In this document: positions 1 through 64,000 of the stretch, one piece after another | Layout of the letters: every line of letters begins with the position of its first letter | Position numbering within the stretch: position 1 is the first letter of the stretch | From: a virus | Strand: one strand, 5' to 3' | Length of the DNA stretch: 64,000 nucleotides | Virus record (IMG/VR): IMGVR_UViG_3300045988_106581 | Position numbers and translations under genes: made by a program | The notes under the pieces: model-generated | The model's database searches: none | Told to the model about the DNA's origin: nothing | What the model saw: only the letters and a program-made list of their open reading frames with translations

Positions 1-502
1 TTTTTTGATACTCCAAGTTATCTCTGGCTTCCTCTATCATTGCAATTCTTGTTGGTTCGTCAGCAGCGAATTCAGAATGTTTTTCAATTCCATTTGCAGC
101 ACACAAGTATTGAGAAATTGTTTCATACACCACATAGTCAATACGAGTGTCCGTAAGTCTGTTGTGCAAGACGATTTCACCACTTATGTTATCTTTTGCC
201 ATCATAAACCCAGAAGTATCCATAGCGCCAAGCAAAATAGACATGTCCTGATTTTTATTGCCTATAAAAAGTTGCCGGAACATTTCAAAATCCGAAACCT
301 TCTGCCAATCAACCCCAACAGAGTCAAGCTGTGCTTTATAATCGCTTGATGTAGAACAGAATAAGTAAACCAACTGAAAATACTTTTGCTCACCATAATC
401 GATAATATCACCAACAGACGGCATGTGAATCGTAATTTTGTCATTGATTTTAAAATCTCTTCCACGCATCAAACTTGGCTCATACAGTTCTCGAAGTTCC
501 AT
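1..502 (-). CDS. hypothetical virion-module protein, partial (C-terminus beyond left edge)
   Basis: ATG at 502-500 overlaps the TGA of the upstream gene (ATGA). The frame stays open to position 1 (MELRELYEPSLMRGRDFKIND...). It is missing from the ORF track because there is no stop in the window. Confidence 0.55.
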   Translation of the reverse strand, partial: MELRELYEPSLMRGRDFKINDKITIHMPSVGDIIDYGEQKYFQLVYLFCSTSSDYKAQLDSVGVDWQKVSDFEMFRQLFIGNKNQDMSILLGAMDTSGFMMAKDNISGEIVLHNRLTDTRIDYVVYETISQYLCAANGIEKHSEFAADEPTRIAMIEEARDNLEYQK

Positions 503-981
503 CAACCACACCCCACAAGGTCATCCAGATCCTGCGTCTTGAACGTCATGATTCTCACACGATGGTGTAAATCCATGTTGTCCTCGATGTTGGATGTGAT
601 TTTAAGTTGCTTGATTCCAAAAATTGTACTGCCGTGTAATTCTTTCTCTACAAGACCACTCAGATAGTCAACTCGTGTTGCACCGCCATGACCTTTCATC
701 TTCATCAACGCTTGATTCACAATAACCCACACAGTAAGTGTAAAGTTCTCATACCAATCGTTGACATTGCTGCGGTCGATCATGTTTACCTTAAAACAAA
801 TATAGCTGTGTGCTGCCTCAATCGTGTCGGGAATATGGAAGTATGGGAAGATATATGTATAAATCGCCTCGTCAGGCTCTTCAATATCGTCATTACCCAT
901 TGCTTCAACAAGTCCTTCCGTATTGACCAGCTTTAAAGCCAATTTGTTTTTGTAGTCAGTAATCAATTCACTCGTTGTCAC
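502..981 (-). CDS. hypothetical virion-module protein (159 aa)
   Basis: ORF track. It overlaps its neighbours by a few nt within the late operon. Confidence 0.6.
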   Translation of the reverse strand: MTTSELITDYKNKLALKLVNTEGLVEAMGNDDIEEPDEAIYTYIFPYFHIPDTIEAAHSYICFKVNMIDRSNVNDWYENFTLTVWVIVNQALMKMKGHGGATRVDYLSGLVEKELHGSTIFGIKQLKITSNIEDNMDLHHRVRIMTFKTQDLDDLVGCG

Positions 982-2003
982 AGCAAACTCACCACCTTAC
1001 ATTCGATAGATGTATTTGCCGTACCATCTGCATTTGTCAAAGAAATCCTAACAGTTGCACCGTCCATGATACTATTATTCAAAATACGAATTTTGAAAAC
1101 ATCATCCGTAGCAACCTGTGTTTCAACAAAGCTCTTGAACTCATCAAGGCAAATAAAACTCCACTTTGCAACTTCCGCAACCTCTTCACCCGTAACGCTT
1201 GTGAACACCGGAGTGAACTTTTTCCAAGAGCCACCAACACGAACTTCCGGCTTGCCTGCATACTTAATAGTAGCTGTTACCTGAGAACCCGCATCCGGCT
1301 TATCACTCTTATTGGGCTCAAAATAATCACAAATCATCTTCTCAGCATTATCAGTCTTACTGTTATACTGATCCTGCCGGATATTCAACACAAGGAACCC
1401 CTGTGTCTTGCCATGCAGTTCATAACGCTCTGTGCTCTGATCAACAGAAGTCGTAACATACGTTTTAGGTTCGCCATTGATGATTTCCAGCATAAAACGC
1501 TTATCAAGGTCGATCAGTGCGGTCTCGTCATCAAAAGGCATCTGCACTTTATACTCACGTTGACTCAATGAAGTCATAACGATTTCCTTATTATTTGCGT
1601 AATAAGGCTTGCTCAGCGTTGCCCAACGAGAGACTATCTCACCAGTAATCGGATTTTGCCATTGGATCTGGCGGTTACACAGCTCCATCTTACCACGAAG
1701 AAAAATTTCATCGTTTGGTTCAATCTCAGTTACCAGCCATTTACAGTTGTAACAGTCAACAATATCACCAAGATTCAAAGAATCGCCAGGATAAGCCTAG
1801 ATTTTCTTTTCTTTAGCAATACTATTACTGCGACTAACAACCAGCTTCTGAGGTAAGCCATTCACAAGAGTATTATCCTCATAATCAACACTATCCTTGA
1901 AGTGTGCAGCGAAGTCACGTTTTGCAAAAGCAATTTTTATATCTTTTTTGTTAGACATTTTTGCGGCACCGCCAACAGCTCGCGCCCTCGTATAAAAGTC
2001 CAT
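978..2003 (-). CDS. putative virion/tail protein read through an in-frame TAG (1797-1799). Alternatively two ORFs, 1797..2003 and 978..1778
   Basis: AAGGAGG lies 7 nt before the ATG at 2003. ORFs 1797..2003 and 978..1778 share one frame and are separated only by a TAG plus 18 nt with no other stop. The downstream ORF has no SD and only a TTG start. Confidence 0.5.
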
Positions 2004-2015
2004 CGGTATACCTCC

Positions 2016-2516
2016 TTACTCAGAGTAGGAAGCGTATGTATCATAGTCGATGGTCTTACGCTTACGGGTTGAGCGGTCTTTTGCCATATAGTTGTCTAAC
2101 ATCGTCATATTCTCCTCGTGAATGTCTTTTACAAGAGCACGAATACTCGTGCGCTCATTGGCAGGGGAGAATACCTGTAAACTCGTAGGAAGGTCCTGTG
2201 CGCTAAATGCTTTCAACTTTCCAAACTCACGCTTAAAATGTTGCTCCAACATCAAATGCGCTAACATATCAATCTCATCGAATGTGAGATCTGAATTAAA
2301 CTCTTCTAGTTCTGAATCGTAATCATCGAAACTAAAATCCTCTTCCGGTTCAATGTTTCTGGTAATCACAGAAAGTGACTCCATCAAATAACTTTTTGCA
2401 CGGTCATGTACAAGATCTCGCACTTCATTCTCGGTTAAGTCGAAATACTGAAAGAAATTACTATCAGTTTCGACCAGCTCGTAGAACTTGTCGTATATTT
2501 CTGAAAATGCGGTCAC
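2016..2516 (-). CDS. hypothetical head/tail-joining module protein (166 aa)
   Basis: ORF track, with its position in the late operon. Confidence 0.55.
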   Translation of the reverse strand: MTAFSEIYDKFYELVETDSNFFQYFDLTENEVRDLVHDRAKSYLMESLSVITRNIEPEEDFSFDDYDSELEEFNSDLTFDEIDMLAHLMLEQHFKREFGKLKAFSAQDLPTSLQVFSPANERTSIRALVKDIHEENMTMLDNYMAKDRSTRKRKTIDYDTYASYSE

Positions 2517-2531
2517 ACTATCCCTCCAATC

Positions 2532-3233
2532 TTACTCGGCGGGAACGACCTCCGCCTTTTCTGCCTCTGCCTTCTTACGGCCACGCTTAACAGTAGTCTT
2601 TTTTACAGAATTATCCGGTGCAACAGTCTGTTCACCTGCCATAATAGCCTGCACCTGTACCATCATAGCCTGCATCTGTTTCTGCATTTCAGCCATCTGA
2701 TTCTTTGCAGTTTCAAGCTCTGCCTGAACATTATCAGCAGGCTTGGTCGCAGGTACAACAGACAGCTCACTATTACGCTTGCCAGCACGGAGCTCCTTAT
2801 AACGCTCGTCAATCAGGCGCTTTACCTTAGTAGACAGGTCTTCACCGGCATTGGTCATACGATAAAAACGACCACGAATACGCTCAAACTGAGCGCCATC
2901 CTTAATGTCAATCATACGCTGAAGATTTTCGACAGTGGGATTCAGAATCGCATCATCGATATCTTCAATGAATAAAACATCGTCACCCTTAATGCCAATA
3001 GCATCGAAAATTTCATTCTGCTCTTCAGGGCGAAAACGCAGAACACCATTCTTGAACGCAGAACAAGTGCTGTTCATATACATGATCTCTTCCGGCGGAA
3101 TAGGAATCACACAAGGCTCTTCCACACTACCGGGCTCGAAAGTATAGCCCTTACCGTTCAGTGACGAAATGGTAACCACGTTATCGTCGCAGTTCAGAAC
3201 GTCAATAAACTTCTTTTCCATCACGGAACTCAT
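2532..3233 (-). CDS. hypothetical structural-module protein with a K/A/E-rich C-terminus (233 aa)
   Basis: ORF track. It lies immediately downstream of the capsid gene and its terminator. Confidence 0.55.
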   Translation of the reverse strand: MSSVMEKKFIDVLNCDDNVVTISSLNGKGYTFEPGSVEEPCVIPIPPEEIMYMNSTCSAFKNGVLRFRPEEQNEIFDAIGIKGDDVLFIEDIDDAILNPTVENLQRMIDIKDGAQFERIRGRFYRMTNAGEDLSTKVKRLIDERYKELRAGKRNSELSVVPATKPADNVQAELETAKNQMAEMQKQMQAMMVQVQAIMAGEQTVAPDNSVKKTTVKRGRKKAEAEKAEVVPAE

Positions 3234-3250
3234 AATTTTGTCTCCTTTTC

Positions 3251-3279
3251 TATAAAAGCGGAGACCGCAAAGTCTCCGC
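3251..3279 (-). terminator. rho-independent terminator after the capsid gene
   Basis: On the minus strand: GCGGAGAC-tttgcg-GTCTCCGC followed by TTTTATAG. Confidence 0.7.
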
Positions 3280-3311
3280 CCAGATTTGCCTTTGGTAAAA
3301 CTAATGATTTA

Positions 3312-4310
3312 TCACTTAGACAGGACAATCTTAGCCACACGCTCAGGATGAGCAATGCTATAACCATAAGAGAAGTCCTTCAGCATCAGGTGAACCTTCT
3401 CGTTGTTGTTGTCGTAATCCTCGTAAGTATGAGTCTCACCCTTCATGTCAAGGTTACCCACGACACCAGCAATACCGAAGATGCGCTTGTCTGGGATCAG
3501 CATAGAGCCATCGCCAAGACGCTTTGCGGAGCTGACACCAGTGATAGCCACGCCATCATAGGTCTTAACCAGACCATAACGATTGAACTCGTCCTTAGCT
3601 GCGTCAGACAGGTACTGAGCATAGCCAGTCATACGACGCATCTTAGCACAATACTTCTGCAGGCTGACAGTAAAGGGGTTTGCACCATCTGCATACTCAT
3701 TCAGATACAGAGTCAGAGCATCCATTGCCTCCATAGTGGGCTCTGCACCAGTGACATCAATCTTCTGAGAACCACCAGTGATCATATCATCAACAGTATT
3801 GAAGATATCATAGAACATCTTATTCTTCAGAGACTCGCTCATAAAGGTAGTCAGAGTGGCAATAGACTTCCAACCATTGCGACGAATTTCCATAAACGAA
3901 ATGTCCGTTTCAACCTGAATATTCTTCCAAACAGGCTTAATGACCTCATAGTGCAGGTAGGACTTCGGTACGTTGCCGCCCTTAGCAGCCTCGTGAGCTA
4001 CCAAAGTATTGCGGATTGTACGACCTGCCTGATAATCGTCATTTTCACTGATAGTGCCACGATCAAACATAGCATCCAGCAACTCGTCAGGTGCATTGTA
4101 GGTGTCGTCAGTCACGGTACGATTCACAAACTGTGCAATCTCCTTATCTGGGTCACCCTTGTCAATCAGCTCGTTAATGTGTGCCTCACAAACCTCGGCA
4201 ATCTCCTTGTCCTCGGCATCCATGGGCAGATTATACTGAGTCTTCTCAGCAACACTATAAACACGACCAGGCTTCTTCATCAGCTCGGCCACTTCAATAT
4301 TCAGTGCCAT
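3312..4310 (-). CDS. putative major capsid protein (332 aa)
   Basis: Size and position (portal, then scaffold, then small protein, then this gene), flanked by terminator hairpins. No motif was verified. Confidence 0.6.
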   Translation of the reverse strand: MALNIEVAELMKKPGRVYSVAEKTQYNLPMDAEDKEIAEVCEAHINELIDKGDPDKEIAQFVNRTVTDDTYNAPDELLDAMFDRGTISENDDYQAGRTIRNTLVAHEAAKGGNVPKSYLHYEVIKPVWKNIQVETDISFMEIRRNGWKSIATLTTFMSESLKNKMFYDIFNTVDDMITGGSQKIDVTGAEPTMEAMDALTLYLNEYADGANPFTVSLQKYCAKMRRMTGYAQYLSDAAKDEFNRYGLVKTYDGVAITGVSSAKRLGDGSMLIPDKRIFGIAGVVGNLDMKGETHTYEDYDNNNEKVHLMLKDFSYGYSIAHPERVAKIVLSK

Positions 4311-4334
4311 AATTCATTTCCTTTCTCTTCGCGC

Positions 4335-4365
4335 GAAAATAAAAGCCGTCGCTCGAAAGTGACGG
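4335..4365 (-). terminator. hairpin terminator between the decoration-like gene and the capsid gene
   Basis: CCGTC...GACGG stem followed by CTTTTATTTT on the minus strand. Confidence 0.55.
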
Positions 4366-4407
4366 TTTTAAATCTCACGTATCATATTTCTCAGCTTAAA
4401 TTTTCAG

Positions 4408-4875
4408 TCAAGCAACAGTCTTTGCAACATCCAGCACACGAATAACAATCAGCTTGTGGCCGTTGTCATCCATAATGTCATGCAGCTCATAACGAGACGC
4501 ACCAGTAGCAACATCCCACTTGCCGTCAGTACCAACCTTCAGCACCTTACCCTTATTGCCATCGACAGCAATACCGGAAACATACTGATCAGTACCGTAC
4601 TGCTCACCAACATACATAGGAACCAGCTTAACAAACTGGTTTGCCTTAATGGCAGTGACCATCTCATCATAGTCATCAAAATTGGTCAGACTAGAATAGA
4701 TGCCCTCCGGGTTAAACTCATGTGCAACAATATACAGGTCATCAGAGGTCTCAGCAGAAGGCAGAACAACTTCGCCCTTAACCAGCTGAACACCCATACC
4801 GGTGACCATAGCGACCTTTGCGGCATAGTTAGCGGGAATATTCTTCGCGCCGTTCACCATCAGTTCACGAATCAT
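4408..4875 (-). CDS. hypothetical head protein (decoration- or scaffold-like, 155 aa)
   Basis: ORF track. It lies between the scaffold/protease gene and the capsid gene. Confidence 0.5.
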   Translation of the reverse strand: MIRELMVNGAKNIPANYAAKVAMVTGMGVQLVKGEVVLPSAETSDDLYIVAHEFNPEGIYSSLTNFDDYDEMVTAIKANQFVKLVPMYVGEQYGTDQYVSGIAVDGNKGKVLKVGTDGKWDVATGASRYELHDIMDDNGHKLIVIRVLDVAKTVA

Positions 4876-4902
4876 AATATTTTTCCTTTCTCTTAAATGT
4901 TA

Positions 4903-6450
4903 TTACTTACCCAAATATTCCCGCCATGCGTCACGCTTGTTAGCGTTAGTGGTGTTATACTTGGTTTCATTCAAATTCAGCTTGATACTCTCAGGCTTAT
5001 GTACCTCAGAGGTTTCAATCTTCTTTTCAGCAGGAGCCTTCTTGGCGGCTTCAACGCAACGCTCGGCAATCACACTCTTTATGCCGGTCTCGTCCAAATT
5101 CTCAATCAGACTTGCGTAATTGCCACCCTCGGAAACTTCAGCTTCAGTAATCATCTTGCTGGAGAGTGCGTACTGACGCAGATCCTCCTTCTTCTGTGCA
5201 AGCTCTGCAGCCGCCCTTTCTGCCTCTGCCTTCTCTGCCTGGTCCTTATATGGAGCCAGAAAAGCAACCTCTTCCTTTGCACTCTGCAGCTCAGTGTTCA
5301 GACTTGCAATAGTGTTATTCAGCTCCGCAATCTTGGTATTAACATCAGAAATAGAAACAGTCAAAGTGATATTCTGCGGCTCGCCAAGAGAAACTTCATC
5401 GCCCTCAACAGTATAAGGGAACATAATGTAATCCAGCTCGTTCATGTATCCCCACTTCTTGCACCAGATAGTGTGATCTTCAGGGAACACATCAGTCATG
5501 TAGTAATCAGAGCTAATCTTTGACACTGCATCTTCAAGCTTCATATACAGATCACGACCAGTCAGACTGGAAGTTTCTGGAGCGGGTTCAGGCTCACCAG
5601 CAGGCTCAGTCGGGGGAGGGGTTTCACCGCCTTCCTCGGAAGTCTGAACGTTAGGCTCTGCCGAAGTGGTGGGCTCAGTGGTAGACTCAATAGCGGTCTT
5701 TTCTGCCTGCTCAGTATTGGTTGGATTCTCAACCTGTGCGGTCTGAGTCTCCTTGTCCTTATTCAGTTCCAAATTTTTTGCCTCCTTTTCATTAGATTCT
5801 ATATTTGAAATCTCTTTTGTGTCCTCGATATAGGCATTTGCCAATTCAAGACCAAAATCGGTTTCAGCGACTTCAAGCAGTTTAGAGCACTTATATGCCG
5901 GTTCAACATTTGCACCAAGTAAGCAATGTGCAGTAAACACGCCATCGTCAATAATTTTTGCCATGCGGCCACCCACAATTCCCTTATGAGCTTTCAGCAC
6001 ATCGATTTCCCAACTGGTATTTAATGTGCCGCTCTCAATACGGCGTAGAATCGTCGCACAAGCCTTCGGATATCGCTTCCAGATCTTACAAGAGGCAACA
6101 ATAAAGTCGGTATCGTCAATTTTCTCGATACCGACCGACTGAAAACTACCGAATGCATCAGTGTCAAATTCAGCAGTTTTGTATTCATTGCCATCATCGT
6201 CTTTTCTGGTGACGACTTTCATATTGTGACCAGAAAAATCTAGTTCGCCCTTTGGAGCTACGACCAACTTACCAACAAGCGGGTTGCCAACCAATGTGCT
6301 CATCCAACTTTCAATGGTGTCACGGTTCAAAGCAACCTGATTCCCATTTACTGAGAAATCACAGATGACAAACTTGGCAAGATAGTGGTCTGGATGCTCA
6401 GTAATCTCAGAGCAACAGATGTTTCTACTATAGAAATACTCCTTACTCAT
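4903..6450 (-). CDS. putative prohead protease/scaffolding fusion protein (515 aa)
   Basis: Globular N-terminal domain, a low-complexity E/P/T-rich linker and a coiled-coil C-terminal half. It lies directly downstream of the portal gene. Confidence 0.5.
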   Translation of the reverse strand: MSKEYFYSRNICCSEITEHPDHYLAKFVICDFSVNGNQVALNRDTIESWMSTLVGNPLVGKLVVAPKGELDFSGHNMKVVTRKDDDGNEYKTAEFDTDAFGSFQSVGIEKIDDTDFIVASCKIWKRYPKACATILRRIESGTLNTSWEIDVLKAHKGIVGGRMAKIIDDGVFTAHCLLGANVEPAYKCSKLLEVAETDFGLELANAYIEDTKEISNIESNEKEAKNLELNKDKETQTAQVENPTNTEQAEKTAIESTTEPTTSAEPNVQTSEEGGETPPPTEPAGEPEPAPETSSLTGRDLYMKLEDAVSKISSDYYMTDVFPEDHTIWCKKWGYMNELDYIMFPYTVEGDEVSLGEPQNITLTVSISDVNTKIAELNNTIASLNTELQSAKEEVAFLAPYKDQAEKAEAERAAAELAQKKEDLRQYALSSKMITEAEVSEGGNYASLIENLDETGIKSVIAERCVEAAKKAPAEKKIETSEVHKPESIKLNLNETKYNTTNANKRDAWREYLGK

Positions 6451-6461
6451 CGTTCATCACC

Positions 6462-8090
6462 TCACTTACTATCTTCATTTCTTTGCTGGTCATAAATTTG
6501 TTTTTCAGTTTCCTCGCCCTTTGGACGACCTGTCTTTTTATCACTGTCACTACCACCGCCGGAATTACCGGTCGATGTATAAGAGGTCTGGCGAGCCACA
6601 AATACATCGTCATAACCTTCCTCGGTTTCAGCCTGACGCTTGCGTAGTTCGTCCTCGGCATGAAGTCCCATGTACTCGTAAGCAGTCTTGTAGGAACAGT
6701 TCAAAGTGGTAAACAGGAACTGAGCAATCGCCTTCTTCATCTCCATACCCATCATTTCAGTAGTAGAGACTTTCACATCAGGGCAGTACATCAGATCTAC
6801 ACCTGCATCTTCAAGGCGAATTCGATACCATCGCTTTAATACATCTTCAATCTGTTCTGCAATCTTACCAATATTTTTCATCAGCTGGTCAAGAGACACC
6901 TTTGCAGTTGAAACAGTCTGCTGACCATCAGTGTTCAAGAAACTGATACCCAAAGCAGCCATTTCTCGGTTACGATATTGCTTAACAGTCTCAATGTTCG
7001 TCATTTCAACCTTCGGCTCAACATATTTGATGTCCTTAACATAAGGGGCAGTCGTCACAAGCACGGTATTCTGTTTCCATGCACGCAGTAGGTTGTCATG
7101 TGCCGTAACCTGTTCAGCAAAGCCCTTTTTGTCGTTGTTTGGTCCCATCAACGCAGGGTCAAGTTGCTGCCAGATGATTTTCTTTGCCTTTGCCTTAGCG
7201 TTCACACGGTCTGAAGTATCAAAAGTCTCAAGCATCAATGCCGGACGTAAGGCGCGGAATAGGGGAGAGACACCATATTTTTGCCCCATGTTGCCAATAC
7301 GAATCACACCACAATGGTCAACATCCAATTTTGCATATGTATTACCATTCTTAAACGCCTGATACACCTCATCTGGATAATTGTTTTGAATCTCGATCTC
7401 CTGATTTTCAAAGAACAGTGCTTTATTTTTCTTGTCCTTCAGCATAGATTTACTCAAAGCGGACTTCAGTTTAGACATGTTAATAAGCACAACAGGCTGT
7501 CCATTTGATAAATAATCACTTATCTCAGCAATACCAAGAGGGTAGTAGTCTACAATATAGTTTTCATCCTTCTGACGCAGATATATAATGTAAGTGCCCT
7601 CTGCGTAAGTCATCGGAATTGCAGTACGCAGCAGACTTCGCACGTTGATTTGTGCGTTGAAATCATCAATCACTTCACGGGCATAATTTACCTGTTTTGT
7701 CTTATTACGCTTCTCAGGAAACTGTGCGAAACTGCATTTGAACTCCGTATTAACATTCGCCTCAATCGCATCATAAGTAATGCCAATCAGGTCATCCTTA
7801 TTGATATAATTACGAATGATTCCATTGACCGTCTGCACATTCGTCAGGCTTGACTGCAGCCCTCGTGCAAGCTCATCAATTCGGTCAACTGTAAGTGTCT
7901 CAGAGGAGGCTGAAATTTTTAGATATGTACTATATTGCTTATTTTCAGGGTCATAAGACGCAACTGCATTTCGGATGACGCTATTCATTCTCTCTTCTGA
8001 AAGCTCATTCAAAGAAGTAATAACAACAGTACCATCATCTGTCTGTGAAGCAGTCACGACATCAAAATCTTCTTTTTTCTTTCTTGCCAC
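6462..8090 (-). CDS. putative portal protein (542 aa)
   Basis: Size, with its position immediately downstream of terL. GTG start preceded by GAGGGGGG. Confidence 0.6.
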   Translation of the reverse strand: MARKKKEDFDVVTASQTDDGTVVITSLNELSEERMNSVIRNAVASYDPENKQYSTYLKISASSETLTVDRIDELARGLQSSLTNVQTVNGIIRNYINKDDLIGITYDAIEANVNTEFKCSFAQFPEKRNKTKQVNYAREVIDDFNAQINVRSLLRTAIPMTYAEGTYIIYLRQKDENYIVDYYPLGIAEISDYLSNGQPVVLINMSKLKSALSKSMLKDKKNKALFFENQEIEIQNNYPDEVYQAFKNGNTYAKLDVDHCGVIRIGNMGQKYGVSPLFRALRPALMLETFDTSDRVNAKAKAKKIIWQQLDPALMGPNNDKKGFAEQVTAHDNLLRAWKQNTVLVTTAPYVKDIKYVEPKVEMTNIETVKQYRNREMAALGISFLNTDGQQTVSTAKVSLDQLMKNIGKIAEQIEDVLKRWYRIRLEDAGVDLMYCPDVKVSTTEMMGMEMKKAIAQFLFTTLNCSYKTAYEYMGLHAEDELRKRQAETEEGYDDVFVARQTSYTSTGNSGGGSDSDKKTGRPKGEETEKQIYDQQRNEDSK

Positions 8091-8107
8091 ATTTTCACCC
8101 CCTCTGC

Positions 8108-9652
8108 TTAGAAGTCAATGTTAGAAATACAAATCGGCGGAGCAGTCATTGTCTCCACCGCAGACTGGCGCACTTTATCCTTACGACGTAATTCATATAG
8201 ACGATGAGCTAAAAGCACCATTGTGTACGCGCGGTCATCTTTCATTTTATTGGCGCGGTCTGGTGGTAACGCATAAGTTACAGAAGTGTTTTCGGGATTT
8301 GTGGTTTTCTGCATACTTGTAATCTCATTTTTCATAAGGTCAATGTTCACCCATGCCGTTTGCTCATCTAAAGACAGCTCGTGCGTTTTCAAAATTTCCT
8401 GACCAGTTGCCTTATCTACACCATCCACAACCTGAACGTAATCTCCACCGTTATATTCAAGAGGAAAGTGGATAACACCAAGATTCATCAATTCAATAAG
8501 CTCTTCAAACATGATGGAACGAAATTTACGCGGGCTAATCAAACGCAATTTGTCTACGGCGTCAGGATAACGAGCGTCATACCCTTCGTAAAGCTCATGA
8601 TTTGCATCAATAAATCCACGATGTTCTGTGCCGGATTTGTCAGTCCAGTTATTTAGCAAACCGTCTGCATAAGTAGAAGTACCGCCGCCGCCTGCGCCTT
8701 GATCAATCATTAACGAATCAATATACTCATAGTCTGGGTTCTGTCCGTTGTAATGAAGAATCAATTCACGCAACTCCTCGATTTGACGGTTTGAGTCCAT
8801 CTTGTATTTTTTTGAATTCGCTAAATCAACCATATTTACACAGTTGATGATATCGCCGCACATACCATTTTCTGGGTCATTATAAATACGCATAATTGAT
8901 ACGATAGAGTTATCCATAGTACGAGCAGGGTCAAAAGCAATCACATACTTATATTGCTTGTCCCAGTATAACTGCGGTAAGTATTTACGCTCATTACGGC
9001 GAACCGTACCCCACTTAACAATCTGATTTACACCGCCATCGCGGGATGGTTTATTATAATATTCACGCATTGCCTTCTCGTGCGCGGATTTTAAAGCTGC
9101 TTCAACCTTATCTCTTGTAAGCAGAGCTTTGTATGGTTTACCATTCATGTAGACCTGAATTGCAACATCGCAAATCATGTCACAAACAAAATAATCGCGG
9201 TCACCAGCAATCATTCGTTTTGCAAAGTTTTTGTAATACTTATAAAAAAGCTTCTCCATAGTATCTTGACTAGAAGCATATACGAGCTGTGTAGGTACTT
9301 TTCGAGGTTGAGTGTCTGGGTTATAAGAATCATTTGTATCGGTGACGAAATCCGTATTCTGTGTTGCAAAAGCTTCACAAACAGTAATTAACTCATCAGA
9401 GCAAAACGCCGCTTCATCAAAGAACACAAGAGTGGCTCTGCGCGAGCGATTGGCATCCGGATTGGAGTTCAATGTATTTATGGAACTACCGTTATAAAAT
9501 TCAACAACGTACCCGGCGGGATTATGACTAAATCCGCTTTTGTTAGTTGGAGATTTAACAGTTTCTTTTTCTGCAATGTCCGTTAAACTACGAATAGACG
9601 CTGCTGTTTTACCAACACGAGTTACAATTTCTTCTATCTTATTAAAAGTTTC
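8108..9652 (-). CDS. terL: terminase large subunit, exon 2 (Walker B and nuclease domain)
   Basis: The frame is open from 9655. It reads ...ETFNKIEEIVTRVGK...VVEFYNGSSINTLNSNPD...ATLVFFDEAAF (Walker B-like), but has no start codon of its own until the TTG at 9472. Confidence 0.75.
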   Translation of the reverse strand, partial: ETFNKIEEIVTRVGKTAASIRSLTDIAEKETVKSPTNKSGFSHNPAGYVVEFYNGSSINTLNSNPDANRSRRATLVFFDEAAFCSDELITVCEAFATQNTDFVTDTNDSYNPDTQPRKVPTQLVYASSQDTMEKLFYKYYKNFAKRMIAGDRDYFVCDMICDVAIQVYMNGKPYKALLTRDKVEAALKSAHEKAMREYYNKPSRDGGVNQIVKWGTVRRNERKYLPQLYWDKQYKYVIAFDPARTMDNSIVSIMRIYNDPENGMCGDIINCVNMVDLANSKKYKMDSNRQIEELRELILHYNGQNPDYEYIDSLMIDQGAGGGGTSTYADGLLNNWTDKSGTEHRGFIDANHELYEGYDARYPDAVDKLRLISPRKFRSIMFEELIELMNLGVIHFPLEYNGGDYVQVVDGVDKATGQEILKTHELSLDEQTAWVNIDLMKNEITSMQKTTNPENTSVTYALPPDRANKMKDDRAYTMVLLAHRLYELRRKDKVRQSAVETMTAPPICISNIDF

Positions 9653-10060
9653 CGATTATATAAATTAAAATTTAATGTACATCGCAACTGCACACTGCCG
9701 CATAAAACGGCCACACAATTTCTTGTCGTGCGTAGACTATTTCATCATCCAAATATAATTTGGAGCTTGATTTTTCCTCCGCCATAAGCTTGCGGTTTTA
9801 CTCTCCCACAAGGAGATAGTCGTTGAACCTTACCCTGTCATATAGACGTTACGGGCAGTGGCTGCATGAACATGGATTATTACGAGCTTTAGCACGCCAT
9901 AAAACGCTTTTATTTCAGCATAGCTCATCTCTACGTTTTTTCCGCTTTCGCACATTTACGTTTACCGTTTTCGATTCCGCTTTAGTGTAGAGCTTTACCA
10001 ATTACCTGCAATTAACCAAGAAGCACACACACATCTCTGTATATGTGAGGCAACTACCTT
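9653..10060 (-). other. group I intron (no ORF) interrupting terL
   Basis: It separates the Walker A exon from the Walker B exon and carries stop codons. It has an R-like element GGTTCAACGACTAT (reverse complement of 9816-9829) and an S-like element AAATAGTCTACG (reverse complement of 9731-9742), giving the P7 pairing GACTA/TAGTC. The 5' exon ends in U (..CAGAGU) and the intron ends in G (..AAUCG). Confidence 0.65.
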
Positions 10061-10363
10061 ACTCTGGTCACCGACAGATGACACTATATAAATACCCTGA
10101 TTCTCATACAATATAGCCTTTAGTAGAATGAAAACAGAACCTACAAAAGACTTACCAAAGTTTCGACTACACGCCCAAAGAACATGACTTGCATTCCAGC
10201 TTTGTTCCAGCATGTATGCCTGTGCGTCAAATAGTTGAATACCCAATAAATCTCTGGCCGCAATAACAGGATTACGCCGATAGAATGCAATCGTTGCCGC
10301 ATCACACTCGTAAATCTTACGTTTTACGGCAGTAATAATAGGCGCTCTTTGCTTCATTCTCAT
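10061..10363 (-). CDS. terL: terminase large subunit, exon 1 (Walker A)
   Basis: ...LWACSRNFGKSFVGSVFILLKA...IYIVSSVGDQS. After this point the ORF continues into intron sequence and stops. Confidence 0.75.
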
Positions 10364-11478
10364 ACGGCATCACCATCCGTATCTTTTACGCTTGCGTCAA
10401 TACCAGCATCTTCCAACAGTTCCTTGAGCCGCTGATTCTCGATAAGAGACAGCCTGTATTTTTCCTTAGCGTCATCACTTTCTTTCTGGAACTTATCAAT
10501 CAGTTCTCTTTGTGTATCGAAAATTTCCTGCATGTCATTTTCGTCAAAGAAAGCATTTTCCTTGATTGCCTTAACACTCATATCTGCCGCCCATTGAGTG
10601 CCCGGAGACCGTAACTGGTCGTAGAAATTTGCTTCTGCACCAGCAATATCCTTTTCACGCATATCCTTCATTAAGAATGTAAGCGTATTACGTCCGGCAT
10701 CCTTGTTAGAACGGTTCTTGACAGAAATCTCGTTTTCCTTGGCAATCTTATCGTTGTTAGAAACCAACTTGACCTTAATATCATTCAGACTCTTGATTGC
10801 TTCAGCCGAGTTCATCGGGTTTAAGCGGGCAATCTGCAAGTCAATTTGTCGAATTTGATTATTATTGTTCACAACCTGAACAATCTGGGATAATTTGAAC
10901 GGGTCGTCCTCAATACCATCCTCAAAATACTTGATGAGTTCGCTAAACAAATAGCGACGATCTCCCTCGTTATAACCATCAAATGGGTCGTACCCAATAA
11001 CAGAAATACAGTCATCCTTTGCTTGAATCTCAATCTTAGACCACTTCTGTTCTTTCTCTTCCTGAATGTCAACAGCCGTTTTATTCAGCTCTCCACTGGT
11101 AATCGTAGTACAGAAGTTTTGAAACTGAAACTGTTTGTTGTTTAGTTGGCGAAGATATAAACCTACGGAGAAATTATTATTATGAGACACAACCGAATCA
11201 AAAAGAGAATTGTAAAACGGGGCATCAAGAAGATGACACATTAAGATACAAGCAGTACGTTCGCTTCCATATCTTGTCTTAAATTCATCAAAAAGACTAT
11301 TCACGCACTTCTTACAAAGAGGCGCATAGCAGTCATTTGCTTTATAAAGTAAGCTATGTGGTAGTCGATAAAAAGTTCCTACCGGATCTTCTTTTTCATC
11401 ACCGCAACGACAACAATGGTAAGTTGGCTTGTTTGTCAGAACAATATCTTCTTCAACAACCTTTTTCTTTCTAGGCAA
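10360..11478 (-). CDS. putative terminase small subunit / DNA-packaging accessory protein (zinc ribbon plus coiled coil)
   Basis: Lies directly upstream of terL and overlaps it. GGAGG sits 7 nt before the TTG at 11478. It has a CxxC...CxxC motif and a coiled-coil C-terminus. The function is inferred from position only. Confidence 0.4.
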   Translation of the reverse strand: MPRKKKVVEEDIVLTNKPTYHCCRCGDEKEDPVGTFYRLPHSLLYKANDCYAPLCKKCVNSLFDEFKTRYGSERTACILMCHLLDAPFYNSLFDSVVSHNNNFSVGLYLRQLNNKQFQFQNFCTTITSGELNKTAVDIQEEKEQKWSKIEIQAKDDCISVIGYDPFDGYNEGDRRYLFSELIKYFEDGIEDDPFKLSQIVQVVNNNNQIRQIDLQIARLNPMNSAEAIKSLNDIKVKLVSNNDKIAKENEISVKNRSNKDAGRNTLTFLMKDMREKDIAGAEANFYDQLRSPGTQWAADMSVKAIKENAFFDENDMQEIFDTQRELIDKFQKESDDAKEKYRLSLIENQRLKELLEDAGIDASVKDTDGDAV

Positions 11479-11822
11479 ACAAACACCTCCATTCAAAATC
11501 AAAATAAAAGCCGTAGAACGTGCGCACATCCTACGGCAACAAAATACCCCGGCTCTTGCGCATCATGGAGAGGCCGTCGGGGTTAATCTAAATTAAGACC
11601 CATGACATTAGCTGCACTCGTATCATTGAGTTGCTTACTAACATAGGTCTGTTAAGCACAAAGTGATGTGATTGTGGTACACATTTTCAAAAGAGTCACA
11701 ATCACATCTATATCATCTATTTGGGCTTGCACCCTGCCAGCGAACCGGCATAATAATCAAAATAAACCTGCCGCCAGAGGGAGTTTAACTAACGGCAGGC
11801 TTGCAAAAGGGGAGATGCTGGG

Positions 11823-11893
11823 TGCGGGTAGTGGTGACGATCCACTCTATACTGGATTATGGGCCCAGCCAGCACACCGGCGCTGTCACCCGC
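11823..11893 (-). tRNA. tRNA-like, anticodon CAT (Met/Ile2), irregular T-arm
   Basis: Acceptor GCGGGTG/TACCCGC, anticodon arm CTGGG-CCCATAA-TCCAG. The T-stem has only 4 clean base pairs. Confidence 0.4.
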
Positions 11894-12022
11894 GTTATAT
11901 AGTCGGCTTGCTACACTATACATCGTGAACTGAAACCGATAACTCGAAACGTCACGTTATAATCGTTCTGTTTCTACAAAGACAATTCTTTATCTGCCAT
12001 TACAATTTAATTCAGTTGGCCT

Positions 12023-12097
12023 TGGCACGCCCACTCCGAATCCAACAGAGATAAGTGAGTTTAGAGCTCACCGTCTTAGGCATTAAACGATAGGCGC
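12023..12097 (-). tRNA. amber suppressor tRNA, anticodon CTA
   Basis: Acceptor GCGCCTA/TGGGCGT (with G-U pairs) followed by G-CCA. D-arm GTTT/AGAC. Perfect anticodon stem GTGAG/CTCAC with loop C-T-CTA-A-A (anticodon at 12062-12064). T-arm CTCTG-TTGGATT-CGGAG. Confidence 0.75.
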
Positions 12098-12102
12098 ATA
12101 AT

Positions 12103-12179
12103 TGGTGTATCCGGCGAGATTTGAACTCTGCGATACCTCGATTAAAAGTCGAGTGCCTTACCAGCTTGGCTACGAATAC
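12103..12179 (-). tRNA. tRNA-Lys (TTT)
   Basis: Acceptor GTATTCG/CGGATAC followed by A-CCA. Anticodon arm CTCGA-CTTTTAA-TCGAG. The T-stem has one bulged A. Confidence 0.6.
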
Positions 12180-12246
12180 ACAATAAAACCTACCTTTTAG
12201 CCGGTGGTAGGGAACCGGTATAATATAGGCCCTCCGGGAGAAGGAC

Positions 12247-12338
12247 TGGCGCTGCTGATCCGATTCGGACGGATGAATGGGTTTAACCATTGGTGGTGTT
12301 CAGGGCCACTGCGTTAGACCAGACTACGCTACAGCAGC
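12247..12338 (-). tRNA. type II tRNA with a long variable arm, anticodon probably TGA (Ser)
   Basis: Acceptor GCTGCTG/CAGCAGC followed by G-CCA. T-arm ATCCG-TCCGAAT-CGGAT. Variable-arm hairpin AATGG/CCATT. The anticodon loop CCTGAAC has C at position 33, which is unusual. Confidence 0.5.
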
Positions 12339-12404
12339 ATAATAACCCTACTTTCCTGTACAGCTACCTTTATATAAAGGTGTAGGGAATAGCCATACAA
12401 TCTT

Positions 12405-12482
12405 TGGTGATCCAGGTTGGAGTCGAACCAACGATGTTTCTAATGTCACGGAGTTACAGTCCGCTATCTTCGCCACTGGATA
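12405..12482 (-). tRNA. tRNA-Tyr (GTA)-like
   Basis: T-arm GTTGG-TTCGACT-CCAAC, anticodon arm GCGGA-CTGTAAC-TCCGT, encoded CCA. The D-arm is degenerate and pair 1-72 is mismatched. Confidence 0.5.
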
Positions 12483-12723
12483 TACTGACTCATATAAAAC
12501 AAGCATCCATCAAACCATCCGAGCTAAGTTGAATTGTTCTCGTGTTGATAAAACGCTTGTTTTAAACTTTAATGGTCCGCACTTACGGTGGCGGAACACC
12601 TGATGTTTTAAATCGCGCACTGACACGGCGCAATGCGATTGGCTTGGCATTTTGCTCCTCGAAGCTACTCTGCGTCTGACTTTACAGCTTATACACGGTT
12701 GCAACCAATGACCGCTTTCGCCA

Positions 12724-12794
12724 TGCCACCTACAGGAATCGGACCCGTATGTGAAAATTACAAATTTCCCATTCTACCATTAAATTAAGGCGGC
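12724..12794 (-). tRNA. tRNA-Thr (TGT)
   Basis: Acceptor GCCGCCT/AGGTGGC, anticodon arm GGAAA-TTTGTAA-TTTTC, T-arm ACGGG-TCCGATT-CCTGT. Confidence 0.7.
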
Positions 12795-12921
12795 ACATAA
12801 AATAACCCGTAGACATCCGCCTACGGGCATAGAAAAGGAGACAATAAATGATGTCCCAAAGCAGACCTTGCGGTCGTACTTCTTTTTTAATTACCCACTT
12901 ATTGGTAGGGTGTCACCGCTT

Positions 12922-13920
12922 TTAATTCAAACGCACAATATGCGTTTTACTCTCAATCAACTTTCCATCCTTGTCCTGATAGACAACAATGAAACCCTCT
13001 CGCTGCGGAGTGGTCAGTTTACCGTCTGCATACTCCATTTTTGAAGTATCACAACAACAGCCCTGCTCGTATAGATTGTACTTTCCAACAGAATAAGAGC
13101 CGACACGATGTACATGACTCATAACCAGCGAATCAAAATCAAGTCCAATATCCTGAAAATAGCGTAGCGCTTTTTCACTTGTTTTCAAAATTCCAGATGA
13201 GAATGCCATAGGATGACACAGAACAGTGCTTCCTATCTGGCTGTACCAACTGTCATTGTAAATGATTTCAATTCCTTCTGCGCTAAACACCTCAATCAAA
13301 GGATCATAATGAACCTTTGTATGAAGCTCCTTGTTATAATGGTTAAATCCATCAATAAGAATAAGTTCAAGTGCAGTCTTCGGCATTAAGGCGAGAAGAT
13401 CCTCGTCAATGTTCTTGGCAAGATAATTCTGGAAACGAATATCATGATTGCCGTAATTGACCACAACCTTTTTAGGCCGTAGCATTTCAATCAGGTCAAT
13501 CAAATACCGTCTTGCCAACAGAATTTCATCCATTGGACTTTGCCGATACACACGCGAAAAACGCGACAGGGCAGCGGCATCTACGCAATCTCCGTTTACC
13601 TGAAGGATATCAATCTTGCCAGCGTACTCACTAAAAGTCTCAATAGGCTTCTGGAATGGAATATGTAGATCGGAAATAGACAGAATGCAGGTTCCTACAT
13701 CTCTATTAAATAATGACTCCTGATACTGCATACCCGCACGGAATGCCTTAAAACGCTTGCGATATGCACACTCACCAAAATTCTTGCCCAACTCATCATT
13801 GAGCACCTTGGATGCACCATCCCAAGTCAACTCTCTAGCCAGAACAGCATTCCCGATTCTTACAAAGAAGTCATCGCTCGTTTCTTCTGGCCGTTTATTA
13901 TAGCAACCCATTGGCATCAA
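12922..13920 (-). CDS. calcineurin-like metallophosphoesterase
   Basis: Motifs SDLHIPF, NGDCVD, GNHD and SHVH occur in the canonical order. Confidence 0.65.
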   Translation of the reverse strand: MMPMGCYNKRPEETSDDFFVRIGNAVLARELTWDGASKVLNDELGKNFGECAYRKRFKAFRAGMQYQESLFNRDVGTCILSISDLHIPFQKPIETFSEYAGKIDILQVNGDCVDAAALSRFSRVYRQSPMDEILLARRYLIDLIEMLRPKKVVVNYGNHDIRFQNYLAKNIDEDLLALMPKTALELILIDGFNHYNKELHTKVHYDPLIEVFSAEGIEIIYNDSWYSQIGSTVLCHPMAFSSGILKTSEKALRYFQDIGLDFDSLVMSHVHRVGSYSVGKYNLYEQGCCCDTSKMEYADGKLTTPQREGFIVVYQDKDGKLIESKTHIVRLN

Positions 13921-14105
13921 GCCTGGTCGCCCAGCAGCTCATCAGAAGTAGAAATATTGATGGTGACTCCCTCAATACCATCCCACTTTGCCAGAGCTTC
14001 CTTCAGATTGAAGACATTCTCGCCATCCTTGGTAATCTCGGTGATAGTGCCCTCGGCAGTATCAATAATAACGTTCTTAAAAACAACACTCTTCTTAGCA
14101 ACCAT
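13917..14105 (-). CDS. YonK-like small protein (62 aa)
   Basis: The pattern ..TEITKDGE..F.LKE.L..W.G...VTI....DEL resembles SPbeta YonK as recalled from memory. Confidence 0.4.
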   Translation of the reverse strand: MVAKKSVVFKNVIIDTAEGTITEITKDGENVFNLKEALAKWDGIEGVTINISTSDELLGDQA

Positions 14106-14147
14106 AATTCTATTCTCCCTTATATTTTATTTCAATTTTGAAATGAT

Positions 14148-14882
14148 TTAGCGATTAAACTGAATCATATCCGCCCATGTACTAATCCATCCACGATGAT
14201 TTGTGTGAAGTTCACAAATCGCAGTTCTATCATGACCTCTAAAGTGTTCAAGATATGGAAGGAAACCACTGTTTTGCGGATTTTTGTACAAGTCACACTG
14301 GCCTGTATGACCGATTACGACAAGTTTACATGAATCCTTCAACCGGGTAATAACCTTCAAAAGATCACTTAGATAGAAATTCTGCGTTTCATCGAGCAAG
14401 ATTACTTTTTTGTCAAAGGTGATGCCGCGCATATATGTGTGAGTTGCACACTGAATATACGCACCATATTTCTGACTTTCAGGATTATCATCAACAATCA
14501 TCGCAACATTTGGATTAACGCCAATAGTCTCAAGTGCCTGATAAAGTGGTTCCATATACGGAGCACTCTTCTGTTCCTGCGTGCCTGGAAGATAGCCTTG
14601 CTTCTCTTCCTGTGTAGGAGAAACAATATATGCGATACCATTATATAGTCCATACTGAACTAACAAATTCGCCACACCGACAGCAATCGTAGTCTTACCA
14701 GTACCAGCACGGGCATTACAGAACACAACATCAATATCGGGATTCCAGATTGCGTCCCTAAAGATTTTCTGTTCAGGATCGAGCGTCATTCCATAAAAAG
14801 TAGGATATTCATCCAGATTCTGCGGGACATCCTTCTTCTTACGCATTTCAGTCTTATCAGAAGCCATATATTTACTCCCCAT
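14148..14882 (-). CDS. phoH: PhoH-like ATPase
   Basis: Walker A ARAGTGKTT, Walker B ILLDETQN and GHTGQCD. Confidence 0.7.
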   Translation of the reverse strand: MGSKYMASDKTEMRKKKDVPQNLDEYPTFYGMTLDPEQKIFRDAIWNPDIDVVFCNARAGTGKTTIAVGVANLLVQYGLYNGIAYIVSPTQEEKQGYLPGTQEQKSAPYMEPLYQALETIGVNPNVAMIVDDNPESQKYGAYIQCATHTYMRGITFDKKVILLDETQNFYLSDLLKVITRLKDSCKLVVIGHTGQCDLYKNPQNSGFLPYLEHFRGHDRTAICELHTNHRGWISTWADMIQFNR

Positions 14883-15505
14883 TAGTTAAACTCATCCACA
14901 TCATCGCAAATCTTATCTACGATACCAAAGTTGACCTGCTCATTAGCATCCAGATACCAATCCTTAGCCTTATTTTTGGTCATGGTCTTCTTATCAATAG
15001 TAGAGTGAGCCATAATATACTCACGCATCTTCACAACCTGCTTCTCATAGTAGTCCATAGCCATCTTAGACTGCTCGAAAGTACCCTGAGTACCGCCAGA
15101 GCCACTGTGAATCAGCGCGGTAGAGTGAGGCAGGGCGAAGCGCTTCTGACCAGACAACAACATTACAAGAGCAGCACTCATTGCAATACCTGCGTTGATC
15201 GTCCAAACAGGAGTCTTACTCAGCGCAACAACATCAATAAAGCTGAACATTGCATCCAGCTCGCCGCCGTAGCTGTAAATAAACAGCTTAATAGGCTTGC
15301 GCTGCTCAACAGGAGTATCCTTATCAATACGGTTATACTGCAGAATCTTTCGCTCAATTTCAATCAGAGATTGGTCAATCTCAAAGTCGATAAAGAAGAT
15401 GCGATCCTTCTCATCGACATAGAAATTCATCATCTCAGGAGAGGGGAGACCGCCACCATTCATCAGGTTGGTGATCTCTTCTGGCAGTTGAATTTCAAAG
15501 TCCAA
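14882..15505 (-). CDS. ClpP-like serine protease (S14 family)
   Basis: GIAMSAALVMLLSG (Ser), ALIHSGSGG (His) and C-terminal ..GIVDKI. Overlaps phoH through an ATGA. Confidence 0.65.
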   Translation of the reverse strand: MDFEIQLPEEITNLMNGGGLPSPEMMNFYVDEKDRIFFIDFEIDQSLIEIERKILQYNRIDKDTPVEQRKPIKLFIYSYGGELDAMFSFIDVVALSKTPVWTINAGIAMSAALVMLLSGQKRFALPHSTALIHSGSGGTQGTFEQSKMAMDYYEKQVVKMREYIMAHSTIDKKTMTKNKAKDWYLDANEQVNFGIVDKICDDVDEFN

Positions 15506-15531
15506 TAGTCTATACCTCGTTCTTTCAAAGA

Positions 15532-15711
15532 TTAGTAACGTGCGTTACGCTGCATCTGTTTCAACATCTTGACAGCGGCAATATTAAAAGGAAGCAACTC
15601 AAGATATCGAGCAGATTCTTCCAGATACCGCTTGTGACGGGTCTTTGCAATGCAAGCATGAGGGAAGACCTTTCGCACAGCCTTCGCTTCGGACTTAGTA
15701 ATTTCAATCAT
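15532..15711 (-). CDS. hypothetical small basic protein (59 aa)
   Basis: An internal ATG with a GAAAGGGTG SD within ORF 15532..15792. Confidence 0.4.
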   Translation of the reverse strand: MIEITKSEAKAVRKVFPHACIAKTRHKRYLEESARYLELLPFNIAAVKMLKQMQRNARY

Positions 15712-15820
15712 TAGGTAAAACACCCTTTCAAAATAAAATAGGTAGGAAGAAAACAAGCGTCCTCGCTCTCTCCCTACCATAACTTTCCGCACTGTGTTTT
15801 ACTCTATATATGTAAAATTA

Positions 15821-15836
15821 TAACGTATCTACGTTA
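15821..15836. promoter_or_regulatory. palindromic operator-like site TAACGT-N4-ACGTTA (copy 1 of 3)
   Basis: ATTATAACGTatctACGTTAAAATATTGC. The same extended sequence occurs at 55833 and 23206. Flanking TATAAT/TAAAAT hexamers are present. Confidence 0.5.
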
Positions 15837-15858
15837 AAATATTGCACTTTTTCACATT

Positions 15859-16614
15859 TCATAAATCAAACATTTTTCTATTTTGTGCGGTTTTCTCAAT
15901 ATTTACGTTTTTAGCGCACTTACGACAGTATTTTTGCCTACGTCCGGTGCGAGCAACCATCTTCCCGCAACAATCACACTTGATGTATTCTTTCCCACAA
16001 TACTGACTCCACAGAATGCCAGCATTCTCAAAATCGTCCACAAAAATCTCATGAGAAGAGTCCGGCTCCGCAATCAAAACATGGATATTCAAGTTGTCAA
16101 TCTTTTTCAAGCTTGCAAACCCAATAAAACCAAGATTATGTAACTCGCAAATCATCTCGTTCTGTTTTTTCTCATTCACGGATATGTTTGCCATCCTGAA
16201 AATATCAGCCGTATCTTCCGTAATCCAGTAGTTGCATTTTTCATTAACAGCAATATGGTATTTTGCCAGACACAGCATCGTGAACATCAGGCGTTGCATC
16301 TGCTTGCTTTCAAGTGCTTGAATCTTCTCTACCTCAGCCTTCGTAATGCACACACCATCAAGTTCGACCATAGGACGACCTTTAGCAGAAGCAATCGCTT
16401 TATCAATCAATTCTCTATCCAGAACCTTGTTGTATCCTTCAAAATGACGCAGCATATACTCGTTAAGCTTTTCTCTTACGTCATCCTTTGAGTATCCCTT
16501 ATAGAAATAGTATTTCGCAACATAATGCAAAACATGCCCCGCTTTCTTCCAAGGCACATCCTTCTCTAGCCACTCTTCAGCGTAAAGAACTTCATTCAAT
16601 ACAATCATCCGCAT
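15859..16614 (-). CDS. hypothetical protein with a C-terminal zinc ribbon (251 aa)
   Basis: ORF track. C-terminal CDCCGK...YCRKCAKN. Confidence 0.55.
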   Translation of the reverse strand: MRMIVLNEVLYAEEWLEKDVPWKKAGHVLHYVAKYYFYKGYSKDDVREKLNEYMLRHFEGYNKVLDRELIDKAIASAKGRPMVELDGVCITKAEVEKIQALESKQMQRLMFTMLCLAKYHIAVNEKCNYWITEDTADIFRMANISVNEKKQNEMICELHNLGFIGFASLKKIDNLNIHVLIAEPDSSHEIFVDDFENAGILWSQYCGKEYIKCDCCGKMVARTGRRQKYCRKCAKNVNIEKTAQNRKMFDL

Positions 16615-19375
16615 CCTCCTTGCTATTCATGTTAACCAACACATCCTTGAAACGCTTACCATCATATTCAATATCGCCATTCTCATCCTGCACAAGAGAA
16701 TGAATCATACCGTCATGGCGTTCTAACAAGCGTTTAATCAAAGTATCGTGAAATAGTTCCCAGACTATTGCAATACTGGATGCATTTTTCTTACAAAGAT
16801 CAAGCATGATGTCGCAAAGTACATCGTCATTAGAACACTTGTCATGAAGATTGCGGAACATACTTTCCTGATACAGCGCAATGCGCTCCCTGCGGTCTGC
16901 GCCGGTTTCTTTATTATTGTTTCCGTTACCAGAATGGATTGCGTTACCACGAGCAAACCTCAAGTAATCCTTAAAAATAGAGCGGATACCATAGTATTGA
17001 GAGCTGGTATACTCCACACCAGACTTGAGTGAGTCGTAATCAAACTTGCGCCTTATCTTGAGTTCTTCTTCAAAATCTTCCAGCTCGTCCTCAACAGTCC
17101 AGCACAGGCGGTTCATGGTACAAGAATTGATTCCGACCGGCATCCGATAAAGGTAATACTGGATAACCATTTCATCCACATCGTCCTTGACGGTCTTTTG
17201 CATAATCTCATCCAGACCGGCAAACCCATCCCACTTGATGCGCTTGCGAGCTGCGGCCACATACTGCTTGTAATCACGCATCTGGGCAGGGTAGATGTAG
17301 CTCATAAAGTACGGCTTACGCCATGCGCAAATACTACTCCAGAACTTCTTATCCTCGATAGTATCAGGATTATCATCGTCTTTAACGGTGCAAGCTTTAT
17401 TGTCGTACCAGTATTGCGGCATATCTGTCGTAGCTACGCCTTTTATTTTGTCAATCGCGTTCTGCTGATAAAGCTGTCCGCAGATAATGCGATACGTAAG
17501 TTCATCGTACTCTTTACTACCTTGCTCAAATTTACTTCGCACATCAAACATCGTTGTAATTCGGTTTGTTGTGCGTCCAATATTATCTCCAAATCCGCTG
17601 ATATTAGATTCAATAAAATCCTTTTCGGTCGGAACTTTTTTCTCGCATTTGCGCTGGACACAAAGAACGACCGGCTCATTTACCCATTTATCAATGAGAA
17701 CTCTATTGTCGGTAGAAAATGTAAGGTCGGCATCGAAATCTTCACCGTTAAGTGCTGCACACATATTATCCCACGCATTGGTGATAAACACGGACTTCAT
17801 ATAGCGATACCAGTATTGGCAATCATCAGATACATTCAAATTCATGCACCGAATATTTGCCATCTGACTCATAGGAGCTCTAAAACAAGCAACCCTCTTA
17901 ACGTCTCTATCATTCCAAAAACGACTGTAAACCTCACCGGCCTTCAATAGTCCGGTTACCTCCATCCGAAACATAGACTGGCAAAGCGCATATGGATCGC
18001 CACTCGCAACTTGAAAATTCCCTCGTACCTTTACAACACCCGTTTTTGCCTGAGAGATTCGCTTTTTAATAAAGTACCGAATTCGATTCTGCACATAAGG
18101 GTCGTTGATCATTTCTGGCTCAATCATAAGAGCCTTAATATAGTCGTTTTCCAAACTGTTTATGTAATTTGGGTCATCACGCATTCCGCTACCACGCAGG
18201 TACAACAGCGCATCACGCCAATCACCGCCCATAACGCCCTTAATCTCGTCTAAGGTTGGTTTCACAAGCTCACAAATCTCATCATTCGTAAGCTGATAGC
18301 TTTGGATAAACTGATAATTCAGATTGCGCTCCTCATCAAGCTCCAACTCACAAGTCTTGGTTACAGAGAAGTGATAGTGGTTCTCTCTACAGTTTTCAAG
18401 ATAGTCCTCACAACTATGGTAACTATCCCAGAGCTTTAGCATAGAGGTGCTAAGAACGACCTGAATTCTATTGATGTCGCGATAATCTCCCCATGCGTCC
18501 TTTAACATATTCTGTTTTGCTACCTTCTTAGCGAACTCACGAAAAGGGAAGGGGAATAACATACCTTTGCAGAACGCATTTCGCACACAGAAGCCAGACG
18601 CGGTGGATGGAAGTTTCAGATCCTCACTCCACTGTTGTGCAAGATCATAACTAATAAGTCCAAACCCATCATTCGCACACAGTTCACAATCATGTTCATT
18701 ATCTTCAACTATCGTAGGTTCTCCAGATACTCCGTCATCCAGAACAACAACATGGTCTTTAAAATGCGTATAACAGTCATCAACAACAAGCACACCATCA
18801 GGGTCAGTAACCGGAATAGAAGCAGAGCAGGCAAGCGCTCTATAAGCCTCTAATTTTGCAGGTACAAACTCCATTCCTTTATTACGGCCATTATCAATTC
18901 GCTTGCGGATTTCGTCAACAAGACGGTCACTCACAAACACAATCGTACTGTTTTTAACACCACCGGTAGTCCCAACCAGACGTCGATACGTAATTCCATT
19001 GATTTTAAATCCCTTGGGAGAACACGCCCGGCGGTAATCATTCTTCTTATCAACCACCAAACACATATAATCCGGCTTAAACTGAACTGCATCCAGCTCA
19101 GTGTATAATCTCCGAATCTCCCGGCGGTTCTCCAAGCAAGATGGTTCATTCCGCAGCATTTTGATTCTACGCTTGATACTCCGTGCTTTAGCCTCTGCGT
19201 CCGTAACACCATTCAACTCATCAATCCATCGTAGAACAGTGCTATCAGCCAACGAGATAATCTCGTGATTTCGTCTGGCTTCATCTAATGGTAGGGTTAA
19301 ATCCCATTTTGCTTCAACCAGACGCTTCGTATGGATCTTAAAAACAAACTTCTGGCAAGTTTGCTGCTTTGCCAT
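16592..19375 (-). CDS. YonO/RdRP-like single-subunit two-barrel RNA polymerase (927 aa)
   Basis: ACFRAPMSQMANI...ITNAWDNMCAALNGEDFDADLTFSTDN resembles the R.P...(hhh)..GGDxDGD..(F/Y)..WD catalytic loop of YonO and cellular RdRPs. All three Asp residues are retained and the Gly is replaced by Ala. Confidence 0.6.
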   Translation of the reverse strand: MAKQQTCQKFVFKIHTKRLVEAKWDLTLPLDEARRNHEIISLADSTVLRWIDELNGVTDAEAKARSIKRRIKMLRNEPSCLENRREIRRLYTELDAVQFKPDYMCLVVDKKNDYRRACSPKGFKINGITYRRLVGTTGGVKNSTIVFVSDRLVDEIRKRIDNGRNKGMEFVPAKLEAYRALACSASIPVTDPDGVLVVDDCYTHFKDHVVVLDDGVSGEPTIVEDNEHDCELCANDGFGLISYDLAQQWSEDLKLPSTASGFCVRNAFCKGMLFPFPFREFAKKVAKQNMLKDAWGDYRDINRIQVVLSTSMLKLWDSYHSCEDYLENCRENHYHFSVTKTCELELDEERNLNYQFIQSYQLTNDEICELVKPTLDEIKGVMGGDWRDALLYLRGSGMRDDPNYINSLENDYIKALMIEPEMINDPYVQNRIRYFIKKRISQAKTGVVKVRGNFQVASGDPYALCQSMFRMEVTGLLKAGEVYSRFWNDRDVKRVACFRAPMSQMANIRCMNLNVSDDCQYWYRYMKSVFITNAWDNMCAALNGEDFDADLTFSTDNRVLIDKWVNEPVVLCVQRKCEKKVPTEKDFIESNISGFGDNIGRTTNRITTMFDVRSKFEQGSKEYDELTYRIICGQLYQQNAIDKIKGVATTDMPQYWYDNKACTVKDDDNPDTIEDKKFWSSICAWRKPYFMSYIYPAQMRDYKQYVAAARKRIKWDGFAGLDEIMQKTVKDDVDEMVIQYYLYRMPVGINSCTMNRLCWTVEDELEDFEEELKIRRKFDYDSLKSGVEYTSSQYYGIRSIFKDYLRFARGNAIHSGNGNNNKETGADRRERIALYQESMFRNLHDKCSNDDVLCDIMLDLCKKNASSIAIVWELFHDTLIKRLLERHDGMIHSLVQDENGDIEYDGKRFKDVLVNMNSKEDADDCIE

Positions 19376-19405
19376 TCGGCAGTCACCTCCGTATTCTTCT
19401 AAAAA

Positions 19406-19426
19406 GTATCCTGTGTAATGTAGCTA
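19406..19426 (-). promoter_or_regulatory. conserved 21-nt motif (TAGCTACATTACACAGGATAC on the minus strand), copy 1
   Basis: Its gene-proximal end lies 30 nt upstream of the RNA polymerase ATG (19375). One of 8 copies. Confidence 0.55.
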
Positions 19427-19452
19427 TAAAGAAAAAATATAAAATTAGGCTT

Positions 19453-19632
19453 TTACAGATAGCAGTTCTCGCCATCTTCCATAGTCTTGAGCCAAAGTCG
19501 TTCACGCTCCTGATAGAGCTCATCCAGCATATCATCAGCAGCCTCATACTCGCTGCGTGTCAGACTATTGCTATTCATGTTACGCACAAGCTGCTTGATC
19601 TCTGCATCAACATCCTCGTAAGTTCGCATCAT
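19453..19632 (-). CDS. hypothetical small acidic protein (59 aa)
   Basis: ATG at 19632 directly after the TGA of the upstream gene. Reads MMRTYEDVDAEIKQL...GENCYL, stop TAA. Below the ORF-track size cutoff. Confidence 0.5.
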   Translation of the reverse strand: MMRTYEDVDAEIKQLVRNMNSNSLTRSEYEAADDMLDELYQERERLWLKTMEDGENCYL

Positions 19633-20028
19633 TCATTCTTCAACTTCCATTGTGACCATGCTGATTTTACGATATGGACACAAGACTTGCATACACCGGT
19701 CAATATCATCAAATACGACATCTTTTCTTCGACCACGTTCTGTCTTTTCGTGTTCAAAATATTGACAGATATCGTATAGACGAATTTCAATCGCTTCTAC
19801 CACACCATTGAACTTGTGGTGATTTATGATTACGGAATAAATATAATCAGAGTAAGTAATCCTGTCTATTTTCAATGAATCGAAATCTTTACAGATGTCT
19901 TTGATAATATATTCCAAAGCTATTACACTAGATCTATCTGGTGCTACAATATCACAGTTGTGCTCAATTGCGTATTTGCAAGCATCATATGAACGTCCAT
20001 ACCCACGAGGTAAAAGAACTTTCTCCAT
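19633..20028 (-). CDS. hypothetical protein (131 aa)
   Basis: ORF track, with overlapping starts and stops in the operon. Confidence 0.55.
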   Translation of the reverse strand: MEKVLLPRGYGRSYDACKYAIEHNCDIVAPDRSSVIALEYIIKDICKDFDSLKIDRITYSDYIYSVIINHHKFNGVVEAIEIRLYDICQYFEHEKTERGRRKDVVFDDIDRCMQVLCPYRKISMVTMEVEE

Positions 20029-20348
20029 TACTTAACCTCCTCGTCCATAACAGCTCCACAGTTAGGACAAAACTTTGATTTATCAATATTTTTGCTAGAA
20101 TGACAAGCCGAGCATTCAACAAAGAAACTTTCTCCAAAATCTTCAAAATGCTCAATCCAATGAGCATGGATTACTCGATGAAACTCGCCGCCTGCGGCCA
20201 TCTCTTCTTGCATGTATTGAATTGCCCCATTCAAAGTCATCTTGCATACAGTTTTCTGAAAAGCAGAAACAAAACTGTTATCAATCAATAGCTTTGTATC
20301 TTCCAATGTCTGAATCAAGTGTGTCGCGTTAATAAACTTATCCATCAC
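20028..20348 (-). CDS. hypothetical protein with a C-terminal zinc ribbon (106 aa)
   Basis: ORF track. Contains ECSACH...CPNCG. Confidence 0.55.
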   Translation of the reverse strand: MMDKFINATHLIQTLEDTKLLIDNSFVSAFQKTVCKMTLNGAIQYMQEEMAAGGEFHRVIHAHWIEHFEDFGESFFVECSACHSSKNIDKSKFCPNCGAVMDEEVK

Positions 20349-20623
20349 TTGACCTCCTCAGCCACCCGGCGGATCGTCCCATCAATCTGTTCAAGCTCTG
20401 CCAGCAAAACATCCACGGTATCAGCATCACTTTCGGAAATATTCAAATCCTTGATCTTATGTAAAGCCCATTCAAGGTTCGGGTAATAACCGACTGTAAC
20501 CTCCTTTACGCCGGTGCCCATCTCACCAGTCTTTGGATTCTTGCCAGATGGCCGCTGCTCAACAATAACGAGATTCCGCTCATCGCAGTTCTTTATAATG
20601 TACTTGCCAAATTGAATTTTCAT
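20345..20623 (-). CDS. hypothetical protein (92 aa)
   Basis: An internal ATG with an AGAGGGAGAG SD in ORF 20345..20692. Confidence 0.5.
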   Translation of the reverse strand: MKIQFGKYIIKNCDERNLVIVEQRPSGKNPKTGEMGTGVKEVTVGYYPNLEWALHKIKDLNISESDADTVDVLLAELEQIDGTIRRVAEEVK

Positions 20624-20685
20624 TGTTCTCTCCCTCTTGTCTAAGTATATTTTAAATAAATAAGATTTCATAAGTGTAACTTTTA

Positions 20686-20916
20686 TTAACAATCTTTTCT
20701 CTTGAATCCTTGGAAATCAGCCATTCCCCAACTGCCATCAGGACAATGATGCGTTACATATCTATGAACGCCAATGCCGCAACCTTTTGGAAAGTATTTA
20801 TCTTTTGTCCATAATTCAAAAATTGCATCAGTTACCAAATTTTCATTTCCTGTACTTGAATCGACAAACAACTCTCCACAAAGACGACATTTATAAGTTG
20901 CATCAAACAAAGTCAT
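20686..20916 (-). CDS. hypothetical Cys-rich protein (76 aa)
   Basis: ORF track. Confidence 0.5.
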   Translation of the reverse strand: MTLFDATYKCRLCGELFVDSSTGNENLVTDAIFELWTKDKYFPKGCGIGVHRYVTHHCPDGSWGMADFQGFKRKDC

Positions 20917-20943
20917 ATTAGACCATCCTTAAAAATTATTTTT

Positions 20944-21216
20944 TTATTCTTTTGCACGGCTAATCTCAAATGCAGCCACATCGTTCATGAAATCATTGAT
21001 ATGTAGGTACTTGTCAGACTTCCGCACAGTCTTAGGCTTGAACTCTTGGCACTTGCATCGCACCTCATCACAAGTGGTGAAGCACGGAATTTCATACTGG
21101 CATTTTGTGCAGACATATTTCTTGTGGAACTCTGGTAAGCGTCCAACCGATTGGTAACTCTCATAGGTTACCTTTAAATCAATCCAATAGGGGTTATCAA
21201 AATTCATTATCGTCAA
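20944..21216 (-). CDS. hypothetical Cys-rich protein (90 aa)
   Basis: ORF track. Confidence 0.5.
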   Translation of the reverse strand: MTIMNFDNPYWIDLKVTYESYQSVGRLPEFHKKYVCTKCQYEIPCFTTCDEVRCKCQEFKPKTVRKSDKYLHINDFMNDVAAFEISRAKE

Positions 21217-21225
21217 CCTTCTTCC

Positions 21226-22395
21226 TTACCTTTTATAAGAACCATACCATTTAAATCCAGCACGAGGAATTCCAGAATTTGCAGGGACACGAATCATTCC
21301 ATCTATAAAGAGCTGAAGAACCTCATCACTCAACTGCCTGTGCACAAAACGAAATGGTGGTTGAGAAGCATTATTGTAATATTCTGGATTTTCCTCCAAT
21401 ACCGCTCTACCTCTTCTGACGGCAGAAAGTGTTGGGATATTCTCACACATCGCATCATTCATCTCGTGAAAGCATTGCTGTTGCAATTTATATTCTGTCC
21501 GTGCAGCAGATCGCTTCAACGAGTTCGGCTCAATCGTAATATGGTACATCGGTCGTGCTAGGTCATATGTAAAAATTTCCTTGAACCTATTATCTAATTC
21601 TTCATAGAACTCATGAAGCCGTCCAGTCAGAAATACGTCTTGTTCACTCTGGCACACTCGACCAGATGACGTATAGAACTCATGAAGTACATTCGTATAC
21701 ATCTTCATATAAATGGCCTTTTGGTCTTCAGAAGGAATATGGTACTCTTCTGGATTATGGTTTATAAACACAGCGGGGCAGTCTTCAAAAAATAGTTCCT
21801 TGTTTTTCGCCATAGATCTAAGCGCAGACTCAATGTACCCAACCATTGTAGATTTAGTACATTGTTGAAATGTCTCAGCATCCGCTGCTAAATTCTCTCT
21901 AAACTCATCCATTTGATCACGAGCAATACTTTCTAATGGTGTACCAACTATTTCAGCCCAGAAGGTATCATCGCCATGTAAATCTTCTGGATATTGATAA
22001 AAATTTTTGTTAGTCATTCCACACGCTCGTAGTATTGCAGTTGGTGTCCAAAAAAACTCCATCCAACTACTGCCATCGCATTCTCTAAGTAAGTGGTAAG
22101 CAATCTGGTTCTGCAAACGCAAAGAGAATTTCCCTTTATTTCTTGTCGGCAGAGGAGGAAGCACCTCATTATCTGGACGAATCTTTACAATAATAAAGCG
22201 CTTTCCTTCCTTTTTAAATTCAACAAAACGATTCAAATCTTCAAGGAAGTGTTTTTTACTATTCCCACCCAACGGTTTTCCGTTTTTATTAAGGATGTTG
22301 AGATAAGTAGATAACTCCAAGAAGTTTGAGAACTTTTGTCCATCACTTAATTTGTTGACCATATCCTGCGTAACATTATAATTATTTTGCTCCAT
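21226..22395 (-). CDS. hypothetical protein (389 aa), first gene of the leftward block
   Basis: ORF track. A GGAGGC SD precedes the ATG at 22395. Confidence 0.6.
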   Translation of the reverse strand: MEQNNYNVTQDMVNKLSDGQKFSNFLELSTYLNILNKNGKPLGGNSKKHFLEDLNRFVEFKKEGKRFIIVKIRPDNEVLPPLPTRNKGKFSLRLQNQIAYHLLRECDGSSWMEFFWTPTAILRACGMTNKNFYQYPEDLHGDDTFWAEIVGTPLESIARDQMDEFRENLAADAETFQQCTKSTMVGYIESALRSMAKNKELFFEDCPAVFINHNPEEYHIPSEDQKAIYMKMYTNVLHEFYTSSGRVCQSEQDVFLTGRLHEFYEELDNRFKEIFTYDLARPMYHITIEPNSLKRSAARTEYKLQQQCFHEMNDAMCENIPTLSAVRRGRAVLEENPEYYNNASQPPFRFVHRQLSDEVLQLFIDGMIRVPANSGIPRAGFKWYGSYKR

Positions 22396-22650
22396 ATTGC
22401 CTCCAGTTCTAATTTAGTTGTACTGACGAGTCTGTATTATATATATGTATAAAGATACATAGTCGTCAGTACAAGTACAACTATCACAAAATATCTCTTA
22501 ATGGTTTACTCGACTTGAAGCTATGGAGCGTAAGCGACATAGATTCAATTTGAGTAAACCTACGAGCGTCCTCAGACGCGAGATCTCTCTCCACGCCCTG
22601 TCTGGAAGACTACTATAAATATCCACCACACTACATCTATCTTCTTTGAG

Positions 22651-22671
22651 GTATCCTGTGTAATGTAGCTA
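22651..22671 (-). promoter_or_regulatory. conserved 21-nt motif, copy 2 (leftward)
   Basis: GTATCCTGTGTAATGTAGCTA on the plus strand, 255 nt upstream of the 22395 start. Confidence 0.5.
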
Positions 22672-22709
22672 TCTACACTCATTATATCATCAAAATGCCA
22701 AAAGTTCAA

Positions 22710-22730
22710 TAGCTAAGTAACACAGGATAC
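22710..22730 (+). promoter_or_regulatory. conserved 21-nt motif, copy 3 (rightward)
   Basis: TAGCTAAGTAACACAGGATAC, divergent from copy 2 with 38 nt between them. Confidence 0.5.
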
Positions 22731-23205
22731 AAATATTTTAGCACCTATTATAATAAGGTATGTTTCTTGGAATGTTATCTATTCATGACTCGCAAGCTCG
22801 CTTCCGCTCTATGAGCGGGCGACCATTGCTAAGTAAGCTGACGGTCACTACGTTCTCTCTGCATATTTAGTTCAAGTCGCTATTACACATTATTCTCCAG
22901 AAAGGATATCCAAATGCTCTATATATTCTGTGTAAGCTGCCAGAGGCTACAATCATACTCCTTATAAGTCTTTAAAGTCTCTGAGAGTGCTACTCAGATG
23001 CTAGATCAGTCCATTTATGGCGATAGGGGAGTATAGATGAGTACAAATAGATACTTTACGCTCCGAAGAATGATCATTTTCGGTACATTTAGGGAACACA
23101 TCGGAAAAACCCGCATGAATCCTAGGTTTTTCGGCTTTTATTAGGTCAAAAAGGAACAAAATAGGTGGTAAAAGATACAAATAAAAAGAAAAACTAGCAA
23201 AAATA

Positions 23206-23221
23206 TAACGTAAATACGTTA
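23206..23221. promoter_or_regulatory. palindromic operator-like site TAACGT-N4-ACGTTA (copy 2 of 3)
   Basis: ATATAACGTaaatACGTTAAAT. Confidence 0.45.
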
Positions 23222-23974
23222 AATTCTAGCTAGTTACCGAATGGGCTACCGATTGAAAAATAGCGATCTTAAACCACTTTTTTGGTATTTTTGATGGAAA
23301 ATGAGAGATTTGTGAGTATATGTAGAAGAGGGTATAGGGATGTATTTTGGGGATATTTTTGTCAGGGGAAAGTGTACCCCGGGGAGGGGAGGAGGTAGAG
23401 AGTGTGATGGAGTGCCGGGATGGGATAAGATGGAGATTAGGAAGGTTTGATAGGAATTAGAAAGAAGGTAATTTTTGTGGAGATTGCTGTGTAAATTGTA
23501 TAGTAATATGGAATATAACAAATTGATAATTGGTGATTATGAATAAGAAAGATGTACTGGGGGGCTCGGCCTGCTGCCTAGAACGTCCAAAAAATGAAAA
23601 GTGCACCCCTACCTTGTCCAGTGCTGGAAATGCTCAAAATACGACACTCAACAGGGCAAGGAACGGCGGGAAGTTTTGGCGGTATCTAGTATCTGAAAAC
23701 AGGAGCAACAAAAGTTAAAAGTTTTAACTATTTTAATTCAATCTTACACATTGCCGGGTGTTTCTTTTGTTCGCTAATTGTTGACACGTTGCCGGGCGTT
23801 TCATATCTTATGTACTTTTCATATACTGCCTATATATTTTTTGATATACCATTCTTTTTCCCTTATAAGGTAATTATATATTATATTTTATCCTTATTTC
23901 AGCCAAAAACACCCACGATTCACTAAAATATAATTTTTAACGATATATCGCTATTTTATAAAAATCTATAATTC

Positions 23975-24011
23975 TTGCAACTTTTGTGCATGAATTGCAA
24001 CTTTTATACAT
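23975..24011. repeat. two direct repeats TTGCAACTTTT(G/A)T(G/A)CAT
   Basis: Read directly at 23975-23991 and 23995-24011. Confidence 0.6.
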
Positions 24012-24018
24012 AGACTTC

Positions 24019-24098
24019 CTAGCAAGGAACCGCTATAATTAAGCCACAATCTAGCAAGGAACCTAGCAAGGAACCTAGCAAGGAACCTAGCAAGGATT
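24019..24098. repeat. 12-bp iterons CTAGCAAGGAAC: one isolated copy plus four tandem copies (the last is degenerate)
   Basis: Copies at 24019-24030, 24051-24062, 24063-24074, 24075-24086 and 24087-24098 (the last ends ..GATT). Confidence 0.8.
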
Positions 24099-24919
24099 GC
24101 GCCGAACTTTGAAAACTGAATCAATCTTTTGTGGGAACGGCTCAAATGTTCCCGCTTAATCTAGGCAAGTGCAACAAGCCCATCGTGGTTATAAATCAGC
24201 AGTCTACCGGAACGGTAAAGCACCTAGAAAGTTTGATTCAGTCGGAAAAATTCGGCGGTGTAGGTAGCACCGATTTAAAAAAATCCAGCGCTTGCAAATG
24301 GGCGTCAATCGTGCATTCCGCACGCAATCAAACACACTTGCTATCCTACCGTATAGGTTAGAAAGATACGGAAAACAGGAAACACGGCTTGACCGTTTAA
24401 TCACTGTTTTGGTTTTGGCAATGCAAGCCGAAAAAACCTAAAAAAGCCGTTTGTCCGATTAAGGCATAGAGGGCAAACAATCCGCATTCACCGGATACTA
24501 GAACGCATTGTATGCACACAAAAACCGTTGTACAGAAAAGAGGGCAACGGCCATACATTGCAAGACTAGACAAGTAAGGGCAAGAAAGAAAGTACAGTTT
24601 GCGTATACTACAAACTAACTTTTGTGGGTTTATATCCACGGGCTACACGTTGCAAGGTTTATACTTTGCTTGTATGGTTTATGCCATACTCTATTGTAAC
24701 AAAGTCAAGTGTAGTTTGCAAGGGCTGTACAGCAAAGGTTTTTTATCTGTTTTCCAGCAAATTAAACAGACACAAAAGGTGTACATACTTTGCCCTTTTT
24801 AGGGCAAATCATAAGCTCATAAGCAAGGCGTTTTGTCTAGTTTGTGGGCTTTGATTTGCGCTAAAACGCAAAACCATACGACTATACACAATTCAGAACA
24901 CAAAGAAAAGAGGATTATT

Positions 24920-25756
24920 ATGCGTAAAGTCATCACTATGCCCGAATTCCGCACCGCTATTCAAAACAAAACCGTTGATTCTTTCAACGCTTGCGATTTG
25001 CTGGACTTGCTCAACAATTCCGCCGAAATGGCAACGGCAAACGGCAACGAAACCGCTGATTTAATTAAGGCTATTGCGGACAACAACAAGGCCGAAAACG
25101 AAACTATTTGCACCGAAAAGTGCAAGACTTTGATTGCAATGGAACGCGCCGAAATGTTCCGTACCTATTGCGTAAACCCAACTTATACAGGCCATAAATT
25201 CAGCGGTAAAAAGAACGACAAAACCGGCAAATATGAATTGACTGAATCCGCTATGCGCATCAAGTTTGCAAAGCTGGAAAAGGTTTACCGTGATACCACG
25301 GGCAAAAAGTATGATACCCTTTGCCGTTCCGACTTTTACGGCAAACTTGTTATGCTTTTCAATGGCTTTATGGCTGAATCCCTTTGCACTGATTTGACGG
25401 CAAACAAGCCTGTTCGTTCCGAAAAAATGCTTGACGCGCTCAAAAATGCACAGCTTGAATGCTTTACCAGCAACAAGAACAACAAAGAAACCCGCCTTGC
25501 ACAGTTGCAAGCCATTTACAACGCTATTTTGCCTGAAACCATGACGGCAAAAGCACTTTCTTGTGATATGGCTTATATCAAGACGGCATACACTAAGGCA
25601 AAAATGGGCACTGTTACCACGTTGAACGACAACGCACTGATTGACGAAATTATTGTAACTATCGGCTATGCACTGTCCTTTGATGAATCTACCGGCAAGC
25701 GTTCTCGTACATACGATCTTCAGAGCAAGTCTGCCTTTTTTAAGAAAGCAAGGTAA
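24920..25756 (+). CDS. hypothetical protein (278 aa), first gene of the rightward block
   Basis: ATG after AAGAGGA within ORF 24833..25756. Confidence 0.6.
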   Translation: MRKVITMPEFRTAIQNKTVDSFNACDLLDLLNNSAEMATANGNETADLIKAIADNNKAENETICTEKCKTLIAMERAEMFRTYCVNPTYTGHKFSGKKNDKTGKYELTESAMRIKFAKLEKVYRDTTGKKYDTLCRSDFYGKLVMLFNGFMAESLCTDLTANKPVRSEKMLDALKNAQLECFTSNKNNKETRLAQLQAIYNAILPETMTAKALSCDMAYIKTAYTKAKMGTVTTLNDNALIDEIIVTIGYALSFDESTGKRSRTYDLQSKSAFFKKAR

Positions 25757-25915
25757 GTAAGCTACATCTAACCTAATAACACTCTGGGGCGGGCAATAGT
25801 CCGCCCTACTCTTGCAAAATCGGTTTGCCGTGACGTGGCGCAAGAGCTTTCTAACCAAATGACCGATATTTCCGCACGAAAAGTGCGCCTATTTTCAGAA
25901 AAGGAAGTGAACACA

Positions 25916-26542
25916 ATGAAAATTTCTTTGCATCAAAAGAATACACCTGTAGTGTTTCGTGGTGTATCTGTTCCGGCAAATTCCATTTACGGAACAATTA
26001 AGGCAGAGAATTATAACTTTGTCTTTGTTTCAATGCCTAAAATAGATTCTTTCGACAAAATGCCTTTTGTGTTCTACCAGAACGGCAGAATCGTTAAAAA
26101 TATTTATTCAGCTATGCTTGAATCTGCTATTTCTCAGAACGTGAAAAGCCTTGCAAATGACGGAAAAATCACGCTCACATACTGGAATCATAAGGCAGAA
26201 CAAAGGGCAGAAATGCGCATTGTAGAACGTGAAAACAAGCGTAAATCAGAGCGCAAAGAATGGCAAGAAATTCGATCCGCACAGAAAAACCGTGATTCAG
26301 CTGGGCACAAACCTAGCAAACACACAAAAGCAATGCGGGCAAAGCCTAACTTTTATACGGCAGAATACAACGATCTTTCTAAACGTATCTATGGTGAATC
26401 CATTGATATGAATGGGACGGTCAGACGTTGTCGGAATAGAACGGCAGAATACATGGACGGCAGCGGATTAGGAAAATTCCGTGGTGATATGCGTCCTTTG
26501 AATCCGCAAATGCCTTTGAAATCCGGCAAAAAGGCAAGGTGA
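25916..26542 (+). CDS. hypothetical protein with a basic C-terminus (208 aa)
   Basis: ATG after AAGGAAG within ORF 25835..26542. Confidence 0.55.
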   Translation: MKISLHQKNTPVVFRGVSVPANSIYGTIKAENYNFVFVSMPKIDSFDKMPFVFYQNGRIVKNIYSAMLESAISQNVKSLANDGKITLTYWNHKAEQRAEMRIVERENKRKSERKEWQEIRSAQKNRDSAGHKPSKHTKAMRAKPNFYTAEYNDLSKRIYGESIDMNGTVRRCRNRTAEYMDGSGLGKFRGDMRPLNPQMPLKSGKKAR

Positions 26543-26546
26543 TAGT

Positions 26547-26870
26547 ATGGCTATGAATCCCTTGTCAGAACGGCAGAACCATGCTATAATTGTACCATCA
26601 ATAAAAAACAAAGGTGGTGCGATTGTGGGCAGACCTAGCAAATATGATAACATGAGCAAAGAAGAAATTCTTGCAGCAATGCGTGAACGGCAGAAAAAAA
26701 ACGCCTCTTATCAGTGGAAAAAGACTTGCACTCTTACTTTACAAGAAGGCGAAACGCTTGAAAATAACTTTCTTGCAAAATTTGAATGCGATAATGTTTC
26801 TCAGCTTTTGAAAAAAATCGTTCATGGTGAATTGATTATTTCTCAGGCAGAGCCGTCAGAATCCAACTAA
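26547..26870 (+). CDS. hypothetical protein (107 aa)
   Basis: ORF track. Confidence 0.5.
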   Translation: MAMNPLSERQNHAIIVPSIKNKGGAIVGRPSKYDNMSKEEILAAMRERQKKNASYQWKKTCTLTLQEGETLENNFLAKFECDNVSQLLKKIVHGELIISQAEPSESN

Positions 26871-26893
26871 GAACCACAATAACCCAACAACAA

Positions 26894-26926
26894 CGTCTTG
26901 TGAATTTATCGCAAGGCGTTTTCTTT
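26894..26926 (+). terminator. rho-independent terminator
   Basis: CGTCTTG...CAAGGCG stem followed by TTTTCTTT. Confidence 0.6.
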
Positions 26927-27003
26927 ATGCCATGTTTTGTATAATTATGCAAATATTATGCAAAATATGCAAAAATGAAAACACGTCAGAAAGGAAAAAT
27001 ATT

Positions 27004-27132
27004 ATGATTCTTGACTGCTATATCATCCGTGAGTATTTGCCGAATGGCAAGCATACTGATCACGGCTATTATGAGCGTCAAGAAATGCTTGACGCTGCAT
27101 CCGATTTTATCAGTATGGCAGGGGAAAGTTAA
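27004..27132 (+). CDS. hypothetical small protein (42 aa)
   Basis: ATG after GAAAGGAAA within ORF 26932..27132. Confidence 0.4.
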   Translation: MILDCYIIREYLPNGKHTDHGYYERQEMLDAASDFISMAGES

Positions 27133-27145
27133 GAGGTTTAGAACT

Positions 27146-27490
27146 ATGTATGATTTGCGTGAACACAAGGAACTGATTAGCCGGTTGGTTTCCGAGGCCA
27201 ACCAGAACGACCCCAACTGGGAGTGGTCGGTCAGACGCCTCAGCAAGAACGTGGCCTGCATCTTCTGGGGTTACCTCGAATACTGCGATGAAGCGGAGTT
27301 ATCGTTTTCAATCAAGCTCGGCGAAGCCGATGGCAGATGCTGGGTTGAGGCTCGTAACGAGCACGGCTGGATACTGGAAAGTGAGATTGTAGCTGACAAG
27401 AACTTTCCATTCTTGAACTACCCGATTGACAATGCCGTTGAGAAGATGGTTCGCTGCATCGTCAACACCGCAAAATGCTGGATTGAATAA
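27146..27490 (+). CDS. hypothetical protein (114 aa)
   Basis: ATG after AAGAGG within ORF 27011..27490. Confidence 0.5.
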   Translation: MYDLREHKELISRLVSEANQNDPNWEWSVRRLSKNVACIFWGYLEYCDEAELSFSIKLGEADGRCWVEARNEHGWILESEIVADKNFPFLNYPIDNAVEKMVRCIVNTAKCWIE

Positions 27491-27505
27491 GAGAGGAGAA
27501 CAAAA

Positions 27506-27634
27506 ATGAAAACCTTATTGATGCTCTTTGGTTACACCGCCTATCAGGCCGGATGTATTGCACCCATGATGTGGTTTTTTATTCTGGGTGCCGTCATTAT
27601 GGGAGTGGCAGAATGGAAAGGGTGGTTAAACTAA
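27506..27634 (+). CDS. hypothetical small membrane protein (42 aa)
   Basis: GAGAGGAGAA SD. Hydrophobic sequence MKTLLMLFGY...WFFILGAVIMGV. Its TAA overlaps the next ATG. Confidence 0.4.
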   Translation: MKTLLMLFGYTAYQAGCIAPMMWFFILGAVIMGVAEWKGWLN

Positions 27635-27930
27635 TGAAAAAAGAAGATCTGGTTGCTCTTGACGTCGGCAACGCCTACACGATACTGTTCAACAAGGCAA
27701 ATTATTACATGCCCTATATTGTGGCGTGGCATTTTGACCCGTATTCCTGCACATGGGATCAGGGTCACTATTTTGAATCCCTGAAAGATGCAAAGAAATT
27801 CTTTGCAGAGCAAGAACGCAACAATGCAAACTGTCGTTATTGTGAAAAGATGGATTGTCCCCATCGTGATGCACTCAGGCGTTTGCCCCGTGAATATGGT
27901 GGTTTGGGTCTTTGCAAGAACTTTGAGTAA
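27634..27930 (+). CDS. hypothetical protein (98 aa)
   Basis: ATG within ORF 27553..27930, overlapping the upstream stop. Confidence 0.5.
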   Translation: MKKEDLVALDVGNAYTILFNKANYYMPYIVAWHFDPYSCTWDQGHYFESLKDAKKFFAEQERNNANCRYCEKMDCPHRDALRRLPREYGGLGLCKNFE

Positions 27931-27945
27931 AGGAGAATGAAAAGC

Positions 27946-28128
27946 ATGAAAAAATATGTCATGTATGAATCGCTTGGAACATGGTACATCACCACGGCAG
28001 AGAACCACAATCGCTATATCGAGGATGCACGGCAGATTCACAATCTTGGCCGTGATTTCGAGGAGGCGAAAGCTATTGTTAATTACAATTGGCACGGCTT
28101 TGATGATGTTGAAATTATTAAGAGGTGA
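27946..28128 (+). CDS. hypothetical protein (60 aa)
   Basis: AAGGAGA lies 9 nt upstream. Confidence 0.45.
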   Translation: MKKYVMYESLGTWYITTAENHNRYIEDARQIHNLGRDFEEAKAIVNYNWHGFDDVEIIKR

Positions 28129-28133
28129 GAACT

Positions 28134-28391
28134 ATGACCGCAAAAGAGTATTGCAAGAGCCATCCGGTAACTGCTTACGATAGCAGCTATGGCCGGTGCG
28201 GTGGGTTTCAGATCCACGGCGATATCGAATACGGCATTGACGATTACCTTTACGGTATGTCCGGTGTGCTGTGTGAGGATGAGAAATATTTTCACTACCA
28301 TCACCTGAAGATTCACGAAACGATGTCCGGCAGATTTTACGTCAGATGTTTCGGCAAGCGAATCTATCTTGATGAGTGTATGAGAGTGTAA
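28134..28391 (+). CDS. hypothetical protein (85 aa)
   Basis: AAGAGGTGAG SD. Confidence 0.5.
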   Translation: MTAKEYCKSHPVTAYDSSYGRCGGFQIHGDIEYGIDDYLYGMSGVLCEDEKYFHYHHLKIHETMSGRFYVRCFGKRIYLDECMRV

Positions 28392-28404
28392 AGGAGAATA
28401 CAAG

Positions 28405-28545
28405 ATGAAAAAGGGTCAATGGTTCATGAACGATGAGACCGGTGTTATCACCAACATTCATCGTGAAGCTGTCGAATGGTATCGGCAGGGTGCAAACATT
28501 TCCATCTGGATCAACGGCGTGGTTGTGTGCCGTTGGAGTCACTAA
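28405..28545 (+). CDS. hypothetical small protein (46 aa)
   Basis: AAAGGAGAA SD. Below the ORF-track cutoff. Confidence 0.4.
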   Translation: MKKGQWFMNDETGVITNIHREAVEWYRQGANISIWINGVVVCRWSH

Positions 28546-28556
28546 GAAAGGAGAAA

Positions 28557-28892
28557 ATGAAAATGAGAGCAAGTGTCGAAGTTTACGAAAATAACGCAGG
28601 CGGTATTTATGTTGCCGTCTTTGGTAAGAACGGCCTGGAGAATCTATTCGTTGTTGCTCCTGATGGTAACGAAACTAGAATGACAAGAGTATTCTATCAG
28701 GAAGCACTATATGGATTCTCTGGTGTAGATGACTATAATGCAGAAAATTTCTCTGGGCTATCCATGGACGATGCTTATGATGATATCTGCGGTGGCAGCA
28801 ACCTGATCGCAGAGTTTTATGACAATCAGGTTGTAAACTTGTATCCGGCAGACATGAACATTGCTGGAATGAGGTTGTTTGGTATGGCTTGA
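28557..28892 (+). CDS. hypothetical protein (111 aa)
   Basis: GAAAGGAGAAA SD. The start may instead be 28563. Confidence 0.5.
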   Translation: MKMRASVEVYENNAGGIYVAVFGKNGLENLFVVAPDGNETRMTRVFYQEALYGFSGVDDYNAENFSGLSMDDAYDDICGGSNLIAEFYDNQVVNLYPADMNIAGMRLFGMA

Positions 28893-29049
28893 TCGTACAT
28901 TTACAAAATAGTCATGAATAAACAACGTATCAACGAACTAAAATGTGACGTTAATAAAATCTACATTTTAGTGCTTGACAAAACAAGTGGTATCCTGTAT
29001 CATGTAGCTAGAAATGGTAGTCCGTCAGAGGACTTTTATTTTTACTGTG

Positions 29050-29070
29050 TAGCTAAGTTACACAGGATAC
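29050..29070 (+). promoter_or_regulatory. conserved 21-nt motif, copy 4 (rightward)
   Basis: TAGCTAAGTTACACAGGATAC, 24 nt before the ATG at 29095. Confidence 0.55.
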
Positions 29071-29094
29071 TCAAGAAGAGGAGAGTCAACTGCT

Positions 29095-29643
29095 ATGGCT
29101 ATGTATAAAACTAAGAAGGATGCAGCTTACGCATGGGTTCAGGAGTTCAATGCGATTCCTCAGAGCGTGATTGAAAAGCTCGCCAAGGTCGATTTGGAAG
29201 AGAATGGCGAAGGCATTACTGAAATCACGCCGCCGTCTTGTGGTGATCGTATCTATATCTTTAGCGGTGACCACTATGGTGAAAATGGTGAGATTCGGAG
29301 CTACAACGAAGATGATAACACTTACAGAATTTGTCTCGACGGCACTGGCGAGGAAGTTGATGTCAGAGAAGATGATTTTGAAGTCGAGCGTGACGACTTC
29401 TTTCCGATGTGGGGAACGATGTGGCAGTTTAGCGACGGTTGCGACAACTGGTGGCTTGAAAATCATCTTCAGGAAATGGCAGATTGTGGATTCCGTATCT
29501 ACGAGCAAGAGGATTTTGAGTACATTTTCGGCATTGATGGTTGTGGCTACGACTTTTATGAGGCTCATTGGATTCCGCTTTATGAAAAGCGTGGATTCCA
29601 TTGGGACGATGAGACTGTAAAGGAGATGGAAGAAAATGCGTAA
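29095..29643 (+). CDS. hypothetical acidic protein (182 aa)
   Basis: ORF track, with a GAGGAGAG SD. Confidence 0.55.
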   Translation: MAMYKTKKDAAYAWVQEFNAIPQSVIEKLAKVDLEENGEGITEITPPSCGDRIYIFSGDHYGENGEIRSYNEDDNTYRICLDGTGEEVDVREDDFEVERDDFFPMWGTMWQFSDGCDNWWLENHLQEMADCGFRIYEQEDFEYIFGIDGCGYDFYEAHWIPLYEKRGFHWDDETVKEMEENA

Positions 29644-29875
29644 GACGTTGCTTGAACGGCTTTTGGATGCCGGATATCCGAAAGCAGAAATTTATCATCA
29701 TATGTCTGACCTTTATGTTTTTGTAACACCGTTGACTACAAAAATTATTTCAGAATGGCGTGATGAAAATGGGTATACAATGAACTTGCATTGTGCAAAA
29801 TTCGTGGATCAGATTACGGGGAACATGATGTACGACTGTGCTTTTCAGTATTACGAGGTGGAAGAAAATGACTGA
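29636..29875 (+). CDS. hypothetical protein (79 aa)
   Basis: ORF track. Confidence 0.5.
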   Translation: MRKTLLERLLDAGYPKAEIYHHMSDLYVFVTPLTTKIISEWRDENGYTMNLHCAKFVDQITGNMMYDCAFQYYEVEEND

Positions 29876-30035
29876 TATGCAAGAAATGATGTGGGATGTT
29901 CTCTGTGAAATGTCAGGTGAAGATGTCGCAAGAGTATTTACCAACTATTATGGTAATCAGCTTTTGAGCAACGACTTCCATAAATTCCTTATTGACGAGG
30001 GATATATGGCTTCTGAAGAAGGGTGGGTTGGCTGA
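29868..30035 (+). CDS. hypothetical protein (55 aa)
   Basis: ATG within ORF 29838..30035. Confidence 0.45.
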   Translation: MTDMQEMMWDVLCEMSGEDVARVFTNYYGNQLLSNDFHKFLIDEGYMASEEGWVG

Positions 30036-30274
30036 TGATTATTGATTTGATTCTCGACCGTAAAGACGGAAGGCACTACAGCGCACACGATTTCTATATT
30101 GAAATCAGAAAATATGAACGTTTGGGTGTTGGCACTCACGGCGAGGATATTTCTATCGCAATGGATTACGGTGATAACCGTGATGTGCAGCGTGTTCTGT
30201 GTCAGTACATCCAGCGCAATGGATACCCGGCAGACATTGAGGACTACATAAGAAGTCAGATCTGGGTAGTGTGA
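30035..30274 (+). CDS. hypothetical protein (79 aa)
   Basis: TGATG overlap with the upstream gene. Confidence 0.5.
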   Translation: MIIDLILDRKDGRHYSAHDFYIEIRKYERLGVGTHGEDISIAMDYGDNRDVQRVLCQYIQRNGYPADIEDYIRSQIWVV

Positions 30275-30362
30275 GCAGCAGATGCTAGGTGATTAGCGGT
30301 ACTAGGGCAGATATAACCGCTACCAATGCAAAAGCATAAAAATATAAAAAGGAGCGACTGAT

Positions 30363-30578
30363 ATGGAAACAATGTACGACCGCATTAAGCGAATGGATAA
30401 GCATGAGCTTGCTGAGTTTATCTATGTTGTTTATCAAGCTGGTGTTAGAGATGGTGAACAAAATCTTTGTGATTCTCCTATGGGATTTTTTGGTTGTTGT
30501 TACTTCCTTAATGATAATGCAAAAATATGGATGCCGAATGATAAGCTCAAAGACCTTTATGATGCTTTTTATATCTAA
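30363..30578 (+). CDS. hypothetical protein (71 aa)
   Basis: AAAGGAGCGA SD. Confidence 0.5.
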   Translation: METMYDRIKRMDKHELAEFIYVVYQAGVRDGEQNLCDSPMGFFGCCYFLNDNAKIWMPNDKLKDLYDAFYI

Positions 30579-30604
30579 AATCATGCTTTTATGAGGTGAG
30601 AAAA

Positions 30605-30886
30605 ATGGAATCTACAATTACTTATAGTGTCCATGGTTGGGAAAACAAAAACAGCTGGGCCACATTTTCTAAGGATGGATATAAAACCAAAACTCGTGCG
30701 CTTCATAAGATGCAACGCATGATTGATGGCGGTTGTTTTGCAATGGTAAATCTCAGGGAAGAATCCGTTTATCTCAGAGACGAACACAATGACTTTTCTA
30801 CAAGCAGTGTGATTTATTCTTGGGACAACGAAAAAGGTTGGACTAAATGTGATGGAAAGGACGTGACAGAAGATGACCAACACTGA
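30605..30886 (+). CDS. hypothetical protein (93 aa)
   Basis: GAGGTGAG SD. Confidence 0.5.
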   Translation: MESTITYSVHGWENKNSWATFSKDGYKTKTRALHKMQRMIDGGCFAMVNLREESVYLRDEHNDFSTSSVIYSWDNEKGWTKCDGKDVTEDDQH

Positions 30887-31058
30887 AAAGAACATTATCC
30901 TTATGGCTCTTTCTTTCTATCGGCGTAAGCTGATGGATCAGAGTGTTTCATTCCTTAGAGCTGGCAATCACGAGGATGCAAAGCAGTCAACGATGGAAGC
31001 GGCCAACGTGAATGCATTGGTGATTAAGTTTACAAGAGAAAAGGAGCTTGCAATATGA
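30873..31058 (+). CDS. hypothetical protein (61 aa)
   Basis: ORF track. Confidence 0.45.
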   Translation: MTNTEKNIILMALSFYRRKLMDQSVSFLRAGNHEDAKQSTMEAANVNALVIKFTREKELAI

Positions 31059-31522
31059 ATAGCGAAAATAAGATTATTGTGACCAGCTGGAATGGAAAGT
31101 CCTGGAAGATGACGCCTGAACAGATTGAGGCGGCATACCGTTATAGAGAATTTCAGTATCGTATCAGCGATGCAAAAAATCAGATTGAACTTAATATTGA
31201 TTTGATTGAAGCAAAATATGGTTATTCCTACGATGAAGCGATTGAGTATGCAGAAGAATTAGCAGAGTGCTTTAATGAAAATTTTGATTGTGATGTACCT
31301 GAAAACGATGCGTGGAGCAACTGTATCGAAGAAGTATTTAGCTCTCTTGATAGAGTAGGAAAGATTAAACAAAAGTTGGAACGTAATGGATATTGGATTG
31401 ATGAACTTGAAAGTTCTGATGGTGATATTCGTATTTGTTCTAATTTGAGTAGTCTTCCGATGTATTTTGATTCGTGGAAGGAAATTAAAGAATGGATTGA
31501 TGAGGTGGCAGAAATTGACTGA
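31055..31522 (+). CDS. hypothetical acidic protein (155 aa)
   Basis: ORF track. Confidence 0.5.
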   Translation: MNSENKIIVTSWNGKSWKMTPEQIEAAYRYREFQYRISDAKNQIELNIDLIEAKYGYSYDEAIEYAEELAECFNENFDCDVPENDAWSNCIEEVFSSLDRVGKIKQKLERNGYWIDELESSDGDIRICSNLSSLPMYFDSWKEIKEWIDEVAEID

Positions 31523-31751
31523 TCCTTGCCGTTACTGTGTGGCACCTGATCGTTATCCTGGTTGCCACGATCATTGTGAGAAACTAAAAGCCCATCGTGA
31601 AAGTGACGAGTATAAGAAGCTGTGTGAATACAAGAATACATACCTAAAAAGCCATTCGACAGCAAGTTCTTCCCAGATTAACAAAGCGATGCGGTATTTC
31701 AAATATAAAGGTTATAGCCTTTATGGATTCAAGAATGTTGGGAGTGTGTAA
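31467..31751 (+). CDS. hypothetical Cys/His-rich protein (start uncertain, possibly the TTG at 31516)
   Basis: ORF track. Contains CRYC...CHDHC. Confidence 0.4.
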   Translation: MIRGRKLKNGLMRWQKLTDPCRYCVAPDRYPGCHDHCEKLKAHRESDEYKKLCEYKNTYLKSHSTASSSQINKAMRYFKYKGYSLYGFKNVGSV

Positions 31752-31752
31752 A

Positions 31753-31974
31753 ATGTGGGATTTAGTTGAAAATGAATATTCTAAAAAATATGGAATTGGG
31801 TGCGCAACCTTTTTTCGTGACAAACAATTAAAAACAGCAATGGTTATGTATAAATATAATGGCCGTAGCGTTATGTTTTGCTATTCCGAGTATGATAATA
31901 AGATTCTATCTGACGGTGATAAAGACGAAATTGAGATGACAATTAAAATGAAACTCAACTTTTGGAAGGATTAA
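31753..31974 (+). CDS. MWDL-family paralog 1
   Basis: MWDLVENEYSKKYGIG... Four tandem genes share this N-terminus. Confidence 0.55.
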   Translation: MWDLVENEYSKKYGIGCATFFRDKQLKTAMVMYKYNGRSVMFCYSEYDNKILSDGDKDEIEMTIKMKLNFWKD

Positions 31975-31976
31975 CT

Positions 31977-32207
31977 ATGTGGGATTTAATTGAAGATGAA
32001 TACTCTGAAGAATATAAAATCGGAAGAGCAAAGTTCAAGAACAAACAAACAGGTCATTACTTCACAATCATGTATATGGTATTTAGTTTTTATGTTTCTT
32101 TTTATTATCCAGAGTATTCTTTCTTTTTTGTTCTTCCTACCGCAAGAGATAAAGAAGAAATGAAAGAAATTATTATTTTAAGACACTCTAAAACTTTGGA
32201 GGATTAA
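31977..32207 (+). CDS. MWDL-family paralog 2
   Basis: MWDLIEDEYSEEYKIG... Confidence 0.55.
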   Translation: MWDLIEDEYSEEYKIGRAKFKNKQTGHYFTIMYMVFSFYVSFYYPEYSFFFVLPTARDKEEMKEIIILRHSKTLED

Positions 32208-32209
32208 CT

Positions 32210-32446
32210 ATGTGGGATTTAATGGGTAACAATTATTCAGAAGTATACGGTATTGGATATGCTTTACTGAATGGAATTTCAGCTGGATTTTATGTGAGTG
32301 TCATGTACAAGGATCTTGGAGATAAAATTCACTTCTATTATCTTGATAATGCTCCTTACGGAGAACTCGATGATAATACCAAAAATAAAATTGAAGATAT
32401 TATCCGTGATAACCTTAACAAGCGTCATATTTTTGGGGAGGACTGA
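32210..32446 (+). CDS. MWDL-family paralog 3
   Basis: MWDLMGNNYSEVYGIG... Confidence 0.55.
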   Translation: MWDLMGNNYSEVYGIGYALLNGISAGFYVSVMYKDLGDKIHFYYLDNAPYGELDDNTKNKIEDIIRDNLNKRHIFGED

Positions 32447-32448
32447 TC

Positions 32449-32697
32449 ATGTGGGATCTGAGGGAAGTTCACGCTTGTTTTGATGGTGAAGGTTGGGTAT
32501 GGAATGAATCTTTTCATCACAAGAATGTGTTCGTAGGAGAGAATGAAGATCCGAAAGAAATCTTTTGGCAGGAATGTCAGATATTCTTTCTTCAGGATTA
32601 TCTAAACAAGTGTGAAATCGTGGATGATGGCGATATTCTGGAACTTCAATTGAAAGGTTCTGGTGAGCCGGTTCTTGCTATGGTGATTGCAGAGTAA
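32449..32697 (+). CDS. MWDL-family paralog 4 (divergent)
   Basis: MWDLREVHACFDGEG... Confidence 0.5.
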   Translation: MWDLREVHACFDGEGWVWNESFHHKNVFVGENEDPKEIFWQECQIFFLQDYLNKCEIVDDGDILELQLKGSGEPVLAMVIAE

Positions 32698-32710
32698 AGG
32701 AGAATGAGTT

Positions 32711-33031
32711 ATGAAAATTCACCCTAAATATATTGATGTTTTGGAATCGCTGGATTGGCGCGTATGTGACTATACAGGTGATGGCAGAGTTGAAATTGAA
32801 AATTATTCTCCAGCAGGAGAGGACTTAATCGTTTGTGTGGAGGTTGAAAATTTTCCTGAATCAGTTTATGAGTATGCCTGTGATTTTGATGCTGATGAGC
32901 ACGCAGAGATGTGGGTGGGGCATCGTGGTAAAGGCGGTTGTCCTTCTAGTGTCAGAGAACTTATTGACGACGCTGATGCTATTAAAGAAATGTTGAAAGA
33001 ATTAGCTAATAGACTTATGGAGGTGGAATAA
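32711..33031 (+). CDS. hypothetical acidic protein (106 aa)
   Basis: ORF track, with an AAGGAGAA SD. Confidence 0.5.
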   Translation: MKIHPKYIDVLESLDWRVCDYTGDGRVEIENYSPAGEDLIVCVEVENFPESVYEYACDFDADEHAEMWVGHRGKGGCPSSVRELIDDADAIKEMLKELANRLMEVE

Positions 33032-33034
33032 ATT

Positions 33035-33307
33035 ATGACTCGTTTTTATCTTAATGCGGGTGCTCTTGGCCGTTGGATGCACCAGAATAAAGCACAACAC
33101 GCTGGTGCTTATGTCGAAGGTGTTTTGGTTGATAGTTTTGTTGTTGAAACAAAGCGTGGTGTTGCAGCTATCTATGAACACGCTCTGAATGAGTGGACCA
33201 GTAACTATTATGTTGAGTTCACCGATTATAAGAACGGTTTTAAGAACGGAGAGGTCGATAAGATTTGGTCTGATTGGTACGCTTTTGAAGAAAAGGCTAG
33301 TGCATAA
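33035..33307 (+). CDS. hypothetical protein (90 aa)
   Basis: ORF track. Confidence 0.5.
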   Translation: MTRFYLNAGALGRWMHQNKAQHAGAYVEGVLVDSFVVETKRGVAAIYEHALNEWTSNYYVEFTDYKNGFKNGEVDKIWSDWYAFEEKASA

Positions 33308-33314
33308 GAGGTGA

Positions 33315-33506
33315 ATGTCTATGAATGATGTTGAAAAGATTATCAATGCCTTGAAGGACGAATATTCTTATTGCCAAGATATTGCTTACACTGCACTAAA
33401 AGAAAGCGATGAAGAGAGAATGACATGGTATTATGGCAAAGCAAACGGAATTAAAAAGTCTATTGAAATAATCGAAAAAATGAAGAATTACGGAATCATT
33501 TTGTAA
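33315..33506 (+). CDS. hypothetical protein (63 aa)
   Basis: ORF track. Confidence 0.45.
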   Translation: MSMNDVEKIINALKDEYSYCQDIAYTALKESDEERMTWYYGKANGIKKSIEIIEKMKNYGIIL

Positions 33507-33522
33507 AAGGGAGATTTTAGAT

Positions 33523-34377
33523 ATGAAAAACCTGTATTGCTACGACAATGAAATCATAAAGTGGATCTACGGTGATAATCTGTATTGTTTGCATATCCAG
33601 CACGATGATGAAGCAGATAATAATCCTCGTTGGTGGGATGACCATGATTCCACAATGGCCTGTTTCCATTCTCGATACAATCTGGGTGATAAGATTGATG
33701 CAAAAACACCGGAAGAGTTTTGGAATGACCTGGTTTACAAGTATTGCTCTGATGAAGAAATTCTGGATGCACTTTTTAACATGAAACTGGAAGAATCCTG
33801 TGTGGTTATTGACAACGATAACAGTAGTATTGAAGAAACTCGTTATGCGATTTGTTGTCGTGAAGATCAAGCCAATCCTTGGGATAGTAATTTGAAATAC
33901 AATGAAATTGCGACGTATGCTCATGGTGATTTTTCTATTCGTGATTGTCAGATTCTTCTTGATAAGCATATTGCATGGCTTCCTCTTTGGCTGCATGACC
34001 ATTCTGGCTTGTCTATGGATTGTGATACACGGTTCAGAGGTTCGTGGGACGATAGCAATGTTGGTTGGATTGTAACCGCTATTACGGATGGTTCGGATAA
34101 TACCAAAAATGAGGCAGAACGAATCATGCGTGATGAGGTAAAGACTTATAGCGATTATCTTTCCGGTGAGAATTACGGCTATATGCTTTACAAAGAAGAT
34201 CACGGAGAATGGAAGGAGATTGACAAAGCATTCGGATTCATCGGTTCCGATGTACTTGAAAACGGTATCATATACAGCGCTGGTTGTGGCCTTGAAAAAG
34301 CATTAAAGGAAGATCGGTGCCGTATTGGTGATGCAGAGAAGGTTTTGACCGTTACTTATAATTTTGATAAGGTATAA
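33523..34377 (+). CDS. conserved hypothetical protein (284 aa)
   Basis: ORF track. Contains HSRYNLGD and HDHSGLSM...WDDSNVGW, motifs recalled from plasmid and phage proteins of unknown function. Confidence 0.55.
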   Translation: MKNLYCYDNEIIKWIYGDNLYCLHIQHDDEADNNPRWWDDHDSTMACFHSRYNLGDKIDAKTPEEFWNDLVYKYCSDEEILDALFNMKLEESCVVIDNDNSSIEETRYAICCREDQANPWDSNLKYNEIATYAHGDFSIRDCQILLDKHIAWLPLWLHDHSGLSMDCDTRFRGSWDDSNVGWIVTAITDGSDNTKNEAERIMRDEVKTYSDYLSGENYGYMLYKEDHGEWKEIDKAFGFIGSDVLENGIIYSAGCGLEKALKEDRCRIGDAEKVLTVTYNFDKV

Positions 34378-34380
34378 ATT

Positions 34381-34599
34381 ATGACATATATTAGAGAGAT
34401 TGATGGAAAATGGTATGCTTTTGCAGCAAACACCGATAACGGTCAGGTCTATTCTATCGGAAAAGATAATCCGAAAGATGGGCAGTGGTTTGCAGGTTTA
34501 ACTGATAGTGGAATCAAGTACGTTGCTTCTCCTTGCCCTTCTCGTAAGGCAGCTTACATGAGAGCGATGAGAAACGGTTCATACGGCGGAGTGCTGTAA
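34381..34599 (+). CDS. hypothetical protein (72 aa)
   Basis: ORF track. Confidence 0.5.
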   Translation: MTYIREIDGKWYAFAANTDNGQVYSIGKDNPKDGQWFAGLTDSGIKYVASPCPSRKAAYMRAMRNGSYGGVL

Positions 34600-34626
34600 A
34601 AGTTGAATTTTAGGAGGAAAATAAAG

Positions 34627-35121
34627 ATGGATGACAACATGATGGAACGTCAGATTGCTGATTATATGGTAGAGTATGGCACTAAGAATACAAATTATGG
34701 CACATGGGTGTTTGAGGTTGATGAACTGGCGAAAAAGTTCAATATTACAGAGAAATGGATTCAGGAACATGAAGATGGTATTATGTCTGAGCTGTATCTC
34801 AGAGAAGAAGTGGCTGACGTTGAACGTGAATTAAGCGGCAATGATATGACTATCACACTTTTTGATGTGAATTTCTACACCGACTATTGCCCTAACTATA
34901 TTGAAGACGAACAGGAAAAGGATGATGGCGTAGATCAATATTGGTTTGCAGAAACTCGTTGGTGTACCGATGATATTATCGGTATTGCAAAAGGCAATGG
35001 AATTGAAATGACTCCGCAGCAAGCAGAACAGTGGTGGAAAAAGAATGAAAACTGGTTCAAAAATGCTCTTGTTGAATATGGCAATGAAGTGCTAGAAAAT
35101 GTAAATTTTGATGAGGTATAA
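34627..35121 (+). CDS. hypothetical protein (164 aa)
   Basis: TAGGAGGAAA SD before the ATG at 34627. Confidence 0.5.
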   Translation: MDDNMMERQIADYMVEYGTKNTNYGTWVFEVDELAKKFNITEKWIQEHEDGIMSELYLREEVADVERELSGNDMTITLFDVNFYTDYCPNYIEDEQEKDDGVDQYWFAETRWCTDDIIGIAKGNGIEMTPQQAEQWWKKNENWFKNALVEYGNEVLENVNFDEV

Positions 35122-35124
35122 AAC

Positions 35125-35295
35125 ATGAAAATGAATATTGATATTGATATTGAACGTGTTGGAAGTGGTTTGTTTAACGTCTATATCAGTGATAATGGAA
35201 ACTCTGGTGCCGAATACAAAAATGTAGATTGCGATCAAATTGGTGAGTATGTAGCAGATTTGATTGATTGTTTGGAAGAAAGTTATGAGGTGTAA
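35125..35295 (+). CDS. hypothetical small protein (56 aa)
   Basis: Below the ORF-track cutoff. It fills the gap between neighbours. Confidence 0.4.
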   Translation: MKMNIDIDIERVGSGLFNVYISDNGNSGAEYKNVDCDQIGEYVADLIDCLEESYEV

Positions 35296-35298
35296 GGT

Positions 35299-35634
35299 AT
35301 GAATTATGATAATGGACCTTGCTGGTTGTGTATTGAGAAATCTTGTAAGAATTGTCCATGCGCTGTTGCGGAAGCATATGAAAATACATATTTAGATGCA
35401 CAGTGGATGCAGAAGTTAAGTTGGAATAAAGATGATTGCGATAAATTTGTTGAGCGTCTTTGGAAAGAAAACACAGATATCGCATGGACCGAAAATGAAC
35501 GTGGAGAATTAGTTCTTGATCAAAATTGGAGAGGCTTTCCCGTTGGCAGTTTCACACAGGATGATTGGTTCCGTTGGGTGGATGAGTTCCATAGTAAGGG
35601 TGTCGGTTGGGTTTATGAGAACATGAGTGCATGA
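35299..35634 (+). CDS. hypothetical protein (111 aa)
   Basis: ORF track. Confidence 0.5.
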   Translation: MNYDNGPCWLCIEKSCKNCPCAVAEAYENTYLDAQWMQKLSWNKDDCDKFVERLWKENTDIAWTENERGELVLDQNWRGFPVGSFTQDDWFRWVDEFHSKGVGWVYENMSA

Positions 35635-35647
35635 AAGGAAGAATATT

Positions 35648-35881
35648 ATGTGGTGTGTTATTGAGTGTAGTTGTGACGGTGAAATTTTTGAGCCTGATTT
35701 CTTCGATAGTAAAGAAGAAGCGGCAGAATTTATCAAGGATGATGTAACTGAATGCTATGAAAATGTTAGTGATTTACCAGAAGCTAATATTTTTATTGAA
35801 TCTGATGGACTTTCTGCCACAGTGAATACAGACGAATACAGCTGGGGCTGGAAAGCGTTTGATATTTCTGACAAAATTTAA
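35648..35881 (+). CDS. WCVIECS-family paralog A
   Basis: MWCVIECSCDGEIFEPDFFDSKEEAAEFIKDD... A paralog lies at 37636. Confidence 0.5.
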   Translation: MWCVIECSCDGEIFEPDFFDSKEEAAEFIKDDVTECYENVSDLPEANIFIESDGLSATVNTDEYSWGWKAFDISDKI

Positions 35882-35896
35882 AAGGAGAGTTTTATT

Positions 35897-36400
35897 ATGG
35901 TTACATACAAAATGGTTTCGCTCTATGAGAAGTACAAAACTGAATGGATGCTTGAACACGATATTACCATGGATGAGTTTATTCGAGAGCTTGATAATTT
36001 TCGTATCGAACGAGAACAGGACGGCGTTGAGTTTAACAGTATTGAAGATGTTGTAAACAGCTTTGAAGCTGACAGCAACGGCTTTGATGGTGAAATCTGG
36101 GCTTGCTATGACGAATGGCAAGACAATGAATTTTTTGAAGAACTGTGCGATCGTGTTCGTGATAAGGTTTGTATTGACTGGGGAGAAGAAGCGGAAAACC
36201 TTGTGTTTCATACCCCTGTTGATGGTCATGAAAACGTTGTGCTTTCTCCTGACGAAAATCATGACGATTGGGGAGAAATTGTTGCGGAGTTCATTCTTTA
36301 CGGCGACTATACAACAAATGAAAAGGACGAAAGCGAGAAGTTCCGCTCTGTTCTCATTACGTGGCTTTGGCTGAATGATGAGAAAGGAAACGCTTATTGA
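35897..36400 (+). CDS. hypothetical acidic protein (167 aa)
   Basis: ORF track. Confidence 0.5.
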   Translation: MVTYKMVSLYEKYKTEWMLEHDITMDEFIRELDNFRIEREQDGVEFNSIEDVVNSFEADSNGFDGEIWACYDEWQDNEFFEELCDRVRDKVCIDWGEEAENLVFHTPVDGHENVVLSPDENHDDWGEIVAEFILYGDYTTNEKDESEKFRSVLITWLWLNDEKGNAY

Positions 36401-36573
36401 TGTATTACCATCTTGAATATTCCGTTAAACACTTTATGTACGGCGATACATACAGAGGGCATGAAATCTATCCCACAAAAGAGCTGCGCGATGCGGAACT
36501 TGACTGGATGAAAACGTGTTACAGCAAGCCGACAGAGCTTGTCTATACAACGTATGAAACCGAAACACTTTGA
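36400..36573 (+). CDS. hypothetical small protein (57 aa)
   Basis: TGATG overlap. Below the ORF-track cutoff. Confidence 0.4.
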   Translation: MYYHLEYSVKHFMYGDTYRGHEIYPTKELRDAELDWMKTCYSKPTELVYTTYETETL

Positions 36574-36604
36574 AGATAAGATAATAATATAAAGGAGAAT
36601 AAAT

Positions 36605-36919
36605 ATGAGTAATTTGAAATATAGCTGGAAATACGGGGAAAACGAATATCAAAAATATTACGATGTTTATATTGGAAAAGATTATCTTTGTGTCTGGCAA
36701 AACAAATGGGAACCTGATATTTGGATGGGGATGTCCCGTGATAAAACGATTCATAACAAAACAAAGAATAATAAATATCGTCGCAAAGAAAAACTTCCCT
36801 TGAATACACATTGGAGCGAACTGCGATGTGACACTATTCTTTGTAGTATTGATCCTGTTTATATGATGAAGAAAGTCGAATATTGTTATCGTCATAATAT
36901 TGATGAAATTTCAGAATAA
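36605..36919 (+). CDS. hypothetical protein (104 aa)
   Basis: ORF track, with an AAAGGAGAA SD. Confidence 0.5.
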   Translation: MSNLKYSWKYGENEYQKYYDVYIGKDYLCVWQNKWEPDIWMGMSRDKTIHNKTKNNKYRRKEKLPLNTHWSELRCDTILCSIDPVYMMKKVEYCYRHNIDEISE

Positions 36920-36931
36920 GGAGAACGAATA

Positions 36932-37117
36932 ATGAGATATGACACTCAATCAATGGCGAAAATACTTTGCAGAGTGGCAAATGTTGAATACAGTCCCGAC
37001 TTGGAAGAACTTTTATATCATTTGGATATCCAAGCACAGAATCCTAACAATGCAGATTTTAGACGTAATGGACTTGCTATTATTGCCAAGGCTTGCGAGA
37101 ATTTAGAGAATAAATAA
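36932..37117 (+). CDS. hypothetical protein (61 aa)
   Basis: ORF track. Confidence 0.45.
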   Translation: MRYDTQSMAKILCRVANVEYSPDLEELLYHLDIQAQNPNNADFRRNGLAIIAKACENLENK

Positions 37118-37133
37118 AATCGAGGTTTTAAAA

Positions 37134-37379
37134 ATGTGGACTTTTAATAGAATTTATCTTCGGGAAAGTTGTATTTTGCTTGTTGAGGAGGACGGAGAAA
37201 AGAGTGCAATCACAACAAGTGCATATGACTTAATAAAAATGTACAATAACGGTGAGAGCGAATGTCCTGGTGATAACACAAAGGTTATTTATTGCTCGAT
37301 TTTTAATGTAAAAATGAAATGTAAAACGTTCAAAGAACTTATGGATATGCTTGAGAAAATTGTAGCTGATTGTTGTTGA
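37134..37379 (+). CDS. hypothetical protein (81 aa)
   Basis: ORF track. Confidence 0.45.
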   Translation: MWTFNRIYLRESCILLVEEDGEKSAITTSAYDLIKMYNNGESECPGDNTKVIYCSIFNVKMKCKTFKELMDMLEKIVADCC

Positions 37380-37389
37380 GGTTTTAGAT

Positions 37390-37623
37390 ATGGAAAATAA
37401 AGCAGTGGTTGTTGTTTATGACGATACGATGTGTAATGGTCCTTACCGTGTAGAACACAAAACAATGGAAGATGCGGTAGAGTCTGTTAATAATGATTTT
37501 GAAAGCATGATGAAAGAACTGCGAGATGAAGGCTATGAACCTGAATGGATACGTGACGGCCATCATATGCTTGAGGTTTATGTTCCGAATACGTCTATTA
37601 ACGCATGGTGGGATTTTGAGTAA
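37390..37623 (+). CDS. hypothetical protein (77 aa)
   Basis: ORF track. Confidence 0.45.
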   Translation: MENKAVVVVYDDTMCNGPYRVEHKTMEDAVESVNNDFESMMKELRDEGYEPEWIRDGHHMLEVYVPNTSINAWWDFE

Positions 37624-37635
37624 GGAGATTTGAAA

Positions 37636-37905
37636 ATGGAACTGTGCGATGAGATTTGGTGCGTTATTGAATGCAGTGTTGACGGCGCAGCATTTGAGCC
37701 GGAGTTTTTTAAGAGTGAACAGGCGGCGAAGGATTTCATAAAAAGAGATGCAGAGGAGTGCATGGAAACTTATTCTGGTTATCAGGATTTTCAGATCGCA
37801 TTTGACCCAGAAGGAATGGTTGCGTTGGTCGGTAACAAAGATATGAGTTGGACTTGGCAGGGATTTAAAGTGACTCGTAAGATTGAAAATTTATGTGAGG
37901 AATAA
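37636..37905 (+). CDS. WCVIECS-family paralog B
   Basis: MELCDEIWCVIECSVDGAAFEPEFFKSEQAAKDFIKRD... Confidence 0.5.
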   Translation: MELCDEIWCVIECSVDGAAFEPEFFKSEQAAKDFIKRDAEECMETYSGYQDFQIAFDPEGMVALVGNKDMSWTWQGFKVTRKIENLCEE

Positions 37906-37907
37906 AT

Positions 37908-38120
37908 ATGAGTATGAATATCAATGAGATTAAGGATTTTGAGCAGAAGATGATTGATAGTGCATTTATTGATGCTGTTGATTATGATCCGAAGGTGGCT
38001 GCACGAGCTGTTGGAGCACGCAAGATGAAAATGAAGGGCGTGTGCTCCTTTAATGAGTACATTAGTTATTTGCAGACCATTACCGACAATGCAAAGTTGT
38101 TCTGGAAGTATCAGTTTTGA
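37908..38120 (+). CDS. hypothetical protein (70 aa)
   Basis: ORF track. Confidence 0.45.
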   Translation: MSMNINEIKDFEQKMIDSAFIDAVDYDPKVAARAVGARKMKMKGVCSFNEYISYLQTITDNAKLFWKYQF

Positions 38121-38129
38121 GGTGACGAT

Positions 38130-38291
38130 ATGGATAAATTGGATGAAATTATAAAAATCTTTGAGAGTGAACGAAAATACTACGAGGATCTTTATGAACG
38201 TGCCTATACATCGGAAGAAGAAAATTACTATGGTGGTATTGTGAATGCGCTAGAATGGGCTATTCGTGTTATTGATTTGCGACGTTCTTGA
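38130..38291 (+). CDS. hypothetical small protein (53 aa)
   Basis: GAGGTGA SD. Below the ORF-track cutoff. Confidence 0.4.
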   Translation: MDKLDEIIKIFESERKYYEDLYERAYTSEEENYYGGIVNALEWAIRVIDLRRS

Positions 38292-38320
38292 TAAAACAGT
38301 TCTTTTAGGATGGAGCTAAT

Positions 38321-38680
38321 ATGCATGACTATTTGAAAAATACTCTCGTAGAACAGTACGGATTAAACATCACAAGCGAATATGATGACCATAAAACGTA
38401 TCAGATTGAGGCCGAGAATAAACTAATTGTAGCGTTTATCTCGTCTCCATTTGATAAGATTTTAAAGTGGCAGGTAAGATTCTCAACAGTTGCCGCTTTT
38501 GATCGGTGGTCTAACTCGAGTGCTGTATGGAAAGAATTCGATACAGAAGCTAATGTCATCAATTATCTTAAAAAAGAGATGTTTGAAATTTACGTAGAAC
38601 TTTTAAAATATTTGTCTGATGAGTATAAAGAACTTTGGAATTTATTGGATGAGATGGAAGCGGAGGAATATAAAAAATGA
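38321..38680 (+). CDS. hypothetical protein (119 aa)
   Basis: ORF track. Confidence 0.5.
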   Translation: MHDYLKNTLVEQYGLNITSEYDDHKTYQIEAENKLIVAFISSPFDKILKWQVRFSTVAAFDRWSNSSAVWKEFDTEANVINYLKKEMFEIYVELLKYLSDEYKELWNLLDEMEAEEYKK

Positions 38681-39978
38681 AAAACAATTCTATGACTGTA
38701 ATAACCTCTAAGCAATTCGGTGCACTGAATGTGGATGTGTACCAGAATGATAAACATCAGTATTATATGACCCGTGAACAGATTGGGCGAGCACTGGAAT
38801 GTAAAGAACCTCGAAAGTACATTGCGAAGATCCATGAGCGTAATGCAGACCGTCTGGACTCCTTATCAACTGTCGTCAAATTGACGACAGTTGAAGGTGG
38901 AATCACGAAAGAGCGTGAAATTATTTGTTACAGTTTGCGTGGCGTGATGGAAATTTGCCGTCTGTCTCGTCAGCCGAAGGCAGATGCGTTTATGGATTTC
39001 TGTTGGGACATTATGGAATCTTTGATGCGTGGTGATTCCGTTCTGGCTACTCCTAAGATGGATGCTGCGTTGAGCAAGGAGTTCATTGATGCAAGACTTC
39101 ATGCTTTGTTTGATAGTGTGAAGAATCTTCAGAACGAACTTGATTCTACTCGTAAGGATCTTAGTGACCGGATTGAGGAAGCGCGTGCTACCAGCAACGA
39201 AGCACTGAATGTGATTAGCAGCGTATCTCAGTGTGTTCATCAGATTAAGGACAAGCAGATGGATAACGCGATTCGCGCTAAGAACTATACTCCTCGCAAT
39301 GTTTTTCAAGACGAAATGAGTGAATGGCGTAAAGATTTGTATAGCAAGATTGGTGTGATTGCAAATACCAAAGGTTACACGAATAAAGAGACGATTCACA
39401 AGATCTATGAATATCTGAATCGTAATTATGGTTTCGTTTTGGAAGATGCTCGTGCAAAGTATATTAAGAGAACGAATCGTAGTGGGAAAATCTCTACGAT
39501 TGATATTATCGAAGAGGACTCCACTTGGAAATCCATTATGGGTGCTGTTGTTGCAGATATGTACGCAGCATCTATTGAACGTCTACACCAGAATCAGAAT
39601 GAACTTCGTCCGGTTTTGAAGACCATTGAAGCAGTTCCTGAAGTAAATGTAAGTGATGCGCCTATTGTCAATGTAGTAGTTAAAGAAGTTGTAGAGGAAA
39701 AGCCCAAGAAGCAGAGCGAAACGGCAACTTACTTGATTCCGATCATCGAACCGTTGGCACAAAAGATTGGCGATAAAACCATTCATTATCACAAGACTTA
39801 TCGCATGGTTTACAACAAAATTGGATTCACTAAGATGGAAAACATGATGAAACAGTATAAGCGTGTTCATGGTCGGATTCCGAGTCCTAAGACAAAAGTG
39901 TTCCTTGAGAATGACAAAGCTATGCGAATGTTCAAGAAAGCGGTTAAAGAGCTGATGAAGGAGCAGGAGAGTAAATAA
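38677..39978 (+). CDS. Bro-N / antirepressor-like DNA-binding protein (433 aa)
   Basis: The N-terminus FGALNVDVYQNDKHQYYMTREQIGRALE...IAKIHERN resembles a Bro-N (phage antirepressor) domain. Confidence 0.55.
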   Translation: MKNNSMTVITSKQFGALNVDVYQNDKHQYYMTREQIGRALECKEPRKYIAKIHERNADRLDSLSTVVKLTTVEGGITKEREIICYSLRGVMEICRLSRQPKADAFMDFCWDIMESLMRGDSVLATPKMDAALSKEFIDARLHALFDSVKNLQNELDSTRKDLSDRIEEARATSNEALNVISSVSQCVHQIKDKQMDNAIRAKNYTPRNVFQDEMSEWRKDLYSKIGVIANTKGYTNKETIHKIYEYLNRNYGFVLEDARAKYIKRTNRSGKISTIDIIEEDSTWKSIMGAVVADMYAASIERLHQNQNELRPVLKTIEAVPEVNVSDAPIVNVVVKEVVEEKPKKQSETATYLIPIIEPLAQKIGDKTIHYHKTYRMVYNKIGFTKMENMMKQYKRVHGRIPSPKTKVFLENDKAMRMFKKAVKELMKEQESK

Positions 39979-40598
39979 TGTATGTAATATCGAATGGTCA
40001 TAACTATATTATGAAACGGAAAGGAGGTCGAATCTGCGCTACCTGTGATGTTAATTTGGCATTGCAGTTTGAATCTAAAGGACTAGCGATTTGTGAAATC
40101 AACAAGCTTCCCGCCGGGTATAAGAACGGGCACTACGCACCAAAGTTTATGGATGAAGCTACCATCGTAGGCAAGAGTCCGAATATAACGGTTCCGGCTG
40201 TAAAACAAAATACATACGCGTTTCATATGGAAGATTCTGAATGGCTGGCGGAACTTAAAAAGAATCTGGTTATCACAGATAAAACCATGTGTAATCTAAA
40301 AGAGCTGTATTCAAAAGTGTACGGTGATTTGACTGCTGCAAGTGATGAAATTGATGATCTTGAGCACGCTATTGAGTTTAAAACTGTAAACGCAGCGCAA
40401 GGCTATCAGCTTATGGCAGAACTTAAAAAGGCTCGCCGGAAGCGTAGAGAAGCTAAGGACGCAAAGCTTTTGCTTGAAATTGTTATGAATACAGAAACCA
40501 GAGAATGGGGAGATGGTAAGCTGGAAACTGCTATTGAGCAGCTTGGCACTCGTCAGTTTACTCCGAAAGTTCGTGACGATCTGTTTGAAAAGAATTGA
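39978..40598 (+). CDS. hypothetical protein (206 aa)
   Basis: ORF track. Confidence 0.5.
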   Translation: MYVISNGHNYIMKRKGGRICATCDVNLALQFESKGLAICEINKLPAGYKNGHYAPKFMDEATIVGKSPNITVPAVKQNTYAFHMEDSEWLAELKKNLVITDKTMCNLKELYSKVYGDLTAASDEIDDLEHAIEFKTVNAAQGYQLMAELKKARRKRREAKDAKLLLEIVMNTETREWGDGKLETAIEQLGTRQFTPKVRDDLFEKN

Positions 40599-40609
40599 GG
40601 TACATAAAA

Positions 40610-40864
40610 ATGACGATTCATATTTTACACGAATGTATTGATTCTAGCGATTTTTACGCAGAAGGTAATATTATTACCATTAACAAAGATAAAGAGAAGT
40701 TGTCCGAAAAGATGTTCTTGCTTTATAAGGATTGCCGGGATTCGGAAGGAAATAGTGTGAACCAGGACGAAACGTGGTGTGATTCATGTGAGGCGTCCGT
40801 TATTAGTGAGAGCTCTGGAAATTACTATCGACATCATTGGAAAATTGACAAGTTTGAGGTGTAA
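40610..40864 (+). CDS. hypothetical protein (84 aa)
   Basis: GAGGT SD before the ATG at 40610. Confidence 0.45.
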   Translation: MTIHILHECIDSSDFYAEGNIITINKDKEKLSEKMFLLYKDCRDSEGNSVNQDETWCDSCEASVISESSGNYYRHHWKIDKFEV

Positions 40865-40867
40865 ATT

Positions 40868-41092
40868 ATGATGGTATATGGAAACATAACCTGTAATCGC
40901 TGTGGCATTACATGGTATGGCCCTAAATGTGGAAAGCTCTATTGTGATGAATGTCGTAAGATAATAAGAAATGAGGCATCCATTCGATGCAAGAATAAAA
41001 AGAAACATAAACCAACATTTGTTGAGATTGTGAGAATGGCAGATGCTGAAGGATTATCTTACGGTAAGTATTGCTTAAAGTATGGAATTTGA
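40868..41092 (+). CDS. hypothetical zinc-ribbon protein (74 aa)
   Basis: CNRCG...CDEC. Confidence 0.45.
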   Translation: MMVYGNITCNRCGITWYGPKCGKLYCDECRKIIRNEASIRCKNKKKHKPTFVEIVRMADAEGLSYGKYCLKYGI

Positions 41093-41102
41093 GGTGAATG
41101 TG

Positions 41103-41957
41103 ATGAGTGCGCTTAAAAACGAAAAGAAAATCGAAAATACTGTTGCTCTTGATTTTTCTGACTATGATTCTTTTAACAAAGAAAAACGTCAAAAGGTAGT
41201 AAAAAAGAATTATAGCCTGACTCGTATGGAAGCAAATCATGGGTCAGTTCAGCCAATTAAAGACAAAGAGGATATCAAACGTATTTCAGAATATTTCTGG
41301 ATTAAACGTCAGTACCGCAACTGGTGCTTGTTTAATGTAGGATGTTGCACAGGATTCAGAGCAAGTGATTTGCTTCGTTTGAAGGTTTCTGATGTAGCAG
41401 CTACAGATATGAATGGAAAGGTTGTGGTGAATTTCAACGCAAAACTTCGTGTTAAAGAAAAGAAAACAAATAAGTATCGTATTCTTAAAGTTCCGGTCCC
41501 GGCACTAAAGTGTATTCAAACTTATATCAATATTGATGGATTGTCTTATGACGATTGGCTCTTCCCATCTCGGCAAGGCAGTTGGAAGAACTCCATGAGA
41601 ACAAACGGTGGAACGAGCGTAAGCAAGTCTGATGTGTTCCGTATGTACGATGCAAATCCAAAAGAGACGGGAGATCCGCTTGATGTGGATTCTTTTGGTA
41701 GGATTATGCGTCAAGTCGGTAAGGAATTAAATCTTCCTGTCCAGCTTGGTTCTCATAGTTGTCGTAAAACCTTCGGATATCAGTTTATTGCGTCTCATCC
41801 AAATGATGTAAAAGCCTTAGCCTGGTTACAGCATAGTTTTAATCATAGTAGTCAGGCAATCACGCTTCGCTACATTGGCCTAGATGAAGAAGTAGATGAC
41901 GAATACTACTCTGGAATTGATTATGGCGTGGACACTCATAGTGAAAATGAGGAGTGA
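41103..41957 (+). CDS. tyrosine site-specific recombinase
   Basis: GFRASDLLRLKVSDV (Arg I), HSCRKTFGY (H-x-x-R) and HSSQAITLRYI (His, Tyr), in canonical order. Confidence 0.7.
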   Translation: MSALKNEKKIENTVALDFSDYDSFNKEKRQKVVKKNYSLTRMEANHGSVQPIKDKEDIKRISEYFWIKRQYRNWCLFNVGCCTGFRASDLLRLKVSDVAATDMNGKVVVNFNAKLRVKEKKTNKYRILKVPVPALKCIQTYINIDGLSYDDWLFPSRQGSWKNSMRTNGGTSVSKSDVFRMYDANPKETGDPLDVDSFGRIMRQVGKELNLPVQLGSHSCRKTFGYQFIASHPNDVKALAWLQHSFNHSSQAITLRYIGLDEEVDDEYYSGIDYGVDTHSENEE

Positions 41958-41963
41958 TTAAAA

Positions 41964-42170
41964 ATGATTATTGGCGATGAGTCCAATGACATAGAAGAGT
42001 TTAAGGAAGGAGACTGTGTAATCTTGAATCATTTACTTGAAGGAACTGTTGAATACATATCAAAGATGGGCTTCGCAGAGGTCTTTTTCAAGACGGATTG
42101 TGGTGGCGGCTACATTCCTGTTAGCTTGAAAGAATTGGAGAAAATGATTGATGGCAAAGATGTACATTAA
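41964..42170 (+). CDS. hypothetical protein (68 aa)
   Basis: ORF track. Confidence 0.45.
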   Translation: MIIGDESNDIEEFKEGDCVILNHLLEGTVEYISKMGFAEVFFKTDCGGGYIPVSLKELEKMIDGKDVH

Positions 42171-42843
42171 ACTCTGGGATAGCTACGAAAGTTATTTTGA
42201 ACCGCTCAGTGACGCTGAAGTGGGGCGACTGGTGCGAGCGATGATGAAATATAAGTCGCTCGGAGTAGAGCCAGAATTCAACGGGAATGAACGGTTCACT
42301 TGGCCTGCTATCAAAAGAGAGCTTGATGAAGATGCCGCTTATACAAAAAAGAAATCTGATATTGGAAAACTTGGCGGTGCTCCGTTAGAAAATAACAATG
42401 CAGAAAAGAAAACAAGCAAAAACAACCAAAAACAAGCTGGACATAGGACTAAGGACAAAGGACTTAGGAAAAGGTCGTCTTCGTCTTGTGATGAGACGAC
42501 AACGACGAAACCTATCGAGGATGTTTTCCGAGAGAATATCGGGAAGCTTGGTGCTACTGGTCAAAAGGCTTTAGCCGAATATATTGAACGCATGGGCGAT
42601 GAACTTGTACTGGCTGTGATTGGAAAGTGTTCTGATCTTGGTGGAAGCACATGGGCTTATGTGCGAAAAGCCCTGGATGAAGCTGAATCTCTTGGTTGCA
42701 AGACTGTTGATGATTACCGCCGGGTGTGCCCGATAGGCTCTGGTCGTAATCTAAGAGTGGATAGACAAACGCCTAGTGGAAATGACTGGCTCAAGAATGC
42801 AGCTTTAAATCGTAGTTTGGGCAGATTGAAGAAAGACGCATAA
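42151..42843 (+). CDS. DnaD-like replication/organizer protein (start uncertain)
   Basis: The C-terminus ...LAVIGKCSDLGGSTWAYVRKALDEAESLG resembles a DnaD/DnaB_2 domain. There is a basic low-complexity linker. Confidence 0.45.
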   Translation: MAKMYIKLWDSYESYFEPLSDAEVGRLVRAMMKYKSLGVEPEFNGNERFTWPAIKRELDEDAAYTKKKSDIGKLGGAPLENNNAEKKTSKNNQKQAGHRTKDKGLRKRSSSSCDETTTTKPIEDVFRENIGKLGATGQKALAEYIERMGDELVLAVIGKCSDLGGSTWAYVRKALDEAESLGCKTVDDYRRVCPIGSGRNLRVDRQTPSGNDWLKNAALNRSLGRLKKDA

Positions 42844-42867
42844 AAGAGTGATTTTAGGAGCGTGATT

Positions 42868-43056
42868 ATGATGAATGAAGATATCGTTTTGCGAGGCGAT
42901 GAAGTAAAGCAATTTGTGTATAATCTGCATCATCCTAATGTTACTAAAATAGTGGAAGAGAATAGACGACGGGATAAGGCACTTGACGAAGTGAACTATC
43001 AAAAAACAGAGGATGGTTTTACGTTTGATATTGATCAAAGTAAATTGGAGGTTTGA
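42868..43056 (+). CDS. hypothetical protein (62 aa)
   Basis: AGGAG lies 7 nt upstream. Confidence 0.45.
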   Translation: MMNEDIVLRGDEVKQFVYNLHHPNVTKIVEENRRRDKALDEVNYQKTEDGFTFDIDQSKLEV

Positions 43057-43059
43057 ATT

Positions 43060-43461
43060 ATGGGACTGTTACTTGGTTTGGGTTTGCTTGGCGCAGCGTT
43101 TGGTATTGACGCAGTAAAGCAAGCACCGTTCGATAGAGCGTATCGCCGTCTGGAAAATGAATGGGGAACCTGTACATCGGAAGAGAGTAGGCGGTGTGAT
43201 GCTCTGAAGTATGCCGTACAGAATGGTTTGTGCTTTGAGGGCGAGAAGAAACCTGTGATTGAGTGGCAGAAGCTGAGAGATCTTCAGTGGAAGTATCAGT
43301 TAGCTGGCATCTCTTGGCCGAGAGAATCCGCGATTCGAGATGTGTGCCGTCTGGCGGCTCGTGACCGTGGATTTGAGTACAAAGGATATCTGCGAAACAC
43401 ATTGACGTTTGGTTATATCACTGATCCGAAAAACATTTGCAAGCTTGGTATTGCAGATTGA
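43060..43461 (+). CDS. hypothetical protein with an N-terminal TM/signal segment (133 aa)
   Basis: ORF track. Begins MGLLLGLGLLGAAFG. Confidence 0.5.
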   Translation: MGLLLGLGLLGAAFGIDAVKQAPFDRAYRRLENEWGTCTSEESRRCDALKYAVQNGLCFEGEKKPVIEWQKLRDLQWKYQLAGISWPRESAIRDVCRLAARDRGFEYKGYLRNTLTFGYITDPKNICKLGIAD

Positions 43462-43475
43462 GAGGAAATTTGAAA

Positions 43476-43781
43476 ATGAATAACACTCGTAGAAAAGCTA
43501 TTAAGCAGATCATTGACCATTTTGATTCCATCCGTAAGAAGCTGGATGAGCTTGTATCTGAGGTCGAAAGTGTAAAATCCGATGTTGAGGACATCCAGTG
43601 GGAAGAAGAAGAGTATCGTGATAATATGCCTGAAAATCTGCAGGGGAGTGAACGGTATGATAAAGCAGATGATGCTTGCACGAATTTGTCTGATACTGTG
43701 GATGCTCTGGAGGATATGATTGGTGCTCTGGATTTTGACTTTGGTGATGTGACCACATCTTTGGAGGAAGCGATGGAATGA
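43476..43781 (+). CDS. hypothetical acidic coiled-coil protein (101 aa)
   Basis: AGAGGAAA SD before the ATG within ORF 43437..43781. Confidence 0.45.
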   Translation: MNNTRRKAIKQIIDHFDSIRKKLDELVSEVESVKSDVEDIQWEEEEYRDNMPENLQGSERYDKADDACTNLSDTVDALEDMIGALDFDFGDVTTSLEEAME

Positions 43782-43966
43782 TTAACACAACAAATCCATT
43801 GAGGAGAAACGCATGGGCTGTGTTTTTGTACAAAGGCAGACAAGTTTATTCATATCTTTTGCGTAATAGCAATCTTGGGGACAAGGAACGTATGGTAGAA
43901 CTGTTGGCACGAAGGTACATGACAGAGCCTGAGAATATTGTTGTAGATATTGAATTTAGAGATTGA
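43778..43966 (+). CDS. hypothetical protein (62 aa)
   Basis: ORF track. Confidence 0.45.
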   Translation: MINTTNPLRRNAWAVFLYKGRQVYSYLLRNSNLGDKERMVELLARRYMTEPENIVVDIEFRD

Positions 43967-44060
43967 GGTGATAGAGAATGACCGCATTTGTAATGTTTTC
44001 TTTCAATGTGGCGCTGATAATAGCAGTGAATAATAGTCCGTTTGCATTTTAAGTGGAGAC

Positions 44061-44294
44061 ATGAATATGAAAGAACTGGAAGAAATTTACAATCGATTAT
44101 ATGATGAATACATTGACGCTAGACGAGAGCATTTTGAGTCTGCTCTCGATATGAAAAAGAATGGTGGCAGAATATATCTACATGGTAAAGTGCATGGGTT
44201 AGAAATTGCTATTAACATCGTCGATGAAGTGCTCAATAGGGAAAAGGCAGAATATATCAAGGAAGCTTTTGACGTAGACCCATATAAAACCTAA
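44061..44294 (+). CDS. hypothetical protein (77 aa)
   Basis: ORF track. Confidence 0.45.
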   Translation: MNMKELEEIYNRLYDEYIDARREHFESALDMKKNGGRIYLHGKVHGLEIAINIVDEVLNREKAEYIKEAFDVDPYKT

Positions 44295-44315
44295 ATTCTG
44301 TGGAGGGAAAACTAA

Positions 44316-44831
44316 ATGATTATTACTATGTATCGAAGAAAATGGAAATTCTCGGTGATGAGCGCAGAAGACGCAGAAGACTTTATCCGACAGCCACATT
44401 TTGAACGGATTCGGTTTATCTCAATCACTGAAGCTAATGGCCATCATATTGATTTTCATAAGTGTAATGGTAATATCACATTCCTGCCACTGAAGTTTGA
44501 TGATTGCACTACTGATTTAGAAGGCACCTGCATCACAGATATTCAGGCTAAGAATATTGTAAAATTTGTTCTGGATGATCATGAAGCAGATAAGACGGAT
44601 TGGTTCTGCGTGAATTGTGGTGCTGGTGTGTCGAGATCTGCAGCTGTATGTGCAGCTATTATGAGAATTCTGTGCAATGATGATATGCCGGTGTTCACAA
44701 ATAGCTACTTCTGCCCAAACATGACGGTTTACAGAGAGGTGTTAAATGCCTGGATTGATCGTTTGGCCGATGAAAACGAAAGTGTTTCGACTGAGATATG
44801 GAATACAGTGAATGCAATGAACAAAGATTGA
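44316..44831 (+). CDS. dual-specificity / Cys-based phosphatase-like protein
   Basis: The CX5R(S/T) signature NCGAGVSRS sits in an appropriate C-terminal position. TGGAGGGAAA SD. Confidence 0.55.
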   Translation: MIITMYRRKWKFSVMSAEDAEDFIRQPHFERIRFISITEANGHHIDFHKCNGNITFLPLKFDDCTTDLEGTCITDIQAKNIVKFVLDDHEADKTDWFCVNCGAGVSRSAAVCAAIMRILCNDDMPVFTNSYFCPNMTVYREVLNAWIDRLADENESVSTEIWNTVNAMNKD

Positions 44832-45148
44832 TAGAAACCAGGTTCTTGTGGACACTTAACAAAAGGATGTGTAGACCGATGATATAACTATTGATGACGT
44901 AGGATTATTAGTAAAATTTTGGTAATTTTGATAATTGTGTTGAATAATGTCTTTATGTGGTGTATGCTTGAGACAACCTCAATACAAGATGGTCAAGCCA
45001 AAAGAATGTGAGGTTAATATAATGTGGATTATGATAATTTTGTTTATGGTATTGAATGCCGTGTGCGTACTTGGTCTGTTGGAAGCACTTTCCGATGCTG
45101 ATGATCAGAGTGAGCGGCTGGCGATGGAACAGGGGAAGGAGGGTCGAA

Positions 45149-45379
45149 ATGGATAATTTGAAACCGTGCCCGTTTTGCGGTGGAGAAGTTGCCATTGCCG
45201 AAACAGGGACTGACGTAAAGAAGTGGATGTTTATTTCGAGAGCGCATGGAGAAAACAAATGCTCTTGTCGTATTTTCATGGAAAGCGGAGAGTATTGGTT
45301 TGATTGCTCCGAAAAGGATAAAGAAAGAATTAAAGCCGACCTTATCGAAGCATGGAACAAACGAATTTATAAAAGCTGA
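45149..45379 (+). CDS. Lar-like restriction alleviation protein
   Basis: The MDNLKPCPFCGGEVAI N-terminus is typical of the Lar family, as recalled from memory. Confidence 0.5.
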   Translation: MDNLKPCPFCGGEVAIAETGTDVKKWMFISRAHGENKCSCRIFMESGEYWFDCSEKDKERIKADLIEAWNKRIYKS

Positions 45380-45400
45380 GATTTAAGGGGGTGAAATGCT

Positions 45401-45724
45401 GTGGGAAGAATTATTGACGCAGATGCCTTTTATCAACAAGAATGGATTCGTTGCGGGATGTATGAACCAATGATTGGCGTTGATAAAGTGGATTCCAACA
45501 AGGGGACATTATACAGAACCTTGCGAAGCCGATTAAATAAATCCCCAGAGGTGGATGCAATTAGAGTTGTTCGCTGTAAGGATTGTTGTCTTTGGAACAC
45601 ATGGGACAAGCAAGAAGAAATGTGCAGCTGTGCTCACTTCACGTTGGATGATTCCAATGCTGTATATACAAAGCCCGAAGATTTTTGTAGCTATGCTAGT
45701 CGTAGATATTATTGGGAGAAATAG
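45401..45724 (+). CDS. hypothetical Cys-rich protein (107 aa)
   Basis: ORF track. GTG start after GGGGGTGA. Confidence 0.45.
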   Translation: MGRIIDADAFYQQEWIRCGMYEPMIGVDKVDSNKGTLYRTLRSRLNKSPEVDAIRVVRCKDCCLWNTWDKQEEMCSCAHFTLDDSNAVYTKPEDFCSYASRRYYWEK

Positions 45725-45733
45725 GATAAAGCT

Positions 45734-45913
45734 ATGTGGTATGAACACATCAGATGCAAGGAATGCGGTGGAATCATCGGCTCGTTTGATGGAGGAAAAA
45801 CGTACAGATGTGATAGATGCAAGCAGGAGTATCCGATTTATAGCATCAAATATGACTTTGTGTTTTCAAATTCAAAGACAGGGTGGGTATTTCCTGTAAT
45901 TGCAGTCGAATAA
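45734..45913 (+). CDS. hypothetical zinc-ribbon protein (59 aa)
   Basis: CKECGG...CDRC. Below the ORF-track cutoff. Confidence 0.4.
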   Translation: MWYEHIRCKECGGIIGSFDGGKTYRCDRCKQEYPIYSIKYDFVFSNSKTGWVFPVIAVE

Positions 45914-45937
45914 AAACTAATATTTAAGGAGGATTCT

Positions 45938-46690
45938 ATGACAAGGAATGAATTGCTTGGAGCGCTGTGTTTTCCAGAATACAACTTCATTCGAGATAAT
46001 GAACATCTTGGAAAGCATATGATGTTTGTGACGGTCGGTGGTAGTCATGCATACGGAACGAACGTTGAAGGTTCCGATCTTGACATCCGTGGTGTGGCGC
46101 TGAACTCGAAAGAAGACCTTCTTGGTCTCGGTGAGTTTGAGCATTATGTGGACACTCAGACTGATACAACGATTTATAGCTTTAACAAAGCTGTGAAATT
46201 GATGTGCAGTGGAAATCCCAATATGCTGGAACAGTTAGGAAATGCCGATGAACTCGTTATTAGCTATAACCCAATGACGCAGCTACTTATGGACAACAAA
46301 AACCTATTCCTTTCAAAGCGTGTGATTTACTCGTTTGGAGGTTTTGCAGGCAAGCTGATTCAAAAGTCTGATACATTAGACAAAGATCCAATCTACCATA
46401 ATTCAAAGAAAATGCACAAGACGGTAATGAATGCAGTTCGTGTATACCTGATGCTCTTTGACATCTTGGAAAAAGGTGAAATTAAAACCTATCGAGACAA
46501 CGATCATAACTTCCTGACGCAGCTTCGCAACGGTGAATATGATTACAAAGAGATTCGTCAGCAACTGATTCCGGCCTATGAAAGCAGATTGTCAGTTGAC
46601 AAGAGCGAGACTTACCTGCCGGACAATGTTAATTGGAAGCGTGTAAACGAGCTTGTAATGACCGTAAATGAGGAGTCTTTAAAGATTTGA
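45938..46690 (+). CDS. Pol-beta-superfamily nucleotidyltransferase (RlaP/Nuc-transf-like)
   Basis: GGSHAYGTNVEGSDLDIRG, which fits G-S...D-x-D. AAGGAGGA SD. Confidence 0.6.
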   Translation: MTRNELLGALCFPEYNFIRDNEHLGKHMMFVTVGGSHAYGTNVEGSDLDIRGVALNSKEDLLGLGEFEHYVDTQTDTTIYSFNKAVKLMCSGNPNMLEQLGNADELVISYNPMTQLLMDNKNLFLSKRVIYSFGGFAGKLIQKSDTLDKDPIYHNSKKMHKTVMNAVRVYLMLFDILEKGEIKTYRDNDHNFLTQLRNGEYDYKEIRQQLIPAYESRLSVDKSETYLPDNVNWKRVNELVMTVNEESLKI

Positions 46691-46714
46691 TAAAACCAAT
46701 ATTTTTGAAAGGAA

Positions 46715-47341
46715 GTGATTTTTATTAACTCTAATTTGTTAATAAATCGTGAGCAAAGTATTGCTATTGTGTGTATAATGTGTCTGCTGGCAGGGAATCT
46801 GGTATCGAAGATCAGCCCGGTGATTCAGAATCAGAACAATTCATACCTTTATAATAGTAGTCCTCCGGCAGTTAGTATTGTGCAACAAGAGGAAAAAGAG
46901 CCAGAAGTCATTGTAGAGACTGTTATTGAGACGCGGATTGTGAACTTCAGTCAGGAAAAGCGCGAACTCACTGATGATGAGCGTGCTCTTGCGGAGCAGA
47001 TTGTTGCTTGTGAAGCAGGTGCTGATAGCTTAGAGGGTCAGATGGCTGTGGCTCAATGTCTTTATGATTCCGCTGTACTTGACGGTCTAACCATTCAGCA
47101 GGTCTTTAAGAAGTATGGTTATAGTTCCTTATATAATAGGAAGGTGACGGCAGAGAACGAACTGGCTGTGTCTATGGTATTTGATTACGGCGCTAAAATT
47201 TCAAATAAGCCAATTCAGTGGTTTGTGACCCCGGCGGCAGCTCTAGGCAGTTGGCACGAGCGTGGAGCAACCTTTGCTGGACAATTTGGCGCACATAGGT
47301 TTTATTACAACAAAGAGTTGGTTGTTAATGATGCAGAGTGA
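46715..47341 (+). CDS. SleB-like cell wall hydrolase with an N-terminal TM segment
   Basis: LAEQIVACEAGADSLEGQMAVAQCLYDSA resembles the SleB/CwlJ hydrolase_2 domain. Confidence 0.5.
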   Translation: MIFINSNLLINREQSIAIVCIMCLLAGNLVSKISPVIQNQNNSYLYNSSPPAVSIVQQEEKEPEVIVETVIETRIVNFSQEKRELTDDERALAEQIVACEAGADSLEGQMAVAQCLYDSAVLDGLTIQQVFKKYGYSSLYNRKVTAENELAVSMVFDYGAKISNKPIQWFVTPAAALGSWHERGATFAGQFGAHRFYYNKELVVNDAE

Positions 47342-47464
47342 ATGATATCATCTAAAACTTCGATAAATCATACAACAAAAAGATGTGTAACATATTGACG
47401 AAAACAAAAAGATGTGTATAATGTATCTTGAAAGTTGTTTATGTGAGCGGAAGGCGGTATTTCG

Positions 47465-47791
47465 ATGAGTGAGAAAAAGGTTTTGGAAGTTATACAGGTC
47501 GAGAATTTTCTGAAGTACATAAGAAAAAAGCGAGTGTGGGTCTGTTTTATTTGTAATGGTGTGGATGTTCACATGATCTGTAAAAAGATGGGCGACATTG
47601 GCGTAGAGACGCATGGGATTGCAAAAGGTATTGGATTTTTTGGAAATGAAAGTCACATCGAATTGCGGCAAGAATGTCACGAAGTAAGGAGAGTAGAGCT
47701 TAGGCGTGACGATAAAGAGAAAGCGTATGAGATGATCTTCGATAATACCAATGTATTTGTATCGGAAAATCCAGAACTGTACGGGCACTAA
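47465..47791 (+). CDS. hypothetical protein (108 aa)
   Basis: ORF track. Lies directly upstream of the MazF-like gene but does not resemble MazE. Confidence 0.4.
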   Translation: MSEKKVLEVIQVENFLKYIRKKRVWVCFICNGVDVHMICKKMGDIGVETHGIAKGIGFFGNESHIELRQECHEVRRVELRRDDKEKAYEMIFDNTNVFVSENPELYGH

Positions 47792-47810
47792 AAATATTTT
47801 CAGAAACCTC

Positions 47811-47839
47811 TTGACTTCTGCAATGGTATCCTGTATAAT
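47811..47839 (+). promoter_or_regulatory. consensus sigma-A/sigma-70 promoter
   Basis: TTGACT (47811-47816), a 17-nt spacer, then TATAAT (47834-47839). It lies 44 nt before the MazF-like ATG. Confidence 0.65.
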
Positions 47840-47846
47840 GTAGCTA
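47826..47846 (-). promoter_or_regulatory. conserved 21-nt motif, copy 5 (variant, leftward orientation)
   Basis: GTATCCTGTaTAATGTAGCTA. The single G-to-A difference creates the TATAAT of the overlapping plus-strand promoter. Confidence 0.4.
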
Positions 47847-47882
47847 TGGAACGGAGCTACACTACTACAGAGGAGAAAGACT

Positions 47883-48308
47883 ATGGATAACAATATTGAC
47901 CCAAAGGTTGGAGAGGTTTGGTTGGTTGATTTATCCAATGCGACAGGTCATCAGCAGCGCGGCATTCGACCGTTCGTTGTGACAAGTAACAACAAGCGCA
48001 ACTTCTTCAGTCCAACAATCAAAGGAAATCCGTTGTCTTCAAGAATATACAAGCGCTCTCGCTCTCCGGTTCATGTCCTACTCTCAAAGGAGGACTGTGA
48101 TTTCCTAGAGGTTGATAGTATCGTTCTATGTGAAGAGACTGATACACTTAACAAAGGACAGTTCATCAAGAAACTTGGTGTCTTGTCGGAGCGTCAGATG
48201 AATATGATCGCAATGGCAAGATGCAAGGATGAACCGTTTTTGCTCGCAGCATTCCTGAGCGGCGTGCAATATACTATGGAATTTCAGAATTTTGCCGCAT
48301 TTGCTTGA
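47883..48308 (+). CDS. MazF/PemK (EndoA)-family endoribonuclease toxin
   Basis: KVGEVWLVDLSNATGHQQRGIRPFVVTSNNKRNFFSPT...VDSIVLCEETDTLNKGQF aligns along its length with B. subtilis EndoA/MazF as recalled from memory. Confidence 0.8.
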   Translation: MDNNIDPKVGEVWLVDLSNATGHQQRGIRPFVVTSNNKRNFFSPTIKGNPLSSRIYKRSRSPVHVLLSKEDCDFLEVDSIVLCEETDTLNKGQFIKKLGVLSERQMNMIAMARCKDEPFLLAAFLSGVQYTMEFQNFAAFA

Positions 48309-48361
48309 TTTTTTATAAGGTTTAATGGTACACTACATATAATAAGAAGGAGTGTGCCACT

Positions 48362-49288
48362 ATGCTTACTGAAGAAAAAATCAACGCTTTTGCTACAAGG
48401 TATTCTGACAGAAGTAGCAAATTTGTTGTTCAGACATTGCGTCATGTCATGGATTACGAATCAGAGTGTGGATGTGATTTGTTTAACTTCACAAAAAATG
48501 ATTTCATAAAGATGTTCATCAAATATAACTGGGTAAATTCGAGTCGTTCATATAAGAATGTAAAATCAATACTCACTGGTTATCTTAAAAGTGAAGATCG
48601 GATAAGTATGTACGACTTAACTGAACTTGATGAAAATGACGTAAGTGCAGACAATATGTATGATGACAAGTATTTCGCATCAACTGATGAGTTTGTTGGC
48701 CTTTTAAATAAATACAACGAGCCGTACCAAATTCGTATGAATGTAATTGCTGTGCTGTATTGGATTGGGCTTACATCCGAAGAAGTTTCCAATCTGACAA
48801 TTAACGATGTTGATTTTGAATTAAATTCTGTTCTTGATAAGACTGATATTGATGAAAATTTAATGGATATCATTAAGCGGTGCTATGAGATGAAACAATA
48901 TGAGGCCACCAACATGGGAGGTTGTAGAACGTTTTATGTCATAAATGGTGATTATATCCTTCGTAAAACAGAGGATAGAACTGGAATGGACAGTGATCCG
49001 AAGATGTCTACACATACAATCCACAATCAGATTGTGCGGTTAAATAATATTATCAAGAAAGGAAATAACAAAAAAGTTTTGTGTCAACAACATCTTGCAA
49101 GAAATTGCGAGTATGTGAAGGTCTACAATTATTATAAAAATCATCCTGAGTTTGACCTTGCTAATCTTAGCCTTGGAAAAAGTAAAGATACTCTTAAAAA
49201 CATTATTGGAAGAACGTTCAGTAAGGTGACTTATATTAGTTTCCGGCAAGGATATAAGGGCTGGGTCGAATACTTCCACAAAAATTAA
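48362..49288 (+). CDS. hypothetical protein, possibly a degenerate integrase-like fold (308 aa)
   Basis: ORF track. LYWIGLTSEEVSNLTINDVD resembles the Arg-I box but has T in place of R. No clear H-x-x-R or Tyr box. Confidence 0.4.
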   Translation: MLTEEKINAFATRYSDRSSKFVVQTLRHVMDYESECGCDLFNFTKNDFIKMFIKYNWVNSSRSYKNVKSILTGYLKSEDRISMYDLTELDENDVSADNMYDDKYFASTDEFVGLLNKYNEPYQIRMNVIAVLYWIGLTSEEVSNLTINDVDFELNSVLDKTDIDENLMDIIKRCYEMKQYEATNMGGCRTFYVINGDYILRKTEDRTGMDSDPKMSTHTIHNQIVRLNNIIKKGNNKKVLCQQHLARNCEYVKVYNYYKNHPEFDLANLSLGKSKDTLKNIIGRTFSKVTYISFRQGYKGWVEYFHKN

Positions 49289-49294
49289 AAACAG

Positions 49295-49317
49295 GGGGCT
49301 TTAGCCCCTTGATTTTA
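49295..49317 (+). terminator. rho-independent terminator
   Basis: GGGGC-TTTA-GCCCC followed by TTGATTTT. Confidence 0.7.
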
Positions 49318-49323
49318 ACATTA

Positions 49324-49344
49324 TAGCTACGTGACACAGGATAC
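49324..49344 (+). promoter_or_regulatory. conserved 21-nt motif, copy 6 (rightward)
   Basis: TAGCTACGTGACACAGGATAC, 21 nt before the ATG at 49366. Confidence 0.55.
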
Positions 49345-49365
49345 TTGTTAGAAAGGGAAATGTAA

Positions 49366-51579
49366 ATGAGAACGCTTTTGCTGTTCCGTGGAGCTCCAGG
49401 TTGTGGGAAGTCTACCTATATTAAAGAGCATAATCTTGAGCAGTACGTATTGAGTGCTGATACACTTCGCCTTATGTGCCAGAGCGCACAGGAAACACCT
49501 GCCGGGAAGCTGGAGATTTCTCCGCAGAATGATGATGTTGTATGGGAAATGCTTTTTAAACTGCTTGAGGTGCGTATGAGTCACGGCGAGTTTACCGTGA
49601 TTGATGCAACGAATTCCAAGACGGTCGAAATGAATCGTTATAAGAATCTTGCAAAACAGTATCGTTATCGGATGTATGTTATTGACATGACTGACCTTCC
49701 GATTGAGGAGTGCAAACGAAGAAACGCTCAGAGAGAATGGCTGAAGCGAGTTCCTGAAGCGGTCATTGATAAGATGTACGCTCGGTTTGTTACTCAAAAA
49801 GTTCCTTCTGGCGTGAAAGTTCTTCCTTCTACTACGGACGTGATGTCCGATTTGAACTACTATCCGAATGACTTCAACCAGTGGAAGAAGATTCACGTCA
49901 TCGGTGATGTTCATGGCTGTTATACTTGTTTAAGTGAATACCTTGGTGAAATGAGGGACGACGAACTTTATATCCTCGTTGGTGATTATCTCGATCGTGG
50001 CATCGAAAATGTTGAGGTGTTCAAGTTCTTGTGTGATGTTGTAAATAACAACCGCAAGAATGTGATCCTTTTGGAAGGAAATCACGAGCGTTGGCTGAAC
50101 AAGTGGGGGCATGATGAACCGGTTCAGAGTGAAGAGTTTGCAAACTACACTCGCCCGCAGCTCTTTAAAGCCGGTATTGACAAGAACACTGCTCGTAAGA
50201 TCTATTCCAGAGTCGGCCAATGTGCCTACTTTGAGTATGATGGGAAGAGGTATTTCGTGAGCCACGGTGGTTTGAGTTATCTGCCTTATTTCCTTCCTTT
50301 TGTATCTGCTGATCAGATGATTAAAGGTGTAGGTCGTTATCCTGATATGCTAACCGTGGCTGAGTCTTGGGAAAAATCGATGCCGGATAGCTACATTCAG
50401 ATCTTCGGTCATCGAAATGTGCAGGATGTTCCTATTGATATGGGGCATCGGTGCTACAACCTCGAAGGAAAAATCGAGTTTGGTGGATATCTCCGTTGCG
50501 TGGAACTTGAACACGGTCAGTCAATCAAATGTGTAGAAACTAAGAACAATGTGTTCCGAAAAGAAGAGCCAAAGACTGAAACTGCCGTTGAAATGAAAAC
50601 TGAGTTTGATAACGCAGAACTTGTTAGTAAGATGCGTCAAAGCAAATATGTGTTTGAGAAGCGATTCGGAGATATTTCTTCTTTTAACTTCTCTCGTGAA
50701 GCATTTTATAAGAAGCACTGGGATGAGGTTTCTACCAAAGCAAGGGGATTGTTCATTAACACAAAGACGAATAAAATCGTAGCTCGAAGCTATGATAAGT
50801 TTTTTGCTGTCGGTGAGCGGAACGAAACGAGAATTGGAAACCTTCAGAACACTTTGAAATTTCCGATGACTGCATATCTGAAAGAGAACGGATTTCTTGG
50901 TATCATCTCGTATGATGCAGAACAGGACGGTCTGTTTATTGCAAGTAAATCTACTCCTGAAGGGCCTTTTGCAGATATGTTCCGAAAGATTCTCATGGAT
51001 ACGACTTCTGATGAAGATCGTAAGAATCTGAAGGAAGTTGCAAAAGAGAATGGTTCTATCATTTTTGAGGTGATTGATCCTGTGAATGATGCTCATATCA
51101 TCGAATACAAGAAACCGCACATTGTTTTGCTGGATATTGTTGCGAATGATATGAGCATCAGTGTGATGGATTACGATGACCTGAAGCGTGTTGCTGAAAA
51201 GTGTCATTTGCAGATTAAGGAGAAGGTTAAGATCTTTGAGAGCTGGAGTGAATTCTATCCTTGGTATGAAGAAGTCATGAATGAGAATTATCTGCACCAT
51301 GGCATTGAGCATATTGAAGGCTTTGTCTTGAGAGATAACAACAATTTCATGTTTAAGCTGAAACTTCCTTATTATAAGCACTGGAAGTTCTTGCGTGGTG
51401 TTATGCAGAGCGTTCAGAAACGTGGCTATTATGAAAATACCGCAAAGTTGTTTACTGCTGAGGATAACCTGTTCTATGGTTGGATGCGTGAGCAACGAGA
51501 GAAAGATCAAGAGGCGTTTAGCAAGAAGGGTATCATTCAGCTGCGGAATGAGTTCTATGCAAGTCAGCAGAAGAGCTGA
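49366..51579 (+). CDS. trifunctional RNA-repair enzyme: polynucleotide kinase, metallophosphatase and RNA ligase (Pnkp-like)
   Basis: P-loop GAPGCGKST. Phosphoesterase motifs GDVHGC, GDYLDRG, GNHE and GHRN. Ligase motifs KENG (I), FEVI (III) and EGFVLRD...FKLK (V). The domain order matches Clostridium thermocellum Pnkp. Confidence 0.75.
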   Translation: MRTLLLFRGAPGCGKSTYIKEHNLEQYVLSADTLRLMCQSAQETPAGKLEISPQNDDVVWEMLFKLLEVRMSHGEFTVIDATNSKTVEMNRYKNLAKQYRYRMYVIDMTDLPIEECKRRNAQREWLKRVPEAVIDKMYARFVTQKVPSGVKVLPSTTDVMSDLNYYPNDFNQWKKIHVIGDVHGCYTCLSEYLGEMRDDELYILVGDYLDRGIENVEVFKFLCDVVNNNRKNVILLEGNHERWLNKWGHDEPVQSEEFANYTRPQLFKAGIDKNTARKIYSRVGQCAYFEYDGKRYFVSHGGLSYLPYFLPFVSADQMIKGVGRYPDMLTVAESWEKSMPDSYIQIFGHRNVQDVPIDMGHRCYNLEGKIEFGGYLRCVELEHGQSIKCVETKNNVFRKEEPKTETAVEMKTEFDNAELVSKMRQSKYVFEKRFGDISSFNFSREAFYKKHWDEVSTKARGLFINTKTNKIVARSYDKFFAVGERNETRIGNLQNTLKFPMTAYLKENGFLGIISYDAEQDGLFIASKSTPEGPFADMFRKILMDTTSDEDRKNLKEVAKENGSIIFEVIDPVNDAHIIEYKKPHIVLLDIVANDMSISVMDYDDLKRVAEKCHLQIKEKVKIFESWSEFYPWYEEVMNENYLHHGIEHIEGFVLRDNNNFMFKLKLPYYKHWKFLRGVMQSVQKRGYYENTAKLFTAEDNLFYGWMREQREKDQEAFSKKGIIQLRNEFYASQQKS

Positions 51580-51694
51580 ACTAAAATAGACATTTTATCG
51601 TGATTTTCGTTAAAATAATTAACGAAGTATCGTGATATTTCTTCCTCCGAAAATGCCCTGTGTAGGGCTGACAGCCGGGAAAGACCGGCAATAT

Positions 51695-51778
51695 GGGGAT
51701 ATGGTGAAATGGCAGCCACGCTGGTTTCAAGTCCCAGTGTCGAAAGACGTATCGGTTCAAATCCGATTATCCCTACCA
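51695..51778 (+). tRNA. tRNA-Leu (CAA)
   Basis: Acceptor GGGGATA/TATCCCT followed by A-CCA. Loop TT-CAA-GT. Long variable arm. T-arm ATCGG-TTCAAAT-CCGAT. Confidence 0.75.
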
Positions 51779-51978
51779 TGAAGATCAGTTGGTTTAGCTC
51801 GCGCAAGAGAAAACATGTGCCTTGGCGAACGACAAAGTGTGAATACCGGTTGATACACACAAGCCCTACCGGAGACGAATAAGGTGAAAGTTGGTTGGCC
51901 ACCGGCTGAATAGACTCCAATCCGCTAGAAAACTAAACCATAAAACGAACGTTAGGCTGTTTCTGATCTTCTATATAA

Positions 51979-52062
51979 GCCACCGTGGTGAAATTGGCAG
52001 GCACGAGGGACTTAAAATCCCTTTCTGGCAACAGAGTACGGGTTCAAATCCCGTCGGTGGCA
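51979..52062 (+). tRNA. tRNA-Leu (TAA)
   Basis: Acceptor GCCACCG/CGGTGGC. Anticodon arm AGGGA-CTTAAAA-TCCCT. Long variable arm. T-arm ACGGG-TTCAAAT-CCCGT. Confidence 0.8.
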
Positions 52063-52069
52063 TTTATAT

Positions 52070-52145
52070 CCGGGTGTAGCTCAGTTGGAAGAGCGCGTGC
52101 TTTGGGAGCATGAGGCCGCAGGATCATGACCTGTCACTCGGACCA
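52070..52145 (+). tRNA. tRNA-Pro (TGG)
   Basis: Acceptor CCGGGTG/CACTCGG followed by A-CCA. Anticodon arm CGTGC-TTTGGGA-GCATG. Confidence 0.75.
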
Positions 52146-52150
52146 TATAA

Positions 52151-52224
52151 TGCGTCGTAGCCAAGCGGTTAAGGCAGGGTCCTTTGAAGTCCCGATTGCG
52201 AAAGTTCGATTCTTTCCGGCGCAA
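52151..52224 (+). tRNA. tRNA-Gln (TTG)
   Basis: Acceptor TGCGTCG/CGGCGCA. Loop CT-TTG-AA. T-arm GAAAG-TTCGATT-CTTTC. Confidence 0.75.
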
Positions 52225-52258
52225 TAACGAATAAAACGTACAGGAAGTGGAAATGTAA

Positions 52259-53011
52259 GTGGCGTTAATTGATTTATATTCAAAAGAGGAACTAAAGACA
52301 ATAGTTGAAAATTCTTACTCAATAGCAGAGATTATTAGGAAGTTGGGATATTCAACGAATTCCGGAAATAATAATCAGACTATTAAGTCTCGTATAAAAG
52401 AATACGAAATTGACACGTCTCATTTCAGACATCAAAATTGCACAAAGAGATCACCGGAAAATATTTTCGTTGAGAACTCAACAGCAAAGCAATCAGTTCT
52501 GCGACGTTGGTATAAGAAAGGTAATTATTCTCAATATGTATGTTCTATTTGTGGTTTGCTTCCAGAATAGAATGATAAACCATTGACTTTGATTCTCGAC
52601 CATATCAACGGAAAAAATAAAGATGATAGGATTGAAAATCTTAGATGGGTCTGTCCCAATTGTAATCAACAATTAGACACAACTGGATACAAGAATCCAA
52701 ATCGAGCAGTATCTGCGAGAAGAGTTTATGAAAGACGTACTGTTGAAAAGAAAATCTGTCCTAGATGTGGCTCGTCAATGAGTTATAATGCCGACATGTG
52801 TAAATCATGTTGGGAAGTAGAGAAAAAATCAAAAAAGAAACCTTCACGTGACATTTTAAAGAGCTTAATTCATACAAAGGGCTTTATGGAAATTGGAGAT
52901 GAATATGGCGTAACAGATAGAGCTGTTGCAAAATGGTGCAGATCTGAAGGGTTGCCATATCGAATGACGGACATTAAGAAAATTCCTGATGAAGAGTGGG
53001 AGAAATTATAA
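52259..53011 (+). CDS. HNH homing-type endonuclease with an in-frame TAG (52568-52570). Either a pseudogene or read through
   Basis: ORFs 52259..52570 and 52583..53011 are in one frame. The junction reads ..CSICGLLPE-TAG-NDKPLTLILDHINGKNKDDRIENLRWVCPNCN, so the HNH core lies just after the TAG. Confidence 0.6.
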
Positions 53012-53071
53012 TGTACATATTTTATTTTGGTGAGTCTCCGCCTTGAATTGCAAGGCATCCTCGATTTATAT

Positions 53072-53153
53072 GCGGATATGGTGGAATGGCAGACACGCCA
53101 GACTTAGGATCTGGTGCTTCGGCGTGTGGGTTCGATGCCCACTATCCGCACCA
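53072..53153 (+). tRNA. tRNA-Leu (TAG)
   Basis: Acceptor GCGGATA/TATCCGC followed by A-CCA. Anticodon arm CCAGA-CTTAGGA-TCTGG. Long variable arm. Confidence 0.8.
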
Positions 53154-53254
53154 CGGTCATGAATCGTTGTTGTTCATGGTTGAACTCCTTTGACCACTAT
53201 TATTCCCAGCTCGCCAGTGATGGTGCAGTAGTGCTTTGCAAGCTGGGTTTTCAT

Positions 53255-53329
53255 GCAGCGGTCGTATAACGGTTAGTACATCGTCCTTCCAAGTCGATGG
53301 AGTGGGTTCGATTCCCATTCGCTGCTCCA
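53255..53329 (+). tRNA. tRNA-Gly (TCC), copy 1
   Basis: Acceptor GCAGCGG/TCGCTGC followed by T-CCA. Loop CT-TCC-AA. T-arm GTGGG-TTCGATT-CCCAT. Confidence 0.7.
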
Positions 53330-53510
53330 ATCTCGTATGGGTAGGATTTTTAGCAGTCAGATCCTGCTGCGCCTGTGCGAGATACCACCCCGAAAGGGGC
53401 TAACGAAATTATCCATGTACGTTATTCTCGGCTCGCTCGAAAGAGTGCAGCGTGCCTTTGCAAGCCGAGCATCCCAGCCTAGTGATGCCAGTTGCTAGGT
53501 TGGTTCTTAT

Positions 53511-53586
53511 GCGACTGTAGTTCAATTGGCAGAGCGTCAGATTTCCAATCTGAATGTTGCGGGATCGTCCCCCGTCAGTCGCTCCA
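53511..53586 (+). tRNA. tRNA-Gly (TCC), copy 2
   Basis: Acceptor GCGACTG/CAGTCGC followed by T-CCA. Anticodon arm TCAGA-TTTCCAA-TCTGA. Confidence 0.7.
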
Positions 53587-53716
53587 CACGCAGCCCCTTA
53601 CGCTGCACCGGTTACTCAGAGCCGAAAGGAACCTATATGTTACGACATGGTTGCCAAGAGTGATCATATTGGAACGCGACGTAGCTTGGATAGTGAGAAT
53701 TAAATTCTGAGGTATA

Positions 53717-53786
53717 CGGCTGGATAGCTTAATGGTAAAAGCGCTCGGAAACACCGAGAGATGAGGTTCGATTCCTCCGCTGGCAT
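53717..53786 (+). pseudogene. degenerate tRNA-like sequence
   Basis: Good D-arm (GCTT-AATGGTA-AAGC) and T-arm (GAGG-TTCGATT-CCTC). However, the anticodon loop has only 5 nt (CTCGG-AAACA-CCGAG) and the acceptor strands do not pair. Confidence 0.3.
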
Positions 53787-53813
53787 CGCGCCGACGAAAG
53801 TCGGCGTTTGCAT

Positions 53814-53890
53814 GGGATAGTAGCTCAGTTGGTCAGAGCTGGCGGCTCATAACCGCTTGGTCGGGAGTTCGAATCTCTCCTGTCCCACCA
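53814..53890 (+). tRNA. tRNA-Met (CAT)
   Basis: Acceptor GGGATAG/CTGTCCC followed by A-CCA. Anticodon arm GGCGG-CTCATAA-CCGCT. T-arm GGGAG-TTCGAAT-CTCTC. Confidence 0.8.
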
Positions 53891-53916
53891 GCCCGATAGG
53901 GCGTACATAAAACCTG

Positions 53917-54786
53917 CTAGAACTTTTGTTTTAAATTATGTAAGGAGGGATTTTCTGCTAGACAAATCAGCGTCTGGTCTTGCAACGTAGAAATCGTTGC
54001 ACTCAATTCAGTTTGAACCAGAGCACCTTTACCGCCACCTTCACATCCAGAACGGATTTTTAAAGTGTAGGCTGCAGGTTCTGTGCATCGAGTCGAAGTC
54101 TCTCGATGGTCTGACTCCAATACTCGTCCAATTCCTTCTCTTCCAGACCTTCTTGTTCCTTCACTTTCTGCACCACCTGTGACAGAGTTCCTGGATTCCA
54201 CCATTCGATCATATCCAGCAACGCTTGCTTCAGGAGTTCGAGTAAAGGTTTTCCACGCCGGGATGCTCTCACAAGAATCCCCTGACATGCTCGTGCGCTC
54301 AAATAGAATTTCTGAGGCACGTTGTCCTCCAAAATCCATGACAAGCGCGATTCTCTGGCGGCGCTGGGCGACTCCCCAGTATTTAGCGTCGAACAATCTC
54401 CATGCAAGAGACCATCCATTACCGGAAATCGCTCCAGATTTTTCCCACTTTCCGTTCTTTCCTGAAGGTCGAGGAATTGAAACGTCTGGCTCGACAATGC
54501 GTGCAAATCTTTCCAACACACATCTGAAGTCTTCGCCTTTGCTTGAGCTGAAAGCTCCTCTGACATTTTCCCAGATTGCAAATTTTGGATATTCTCCATT
54601 GGTGGCCTCCCTCATTTCTGTAATCACACGAATCATTTCAAGGAACAATCCAGAGCGTTCACCAGCCAAACCTTCACGTTTACCGGCCTGACTCAAATCT
54701 TGGCAGGGACTGCCTCCTGTGATACAGGACACCGGCTCAATCTGCCATCCATGGAGTTGTGTGATATCTCCGTAATGCTTCAGTTT
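53917..54786 (-). CDS. cytosine-5 DNA methyltransferase fragment A (motifs IV-VIII plus the first half of the target-recognition region)
   Basis: ..HYGDIT..GGSPCQDLS (IV), FAIWENVRG (VI), QRRQRIALV (VIII) and GGGKGALVQ..SATISTLQDQTLI. There is no motif I. The frame opens right after a TGA at 54787-54789. The first in-frame canonical start is the GTG at 54732. It ends in TAG. Confidence 0.7.
   Translation of the reverse strand, partial: KLKHYGDITQLHGWQIEPVSCITGGSPCQDLSQAGKREGLAGERSGLFLEMIRVITEMREATNGEYPKFAIWENVRGAFSSSKGEDFRCVLERFARIVEPDVSIPRPSGKNGKWEKSGAISGNGWSLAWRLFDAKYWGVAQRRQRIALVMDFGGQRASEILFERTSMSGDSCESIPAWKTFTRTPEASVAGYDRMVESRNSVTGGAESEGTRRSGREGIGRVLESDHRETSTRCTEPAAYTLKIRSGCEGGGKGALVQTELSATISTLQDQTLICLAENPSLHNLKQKF
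53923..53933. repeat. left arm of the 11-bp inverted repeat (CTTTTGTTTTA)
   Basis: It is the exact reverse complement of 54884-54894 and lies within the last codons of fragment A. Confidence 0.7.
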
Positions 54787-54802
54787 TCATTCCCCCTTTT
54801 TA

Positions 54803-54823
54803 GTATCCTGTGTAATGTAGCTA
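54803..54823 (-). promoter_or_regulatory. conserved 21-nt motif, copy 7 (leftward, inside the candidate invertible segment)
   Basis: GTATCCTGTGTAATGTAGCTA on the plus strand. It lies 12 nt from an SD and ATG (54790) upstream of fragment A. Confidence 0.5.
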
Positions 54824-54883
54824 AAAGCCTTAAAATAAGCGAAAAATAACAGACGTATCAACGTCATATTATCCATTCGCCTA

Positions 54884-54894
54884 TAAAACAAAAG
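54884..54894. repeat. right arm of the 11-bp inverted repeat (TAAAACAAAAG)
   Basis: Lies 10 nt upstream of the GTG of fragment B, in the open part of the B reading frame. Confidence 0.7.
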
Positions 54895-54903
54895 ATTTCG
54901 CCG

Positions 54904-55503
54904 GTGGTATTTGAGAGTCACAGTCAGGACGCTCGATACACTCAGCAGGGTGATACAAGTCCGACTTGTACTGCTCAGTGGGGAACGGGCGGTAATAATA
55001 TGCCGCTGGTTGTTGAAAAGAAAGCCTTTGCGATGCAACGCATTGGTGAATACAAGGAAAGTGAACAGGCTAGTACGATGAAGTCTCGTGACTACAAGGA
55101 TGCTACTGACCTGATTACAGAGAAAGAAACGAAGAATCTACGATGGATTGTTCGCCGTTTGACTCCTTTGGAGGATGAACGGTTACAGGGTTTCTATGAC
55201 GGATGGACTGATATCGGTGATTGGGTTGATGAGAATGGGAAGAAGCACAAGACTTCTGACGCAGCTCGTTATAAGGCACTCGGTAATTCAATCGCTTTGC
55301 CTCAGTGGTATTGGATTTTCCAGAAGATGAAGCCGTATATTGGTGAGAATCCTACTCTTGGCAGCCTCTTCGATGGGATCGGCGGCTTTCCGCTAGTATT
55401 TCAAAGCACATATGGCGAAGGTACTGCCATTTGGGGGTCAGAAATTGATAGCTTTTGCGTTGCAGTAACTAAGAAGCATTTTCCAGAAAAGCAAAGAGGA
55501 TAA
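54904..55503 (+). CDS. cytosine-5 DNA methyltransferase fragment B (second half of the TRD, motifs IX-X, fused to motifs I-II)
   Basis: VFESHSQDARYT..GTGGNN, RRLTPLEDERLQGF (IX) and YKALGNSIALP (X), then in the same frame MKPYIGENPTLGSLFDGIGGF (I) and GSEID (II). GTG start with no SD. Confidence 0.7.
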   Translation: MVFESHSQDARYTQQGDTSPTCTAQWGTGGNNMPLVVEKKAFAMQRIGEYKESEQASTMKSRDYKDATDLITEKETKNLRWIVRRLTPLEDERLQGFYDGWTDIGDWVDENGKKHKTSDAARYKALGNSIALPQWYWIFQKMKPYIGENPTLGSLFDGIGGFPLVFQSTYGEGTAIWGSEIDSFCVAVTKKHFPEKQRG

Positions 55504-55505
55504 AA

Positions 55506-55781
55506 ATGGGAGCTTTTATTGCAAGACAGCCTAACGGTTTGCTGTGTCGGTTTTCTTCGGTGGTCGATTGTGTCACCGATTACAACATGACCGAAGAAGA
55601 ATATATCGAGATGTGTGCTGAAAGGGCACGAAAAGAAGCACGAGATGTTCTTGACCATTATATTAAGCCGTTTGAAATGGTTGATAGATGTTTCTTCCCG
55701 AACAACATTACAATCGAAGAACACAAGCGGATTATGAAGGAAATGGAAAAGCCCGTTGACAAAGCAACTCATATTCCGTAA
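55506..55781 (+). CDS. hypothetical protein (91 aa)
   Basis: ORF track. It begins 2 nt after the stop of fragment B. Confidence 0.5.
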   Translation: MGAFIARQPNGLLCRFSSVVDCVTDYNMTEEEYIEMCAERARKEARDVLDHYIKPFEMVDRCFFPNNITIEEHKRIMKEMEKPVDKATHIP

Positions 55782-55832
55782 TAAGAAAATCTCATAAAAG
55801 GCTAATTTTAGCAAGAAAATAACGAAAAATTA

Positions 55833-55848
55833 TAACGTGGATACGTTA
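55833..55848. promoter_or_regulatory. palindromic operator-like site TAACGT-N4-ACGTTA (copy 3 of 3)
   Basis: AATTATAACGTggatACGTTAAAATATTGC, about 30 nt before the ATG at 55878. Confidence 0.5.
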
Positions 55849-55877
55849 AAATATTGCGGAAAGAAAGTGATAAATCA

Positions 55878-56243
55878 ATGAATCCGGTTGAATTTCTTAG
55901 TAACGGACAATTTAAGGCAAAGAATGGGGAAGATAAGTATTTTGTTAGAATCGCAAGGAAAGGAATGCCATACAAGACTATTTTTGTTCATTATAAAAAT
56001 GGTTTTAATTCCGAACTGATGCTTTCTAGTGAGGTCATTTCTGATGGAACACTTTATTTTACTTACGGAGCTATTAGAGACGTTATTCTGAATGCACTTT
56101 CTTTAGCCTATGATGAAAACAAGGCTGTTATATTAGGAGATATTTTAATTAGTTCTGAAACTGGAAGTTTTGGAACAAAAGAAAAGCCGTGGTTATGTGA
56201 TAAAACCGTTGTACGATTACCATACCAATTAGTTGAGGAGTGA
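55878..56243 (+). CDS. hypothetical protein (121 aa)
   Basis: ATG within ORF 55854..56243. Confidence 0.5.
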   Translation: MNPVEFLSNGQFKAKNGEDKYFVRIARKGMPYKTIFVHYKNGFNSELMLSSEVISDGTLYFTYGAIRDVILNALSLAYDENKAVILGDILISSETGSFGTKEKPWLCDKTVVRLPYQLVEE

Positions 56244-56247
56244 CACG

Positions 56248-56454
56248 ATGAACAGCAAAATTCCTATCAATGTAACCATTGACCCCGGTTCTTTGAGTAT
56301 TCCAACAAGTCCTATCTTCCAGAAGGAAAAGAACACATATCTCTGTCCGTTTTGTGTGACGAAGCTGGAGAAGCTTGAACCGAAATGTCCAGAGTGTCAT
56401 CGCAAGATGGATTGGAGTAGGTTTATTGAAAAGAAGGAGGAGATGTTCAGTTGA
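56248..56454 (+). CDS. hypothetical zinc-ribbon protein (68 aa)
   Basis: GAGGAG SD. Contains CPFC...CPEC. Confidence 0.45.
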   Translation: MNSKIPINVTIDPGSLSIPTSPIFQKEKNTYLCPFCVTKLEKLEPKCPECHRKMDWSRFIEKKEEMFS

Positions 56455-56729
56455 ATATAGATTTCTTCCAACGGCGCAAGACACAGCTTGAAGATACTCT
56501 TCTTTTGAAAAATCAGGCAGTCGATATGCTTGATTATCTAAAGACGCATTGTATCAATAACGACCAGTATTGTACCATTCGAGATTACATTGAAGAAGCT
56601 GCGAAGATTCTGGAGAGTGACCTCGAATACGCAAACAATAAGCTACAATCCGCATTCAAACCTAAGTATGGCCGGAACAACAGATTGACTCGTGCTCAAT
56701 CTAAGATGTTCCGTGATAGAGAATATTAA
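56451..56729 (+). CDS. hypothetical protein (92 aa)
   Basis: ORF track (TTG start). Confidence 0.4.
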   Translation: MNIDFFQRRKTQLEDTLLLKNQAVDMLDYLKTHCINNDQYCTIRDYIEEAAKILESDLEYANNKLQSAFKPKYGRNNRLTRAQSKMFRDREY

Positions 56730-56746
56730 AAATGGGGTGATGCCGT

Positions 56747-56959
56747 ATGAACACATGTAAGAAAATATGTAACTGGTGTGGTCGTGAAATCAAGCCGATA
56801 GGTAGCGAGCAGGGAATCAGTTTTGAGCATCAATACTCTTATGGTAGCCAACTTGATGGTTCGCTTTTGAGTTTTGATTTATGTCCTGAGTGTTCAGAAC
56901 GGCTCCCAATAGTGCTCGGCGCAATGTTTGTACATAATCCCTTAAAGGACGATTTCTAA
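56747..56959 (+). CDS. hypothetical zinc-ribbon protein (70 aa)
   Basis: ORF track. Contains CNWCG...CPEC. Confidence 0.45.
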   Translation: MNTCKKICNWCGREIKPIGSEQGISFEHQYSYGSQLDGSLLSFDLCPECSERLPIVLGAMFVHNPLKDDF

Positions 56960-57105
56960 CGGCGAGTGCCGTATAAAATATAAGCCATCAATAAGCCAAA
57001 CGGAGGAGAATACATAAAATGAATAGTGCATGAATTGATTCAAGACAACAAAAAAGAAACATAAATGATTATCAATGAAACAAAATTACATAAAGGAGAC
57101 TTGAT

Positions 57106-58209
57106 ATGGCAGATAGAATTTTTAATCTTCCTCAGACCCGTGGTTCTTTTGAGATGGCTGGTAAAGTTACCGGCACCCAGCGTAGTAACTTCTATAATGA
57201 GAAGGAAACTAAGAGTGGTGCTATGCGTCGTGTTCTGAGCTTTGGTGTTCAGACCTCCAATGAGAATACCTTCTATGTTGATCTGGCTGGTATGCCTCGT
57301 GATAAGGTCTACTTCTTCCGCCGTGCCGATAAGGACAAGGGCATCGAGAAGGATAAGAAGGAAGTCGCTTGGAAGGATCGCATGACCTATGTTGCACCGG
57401 AAGGTTACGACATGATTGGCGTTAAAGTTGGTGTTACCAAGAAGACGAATGAGTCTGGTAAGGTCGTCAATGACAACAAGACTCTGACTGATTTCGATGC
57501 AGCCAAGGAGATCTCTGAGAACCTGCATGACGGTGATAACGTGTATGTCCGTGGTAACATCGAGTACAGCACTTACAACGGCAAGCACCAGATTCGCTTT
57601 GTTCCTACTCAGGTTTCTCTGAGTTCTAAGGAAATCGACTTCGATGCAGAGGGTTTTGAAGAGCTGGCTCTGTTTACCCAGACCATTGTTTACACTGGTT
57701 GCCGCAAGAGTGATGAGGGCGATGAAGTAGTTGTCGATGCAAAGATCGTGAATTACAACACTATTGAGGATGCAGAGTTCTTCATTGACTATAAGGCAAA
57801 CACTCAGAATAAGGTTCTGGCCGATTCTATTCGTAAGCGTTTGAAGCCTTATACTAGTTTCGAGTGTTTTGGTCCCATCGTTAATCAGCAGAAGGTTGAG
57901 GAAGTTGAGACTGAGAATATCTGGGGTGGTCCTAACAAGATGAAGCGTCAGAGCACTCCGGCAGTTCGTAAGCTGTATATCGAGGGTGTTAATCCTGATT
58001 CCTTTGATCCGAATCCCGGCGATAAGGATGCAGAGCCTACCTATACTGAGGACAATATCTCCGAGGCACGGGCAAAGATCGCTGCCAACGCTCAGGCTAA
58101 GAAGGACTTCGATGGCAAGGCAGCTGAGAACGATACTTCTTGGTGGGGTGGTTCTAACAAGTCCACTGCGACTCCTGCTGATGAGGAAGAGGATGACTGG
58201 GGAGTGTAA
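57106..58209 (+). CDS. putative ssDNA-binding protein (367 aa)
   Basis: AAAGGAGA SD. Acidic C-terminal tail ..PADEEEDDWGV. It is the first gene of the replication cluster. The OB fold was not verified. Confidence 0.45.
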   Translation: MADRIFNLPQTRGSFEMAGKVTGTQRSNFYNEKETKSGAMRRVLSFGVQTSNENTFYVDLAGMPRDKVYFFRRADKDKGIEKDKKEVAWKDRMTYVAPEGYDMIGVKVGVTKKTNESGKVVNDNKTLTDFDAAKEISENLHDGDNVYVRGNIEYSTYNGKHQIRFVPTQVSLSSKEIDFDAEGFEELALFTQTIVYTGCRKSDEGDEVVVDAKIVNYNTIEDAEFFIDYKANTQNKVLADSIRKRLKPYTSFECFGPIVNQQKVEEVETENIWGGPNKMKRQSTPAVRKLYIEGVNPDSFDPNPGDKDAEPTYTEDNISEARAKIAANAQAKKDFDGKAAENDTSWWGGSNKSTATPADEEEDDWGV

Positions 58210-58219
58210 TTTTTAGTCT

Positions 58220-58240
58220 TAGCTAAGTAACACAGGATAC
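58220..58240 (+). promoter_or_regulatory. conserved 21-nt motif, copy 8 (rightward)
   Basis: TAGCTAAGTAACACAGGATAC, 36 nt before the ATG at 58277. Confidence 0.55.
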
Positions 58241-58276
58241 TTATAAAAGAAAAGATTTAGAGAGGAATTTACATAT

Positions 58277-59425
58277 ATGGCTATGATTCGTAAGGCATCT
58301 GCTGTTCGTAAGAAGCTTCATATGCTGATTTATGGTGAGCAGGGAACTGGTAAGTCTCGTACTGCAATGCAGTTGTGTTATCTGAAGAATGCAGACGGCA
58401 AGCCGTTCCGTGTTCTGTATCTGGATACCGAGAATGGTTCTATTGATAACTATACTGAGGAACTGGAAGCCAATGGTGTGAATCCTGACAATCTGCTGAT
58501 TGTTTACACCCAGTCTCTGGCAGAAGTTCAGGATTATATCAAAATGGTTACCAACGATGAGGATATCGAGGATGAGAATGGTGATGTTTATCTGGACGCA
58601 GATGGCAAGCCGTTCCGTGCCGACGCTCTGGTTGTTGACTCCGCATCTATTCTCAAGATGACAGCTACTCAGGGTCTCACCGCCTTCTCGCAGAAGCGTG
58701 CCAAGGTTAAGGCTGCATCTCAGGGTCTGACTGGTGATGAAAAGGCAGTCAAGATTGAGGGAGCTGGTATGGAGCTCAAGGATTTCAATACCCTGAACTT
58801 CAAGGGTCAGTCTCTGATTCTGGATCTGAATGCATCTGGCGTGAACTACATTGTTGTTTGCCGAGAGAAGGACGAGAAGCATACTAAGGTTGTGAATGGT
58901 TCTATCGTAAGTGAGCCCACTGGTCGCAAGATTCCTGATGGCTTCGCTGGTCAGGAGTACAACGTTGATACTGAGTTCCGTCTGTATTTCCAGGATGGTC
59001 AGCAGCTCGCTTTCTTTGATAAGGATCGTACTGGTATGCATAAGGGTGGTGAGGTCGTTGAGGATCTGACTCTGCTTGAGTATCAGGATATTATCTCTAG
59101 TAGCGCAAAGAATCGGGAGAACGTCATCAAGAACGGCCTGAACGATGCTGTTAAGACTGAGGTTAAGCTGAGTATGCGTGACCTTGGCATCGAAAACGAT
59201 GAGCCGGATGATGTTCCGGCAGATAAGAGTTCCGATAGTAAAGAGCCTTCTCTGGACGACATCAAGGCAAAGCTGAACGATCTGATTGCTTCTGCTTCTC
59301 CTGTGAAGAAGAGTGCAGCACAGAAGGCGGTTAAGGCGGCGGGTCTGTCTACCGCATTCCGTTCTATGACTGATATCGAGGAACTGAAGAAGGTCGCTGC
59401 AATTATGGAGAAGGAACTGGCTTAA
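58277..59425 (+). CDS. RecA-fold / AAA ATPase (Sak4-like recombination or replication ATPase)
   Basis: Walker A YGEQGTGKS and Walker B-like LVVDSAS. Confidence 0.5.
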   Translation: MAMIRKASAVRKKLHMLIYGEQGTGKSRTAMQLCYLKNADGKPFRVLYLDTENGSIDNYTEELEANGVNPDNLLIVYTQSLAEVQDYIKMVTNDEDIEDENGDVYLDADGKPFRADALVVDSASILKMTATQGLTAFSQKRAKVKAASQGLTGDEKAVKIEGAGMELKDFNTLNFKGQSLILDLNASGVNYIVVCREKDEKHTKVVNGSIVSEPTGRKIPDGFAGQEYNVDTEFRLYFQDGQQLAFFDKDRTGMHKGGEVVEDLTLLEYQDIISSSAKNRENVIKNGLNDAVKTEVKLSMRDLGIENDEPDDVPADKSSDSKEPSLDDIKAKLNDLIASASPVKKSAAQKAVKAAGLSTAFRSMTDIEELKKVAAIMEKELA

Positions 59426-60117
59426 TGGAACTAACCCGTAAATGCAAGATTTGCGGGAAGAACATTTTCATCGAGCGAGACCGTAGCACTTTTTTCTACG
59501 ACAAGACTGGTTTTTACCACAAAGATTGTTTTATAGAAAAAAAGAAAAATCAAAAACGCCCTTGGACAGATGACCTGCTGAGGGCATTTTTTGACAAAGT
59601 GAATGATACTACGGACAAAAAGGTCGATGATCTTCTTTCCAAAAAGAGAGAACAAGACCACAATCGTGAGCTTGCACATATCAAACAGGAAGAGAAAAAG
59701 ATTCTTTTCGACCATATTCGAGATACATACGCCCCGGCGGTTGTTCCTGGCAGCTTCTACTCGAAACTCACGCAGTTGATTTCCGGCAATTATTACAAAT
59801 ATAGAGGTTCTATTCCTCCGCTAGAACTTTACGATATGTGGGTTCTAGCGAAACCCCGACTAGATAAGATAATTGCCGAGAAAGAAGCGAAGGGTTGTGA
59901 TATGAGCCAGCGGTGGAATTACGATTTGGCTGTTTTGCTGGCTCAATATCCTAGTTATCTTGAACGAAAAGAAAAACTAGCTTCGATTCGCAGTGAAAGC
60001 GAAAGCAAAACGAAGGAAAACTTGACTGAAACGGTGCTGAAACGAATAAAAACAGTACCGAAACAGAGCAAAAACGAGAACGAAATTGATATAAATGCAA
60101 TTCTCGATGAGATATAA
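59425..60117 (+). CDS. hypothetical protein with an N-terminal zinc finger (230 aa)
   Basis: ORF track. Contains CKICGK...HKDC. Confidence 0.5.
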   Translation: MELTRKCKICGKNIFIERDRSTFFYDKTGFYHKDCFIEKKKNQKRPWTDDLLRAFFDKVNDTTDKKVDDLLSKKREQDHNRELAHIKQEEKKILFDHIRDTYAPAVVPGSFYSKLTQLISGNYYKYRGSIPPLELYDMWVLAKPRLDKIIAEKEAKGCDMSQRWNYDLAVLLAQYPSYLERKEKLASIRSESESKTKENLTETVLKRIKTVPKQSKNENEIDINAILDEI

Positions 60118-60134
60118 AAGAGGGAGGTGGATGA

Positions 60135-61658
60135 GTGGAACTCATTTCAAATATCCCGAACGAAATTCTATTTGTTGGCGCAATTTACAAGCATCCTGAC
60201 TATTTGGTCGAGTATGGGCATTATGTCAAGAGCAAGTACGATTTTGCCGATGAAGCAACAAAATTTTTCTACGACGCAGCGTTGATTATTTATGAAACTC
60301 GGACTCAGGAATTTAATAAAACGTCTGTTTTAACGTTTATGGCTGAAGACGAGTCCAGATTGTCCCAATATAAGCGGCTGAAGGGCTGGTCAACCATTGA
60401 ATACTACATGAGCCTTGCGAATGACGATGACATCAAGGGATATTTCAATATCCTGAAGAAATATTCGTTACTTCGTGAGTATCAGAGAAACGGATTTAAC
60501 ATTGAAGGAATCTTGAAACATCGACAGTTTGAAATGTTTGGTGCTCAGGACATTTACAAATTGATTCGTGGCAAGGCCGATAAGATCAATACAGTTATCA
60601 TTACAAACGATGATGCTGAGATTTTGAATAATGGTCTGCTGCCAATGGTCAATGAACGTCTGAGCGTTCCTGATATGGGCTTGCCGTTCCAGTATCCCAT
60701 CATGAACGATTTGTTCCGAGGATTGAAGCTGGGCACTGTGATGTTCAATGGTATGCCATCTAACGCTGGTAAGACTAGATACATGATGGCGATTGTTGCC
60801 TACGTCACATTGGTTCAAAAGCAAAAAGCTCTTTTGCTGCTGAATGAGATGGATCTTGAGTCAGTCCGGTATTGCTTATTGGTTACCGCCATCAATAATC
60901 CTGTGTTTCAAGAGTTGCATGGTCATCGCTTCCATAAGGATGAGCGAGAAATCACCCTTGGAATGTACCGGGATGCAAATGGAAACTTCATTTTCCGAAA
61001 GCAAAACGAAGACGGAGAATACATAGAAAGCATTGATGAGTTCACCGCTCGTGTCTATGAGGAAAGCGAAGAGTACCGCAATGTGCTTGATGTTTGCCAG
61101 TGGATTGAGAACGAATCACAAGGCTTGATTATCGCAAAGGATGTTTCTGCTGATTATAGTGATAAGTCCCTGCGATTTGAAATCCAGAAAGCAGCTCTCA
61201 CTCAGGGAGTTAAGTATGTGTTCTATGATACTCTAAAGAACGACATTGCATCGATTGGTGAATGGGCAGCATTCAAGGTCACGGCCACCGAGCTTGAAGA
61301 GATTGCGAAGAATCTAAAGATCTTTATCTACGGTAGTATTCAGTTGGCTGAAAATGCCCATGAGTATCTTCCTGATGAGCTGAATTCAAATAACATTGCT
61401 GAGTCAAAAATGATTAAGCATGTTGCTTGGACGATGGTTCTATTCAAGGAGATTCCAAAAGATAAGTTCGTGAAGTATCAATACATCTCTCATGACCCTG
61501 AGTGGGGCGGTGACTGTGCCCATCGGTTGAATCCAGATAAGCGGTATTACGTTGGAAACATCGATAAAAACCGTTTTGGTGAGAAAAAGAAAATCATGTT
61601 TGAAGTGAATTTGAACCAGAATATCTGGAAAGAGGTCGGTGTCTGCACCAGAAAGTAA
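60135..61658 (+). CDS. DnaB-like replicative helicase
   Basis: N-terminus ..ILFVGAIYKHPDYL. Walker A GMPSNAGKTRYM and Walker B-like YVFYDTL. Confidence 0.6.
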   Translation: MELISNIPNEILFVGAIYKHPDYLVEYGHYVKSKYDFADEATKFFYDAALIIYETRTQEFNKTSVLTFMAEDESRLSQYKRLKGWSTIEYYMSLANDDDIKGYFNILKKYSLLREYQRNGFNIEGILKHRQFEMFGAQDIYKLIRGKADKINTVIITNDDAEILNNGLLPMVNERLSVPDMGLPFQYPIMNDLFRGLKLGTVMFNGMPSNAGKTRYMMAIVAYVTLVQKQKALLLLNEMDLESVRYCLLVTAINNPVFQELHGHRFHKDEREITLGMYRDANGNFIFRKQNEDGEYIESIDEFTARVYEESEEYRNVLDVCQWIENESQGLIIAKDVSADYSDKSLRFEIQKAALTQGVKYVFYDTLKNDIASIGEWAAFKVTATELEEIAKNLKIFIYGSIQLAENAHEYLPDELNSNNIAESKMIKHVAWTMVLFKEIPKDKFVKYQYISHDPEWGGDCAHRLNPDKRYYVGNIDKNRFGEKKKIMFEVNLNQNIWKEVGVCTRK

Positions 61659-61667
61659 GGAACTACA

Positions 61668-62690
61668 ATGGTAAATATCGCAGATCTGAAAAATTACATT
61701 CTTGAAGAACAGCAGATTGAGCCGATTTTGGAAGAGCTTGGTTGCCATCACATTAGTCATAAGACTGGTTATTACCAGTGCGCAAATCCAGATGGTGACA
61801 ATAGAACGGCACTCTGCGTTTACGAGAATGAAAATCTTACTGCGGTAGATTACACACGAGATATTGCCAATGGAAAGACCAGTTGTGATTTGATTTCTGT
61901 CGTCCAGTTCTTTCTGGAACTGTCTTTCCCAAAAGCCATTAAGCAAATCTGCGAATGGGTTGGTCTTGACTACTATCACAACTTCGAGGAAGACCTTCCT
62001 AAAAGTATGCTGATTCTAAAAGAACTCATTGCCATGCAAAATGAAGGTGAAGAACACGAGGATGACCGTCCGATAGTCCCCATCTCCGAAGCTATCCTCG
62101 GTTATTATAAACCTTATGTGAACCAGATTTTTGCTGACGATGGGATATCTTATGAGACGCAGCAGGAGTTTGAGATTGGCTTTGATGAACTGACAAATAG
62201 AATCACGATTCCAATCAGAGATGAAATTGGCACTCTGGTTGGTGTAAAGGGAAGATATTTTGGTAAGCCTCCTGAAGGCGAATTAAAGTATCTATATCTT
62301 GAGCCGTGTGCCAGAAACCGTATTCTGTATGGTCTGTATAAGACAGAGCCATACATTAAGAATGAAGGTCTGGTATATGTTGGTGAAGCCGAAAAGTCTG
62401 TCATGCAGATGTGGAACATGGATGTTTACAACTGTGTGGCGACTGGCGGTAAGAAGGTTTCACAGAATCAAATTGAAATTTTAACACGTCTTTGCGTTGA
62501 TATTTGTTTTGTATTTGATAAAGACGTTCAGCTTAGTGAGCTTATGGTTCTCGCCAATCGATTTGTCGATGGCGTAAGTGTGTATGCTGTAGTAGATGAT
62601 AAAGGGATTCTGGATGAAAAGGAAGCCCCGACTGACAATCCTGAAAAATTTAAAGCATTGATTGAGAATTATGTTAGGAGAATTAAATGA
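61668..62690 (+). CDS. DNA primase (zinc finger plus TOPRIM)
   Basis: CHHISHK...YQCANPDG... and TOPRIM-like VYVGEAEKS and FVFDKD. Confidence 0.6.
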   Translation: MVNIADLKNYILEEQQIEPILEELGCHHISHKTGYYQCANPDGDNRTALCVYENENLTAVDYTRDIANGKTSCDLISVVQFFLELSFPKAIKQICEWVGLDYYHNFEEDLPKSMLILKELIAMQNEGEEHEDDRPIVPISEAILGYYKPYVNQIFADDGISYETQQEFEIGFDELTNRITIPIRDEIGTLVGVKGRYFGKPPEGELKYLYLEPCARNRILYGLYKTEPYIKNEGLVYVGEAEKSVMQMWNMDVYNCVATGGKKVSQNQIEILTRLCVDICFVFDKDVQLSELMVLANRFVDGVSVYAVVDDKGILDEKEAPTDNPEKFKALIENYVRRIK

Positions 62691-64000
62691 ATGTAAAACT
62701 CTGGAAGGGGAGTAGGAACGACCTATCAGACCCGATTGGAACGATTATGGAGAACAGAGGGGTTGAGGATTATAAGACCTACATGAACCTAGATGATTCT
62801 TGTTTGAATTCTCCGTGGGAACTGGACAACATGGAAGATGCTGTCCGGCTGTTGAACAAACATATTTGGAATAAGTCTATTATCTCTATCCTTGTAGACT
62901 GTGATGTGGATGGATTCACAAGTGCTTCAATGATGTTTCAGTATTTGAAGACGATTGGTTATTTTGGAAAAATTATTGTTCTGCATCATAGTGGCAAGGA
63001 ACATGGACTCTCTAAAGAAATTGAGATCCCACCTGAAACTACCTTGCTGATTATTCCTGATGCTGGTAGTAACGATGTTGAGCAGTGCAAGGAACTTCGT
63101 GATAAGGGCATCGATATTCTGATCCTTGACCATCACATCTGCGACAGAGAGAATCCTTACGCAGTAATCGTCAATAACCAGAATGGTACATATCCTAATA
63201 AGGAACTGTCTGGTGCTGGCGTTGTGTATAAGTTCCTTCAGGCTGTTGATGAATATAATTGGACTGATGTTGCAGATAGGTATCTTGATCTAGTGGCTAT
63301 CGGAAATATCGGTGATGTTATGGATATGCACTCGCATGAGACAAAGCGCCTTTGCACAAAAGGTCTGGCGCGAATTGTAAATCCGATGATTTGTGCTTTG
63401 GTTGAGGCGAATAGCTTCAACATCAAGGGTGATCCGACTATCAATGATGTTCAGTTCTATATCGTTCCGATGATGAACGCATTGATTCGTGTTGGCTCAT
63501 CTGAGCAAAAGAAGCGGATGTTCCGTGCGATGGTCGGTGAAGAACAGACTTTCCAGTACACTCCGACTCGTGGCAAGAATGCCGGTGTCACGATTGATGA
63601 GACTCTGGCGCAGCATGTAGCTCGCGAGTGCTCCTCTTGTAAGTATCAGCAAAACAAGACCAAGGACAAGGCCGTCGCGGAACTTCAAAACTGGATTTCT
63701 AAGTATGGAGCGGATAGAAGTAAAGTTTTATTTTGTAATTCCACTGGCATTCTGGACAGTAATTTGACTGGCGTTGTAGCAATCAAGCTGGCTGAAATGT
63801 ATGGTAAGCCTTGCGTACTACTTCGAGAGATGGCCTGCCCTGAAGAACCAGACGAAAATCAAGAGTATTTTGGTGGTTCAATGAGAAATCCTGATGGTTC
63901 TCCGATTGAAAGTCTAAAGGAGTTTTTAATGAGTACCGGAGATTTTGAGTCGGTTCTTGGTCATGATAATGCCGCTGGCGTAAAAATCAAGAAAAAAAAC
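62687..64000 (+). CDS. RecJ-like DHH-family exonuclease, partial (continues beyond right edge)
   Basis: The frame is open from the ATG at 62687 to the window end, so it is not in the ORF track. Motifs LVDCDVDG, IIPDAGS, ILDHH and GAGVVYK. Confidence 0.65.
   Translation, partial: MNVKLWKGSRNDLSDPIGTIMENRGVEDYKTYMNLDDSCLNSPWELDNMEDAVRLLNKHIWNKSIISILVDCDVDGFTSASMMFQYLKTIGYFGKIIVLHHSGKEHGLSKEIEIPPETTLLIIPDAGSNDVEQCKELRDKGIDILILDHHICDRENPYAVIVNNQNGTYPNKELSGAGVVYKFLQAVDEYNWTDVADRYLDLVAIGNIGDVMDMHSHETKRLCTKGLARIVNPMICALVEANSFNIKGDPTINDVQFYIVPMMNALIRVGSSEQKKRMFRAMVGEEQTFQYTPTRGKNAGVTIDETLAQHVARECSSCKYQQNKTKDKAVAELQNWISKYGADRSKVLFCNSTGILDSNLTGVVAIKLAEMYGKPCVLLREMACPEEPDENQEYFGGSMRNPDGSPIESLKEFLMSTGDFESVLGHDNAAGVKIKKKN

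Follow-up and report, generated by a model that had tools for sequence, protein, structure and literature searches.

The window, i.e., the whole 64-kb stretch of viral DNA that was analysed, contains on its minus strand a single 341-codon frame that runs from an ATG (2003-2001) to a TGA (980-978), and the sole break in this frame is a TAG at 1799-1797. The TAG is preceded by 68 sense codons and is therefore codon 69. It is followed in the same frame by 18 nt (GCT TAT CCT GGC GAT TCT) and then by a TTG at 1778-1776. All 341 codons share a single ribosome-binding site, the AAGGAGG sequence upstream of the ATG, and inspection of the sequence upstream of the TTG revealed no Shine-Dalgarno-like motif. 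The earlier note had described two open reading frames that become one gene when the TAG is read as a sense codon, and its coordinates, its frame, and the peptide string SIAKEKKI-X at the junction were exact upon re-reading. The AAGGAGG-N7-ATG arrangement that it reported was likewise confirmed at 2017-2011 and 2003, and so was a second reading frame that begins only with TTG and has no Shine-Dalgarno sequence. The features discussed in the text are listed in Table 1.

Table 1. Coordinates of features in the window, and sites at which TAG replaces a majority-TGG codon in late genes of the window and its relatives.
Feature	Position	Strand	Details and basis
Shine-Dalgarno sequence AAGGAGG	2017-2011	minus	7-nt spacer to ATG 2003; read from sequence
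Putative virion head-closure/neck protein gene, TAG as sense codon 69	978..2003	-	homologs, profiles, structure model
In-frame TAG, codon 69	1797..1799	-	TGG in 58-59, TAG in 18-19 of ~77 related loci (ranges cover two surveys)
Predicted amber-suppressor tRNA, anticodon CUA	12023..12097	-	75 nt, CCA encoded; ARAGORN, Rfam
HNH-endonuclease-like ORF, candidate second read-through, uncertain	52259..53011	+	in-frame TAG 52568-52570, codon 104
TAG site, codon 85	ORF 502-981		majority TGG
TAG sites, codons 69 and 89	head-closure gene, 978-2003		majority TGG
TAG site, codon 124	ORF 4903-6450		majority TGG
TAG site, codon 338	portal-like gene		majority TGG
TAG sites, codons 56 and 63	large-terminase exon 1		majority TGG

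Codon usage, protein profiles, and homologs all extend across the TAG. The codon-usage scores flanking TAG69 were 20.6 and 89.6, and this was the only frame in the 64-kb window that scored strongly on both sides of an in-frame TAG. Two PHROG families matched the TAG-filled product at residues 32-236 and 45-229, respectively, and both matches crossed codon 69. In a search space of 5.8 billion proteins, single ORFs of 334-344 aa covered 94-100% of the fused product with identities of 97, 84, 73, 49, and down to ~30%; many of these were ~341 aa in length and covered 100% of the fused query. Distant homologs from Clostridia (Ruthenibacterium, Flavonifractor, and Acutalibacteraceae) were also continuous. 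Database entries of 266 aa and 236 aa, with 101 and 213 member sequences, respectively, were matched as well, and these are the output of standard gene callers when a stop is located at codon 69 or 89. The homolog search with the fused product that the earlier note had suggested as a check thus gave a positive answer, and the fused gene it proposed was upheld, as the profiles, the full-length homologs, and the structure model described below all cross the junction. On the basis of homology and structure prediction, the region is best read as one gene and not two.

The structure of the protein was examined in an AlphaFold model of an intact homolog (97% identical; mean pLDDT 83), which predicted an N-terminal helical and beta domain followed by a C-terminal Ig-like domain. 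Residue 69 was located inside the beta-strand 65-70 and residue 89 inside the strand 87-95, so that both TAG sites would lie within a folded domain. The top BFVD match (A0A8S5VD49, 341 aa, 96% identical) is labelled "Head closure knob," and several more distant BFVD matches bear the same label, which is an automated annotation of metagenomic phages; the E-values of the matches so labelled were 1e-63 to 1e-10. The gene sits between a head-tail connector-like gene and homologs of YomW and YomU_Tube, and the adjoining genes carry Pfam families that are named after SPbeta virion proteins (YonD_N, YonB, YomW, and YomU_Tube). The model annotation and the SPbeta-type neighbours suggest a late virion gene in the structural module of an SPbeta-like siphovirus, in agreement with the earlier note, which had called it a virion gene. 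No family was matched in a Pfam search of the candidate protein, a PDB sequence search provided no functional assignment, and Foldseek against the PDB found no solved structure beyond Ig-like domains and lambda gpV. The product resembles SPbeta-like head-closure and neck proteins in its synteny and in the length and fold of A0A8S5VD49, but differs in that no solved structure or Pfam family matched it. The sequence matches and the model suggest that it is a putative virion head-closure/neck protein.

The relatives used for comparison were 80 IMG/VR loci that were anchored on a 542-aa portal-like gene, which was 96-99% identical to that of the window. In the sequence around codon 69, an ENA contig (L001) contained ATC-TAG-GCT, the same as the window, and a Logan contig (L002) contained ATC-TGG-GCT; synonymous, third-position differences abound around this codon among the three sequences. 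The recovery of TAG69 in independent assemblies, together with the coding signal on both sides, indicates that it is not due to chance. A second in-frame TAG was present at codon 89 in 21 other loci of the 80, and no in-frame stops besides those at codons 69 and 89 were found in the head-closure gene among these 80 loci. The TAG69 sequences comprised 13 distinct alleles, with pS values of 0.22-0.35, which fell into seven clusters at 3% divergence. Their pN/pS was 0.03 in codons 1-68, 0 in codons 70-88, and 0.12 in codons 90-341, and these ratios show a signature of purifying selection on both flanks of the TAG. The diversity of the alleles and their low pN/pS are incompatible with a recent nonsense mutation, with an assembly error, and with a decaying pseudogene. 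Furthermore, codons 70-74, which are situated between the TAG and the TTG, were fully conserved, which argues against a functional split.

TAG was rare as a terminator in the window, where 55 of the 101 genes end in TAA, 44 in TGA, and two in TAG, and both TAG-ended genes are candidate read-throughs. Among the relatives, only 1-3% of the ORFs end in TAG, as expected for a recoded codon that is depleted as a terminator (5/481 in relatives without a CUA tRNA and 27/943 in those with it, the latter being mostly the in-frame sites). The whole lineage avoids TAG as a terminator. One of the candidate read-throughs, the HNH-endonuclease-like ORF, is uncertain. Its TAG is covered by matches to Pfam HNH and HNH_3 (residues 95-138), both below the curated cutoffs, the coding scores on the two sides of the TAG were weak (4.5 and 12.5), and the fetched loci yielded no orthologs. 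Overall, the 64-kb window holds one strong and one or two weak in-frame TAG candidates. ORF coverage in all six frames, estimated crudely for alternative codes, did not tell the codes apart and was set aside.

A tRNA gene with a CUA anticodon is located on the late-gene strand, ~10 kb upstream of the head-closure gene, in a cluster with tRNAs for Lys, Ser, Tyr, and Thr. Its Rfam tRNA score was 40.9 bits (cutoff 29), and its ARAGORN label, "Pyl," is due to the anticodon only. This cognate suppressor tRNA is an addition to the reading in the earlier note. ARAGORN misses 75-nt CUA variants, and a family sequence pattern was used for the relatives instead; it matched 116 IMG/VR contigs, and the matches comprised ~19 variants with lengths of 75-79 nt. 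Compensatory changes were observed at 13 of the 21 cloverleaf pairs across these variants, which indicates that the tRNA(CUA) is under selection. The correlation between TAG and the tRNA had looked weak when it was scored with ARAGORN only, as 12 loci then had a TAG but no CUA tRNA, and the missed 75-nt variants explain this result. When eight validated TAG sites were scored across the 80 loci, TAG and the tRNA(CUA) occurred together in 42 loci, the tRNA only in seven, neither in 27, and TAG only in four (Fisher p = 1e-10). Three of the four TAG-only loci are contigs that were cut before the tRNA cluster. The fourth, L044, comes from an incomplete 84-kb contig and is a genuine exception, namely a full-length locus with a TAG and no detectable CUA tRNA in the stretch covered.

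A slot flanked by tRNA-Ser(tga) and tRNA-Met(cat) was occupied by tRNA-Trp(CCA), by the CUA tRNA, or by neither, and never by both; no in-frame TAG was present in the 10 loci with tRNA-Trp(CCA). The CUA and Trp(CCA) tRNAs have G1.U72, C2-G71, G3-C70, G73, and an encoded CCA in common, and their other arms vary and co-vary. All CUA variants terminate in ...TGGGCGT-G-CCA, i.e., with the G73 discriminator of bacterial tRNA-Trp, from which they differ by a CUA anticodon in place of CCA. Apart from each other, the CUA tRNAs were closest to Trp(CCA) genes, with ~78% identity outside the acceptor stem. As judged by this resemblance, the tRNA(CUA) is related to the tRNA-Trp(CCA) of the lineage. It is very probable that read-through by the phage tRNA yields one protein from the two halves of the gene.

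The closest clade (P0001-P0005, P0011, and P0013) has Trp in column 69, where distant homologs have Y, R, K, I, N, or H; W89 hardly varies within the family. When the orthologs of every late gene were surveyed across the 80 loci, clean TAGs were detected on majority-TGG codons in five late genes (Table 1), along with one capsid-gene TAG on a Phe/Tyr column and three single-genome TAGs on CAG. In the large terminase (TerL), W56 is invariant, and W63, which is located two residues ahead of a Walker-A-like motif (CSRNFGKS), is Trp in 13/16 homologs down to 47% identity; this codon is TAG in 30/78 loci. In an independent all-against-all survey, which took in every fetched locus, TAG sites were kept if codon usage on each flank favoured the TAG frame over the other five. 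This filtered survey resulted in 14 distinct sites, including 11 opposite Trp and three opposite Gln (one locus each), and the sites that were seen in at least two loci were all opposite Trp (7/7). TGG makes up 5% of the codons that are one step from TAG (11% with transitions weighted threefold), which gives P = 2e-12 to 1e-8. The mutational proximity of TGG to TAG contributes to this pattern, yet CAG, which is likewise one transition from TAG and 2.6 times commoner than TGG, shows a deficit, and proximity is thus insufficient as an explanation. The unfiltered survey gave mostly "Gln," but was dominated by non-coding shadow frames and was rejected because antisense CTA/CTG changes mimic TAG/CAG. 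A "Trp" site at codon 116 of ORF 9995-10363 was also dropped because of a group I intron there, and the statistics were recomputed without it.

The identity of E. coli tRNA-Trp depends on G73, on the CCA anticodon, and on the first pairs of the acceptor stem; a CUA anticodon abolishes recognition by TrpRS and leads to charging by GlnRS, and a yeast tRNA-Trp(CUA) keeps its Trp identity (PMC2965240). For the present tRNA, the E. coli case speaks against charging by TrpRS and the yeast case in its favour. Given the GlnRS precedent in E. coli, the ancestry of the tRNA is no proof of Trp charging, and the Trp call rests on the site statistics and on residue conservation. By these, the residue inserted at TAG is probably Trp. 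The junction peptide would read IWAYPGDSLNLGDIVDCYNCK if the residue is Trp and IQAYPGDSLNLGDIVDCYNCK if it is Gln. At other sites, the Trp reading would result in ...DCYNCK-W-LVTEIEPNDEIFLR at TAG89 and in ...NASHVL-W-ACSR at TAG63 of TerL. The earlier note had compared the TAG with the sense codons of TAG-recoded phages; the sense reading was retained, but the residue that is known from such phages, Gln, was replaced by what is most likely Trp.

Recoding of stop codons by suppressor tRNAs is well known in phages. For phages with a code unlike that of the host, Borges et al. (10.1101/2021.08.26.457843) report TAG-to-Gln and TGA-to-Trp only, and a 2024 survey, in which recoding was detected by a gain in coding density, recognises tables 15 and 4 only. 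The present lineage and the code 15 gut phages (crAss-like, Lak, and phAss-1; Borges et al., 10.1101/2021.08.26.457843; PMC9523058; PMC10607447) have in common a phage tRNA(CUA), in-frame TAGs in conserved virion genes, TAG-depleted terminators, a late-gene bias, and presumably a standard-code host. In contrast, the code 15 phages use TAG in dozens of ORFs, where it aligns with Gln, whereas 0-3 sites per 21-kb structural region were observed here and aligned with Trp. Furthermore, the sites in the present lineage vary among genomes with a 96-99% identical portal gene, the tRNA resembles tRNA-Trp, and coding-density detection would label the genome as standard code. phAss-1, a 136-kb gut phage, reads TAG as Gln in 41 ORFs and has three suppressor tRNAs; because of this different pattern, its placement in the same lineage was not adopted.

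Four general marks of suppressor-tRNA recoding were present, namely an in-frame stop in a conserved continuous gene, a cognate tRNA, terminator depletion, and concentration in late genes. On the other hand, alignment of TAG with Gln was not the rule (11/14 sites were opposite Trp), and in-frame TAG was not widespread in the 64-kb window. This is suppressor-tRNA recoding in which both hallmarks of code 15, Gln alignment and widespread use, are absent, and from the sequences it looks like a sparse, polymorphic TAG-to-Trp decoding and not code 15.

The TGA-to-Trp (code 4) phages, such as Agate, Jade, and some crAss-like phages, are similar to the present lineage in that the stop is one transition from TGG, the suppressor is tRNA-Trp-like, and recoded and non-recoded close relatives coexist. 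However, these phages decode UGA with a UCA anticodon (position 34 changed), whereas UAG and CUA (position 35 changed) are involved here. Anticodon position 35 is a major identity position for TrpRS in E. coli. The same single anticodon change, CCA to CUA, links tRNA-Trp to the amber suppressor su7 (supU) of E. coli (Yaniv et al., 1974, as cited in PMC2965240). Unlike the laboratory mutant su7, which is charged by GlnRS, the present tRNA is a natural phage tRNA that, by site statistics, appears to insert Trp; by analogy, the yeast tRNA-Trp(CUA) would be the closer functional precedent. A full-text literature search, which had most subscription journals outside its reach, did not uncover any account of phages that decode amber as Trp, and GenBank phage searches found no close annotated relative. 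As far as found, natural decoding of UAG as tryptophan is undescribed in phages or bacteria.

Other explanations of the locus differ in their probability. A split gene or pseudogene, in which a 68-aa peptide is produced and the 266-aa part is either translated from TTG 1778 or not made, is highly improbable. Certain phage structural genes do occur split, and standard callers give exactly such a split here (P0006, with 101 members, and L001), but no Shine-Dalgarno sequence precedes the TTG, and the break would fall inside a beta-strand of the model. Codons 70-88, including 70-74, also show no amino-acid change among the TAG69 alleles at a pS of 0.29, a conserved segment would be lost in the TAG89 allele since its next ATG is codon 107, and the TAG alleles are tied to the suppressor tRNA. 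Although one base separates TAG from TGG, a sequencing or assembly error is refuted by the recurrence of TAG69, which is carried by 18-19 related contigs that were assembled independently from different samples and also by an ENA assembly. The probability of such an error is negligible. Read-through by the tRNA(CUA) with glutamine charging, as in code 15, would require that the Trp positions tolerate Gln, and we consider it unlikely. Every earlier case of TAG recoding in phages is TAG-to-Gln, GlnRS charges the E. coli tRNA-Trp(CUA) (PMC2965240), column 69 is variable in distant homologs (Y, R, K, I, N, and H), and three single-genome TAGs occur on CAG. However, 11 of the 14 filtered sites, including all recurrent ones, are on Trp codons despite CAG being 2.6 times commoner, these sites include the nearly invariant W89 and the invariant W56 of TerL, and the remaining recurrent sites are on aromatic or hydrophobic columns (Phe/Tyr and Leu/Phe). 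The GlnRS of E. coli also uses G2-C71 as an identity element, whereas the acceptor stem here contains C2-G71. Certain observations weigh against the preferred explanation in turn. TGG is one transition from TAG, and mutation alone would place some TAGs on Trp codons; one recurrent TAG was found on a Leu/Phe column, one TAG on a Phe/Tyr column, and three single-genome TAGs on CAG; the CUA tRNAs are only ~78% identical to Trp(CCA) outside the acceptor stem; and L044 carries a TAG without the tRNA.

The distribution of the sites bears on a further proposal, namely that suppression is partial by design and that the TAG serves as a throttle or timer for the head-closure protein and the terminase. 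This is possible but doubtful; it is compatible with either amino acid and would add to the main explanation without excluding it. A regulatory model of this kind has been published, in which late genes with recoded stops need factors from the phage for their translation (Borges et al., 10.1101/2021.08.26.457843). TAG is enriched in late and packaging genes, with TAG-bearing Trp columns amounting to 7/55 in late genes and 2/76 in early genes (p = 0.035), and the high-frequency sites are located in TerL and the head-closure gene. In the early/replication region of the 80 loci, both Trp-column TAGs were found in single genomes, and one recurrent TAG was on a Leu/Phe column. On the other hand, the contrast between late and early genes is modest, and the 21-kb structural region contained only 0-3 polymorphic sites, with none in seven tRNA-bearing loci. 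Because the sites are few, polymorphic, and absent from these seven loci, the late-gene bias fits near-neutral synonymous drift between TGG and TAG in the presence of a Trp-inserting suppressor as well as it fits the published dependence of late translation on phage factors, and drift is at least as good an explanation as a throttle. The pattern of TAG-recoded phages, which the earlier note had recognised in this locus, is thus retained with respect to the late-gene bias, but not with respect to broad recoding, as the window contains one certain and perhaps a second in-frame TAG.

The preferred explanation, a single late gene that is read through by the tRNA(CUA), most likely with Trp, is considered as a whole to be quite probable. 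Ribosomes would start at the ATG at 2003 that follows the Shine-Dalgarno sequence and would be carried through UAG codon 69 by the tRNA(CUA) at 12023-12097. This tRNA would combine the acceptor stem, discriminator, and slot of a Trp(CCA)-like tRNA with a change from C to U at anticodon position 35, and the host TrpRS would most likely charge it with tryptophan. In tRNA(CUA)-bearing genomes, TGG and TAG would be near-synonyms, and TGG-to-TAG transitions would persist at Trp codons, mainly in late genes. Expression of the tRNA(CUA) would then be needed to make the head-closure protein in full length and also, in many relatives, the large terminase. The amino acid inserted, the charging synthetase, the efficiency of suppression, and any regulatory purpose are what we infer in this account. 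Relatives that carry Trp(CCA) without TAG, or tRNA(CUA) with one to three TAGs that replace Trp codons in essential late genes, would correspond to an early stage of the process. On balance, these ~110-140-kb SPbeta-like gut phages may well represent natural UAG-to-tryptophan decoding via a position 35 change in a phage tRNA-Trp, at an early and polymorphic stage. No prophage or host that carries the portal gene turned up in a search, and the one indication of the host, the distribution of the protein family, points to gut Clostridia.

Sparse recoding of this type escapes code prediction that is based on coding density. Standard gene callers break up or shorten the genes for the terminase, portal, and head-closure proteins, as in P0006 and P0007, which have hundreds of members, and translation with table 15 would misassign conserved tryptophans. 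If TrpRS does accept it, a natural tRNA(CUA) of this kind is of possible interest to genetic-code engineers. If the Trp reading is true, the reassignment of stop codons in phages is wider than TAG-to-Gln and TGA-to-Trp, and the constraint that has been ascribed to the promiscuity of host GlnRS and TrpRS needs to be revisited. The population would then be a rare natural snapshot of early codon reassignment, in which the loss of the terminator is complete, the anticodon switch is segregating between genomes with 96-99% identity in the portal gene, and few codons are involved, and in which the codon capture and ambiguous intermediate models would be directly testable.

The avoidance of TAG as a terminator was a property of the whole lineage, comprising the window and 80 related IMG/VR loci anchored on the portal-like gene, and it included relatives that lacked the CUA tRNA, in which just 5 of 481 ORFs ended at TAG. 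Since TAG terminators are avoided even without this phage amber-suppressor tRNA, these results suggest that, for any single genome, terminator loss is older than the suppressor's presence there or has outlasted it. In the window, the methylase-like ORF (see table) stops at TAG (codon 272), beyond which the coding signal was absent. The ORF is probably what remains of a truncated methylase, and its TAG is possibly the sole genuine TAG terminator in the window.

The in-frame TAG of the HNH-endonuclease-like frame was spanned by an HNH match (residues 95-138) that scored below the Pfam cutoffs, and no orthologs of this frame were identified among the fetched loci; possible readings are a second gene translated by read-through and a homing endonuclease in decay. 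The early gene at 48362-49288 (+), which encodes an MrpR-like core-binding domain at its N terminus, had orthologs among the 80 loci covering the replication/early region, and codon 240 of these was TAG in 13 relatives and TTA, TTG, or TTT (Leu/Phe) in the others. In the TAG-containing orthologs, the frame ran on to the same TAA. This TAG was the only recurrent one observed outside the late genes, and it does not occupy a Trp codon.

Coordinates of endonuclease, methylase, and terminase features
Feature	Location	Strand	Description
HNH-endonuclease-like frame	window 52259-53011	+	inside second tRNA cluster; TAG in frame at 52568-52570 (codon 104)
Methylase-like ORF	window 53833-54732	-	C-5 cytosine DNA methylase profile, positions 64-131 of 324 only
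GIY-YIG endonuclease ORF	L001 929-1918		between terminase and portal genes
N-terminal ATPase exon of large terminase	window 9995-10363	-	Walker-A-like CSRNFGKS motif

In the related ENA contig L001, a TAG at Trp codon 124 caused the 515-aa YonD-like gene (3728-5293) to be called in two pieces, of 123 and 359 aa. At 5894-8300 of this contig, the capsid gene was called at 274 aa and was followed by a DUF723/zinc-ribbon endonuclease ORF, an arrangement that may reflect an intron or a homing-endonuclease insertion. In the window, a group I intron appears to divide the large terminase gene (8108-10363, -). A full-model match to Rfam Intron_gpI was located at 9712-10050 (E = 4e-7), with a score of 35 bits that is below the 50-bit cutoff. 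P0036, a database homolog of the N-terminal exon ORF, carries Pfam Terminase_6N, and the second exon would correspond approximately to ORF 8108-9472. A stretch of 2.4 kb (~22400-24800 of the window) separates the late module on the minus strand from the early genes on the plus strand; it contained no ORF with coding signal in either code and is probably a divergent regulatory region.

L044 was the only full-length locus that had a TAG without a CUA tRNA. It harbored a long tRNA-like element (~6430-6540) between tRNA-Ser and tRNA-Met. This element has the T-arm GGTTCGAATCC, ends that are acceptor-like (GAGCTTG...CAAGCTC), and a large insertion in its interior. It received no call from ARAGORN and may be a degenerate or intron-containing tRNA. 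The CUA tRNA of the window (12023-12097, -) was named "tRNA-Pyl" by ARAGORN solely from its anticodon, and the 75-nt variants of its family among the IMG/VR contigs carrying it were missed. Automated annotation would thus give these suppressors a wrong name and too low a count.

Follow-up and report, generated by a model that had tools for sequence, protein, structure and literature searches.

A probable ORF-less group IA2 intron of the IStron ribozyme lineage in the large terminase gene of SPbeta-like gut phages

Introduction

Group I introns that interrupt the large terminase gene (terL) have been described in Lactobacillus phage LL-H, in a Bacillus cereus prophage (term-IVS1 and term-IVS2) and in coliphage K1E (PMC2504315). 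They belong to group IA and lie in frame within a conserved region of terL; as described, they obey the U(-1) rule of group I introns, in which the 5' exon ends in a U paired to a G of the guide, and some carry endonuclease genes.

The kind nearest to the insert treated here is the group B IStron BcISt1 of B. cereus (Tourasse, Stabell & Kolstø 2014, PMC4227781; Žedaveinytė et al., bioRxiv 10.1101/2023.11.20.567912). Group B IStrons are inserted after GG, begin with U and end in CGG, and the U-G pair of their P1 is shifted by one base pair so that it lies beside the loop (PMC4227781). RT-PCR sequencing has shown that BcISt1 splices after G, and its sequenced ligated exons and intron circles place the U within the intron (PMC4227781). 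The 3' splice site of IS607 IStrons requires a terminal G, mostly as CGG, preceded by AT-rich sequence (PMC13521648). The choice of the 5' splice site by these ribozymes was left open by Tourasse et al. 2014 (PMC4227781).

Here we analyse terL on the minus strand of a 64,000-nt stretch of viral DNA (IMG/VR record IMGVR_UViG_3300045988_106581), referred to below as the window. The insert in this gene is probably a group I intron (subgroup IA2) with no ORF, 405 nt in length, whose ribozyme is of the IS607-type (group B) IStron lineage.

Results

The interrupted terL gene

As the original prediction had it, terL is split between Walker A and Walker B. The insert is ~400 nt long, and each of its three frames contains stops. 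The exon-1 frame (..ACSRNFGKSF..IVSSVGDQS) lies on one side of the insert and the downstream frame (ETFNKIEE..LVFFDEAAF) on the other. The gene is read as follows:

10057..10363, minus strand: terL exon 1, 307 nt, with Walker A (SRNFGKS) at 10168-10148 and the 3' end AGU AAG G
9652..10056, minus strand: putative group I (IA2, IStron-type) intron, 405 nt, UAGUUG...AAUCGG, 41% G+C
8108..9651, minus strand: terL exon 2, 1544 nt with the stop codon, starting AA ACU UUU
9430-9413, minus strand: Walker B (LVFFDE), inside terL exon 2

The end of exon 1 is set by intron-less alleles, which read AGT AAG GAA ACT over the junction. Together the exons comprise 1851 nt, encoding 616 aa and a stop. The spliced TerL would thus be 616 aa long, with the same length and junction as in intron-less alleles and with both Walker motifs on one polypeptide.

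No continuous ORF passes through the insert, as an intein or another in-frame protein insertion would require. Its largest ORFs are 37, 41 and 55 aa, so none is of endonuclease size; LAGLIDADG, GIY-YIG, HNH and His-Cys box ORFs are absent from it, and the claim that it holds no homing endonuclease gene stands. A Pfam scan of ten neighbouring ORFs found no endonuclease domain or mobility gene, and the GIY-YIG protein of locus L205 is absent from the window.

Group I identity

The original prediction had proposed an Rfam scan for Intron_gpI. At the default gathering threshold (50 bits) this gives no match; in E-value mode, RF00028 aligns over its full length (model positions 1-253) to 10050..9712 on the minus strand with 35.2 bits; E is 3.8e-7 when a 901-nt region is searched and 2.7e-5 over all 64 kb of the window. 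The match is beyond chance, and its low score reflects large insertions (the P5 extension and P7.1/P7.2).

The cmscan alignment contains the core helices P3 to P8, the P3/P7 pseudoknot and the R and S sequences, and the core helices are 98-100% paired across 20 sequences. The R-like motif GGTTCAACGACTAT lies at 9829..9816 and the S-like motif AAATAGTCTACG at 9742..9731; within them GACTA (9821-9817) and TAGTC (9739-9735), 77 nt apart, can pair as P7, in agreement with the original prediction. By alignment to the R/S consensus, the guanosine-binding pair of P7 is predicted to be G9821-C9735, adjoined by the bulged C9822. The candidate omega G, G9652, is preceded by P9.0 and invariant in 20/20 sequences. 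The features that define subgroup IA2 (PMC4227781) were all found: P7.1 and P7.2 between P7 and P3' (9815-9803 and 9795-9779), P2 (10047-10024), and P9.0, P9.1 and P9.2 (within 9732-9674). By minimum free energy, the intron does not stand out from shuffled sequences (z -0.81).

Predicted secondary structure

The predicted elements are, from 5' to 3' on the RNA:

10048..10059, minus strand: P1 hairpin, AGGU 10059-10056 with GCCU 10051-10048; RNAalifold and MFE fold, invariant in 20/20
10055-10052, minus strand: L1, AGUU, the part of the internal guide sequence that forms P10
10024..10047, minus strand: P2, 10 bp, GAGA loop
10014..10020, minus strand: P3 5' strand CUUGGUU, partner 9772-9766; cmscan alignment, 98.6% of cells paired
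10010-10005 with 9869-9863, minus strand: P4, with a bulged A
10000-9998 with 9875-9873, minus strand: P5
9997-9876, minus strand: P5 extension, 122 nt, several hairpins
9827..9862, minus strand: P6/P6a, one pair being U-A, U·G or C-G, another changing from C-G to U-A
9817..9823, minus strand: P7 5' strand, in the R-like motif GGUUCAACGACUA
9815-9803, minus strand: P7.1, a hallmark hairpin of subgroup IA
9795-9779, minus strand: P7.2, likewise a hallmark hairpin of subgroup IA
9766..9772, minus strand: P3 3' strand AAUCAAG, in a pseudoknot with P7
9748..9764, minus strand: P8 hairpin, in the cmscan alignment, the folds and the covariation alignment
9734..9739, minus strand: P7 3' strand UAGUCU, in the S-like motif
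9732-9731, minus strand: J7/9 half of P9.0
9730-9712, minus strand: P9, GAAA loop
9711-9697, minus strand: P9.1, compensatory change in one pair
9696-9674, minus strand: P9.2, loop GUUGCGA, compensatory changes in four pairs
9652..9673, minus strand: AU-rich 3' tail with the CGG end, 9654-9653 being the 3' half of P9.0
9647..9650, minus strand: exon-2 half of P10, AACU, paired with L1 AGUU; fully (100%) paired, with a single change from A-U to G·U

Over 20 distinct homologues, the 111 pairs of the whole structure are 98.1% paired, versus 30-43% with slid partners. Changes on both sides occur in 12 pairs versus 0-2 in the slid controls, and none of 500 shuffles reached the observed value. They represent few independent events, since the homologues are closely related (90% mean column identity) and come mostly from IMG 3300045988. 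RNAalifold finds P1, P2, P6, P7, P7.1, P7.2, P8, P9, P9.1 and P9.2 independently. In the L001/L215 lineage, P2 has two compensatory pairs (A-U to G-C and C-G to U-A) and one P3 pair is A·C. Two hairpins of the P5 extension covary as well (alignment A1, columns 96-107 and 165-176), and the pair 9732:9653, which joins J7/9 to omega-1 in P9.0, is C-G in 7 of 20 sequences and U-A in the other 13. Compensatory changes have kept the structure in at least three intron lineages.

The loop of P1 is closed by the U10056·G10051 wobble, with the 5' splice site placed between G10057 and U10056; this P1 geometry is that of group B IStrons (PMC4227781). Two other versions of P1 were rejected: one that includes CAC 10047-10045, which covaries within P2, and the hairpin 10047-10024 that cmscan labels "P1", with which the splice site would fall within codons that are not homologous.

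Filled and empty terL alleles

At least 40 related terL loci lack the insert at the exact site and read GATCAGAGTAAG-GAAACT. The insert itself is carried by 31 IMG/VR contigs and by Logan/ENA contigs, always at this site, and is seen in many large phage contigs (70-139 kb) from several samples; the homologue sample is mostly one metagenome study (IMG 3300045988) and consists of close relatives. Intron-bearing and intron-less alleles interleave, with exon identity to an empty allele of up to 98.3%. No prophage with this TerL was found in a search of GTDB genomes, and the P0014 contigs, when looked up, led to metagenome records only.

Taking the covariance-model match together with the covarying IA2 fold and the presence/absence polymorphism at one site, we support the original prediction of a group I intron.

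Splice sites

From the comparison with empty sites, and by analogy with published experiments on BcISt1 and on the IStrons of C. botulinum and C. senegalense, we infer that the splice sites are G10057|U10056 and G9652|A9651. The 5' exon would then end in ...AAGG, the intron would begin with U and end in ...CGG, and splicing would restore S-K-E-T. Once introns of the 10056..9652 type are removed, 23/23 intron-bearing coding sequences are 1848 nt long, like the 41 intron-less ones. At the 3' end, where the variants CGG, UGG and CAG occur, G9652 is the only invariant G. Apart from one A·G mismatch, the ligated junction AGG-A-AACU is the complement of the guide sequence AGUUGCCU, and for this choice of sites only is the pairing of guide and junction contiguous. 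Splicing after G would give the ligated exons AAGGAAACU, with U10056 intronic, and the junction is predicted as ...CAGAGTAAGG|AAACTTTT....

These sites depart from the U(-1) rule: position -1 is G10057, and the U paired to the guide G is the first base of the intron. Given that a universal rule is violated, the assignment leans on one experimentally studied relative, BcISt1, and on frame arguments. This same IS607-type exception places the terL intron in a transposon-associated ribozyme lineage, not among ordinary homing introns like that of LL-H.

Relation to IStrons and other phage introns

The best blastn match among cultured phages is CbISt3 of C. botulinum phage c-st (NC_007581, ribozyme at 128.2-128.5 kb), with 82% identity over intron nt 41-327, a region that takes in the P5 extension, P7.1 and P7.2. 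The P5 extension is common to the c-st IStron and Enterococcus phage introns. Phage c-st, like the present phage, has SPbeta-like genes (a YomI homologue); CbISt3 differs in that its P1-P2 region is ~70 nt longer and in that it sits in the hypothetical gene CST134. It carries a serine recombinase (MerR-resolvase transposase), TnpB and RAGATH-18, and its length is published as 2559 nt versus 2554 nt from the in-frame boundaries in c-st. At locus L297, a decayed IStron with a TnpB remnant splits a phage DnaB-like (helicase) gene: it has 83% identity to intron nt 2-338 and the boundaries AAAGG|U...CGG|, and the frame of that gene is kept only with splicing after G. A further 60 loci share, without a difference, a 34-nt motif spanning P7 to P7.1, and TnpB lies downstream in ~38 of these; 47 of the 60 have a GG|U 5' junction (38 TGGG, 8 AAGG and 1 GGGG).

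Compared with BcISt1-type group B elements, the terL intron has the same IA2 ribozyme with P7.1/P7.2 and P9.0/P9.1/P9.2, the same GG-ending site and 5' exon G (AAGG|UAGUUGCCU), the same initial U, and a U·G pair that is shifted by one base pair and abuts the loop (P1 AGGU:GCCU, loop AGUU). It shares the AT-rich 3' end with CGG (AAUCGG in the window; UGG or CAG in other alleles, CAG as in CsISt1), and it likewise lacks a target duplication. It differs in having no IS607 component: only 22 nt separate P9.2 from the 3' end, leaving no serine TnpA or TnpB; tblastn with TnpA and TnpB of c-st found nothing in the window, nor was there a match to the omega-RNA (RAGATH-18). Unlike group B IStrons, it has no AU-rich inverted-repeat stem-loop of 15-34 bp and no GAAYRA after P9.2; its tail (9673-9652) forms at most a 5-bp A-U hairpin, which is missing in most alleles. 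It is also shorter (405 nt versus 482-2582 nt), it has AAGG as its target, where TGGG or AGGG is more usual, and it is found at one site only, in phage terL.

An intron of Turicibacter sanguinis (GGAGG homing site) is likewise ORF-less, IA2, related to group B and at a GG-ending site, and its 3' end is, by description, unlike IStron termini (PMC4227781), whereas the terL intron ends in CGG. The terL introns of LL-H, B. cereus and K1E were not among the blastn matches listed. An nhmmer search against 120 viral loci sharing the R motif gave distant core similarity only, and megablast of the region against cultured phages a tRNA-sized stretch only. The td intron of T4, another phage-borne IA2 intron, has P7.1/P7.2 and a P1 of GGGU:GCCU, splices after the wobble U and carries I-TevI in P6. 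The terL intron resembles it in its short P1 directly before P2 and in P7.1 and P7.2; unlike td, it would splice one nucleotide earlier, and it has no ORF. We conclude that the terL intron is of a kind already described, an ORF-less addition to the IStron ribozyme lineage, and that it brings no new principle.

Discussion

Other choices of splice site have to be weighed against G10057|U10056 and G9652|A9651. The original prediction, read from the window alone, placed a canonical intron of 408 nt at 10060..9653 (U10061|A10060 and G9653|G9652), where U(-1), a terminal G and the frame are all satisfied, and held that it obeys the group I rules. Its spliced product, counted there as 614 aa, would in fact be 615 aa and would lack the Lys of S-K-E-T, which is kept in 113/113 homologues with a readable motif (120 listed) and in intron-less DNA (AGTAAGGAAACT). 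Moreover, of the 31 intron-bearing alleles, 6 have C at 10061 and 19 have A at 9653; the guide would pair with just two exon nucleotides, CAC covaries in P2 and not in P1, and position 9653, as omega-1, covaries with its partner in J7/9. We give these boundaries next to no credence; they miss by a few bases because the IStron lineage splices after G, not after the usual U. Cleavage after the wobble U10056, combined with a 3' cut (a) after A9651, (b) after C9654 or (c) after G9652, has features of the fold in its favour: P1 is topped by an invariant U10056·G10051 wobble, as it is in T4 td, and under (a) P1 and P10 (AACU:AGUU) are perfectly contiguous and in frame. The outcome would be (a) an E to V change, (b) an inserted V, or (c) an mRNA longer by one nucleotide, which would require a ribosomal frameshift at UUU-UAA. 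However, (a) and (b) demand a terminal A or C/U despite the canonical G-C guanosine-binding pair in P7, and we rejected terminal-A and terminal-C models; the +1 frameshift rescue is unnecessary given the IStron precedent. The homologues read have Glu (109/113) or Gln (the other 4) at this position and never Val. Among JGI metagenome contigs, none has the alternative ligated junctions (AAGGT, 0-3 nt, AACTTTT...), which excludes such DNA alleles and says little about RNA. The U is intronic in relatives, by the ligated exons and circles of BcISt1 (PMC4227781) and by the frame check on L297, and we regard cleavage after U10056 as very unlikely.

The insert could also be dead, with terL either a pseudogene or expressed as two polypeptides (122 aa and ~454 aa). 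A sub-threshold Rfam score, a non-canonical 5' splice site and the two ORFs annotated by gene callers (P0050, P0077) all fit a loss of splicing, but the first in-frame start in exon 2 (TTG at 9472) would drop 60 conserved residues, from ETFNK to Walker B, of a protein essential for phage packaging. The compensatory changes in at least three lineages and the frequency of the insert in large phage contigs likewise speak against decay, so that we consider this a highly improbable reading. Less far-fetched, though still unlikely, is that the insert is more than a passive intron and remains mobile as a non-autonomous mini-IStron: an IS607 serine transposase would excise and insert its DNA in trans, or TnpB-guided homing would retain it. 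It has the ends of an IS607 IStron (GG target, initial U, AT-rich stretch and CGG), its nearest relatives are IStrons, and near-identical filled and empty alleles interleave; yet 31/31 IMG/VR copies occupy one site, TnpA_S, TnpB and omega-RNA are absent from the window, the long AU-rich inverted-repeat stem and GAAYRA, which in IStrons lie on either side of the IS portion (PMC4227781), are lacking, and ordinary recombination between co-infecting phages can explain the patchy distribution. We are similarly doubtful that the insert is a MITE-like self-splicing transposon remnant, served in trans by TnpA_S/TnpB of IS607 IStrons in the same host or phage. Were the mini-IStron reading true, the patchy spread among near-identical alleles would be explained, and an essential packaging gene would be a safe harbour for a transposon.

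For a spliced intron with the boundaries 10056..9652, the following course is proposed. The terL pre-mRNA (minus strand) would fold into P1 to P10, and an external guanosine bound at G9821-C9735 of P7 would attack the G10057-U10056 bond. This bond lies one nucleotide to the 5' side of U10056·G10051, the wobble closing the loop of P1. The omega G9652, positioned by P9.0 (9732-9731:9654-9653) and P10 (10055-10052:9650-9647), would then occupy the G site, and the 3'-OH of G10057 would attack the G9652-A9651 bond. Ligation would produce AGU AAG G|AA ACU (S-K-E-T) and hence a 616-aa TerL. The analysis directly shows the sequence, the fold and its covariation, the polymorphism of filled and empty sites, the homology of the ribozyme to those of IStrons and the lack of IS and endonuclease genes; catalysis and the exact splice sites are inferred.

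For annotation, recognizing the intron would turn the fragments into a single terL gene for a 616-aa protein in SPbeta-like human-gut phages of ~120-139 kb, and it shows that ribozymes of this lineage escape Rfam at its default threshold. To RNA biology it would provide a further natural, ORF-less case of the rare G-splicing group I introns, with the U·G displaced by one base pair; its 20 sequence variants and many empty sites could help test how the 5' splice site is chosen. With regard to mobile elements, it ties phage structural genes to the ribozymes of IStrons and illustrates loss of the IS part, with L297 as a decayed intermediate.

Two minor observations were made on terL itself. Gene callers split the gene into two or three fragments (P0050, P0077 and a 120-122 aa exon-1 ORF), and the exons carry SNPs specific to alleles, such as GGTGACCAGAGTAAGG / AAACTTTTAATAAGATAG.

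Interruption of terL by a group I intron

The large terminase gene, terL, is encoded in two parts:

10363 (start) to stop at 9995-9997, minus strand: terL upstream ORF, encoding MRMKQ...ACSRNFGKSF...IVSSVGDQSK
10168-10148, minus strand: Walker A, SRNFGKS
9430-9413, minus strand: Walker B, LVFFDE
ETFNKIEE... to stop at 8108, minus strand: terL downstream homology

The roughly 400 nt between the parts contain stops in all three frames, and homology ceases and then resumes at ETFNKIEE, in agreement with the original prediction of two terL frames split by a stop-containing insert. The spliced protein gives a weak match to Pfam Terminase_6N (E 1.9e-4) and a clear match to PHROGs phrog_2 (terminase large subunit; E 5.5e-17); with boundaries 10056..9652 it is 616 aa long. 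A protein search returned more than 1,200 TerL homologues, the best of which are also 616 aa long, align over the entire query (100%) and have ...VGDQ(S/A)-K-E-T-F... at the junction. One homologous protein, P0048 (745 aa; 5.6-kb ENA contig), joins a PP-loop ATPase-like N-terminus (PF01171) to TerL from ...RSLLDIAEKE. The join lies about 20 residues beyond the intron site and may reflect chimeric assembly or another insertion.

At the DNA level, intron-less loci read GATCAGAGTAAGGAAACTTTT, and the insert lies at exactly the same point in intron-bearing loci from Logan, ENA and IMG/VR. A 22-nt intron-specific pattern was found in 31 IMG/VR contigs, and in all 31 it lies at this position of terL. 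Alleles with and without the intron are interleaved: the exons of intron-bearing L230 are 98.3% identical to empty L005, and those of L219 98.0% identical to empty L022. After removal of the intron, all 23 intron-bearing coding sequences measure 1848 nt, equal to the 41 empty ones.

The Rfam scan suggested for this insert returned only tRNAs, and no Intron_gpI, at the gathering threshold; in E-value mode, however, all 253 positions of Intron_gpI (RF00028) were matched at 10050..9712 on the minus strand, scoring 35.2 bits where the gathering score is 50 (E = 3.8e-7 for the 901-nt region, 2.7e-5 for the whole window). Large insertions, one in L5 and one in the P7–P3′ interval, account for the low score. 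This match is the only one of its kind within the 64 kb, and its alignment locates P3, P4, P5, P6, the R/S sequences, P8 and P9; the predicted R- and S-like motifs are present as GGTTCAACGACTAT at 9829-9816 and AAATAGTCTACG at 9742-9731. With a full-model match, a covarying fold and empty sites at the same point, the insert is a group I intron, and the observation is real and non-random.

Structure and covariation

From the alignment of 20 distinct intron sequences, RNAalifold alone predicts P1 (AGGU with GCCU, U·G included), P2, P6/P6a, P7, P7.1, P7.2, P8, P9 (GAAA loop), P9.1 and P9.2. The full model comprises 111 pairs, with the P3/P7 pseudoknot, P9.0 and P10, and is 98.1% paired, versus 30–43% when the 3′ partners are slid by 1–3 columns. 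Both-side changes occur in 12 pairs, versus 0–2 in the slid controls, and the observed covariation was reached by 0 of 500 shuffles, although these counts reflect few independent events, the sequences being closely related (90% mean column identity) and mostly from one study. Covariation is found in P2, two P5-extension hairpins, P6a, P9.1, P9.2 and P9.0, while core helices that never vary carry no covariation information. For the single sequence, the free energy is no better than for shuffled versions (z −0.81). The presence of P7.1 and P7.2 together with P9.0/P9.1/P9.2 assigns the intron to subgroup IA2.

Splice boundaries

The original prediction set the intron at 10060..9653, with boundaries said to obey the group I rules. 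Its exonic U (10061), which occupies the wobble position of a Ser codon, is replaced by C in 6 of 31 alleles, its terminal G (9653) by A in 19 of 31, and the homologues read K-E-T, one Lys more than its product, so that these sites had to be revised. The 5′ flank is invariably ...AAGG|U(A/AA/AG/AAAAA)GUUGCCUC; on the 3′ side, the window lineage has ...AAUCGG|AAACU, L001/L215 have ...UUUUGG|AAACU, and 19 of the 31 alleles have ...AUUCAG|AAACU. Given that G9652 is the sole 3′-end position that is G in all variants, we take it as the omega G (the last intron nucleotide), and exon 2 therefore begins at A9651. Omega is set at 9652 independently by the P9.0 pair between J7/9 (9732) and omega-1 (9653), which switches between C-G (7 sequences) and U-A (13). 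Since the frame and the exact restoration of AGU AAG GAA ACU require exon 1 to end at G10057, we infer from sequence an intron of 405 nt, 10056..9652.

The 5′ exon would then end in G, not U, which contradicts the claim that the group I rules are obeyed. This G lies in a G10057-C10050 pair, and one step further into the intron an invariant U10056·G10051 wobble closes an AGUU loop. Only with the sites G|U...G|A is AGUUGCCU, the guide sequence, contiguously complementary to the ligated junction AGG-A-AACU, apart from one A·G mismatch. Four alternatives were weighed and rejected: the original sites, a 5′ site after U with terminal A or with terminal C/U, and an mRNA longer by 1 nt. Each clashes with the P7 G-C guanosine-binding pair, invariant G9652, P9.0 covariation or the conserved K-E, and no metagenome contig carries an alternative junction.

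Relationship to IStrons

Among cultured phages, the best blastn match of the intron is Clostridium phage c-st. The matching locus has a group I ribozyme with a MerR-resolvase transposase, TnpB and a RAGATH-18 RNA downstream, and is the IStron that Tourasse et al. 2014 (PMC4227781) named CbISt3. IStrons of group B (IS607-type) insert after GG-ending sites, their first base U lies outside the exon, and their 3′ end is CGG, or CAG in CsISt1 (PMC4227781). In vivo splicing of IS607 IStrons was shown after PMC4227781; according to that later work, the 3′ splice site requires a terminal G, mostly as CGG and preceded by AT-rich sequence, and 18–20 nt at the right end are enough. All of these RNA-level features recur in the window element, AAGG|U...AU-rich-CGG|.

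Exact copies of the intron's 34-nt P7-P7.1 motif are present in 45 viral loci and in 44 bacterial loci, among them Lysinibacillus, Clostridium, Turicibacter, Erysipelotrichaceae, Pectinatus and Enterococcus columbae. TnpB lies 250–300 nt downstream in about 38 of the 60 loci not already in hand, some also with TnpA_S. Among the 60, the 5′ junction is TGGG|TAAC in 38, AAGG|T in 8 and GGGG|T in 1; conservation begins at GG, and (G/A)CC(C/U) is the pairing partner of exon GG(G)U. The closest relative at another site, L297, is 83% identical over intron nt 2-338:

L297 (IMGVR_UViG_3300010347_000355) 3016-4068: decayed IS607-type IStron splitting a DnaB-like helicase gene
L297 3567-3857: TnpB N-terminal remnant, 96 aa (PF12323, E 1.3e-14)

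Its boundaries, CAUAAAGG|U...GGUCGG|UGAUAUA (AAAGG|T...CGG|T), are in frame only with U intronic, and the frame check in c-st likewise works (GGG|...CGG|AUG).

Unlike IStrons, the window element lacks IS607 genes, has only 22 nt after P9.2, and shows no long AU-rich inverted-repeat stem, GAAYRA motif or omega-RNA; by definition, it is therefore not an IStron. TnpA_S, TnpB and homing endonuclease were found neither elsewhere in the window by tblastn nor in 10 neighbouring ORFs by Pfam. The window element is best regarded as a new member of the IS607-IStron (IA2) ribozyme lineage, one that has no ORF and is predicted to splice after G. One possible origin is complete decay of an IStron, for which L297 would be an intermediate and ORF-less BcISt1 copies a precedent; equally, it may be a free intron of the kind thought ancestral, for which a Turicibacter intron offers precedent.

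CbISt3 spans 2395-4948 of L245 (NC_007581), where GGG|...CGG| joins CST134 in frame to an unannotated ORF (4949-5110); these boundaries give 2554 nt, versus 2559 nt in the literature. ORF-less ribozyme relatives with GG|U junctions occur in L279 (Enterococcus columbae MAG), L274/L252 (Pectinatus) and L248/L260/L275 (Erysipelotrichaceae); P1 of L279, CUAAGG|UGAUUGCCU, is almost the same as the window's. Full IS607-type IStrons, which have both TnpA_S and TnpB and share the P7-P7.1 motif, are present in two other human-gut IMG/VR viral contigs, L298 and L304; outside the ribozyme, the locus stretches compared show no similarity to the window.

Phage context

The genes flanking terL carry YonG_N, YonD_N and YonJ_N domains. 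Further features are:

12026-12794, minus strand: tRNA array 1, 4 genes (Rfam)
12922-13920: YonJ-like metallophosphatase, between the RdRP-domain ORF and terL
14148-14882: PhoH, likewise between them
14882-15505: ClpP, likewise between them
16592-19375, minus strand: RdRP-domain ORF (PF05183, E 4.6e-14), 927 aa
51695-53887, plus strand: tRNA array 2, 9 genes (Rfam)

The 927-aa ORF probably encodes a single-subunit RNA polymerase like YonO, of the kind seen in SPbeta-type phages; together with the Yon-domain flanking genes, it marks the phage as SPbeta-like. Related contigs of 70–139 kb come from human-gut metagenomes. A group I intron in the large terminase gene is also known in LL-H. Such introns have been described in B. 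cereus prophages and phage K1E (PMC2504315), and terminases are among typical intron targets (PMC3984707).

A yonG-like gene precedes terL, and the first tRNA array starts about 500 nt further upstream. In L205, an intron-bearing relative, a free-standing GIY-YIG/NUMOD endonuclease gene (421-1443) lies upstream of the yonG-like gene; neither the window nor L204 has this gene. A weak tblastn match to the L205 GIY-YIG protein (E 0.023, 25 aa) is found at window 54536-54610, just downstream of the second tRNA array.

Follow-up and report, generated by a model that had tools for sequence, protein, structure and literature searches.

Background

The question raised by this locus is which amino acid a phage-encoded tRNA with the anticodon CUA delivers at the stop codon UAG, and how far the phage genome relies on it. 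The locus lies in a stretch of 64 kb (64,000 nucleotides; IMG/VR record IMGVR_UViG_3300045988_106581), referred to below as the window, which covers about half of a ~135-kb genome.

Suppressor tRNAs of this kind (Sup-CTA) that serve code 15 have been described for crAss-like, Lak, and Garnet phages (10.1101/2021.08.26.457843; PMC9523058; Mgcod, 10.1101/2022.06.29.495998). Borges and co-authors state that the only reassignments they observed are TAG to Gln and TGA to Trp (10.1101/2021.08.26.457843). In the plastids of Balanophora UAG is read as Trp by means of a duplicated tRNA-Trp that mutated to CUA (PMC13128298). Our literature search found no report of TAG to Trp in a phage, although its coverage of subscription journals was thin and absence is not a proof. 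In the literature found, UAG to Trp is reported for Balanophora plastids only, and phage reassignments for TAG to Gln and TGA to Trp only. The Balanophora plastid code is NCBI translation table 32.

The original prediction, made from the sequence of the locus, associated the tRNA with the TAG to Gln recoding of gut phages and held that its amino acid could not be read from the sequence alone. We analyzed the tRNA gene and the TAG codons of the window together with a comparison set of 383 related loci from gut phages of ~125-140 kb.

The tRNA gene and its surroundings

ARAGORN calls a 75-nt tRNA with the anticodon CTA at position 34 over exactly the predicted interval (Table 1), on the minus strand, which the prediction had not stated. 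The Rfam model RF00005 matches 12026-12097 on the same strand over the full model (model positions 1-71) with 40.9 bits and an E-value of 3.2e-05. This score is above the gathering score of 29 and is among the weaker tRNA scores of the window.

The reverse complement divides as GCGCCUA-UC-GUUU-AAUGCCUA-AGAC-G-GUGAG-CUCUAAA-CUCAC-UUAU-CUCUG-UUGGAUU-CGGAG-UGGGCGU-G-CCA. It contains all the elements that had been read from the letters: the loop C-U-CUA-A-A on a perfect anticodon stem of 5 bp, the discriminator G73, and an encoded CCA. Two features are absent from the earlier description. The acceptor stem opens with a G1·U72 wobble pair, and two loops are non-canonical: the D loop AAUGCCUA has 8 nt and no GG, and the T loop is UUGGAUU. 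The canonical elbow (G18G19 with T54-Psi55-C56) is not present. Positions 19 and 56 covary (C:G, G:C, A:U) in 13 of 15 variants in an alignment inspected by eye, and thus the elbow contact may persist in another form.

The cloverleaf is the minimum-free-energy fold, but its energy is ordinary (z = -1.12), and folding alone therefore says little for the gene. Strong evidence comes from comparison. Across 15 distinct tRNA relatives 98.4% of the cloverleaf cells are paired, and 13 of the 21 pairs have compensatory changes on both sides. None of 500 shuffles reached the observed level, and the slid controls were 35-49% paired. As far as sequence comparison can tell, the tRNA(CUA) is real and is under selection.

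The suppressor is the last of five tRNA genes on the minus strand, called by ARAGORN in the order Thr-UGU, Tyr-GUA, Ser-UGA, Lys-UUU, CUA, and the late genes follow directly downstream. This bears out the expected setting of an amber suppressor encoded by a gut phage, inside a tRNA cluster and a short way ahead of the genes for terminase and tail. The relatives keep the same cluster, with a CUA tRNA, a CCA tRNA, or no ARAGORN-called tRNA in the suppressor slot. Two terminator-like hairpins bracket the cluster. Genes for RNA repair adjoin the tRNA clusters of the phage: one encodes a fusion of kinase, phosphatase, and RNA ligase, the other a protein of the RlaP family. Pfam detected neither a synthetase nor a release factor among 62 scanned proteins of the window. 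Searches of GenBank phages with megablast and blastn returned no close relative of the window, only tRNA-sized matches; distant prophage relatives occur in Clostridia.

Table 1. Coordinates of the features considered in the window
Feature	Position	Strand	Evidence
Tail-module gene, 341 aa, needs TAG read-through	978..2003	-	coding potential, PHROG profiles, full-length homologues
In-frame TAG, codon 69 of the 341-aa tail gene, conserved Trp position	1797..1799	-	sequence check; alignment
Terminase large subunit, exon 2	8108..9652	-	translation; tblastn
Terminase large subunit, exon 1	10058..10363	-	tblastn; family alignment; codon check
Terminator-like hairpin, 12-bp stem and T run, ~480 nt downstream of the suppressor	11510..11537	-	consensus scan, pattern match only
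Putative amber suppressor tRNA, anticodon CUA, Trp-derived, sequence type C	12023..12097	-	ARAGORN; Rfam; cloverleaf; covariation in 15 relatives; homology to sibling tRNA-Trp(CCA)
Other tRNAs of the cluster, 5' of the suppressor on the transcribed strand	12103..12795	-	ARAGORN; Lys, Tyr, Thr also by Rfam
tRNA-Lys-UUU	12103..12179	-	ARAGORN, Rfam
tRNA-Ser-UGA	12247..12338	-	ARAGORN
tRNA-Tyr-GUA	12405..12491	-	ARAGORN, Rfam
tRNA-Thr-UGU	12723..12795	-	ARAGORN, Rfam
Terminator-like hairpin between the metallophosphoesterase gene and the tRNA cluster, just ahead of the cluster	12805..12828	-	consensus scan, pattern match only
Sole candidate TAG terminator of the window (gene 45401-45724)	45722..45724	+	relatives stop earlier with TAA or TGA; coding score falls past TAG
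HNH homing-endonuclease gene, 250 aa, within the second tRNA cluster, one in-frame TAG	52259..53011	+	translation; homologues
In-frame TAG, codon 104 of the HNH gene, conserved Trp (...PE-W-NGKPL...)	52568..52570	+	alignment

Two alleles of one tRNA family

The slot of the cluster holds a CUA tRNA only in at least 104 contigs and tRNA-Trp(CCA) only in 13; no contig has both. The siblings with the two anticodons share the acceptor stem and the anticodon loop CUC[U/C]AAA, the CCA stem differing from the CUA stem by a C4·A69 mismatch only. Over 15 variants the pairs G1·U72, C2-G71, G3-C70, C4-G69, and C5-G68 are invariant. All 137 CUA tRNAs of the 383 loci belong to this one family, and none of them resembles a phage tRNA-Gln. 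The CCA sibling has matches in 804 phage records of GenBank, and 29 of 30 among the matches listed are annotated as tRNA-Trp. The CUA tRNA of type B also matches annotated tRNA-Trp genes. Type C, which is found in the window, is the most diverged and is tied to tRNA-Trp through the family alignment only; its own anticodon is CUA and not the CCA of a tRNA-Trp, which is found in the homologous gene of its siblings.

ARAGORN reported neither CUA nor CCA tRNA in 54 contigs, some of which have TAG at Trp positions. A pattern scan revealed a CUA tRNA of the same family in at least 21 of them, so we dropped these contigs as counter-examples. In one (L195, type E) a CUA tRNA that ARAGORN does not call lies in the same slot. 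As judged from the alignments, tRNA(CUA) arose by C35U from the tRNA-Trp of the phage family itself (CCA to CUA).

G73, the major determinant for TrpRS in E. coli and B. subtilis (PMC9976931), is present in 15 of 15 variants. In B. subtilis the determinants of tRNA-Trp also include G2-C71, G3-C70, and G4-C69, with A1-U72 and G5-C68 as minor ones (PMC9976931). Only G3-C70 of this set is found in the window tRNA, whose departures at 2-71, 4-69, and 5-68 count against Trp, although the set may not be that of the host. For the rice mitochondrial tRNA-Trp, G73 with G1-U72 is reported to form a Trp identity set (PMC9976931).

TAG codons in the window

Only two genes of the window contain an in-frame TAG. 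One belongs to the tail module, and its neighbours in the related locus L001 match Pfam YomW and YomU_Tube. Under code 11 this gene yields only a fragment of 266 aa (978-1778). Both flanks of the TAG have high coding potential, the code-11 ORF lacks the first ~70-78 positions of the PHROG profiles, and full-length homologues of 341 aa exist. The TAG codon, in the context KKI-X-AYPGD (more widely, EKKI-X-AYPGDSLNLGDIVDCYNCK), corresponds to W in 7 of the 7 closest homologues and in all 42 family members without TAG; 20 related loci have TAG here too.

The second gene encodes the HNH endonuclease, which has 2400 homologues with a full length of ~250 aa. Its TAG position is occupied by W in 117 of 120 homologues. 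The other three show 'Q', which is a code-15 database translation of TAG; the TAG was verified at the DNA level for two of the three (L002 and L383).

Two other groups of candidates were rejected. The gap at 22.4-24.9 kb contains TAG-rich frames, none of them with coding potential, and the TAGs close to the start of genes 29002, 37351, and 38288 are artefacts of start codon choice rather than in-frame sense codons.

TAG is avoided as an ordinary terminator, which supports the original interpretation. The about 98 genes of the window end with TAA (55), TGA (42), or TAG (at most one), and the family as a whole has about 19 TAG stops versus ~3700 TAA and TGA stops. Suppression at the sole candidate terminator of the window would yield a fusion product because an ORF in the same frame follows. 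The picture of a recoded genome did not hold in other respects. When TAG is treated as sense, the coverage by stop-to-stop ORFs rises from 83% to 92%; the controls with TGA or TAA as sense reach 94-95%. The proposed comparison of coding density between codes 11 and 15 is thus uninformative, since treating any one stop as sense raises the coverage similarly. The whole window has only two in-frame TAGs.

Amino acids at TAG positions in related loci

Internal TAG sites in the 383 loci align with W at 13 sites, with Q at 4, and with other residues at 7. Each of the Q-aligned sites is a singleton found in one locus, and one of them is in a genome with the CCA tRNA. The sites that are common to at least three loci and have a clear majority residue are all W. 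The non-W exceptions among sites in at least three loci are a variable E/S/N/T column (TAG in 8 loci), an aromatic F/W/Y column, and a column with a single non-TAG member. At the W-type sites the alternative codon is exclusively TGG and never a Gln codon, even though CAG outnumbers TGG 2.4-fold (binomial p = 2e-4 for the first 172 loci). In the HNH family each of the six Trp positions is TAG in one relative or another. The HNH gene of L383 counts against Trp: a genuine Gln codon occupies one of its Trp positions where another relative has TAG. Because a single transition turns TGG into TAG, nonsense mutation or assembly error could account for some of the W-type singletons.

In exon 1 of the terminase large subunit, Trp codon 56 (10196-10198) is TGG in the window and TAG in 4 related loci. 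Trp codon 63 (10175-10177; SHVL-X-ACSR), just before the Walker-A-like motif CSRNFGKS, is also TGG in the window and is TAG in 68 related loci with 29 distinct protein sequences.

The use of TAG follows the tRNA allele. W-type TAGs were found in 34 of 42 CUA contigs versus 0 of 13 CCA contigs (Fisher p = 1.4e-7). Conversely, at least 54 of 60 carriers of W-type TAGs have a CUA tRNA, and 0 of 60 have a CCA one. TAG accounts for ~2% of Trp codons in the related loci analyzed, which are mostly late-gene regions. The frequency of W-type TAGs is 2.67 per 100 kb in late-block loci versus 0.06 in early-block loci, i.e., a ~45-fold late bias. The implied assignment of TAG to Gln is not supported by these data: the TAGs stand at Trp positions both in the window and in the relatives, and the tRNA is related to the family tRNA-Trp by C35U. 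The statement that the amino acid cannot be read from the sequence is fair for a single sequence, but the comparative data resolve the identity well.

Discussion

Proposed decoding of TAG

It is quite probable, on the sequence data, that the tRNA is a functional amber suppressor which arose from a phage tRNA-Trp through C35 to U and serves a sparse code with TAG as Trp. We infer the charging with Trp from codon positions only. The host tryptophanyl-tRNA synthetase would attach Trp to tRNA(CUA). The tRNA would then read UAG exclusively, since C34 pairs with G only, and would compete with the host release factor 1 at this codon. The codons concerned are few: those of the tail-module and HNH genes in the window, and in the relatives also codons of the terminase large subunit and of other tail genes. 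The suppressor may act as a translational lock on the expression of late (lytic) genes, a role proposed earlier for other recoded phages. Its gene immediately precedes the terminase and tail block, and essential late genes of the relatives could therefore not be completed without it.

Several observations count against Trp. C35 is a major identity element for TrpRS. Four singleton TAGs are at Gln positions, and the window itself offers two TAG sites only. In addition, E. coli charges tRNA-Trp(CUA) with Gln, and in plants LysRS aminoacylates it (PMC9976931).

Alternative explanations

Two alternatives concern the amino acid. The suppressor would insert glutamine if the phage used the standard phage code 15, as crAss-like and Lak phages do and as gene callers assume. 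All published phage reassignments of TAG that we found are to Gln, four TAGs align with Gln, and public databases already give Q at these TAGs (P0001, P0004, P0005). The window tRNA has U35, G73, a weak 1-72 pair, G3-C70, and G10, which overlap the E. coli GlnRS identity set. The amber suppressor derived from E. coli tRNA-Trp is charged with Gln as well (PMC9976931). However, the Q sites are limited to one locus each, with one of them in a CCA genome, whereas every multi-genome site with a clear majority is W with TGG as the only alternative codon. If Gln were inserted, neutral CAG to TAG changes should dominate given the abundance of CAG. All six HNH Trp positions are TAG somewhere, the database 'Q' falls on invariant Trp columns, and tRNA(CUA) is unrelated to phage tRNA-Gln. 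Hence we consider insertion of Gln quite unlikely. Ambiguous decoding deserves more weight, although it too is improbable. In this case several synthetases (Trp with Gln or Lys) would charge the tRNA, and a partial amount of correct Trp product would suffice. C35U weakens the recognition by TrpRS and creates U35, which is read by GlnRS and LysRS (PMC9976931); the rarity of TAG would be expected if decoding were costly or imprecise, and the variable E/S/N/T column with TAG in 8 loci agrees with this. On the other hand, the TAG beside the Walker-A-like motif of the terminase, in 68 loci and 29 proteins, suggests long-term tolerance at an essential site, and the invariance of the acceptor stem and G73 across highly diverged variants fits the upkeep of recognition by one enzyme.

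A further alternative is that the suppressor acts mainly on the host, by read-through of host TAG stops or by replacing or evading cleaved tRNAs, with the phage TAGs being incidental, rescued nonsense mutations. The extreme sparsity of TAG and the RNA-repair genes beside the tRNA clusters would suit such a function. Nevertheless, TAG sites are conserved in essential late genes of many genomes, correlate tightly with the CUA allele, and do not occur in genomes with CCA; TAG terminators have been purged from the phage, which indicates that its genome is adapted to the suppressor. A role directed mainly at the host is thus very unlikely. The least probable alternative, which we regard as negligible, is that the gene is a pseudogene, a chance cloverleaf, or tRNA-Pyl. 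The low Rfam score, the non-canonical D and T loops, and a folding energy that is non-significant alone might suggest it, as might the name 'tRNA-Pyl' printed by ARAGORN, but the program gives this name to any CUA anticodon. A tRNA-Pyl has a 6-bp anticodon stem, a 3-nt variable loop, and a short D loop, and it is accompanied by pylS and pylBCD. We rejected it because the window tRNA has an ordinary 5-bp anticodon stem, a 4-nt variable loop, and an 8-nt D loop; Pfam detected no pyl-type families among the 62 window proteins scanned. A pseudogene or a chance fold is opposed by the strong compensatory covariation and by the conservation of the family in more than 100 contigs.

Comparison with known systems

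Reading of TAG as Trp by this phage family would share several traits with code 15 phages: a phage-encoded tRNA(CUA) in a host that presumably uses the standard code, avoidance of TAG as a terminator, a concentration of in-frame TAGs in late and structural genes, and a late block that has the tRNA at its 5' end. The lack of a dedicated synthetase is common to both (none was found among the window proteins scanned), so a host enzyme would have to be borrowed. Unlike in those phages, the tRNA comes from tRNA-Trp, the TAGs align with Trp and not with Gln, and their use is sparse, about 1-3 per late module. The coding density is undiminished under the standard code, and there is no marked gain in density or gene length with code 15, under which two genes of the window change.

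In Balanophora plastids the codon and its meaning are the same, and a copy of tRNA-Trp changed from CCA to CUA is charged by the existing TrpRS, as we suppose here. The plastid belongs to a plant, has lost pRF1, and has a reduced and extremely AT-rich genome, while the phage would compete with the host RF1, still has polymorphic CCA and CUA alleles, and has captured few codons. E. coli su7 (supU), a laboratory amber suppressor from tRNA-Trp, has the same CCA to CUA change and G73. The phage tRNA differs from it in the acceptor stem (G1·U72, C2-G71, C4-G69, C5-G68), and whereas su7 is aminoacylated with Gln (PMC9976931), the phage tRNAs serve codons at Trp positions. The TGA to Trp phages with code 4 (Agate, Jade, and Topaz of Borges and co-authors) likewise are gut phages of Firmicutes that turn a stop into Trp with a bias to late genes. 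Their codon is TGA with a UCA suppressor, which is better tolerated by TrpRS, and TrpRS and RF1 are encoded by some of the Jade phages themselves (10.1101/2021.08.26.457843), neither of which was found among the window proteins scanned.

Significance

With somewhat less confidence than for the suppressor itself, we favour the view that a widespread family of ~135-kb human gut phages, probably of Clostridia, is amid a natural reassignment of TAG to Trp through the C35U allele. The CCA and CUA alleles (13 and at least 104 contigs) would still be segregating, with ~2% of Trp codons captured in the loci analyzed (mostly late-gene regions), including one beside the ATPase motif of the terminase. 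No virus, and nothing else in the bacterial world, would have shown a TAG to Trp code before.

There are practical consequences for annotation. Public protein sets give TAG as Q (P0001, P0004, P0005) or truncate the genes (P0126 and the code-11 tail fragment). The terminases of 68 related loci are affected, and tools that offer code 15 only put Gln at invariant Trp sites. If it is still read as Trp, a natural tRNA-Trp(CUA) would show how recognition by TrpRS can survive the loss of C35. Natural amber suppressors that insert Trp, presumably recognized by bacterial TrpRS despite U35, would be useful for suppressor design.

If true, TAG to Trp would be a third assignment of a stop codon in phages beside TAG to Gln and TGA to Trp, and it would parallel the 'exceptionally rare' case of the Balanophora plastid by the same route from tRNA-Trp, CCA to CUA (PMC13128298). 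The dependence of a packaging gene on a phage tRNA would provide a simple lytic lock in a seemingly temperate phage. Both alleles are present in a single phage population, and how many codons have been captured follows the allele, which makes codon capture directly observable and testable. The family would then represent a living intermediate of codon capture.

The suppressor tRNA gene

The amber suppressor tRNA that had been predicted was recovered by ARAGORN, with anticodon CTA and at exactly the expected coordinates, as one of 13 tRNAs in the window; it also matches the Rfam tRNA model over its full length (see the table). Its RNA sequence is GCGCCUAUCGUUUAAUGCCUAAGACGGUGAGCUCUAAACUCACUUAUCUCUGUUGGAUUCGGAGUGGGCGUGCCA. 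The minimum-free-energy fold is a cloverleaf with an unexceptional energy (z = -1.12). The acceptor stem has 7 bp and starts with a G1·U72 wobble pair, and the D and T stems have 4 and 5 bp. The perfect 5-bp anticodon stem, the loop CU-CUA-AA, the discriminator G and the encoded CCA are all as originally described. The variable loop has 4 nt; neither the D loop nor the T loop has the canonical form. From the single sequence alone this is a mid-quality tRNA call; it is solid because of comparative evidence, namely family covariation, ancestry and the association of the codon with the tRNA.

The suppressor is the final gene of the minus-strand cluster (Thr-UGU, Tyr-GUA, Ser-UGA, Lys-UUU, CUA). 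The cluster lies by the late genes, as was thought: a block including PhoH-like, ClpP-like protease and metallophosphoesterase genes precedes it, and a 389-aa gene, the terminase large subunit and further large structural and tail genes follow.

Features of the window and of related loci (L-numbers)
Feature	Position	Strand	Evidence or remark
Suppressor tRNA(CUA)	12023-12097	minus	ARAGORN
Rfam tRNA match to suppressor	12026-12097	minus	40.9 bits; gathering score 29
Terminator-like hairpins	bracket suppressor/tRNA cluster	minus	consensus pattern scan
Region 3' of suppressor, ~480 nt	11538-12022		without convincing ORF
Strong terminator-like hairpin at the end of that region	11510-11537		
Segment similar to MT836002.1	11819-11901		88% identity; unannotated human-faecal phage contig
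tRNA-Ser(UGA)	12247-12338	minus	ARAGORN; absent from Rfam results at gathering threshold
In-frame TAG, codon 69 of 341-aa gene (978-2003)	1797-1799	minus	coding signal and sequence check
In-frame TAG, codon 104 of 250-aa HNH endonuclease gene (52259-53011)	52568-52570	plus	coding signal
Gene seemingly ended by TAG	45401-45724	plus	small same-frame ORF follows; both within 45401-45913
Terminase large subunit, residues 1-102	10363-10058	minus	
Terminase large subunit, remainder	8108-9652	minus	
Terminase insert, ~405 nt	9653-10057	minus	relatives' gene uninterrupted, 616 aa
Rfam Intron_gpI match, full model	9712-10050		35.2 bits, under gathering score 50; E 4e-7
Region between divergent minus and plus gene blocks, ~2.5 kb	22400-24900		lacks ORFs with coding potential, whichever stop codons are assumed
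737-aa fusion gene	49366-51579	plus	
Second tRNA cluster	51695-53890		
Weak tRNA-like Rfam match	53719-53785	plus	30 bits; gathering score 29; no ARAGORN call
Type E suppressor, L195 (also other loci)	12909-12983		75 nt; missed by ARAGORN
Unusual-anticodon tRNAs ('His' ATG, 'Ser' ACT), e.g. L002, L012	3440-3513, 3217-3295		ARAGORN
Gln codon 83 of HNH gene, L383	about 1005-1007		

Use of TAG in the window

The window is not globally recoded; on how far recoding extends, the original interpretation was incorrect or, at most, unspecific. Coverage by stop-to-stop ORFs does increase from 83% to 92% with TAG as a sense codon, but the same treatment of TGA or TAA gives 94-95%, and only two in-frame TAGs are convincing. 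The coding signal was scored by codon usage, with long ORFs as the training set of the model. Stops preceded by 40 codons of strong signal comprise 39 TAA, 32 TGA and one TAG, and downstream of this TAG the signal is equally strong. Gene calling under code 15 yields 99 genes, of which 55 end with TAA and 42 with TGA.

The sole candidate for a TAG terminator seems to close a gene that ends earlier in relatives, with TAA or TGA. The next ORF has its ATG four codons past this TAG in the same frame, and thus the suppressor would give a read-through fusion. In the first 172 related loci, TAA or TGA terminates about 3700 gene instances and TAG possibly about 19. According to the stop counts in the window and these loci, TAG practically never terminates genes and seldom serves as a sense codon.

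TAG codons at tryptophan positions

The part of the prediction that treated TAG as sense stands; Gln, named there as the usual residue in recoded gut phages, is not the residue to which the alignments point. Among the best 120 of 2400 homologues of the HNH protein, the TAG column contains Trp in 117 and “Q” in three. In the two of these three proteins that were compared with their DNA (P0001 from locus L002 and P0005 from L383; the other is P0004) the “Q” is a TAG, which the source pipeline translated under code 15. The L002 gene, 97% identical to that of the window, has two TAGs, both on Trp columns; of the four TAGs in L383 three fall on Trp columns, the fourth being in a variable part of the protein, and a variant in L228 and L294 has three further TAGs. 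Each of the six Trp positions of the HNH protein is TAG in one relative or another.

In the 341-aa protein the TAG column is Trp in all seven closest full-length homologues and in 42/42 family members without TAG. Read under code 11, its gene yields a fragment in which the initial ~70-78 positions of the PHROG profiles are missing. Database proteins of this phage family (the group of P0001, P0004, P0005 and P0126) have either Gln on invariant Trp columns or an N-terminal truncation after the TAG, for example a 266-aa form of the 341-aa tail protein.

For a family-wide tally, genes were called with TAG as sense in 383 related loci (6.5 Mb), their proteins were clustered into families and aligned, and the residues of the other members were read in each TAG-bearing column. 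Internal TAG sites fall on Trp (13), Gln (4) and other residues (7). Each Gln site occurs in one locus, in one case in a genome with a CCA tRNA by ARAGORN typing. Six to seven Trp sites are common to many genomes. The terminase Trp just before the CSRNFGKS motif is TAG in 68 loci (29 distinct sequences), the 341-aa protein has two such sites (20 and 15 loci), and the others are in further tail-module proteins. In these multi-genome columns TGG is the sole alternative codon; CAG and CAA never occur. In the same genes CAG outnumbers TGG 2.4-fold, and its conversion to TAG likewise takes one transition; given codon abundance, the binomial p for Trp versus Gln sites is 2e-4 (first 172 loci; 12 and 4 sites). 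The density of TAGs on Trp columns is ~45 times higher in late-block than in early-block loci. The terminase of the window has TGG at both recodable sites; here it is the tail-module gene and the HNH endonuclease gene that would depend on the suppressor.

Origin of the suppressor and its association with TAG

In relatives, the suppressor's slot in this cluster is occupied by either a CUA tRNA or a tRNA-Trp(CCA). Both share the acceptor stem GCGCCyr / yGGrCGU with its G1·U72 pair, the discriminator G73 and the anticodon loop CUC[U/C]AAA. When IMG/VR had been scanned with a pattern and the related loci searched with regular expressions, 117 contigs were seen to carry a single tRNA of this family (104 CUA and 13 CCA) and none to carry both. 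All 137 CUA tRNAs called by ARAGORN in the 383 loci belong to the family, and none of them resembles phage tRNA-Gln(UUG). The CCA sibling has matches in 804 GenBank phage records, and among the 30 matches listed all except one are on genes annotated as tRNA-Trp; CUA type B also matches such genes.

The CUA sequences fall into at least six diverged types, that of the window being type C. Across 15 distinct family sequences 13 pairs of the D, anticodon and T stems have compensatory changes and 98.4% of cells are paired, while the acceptor stem and G73 are invariant, as would be expected if the acceptor end were the recognition signal of one synthetase. The suppressor is a C35U derivative of a phage tRNA-Trp, conserved and under structural constraint.

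TAGs on Trp columns were found in 34/42 CUA contigs versus 0/13 CCA contigs (~40 kb covered per contig; Fisher p = 1.4e-7). After the pattern scan, 54 of the 60 carriers have a detected CUA tRNA, none has CCA, and in six, coverage being incomplete, neither was detected.

The abundant type E variant has a weak D stem and the T loop CUCGAAA and occupies the usual slot; as ARAGORN misses it, surveys with tRNA finders undercount suppressors in this phage family. The unusual-anticodon tRNAs of relatives (29 of the first 172 loci have “Ser” ACT) could result from misfolded calls or represent additional non-standard tRNAs.

The phage and its relatives

No close relative was found among GenBank phages searched with the window. 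In IMG/VR more than 250 contigs of ~125-140 kb, nearly all from human gut samples, encode its 927-aa protein (83-99% identity), and the 515-aa and 737-aa proteins gave a similar outcome. The original interpretation was right in placing an amber suppressor in a gut phage.

Distant relatives (42-56% identity) occur in Clostridia genomes, among them Anaerocolumna xylanovorans DSM 12503, Lachnospiraceae, Tyzzerella and Acutalibacteraceae. Neighbouring genes in one relative match the YomU and YomW families (tail-region genes of the SPbeta prophage), a DnaE-type polymerase and an integrase. These relatives and neighbours suggest that the host is likely a gut member of Bacillota and that the phage is probably temperate. 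Plus-strand early genes for a MazF/PemK-type toxin, phage integrase, C-5 cytosine DNA methylase and DHH phosphoesterase (aggregated Pfam scan) are consistent with this lifestyle.

The insert that splits the terminase gene is probably a group I intron, and the region between the divergent blocks may be regulatory or an origin. The 737-aa protein, a fusion of P-loop kinase (AAA_33), metallophosphoesterase and T4 Rnl1-type RNA ligase, is encoded immediately 5' of the second tRNA cluster. With an RlaP-family protein (Pfam: RNA repair pathway DNA polymerase beta family), present among the remaining window proteins, it resembles a module for tRNA repair, which might counter host anticodon nucleases.

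Discussion

TAG terminators have been purged from this phage genome, and its TAG codons occupy Trp positions of late genes and of a homing endonuclease. We regard Trp as the probable intended meaning of TAG. The host TrpRS would charge the suppressor with Trp via the acceptor stem and G73, although C35 is lost. Among the 62 window proteins scanned, neither a synthetase nor a release factor was detected. The suppressor would compete with host RF1 and could gate the completion of late proteins, as is suggested by its location between terminator-like hairpins and immediately ahead of the terminase and tail genes.

Charging may nevertheless be mixed. A tRNA-Trp amber suppressor of E. coli is charged with Gln, and a plant equivalent is charged by LysRS (PMC9976931). 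The acceptor stem differs in three pairs from the B. subtilis Trp identity set; the rules of this phage's host may be others. A number of the TAG sites confined to single loci could be due to errors or to ordinary nonsense mutation. L383 has a true Gln codon on an HNH Trp column where L002 has TAG and the window has TGG, possibly a trace of a TGG to TAG to CAG path, or tolerance at the site.

The reading of TAG as Trp shares with known stop-codon recoding in phages a suppressor tRNA, a late-gene bias and, presumably, a borrowed host synthetase. It lacks the feature that defines code 15, namely TAG at Gln positions. Borges et al. (10.1101/2021.08.26.457843) explicitly report TAG to Gln and TGA to Trp as the only reassignments in their data, and other phage papers give the same two (including PMC9523058; Mgcod, 10.1101/2022.06.29.495998). 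According to the Mgcod authors, Sup-CTA tRNAs are likewise 5' of the late block (10.1101/2022.06.29.495998). Balanophora plastids have the same reassignment, termed exceptionally rare, by the same route of a tRNA-Trp duplicated and mutated to CUA (PMC13128298). Hence UAG to Trp in plastids and phage recoding by suppressors are already known; TAG to Trp in a phage, of which we found no report in the literature searched, would be new. The corrected reading is of a sparse late-gene code with TAG as Trp and a Trp-derived suppressor, the ancestral allele of which still circulates, and it is more interesting than the original claim.
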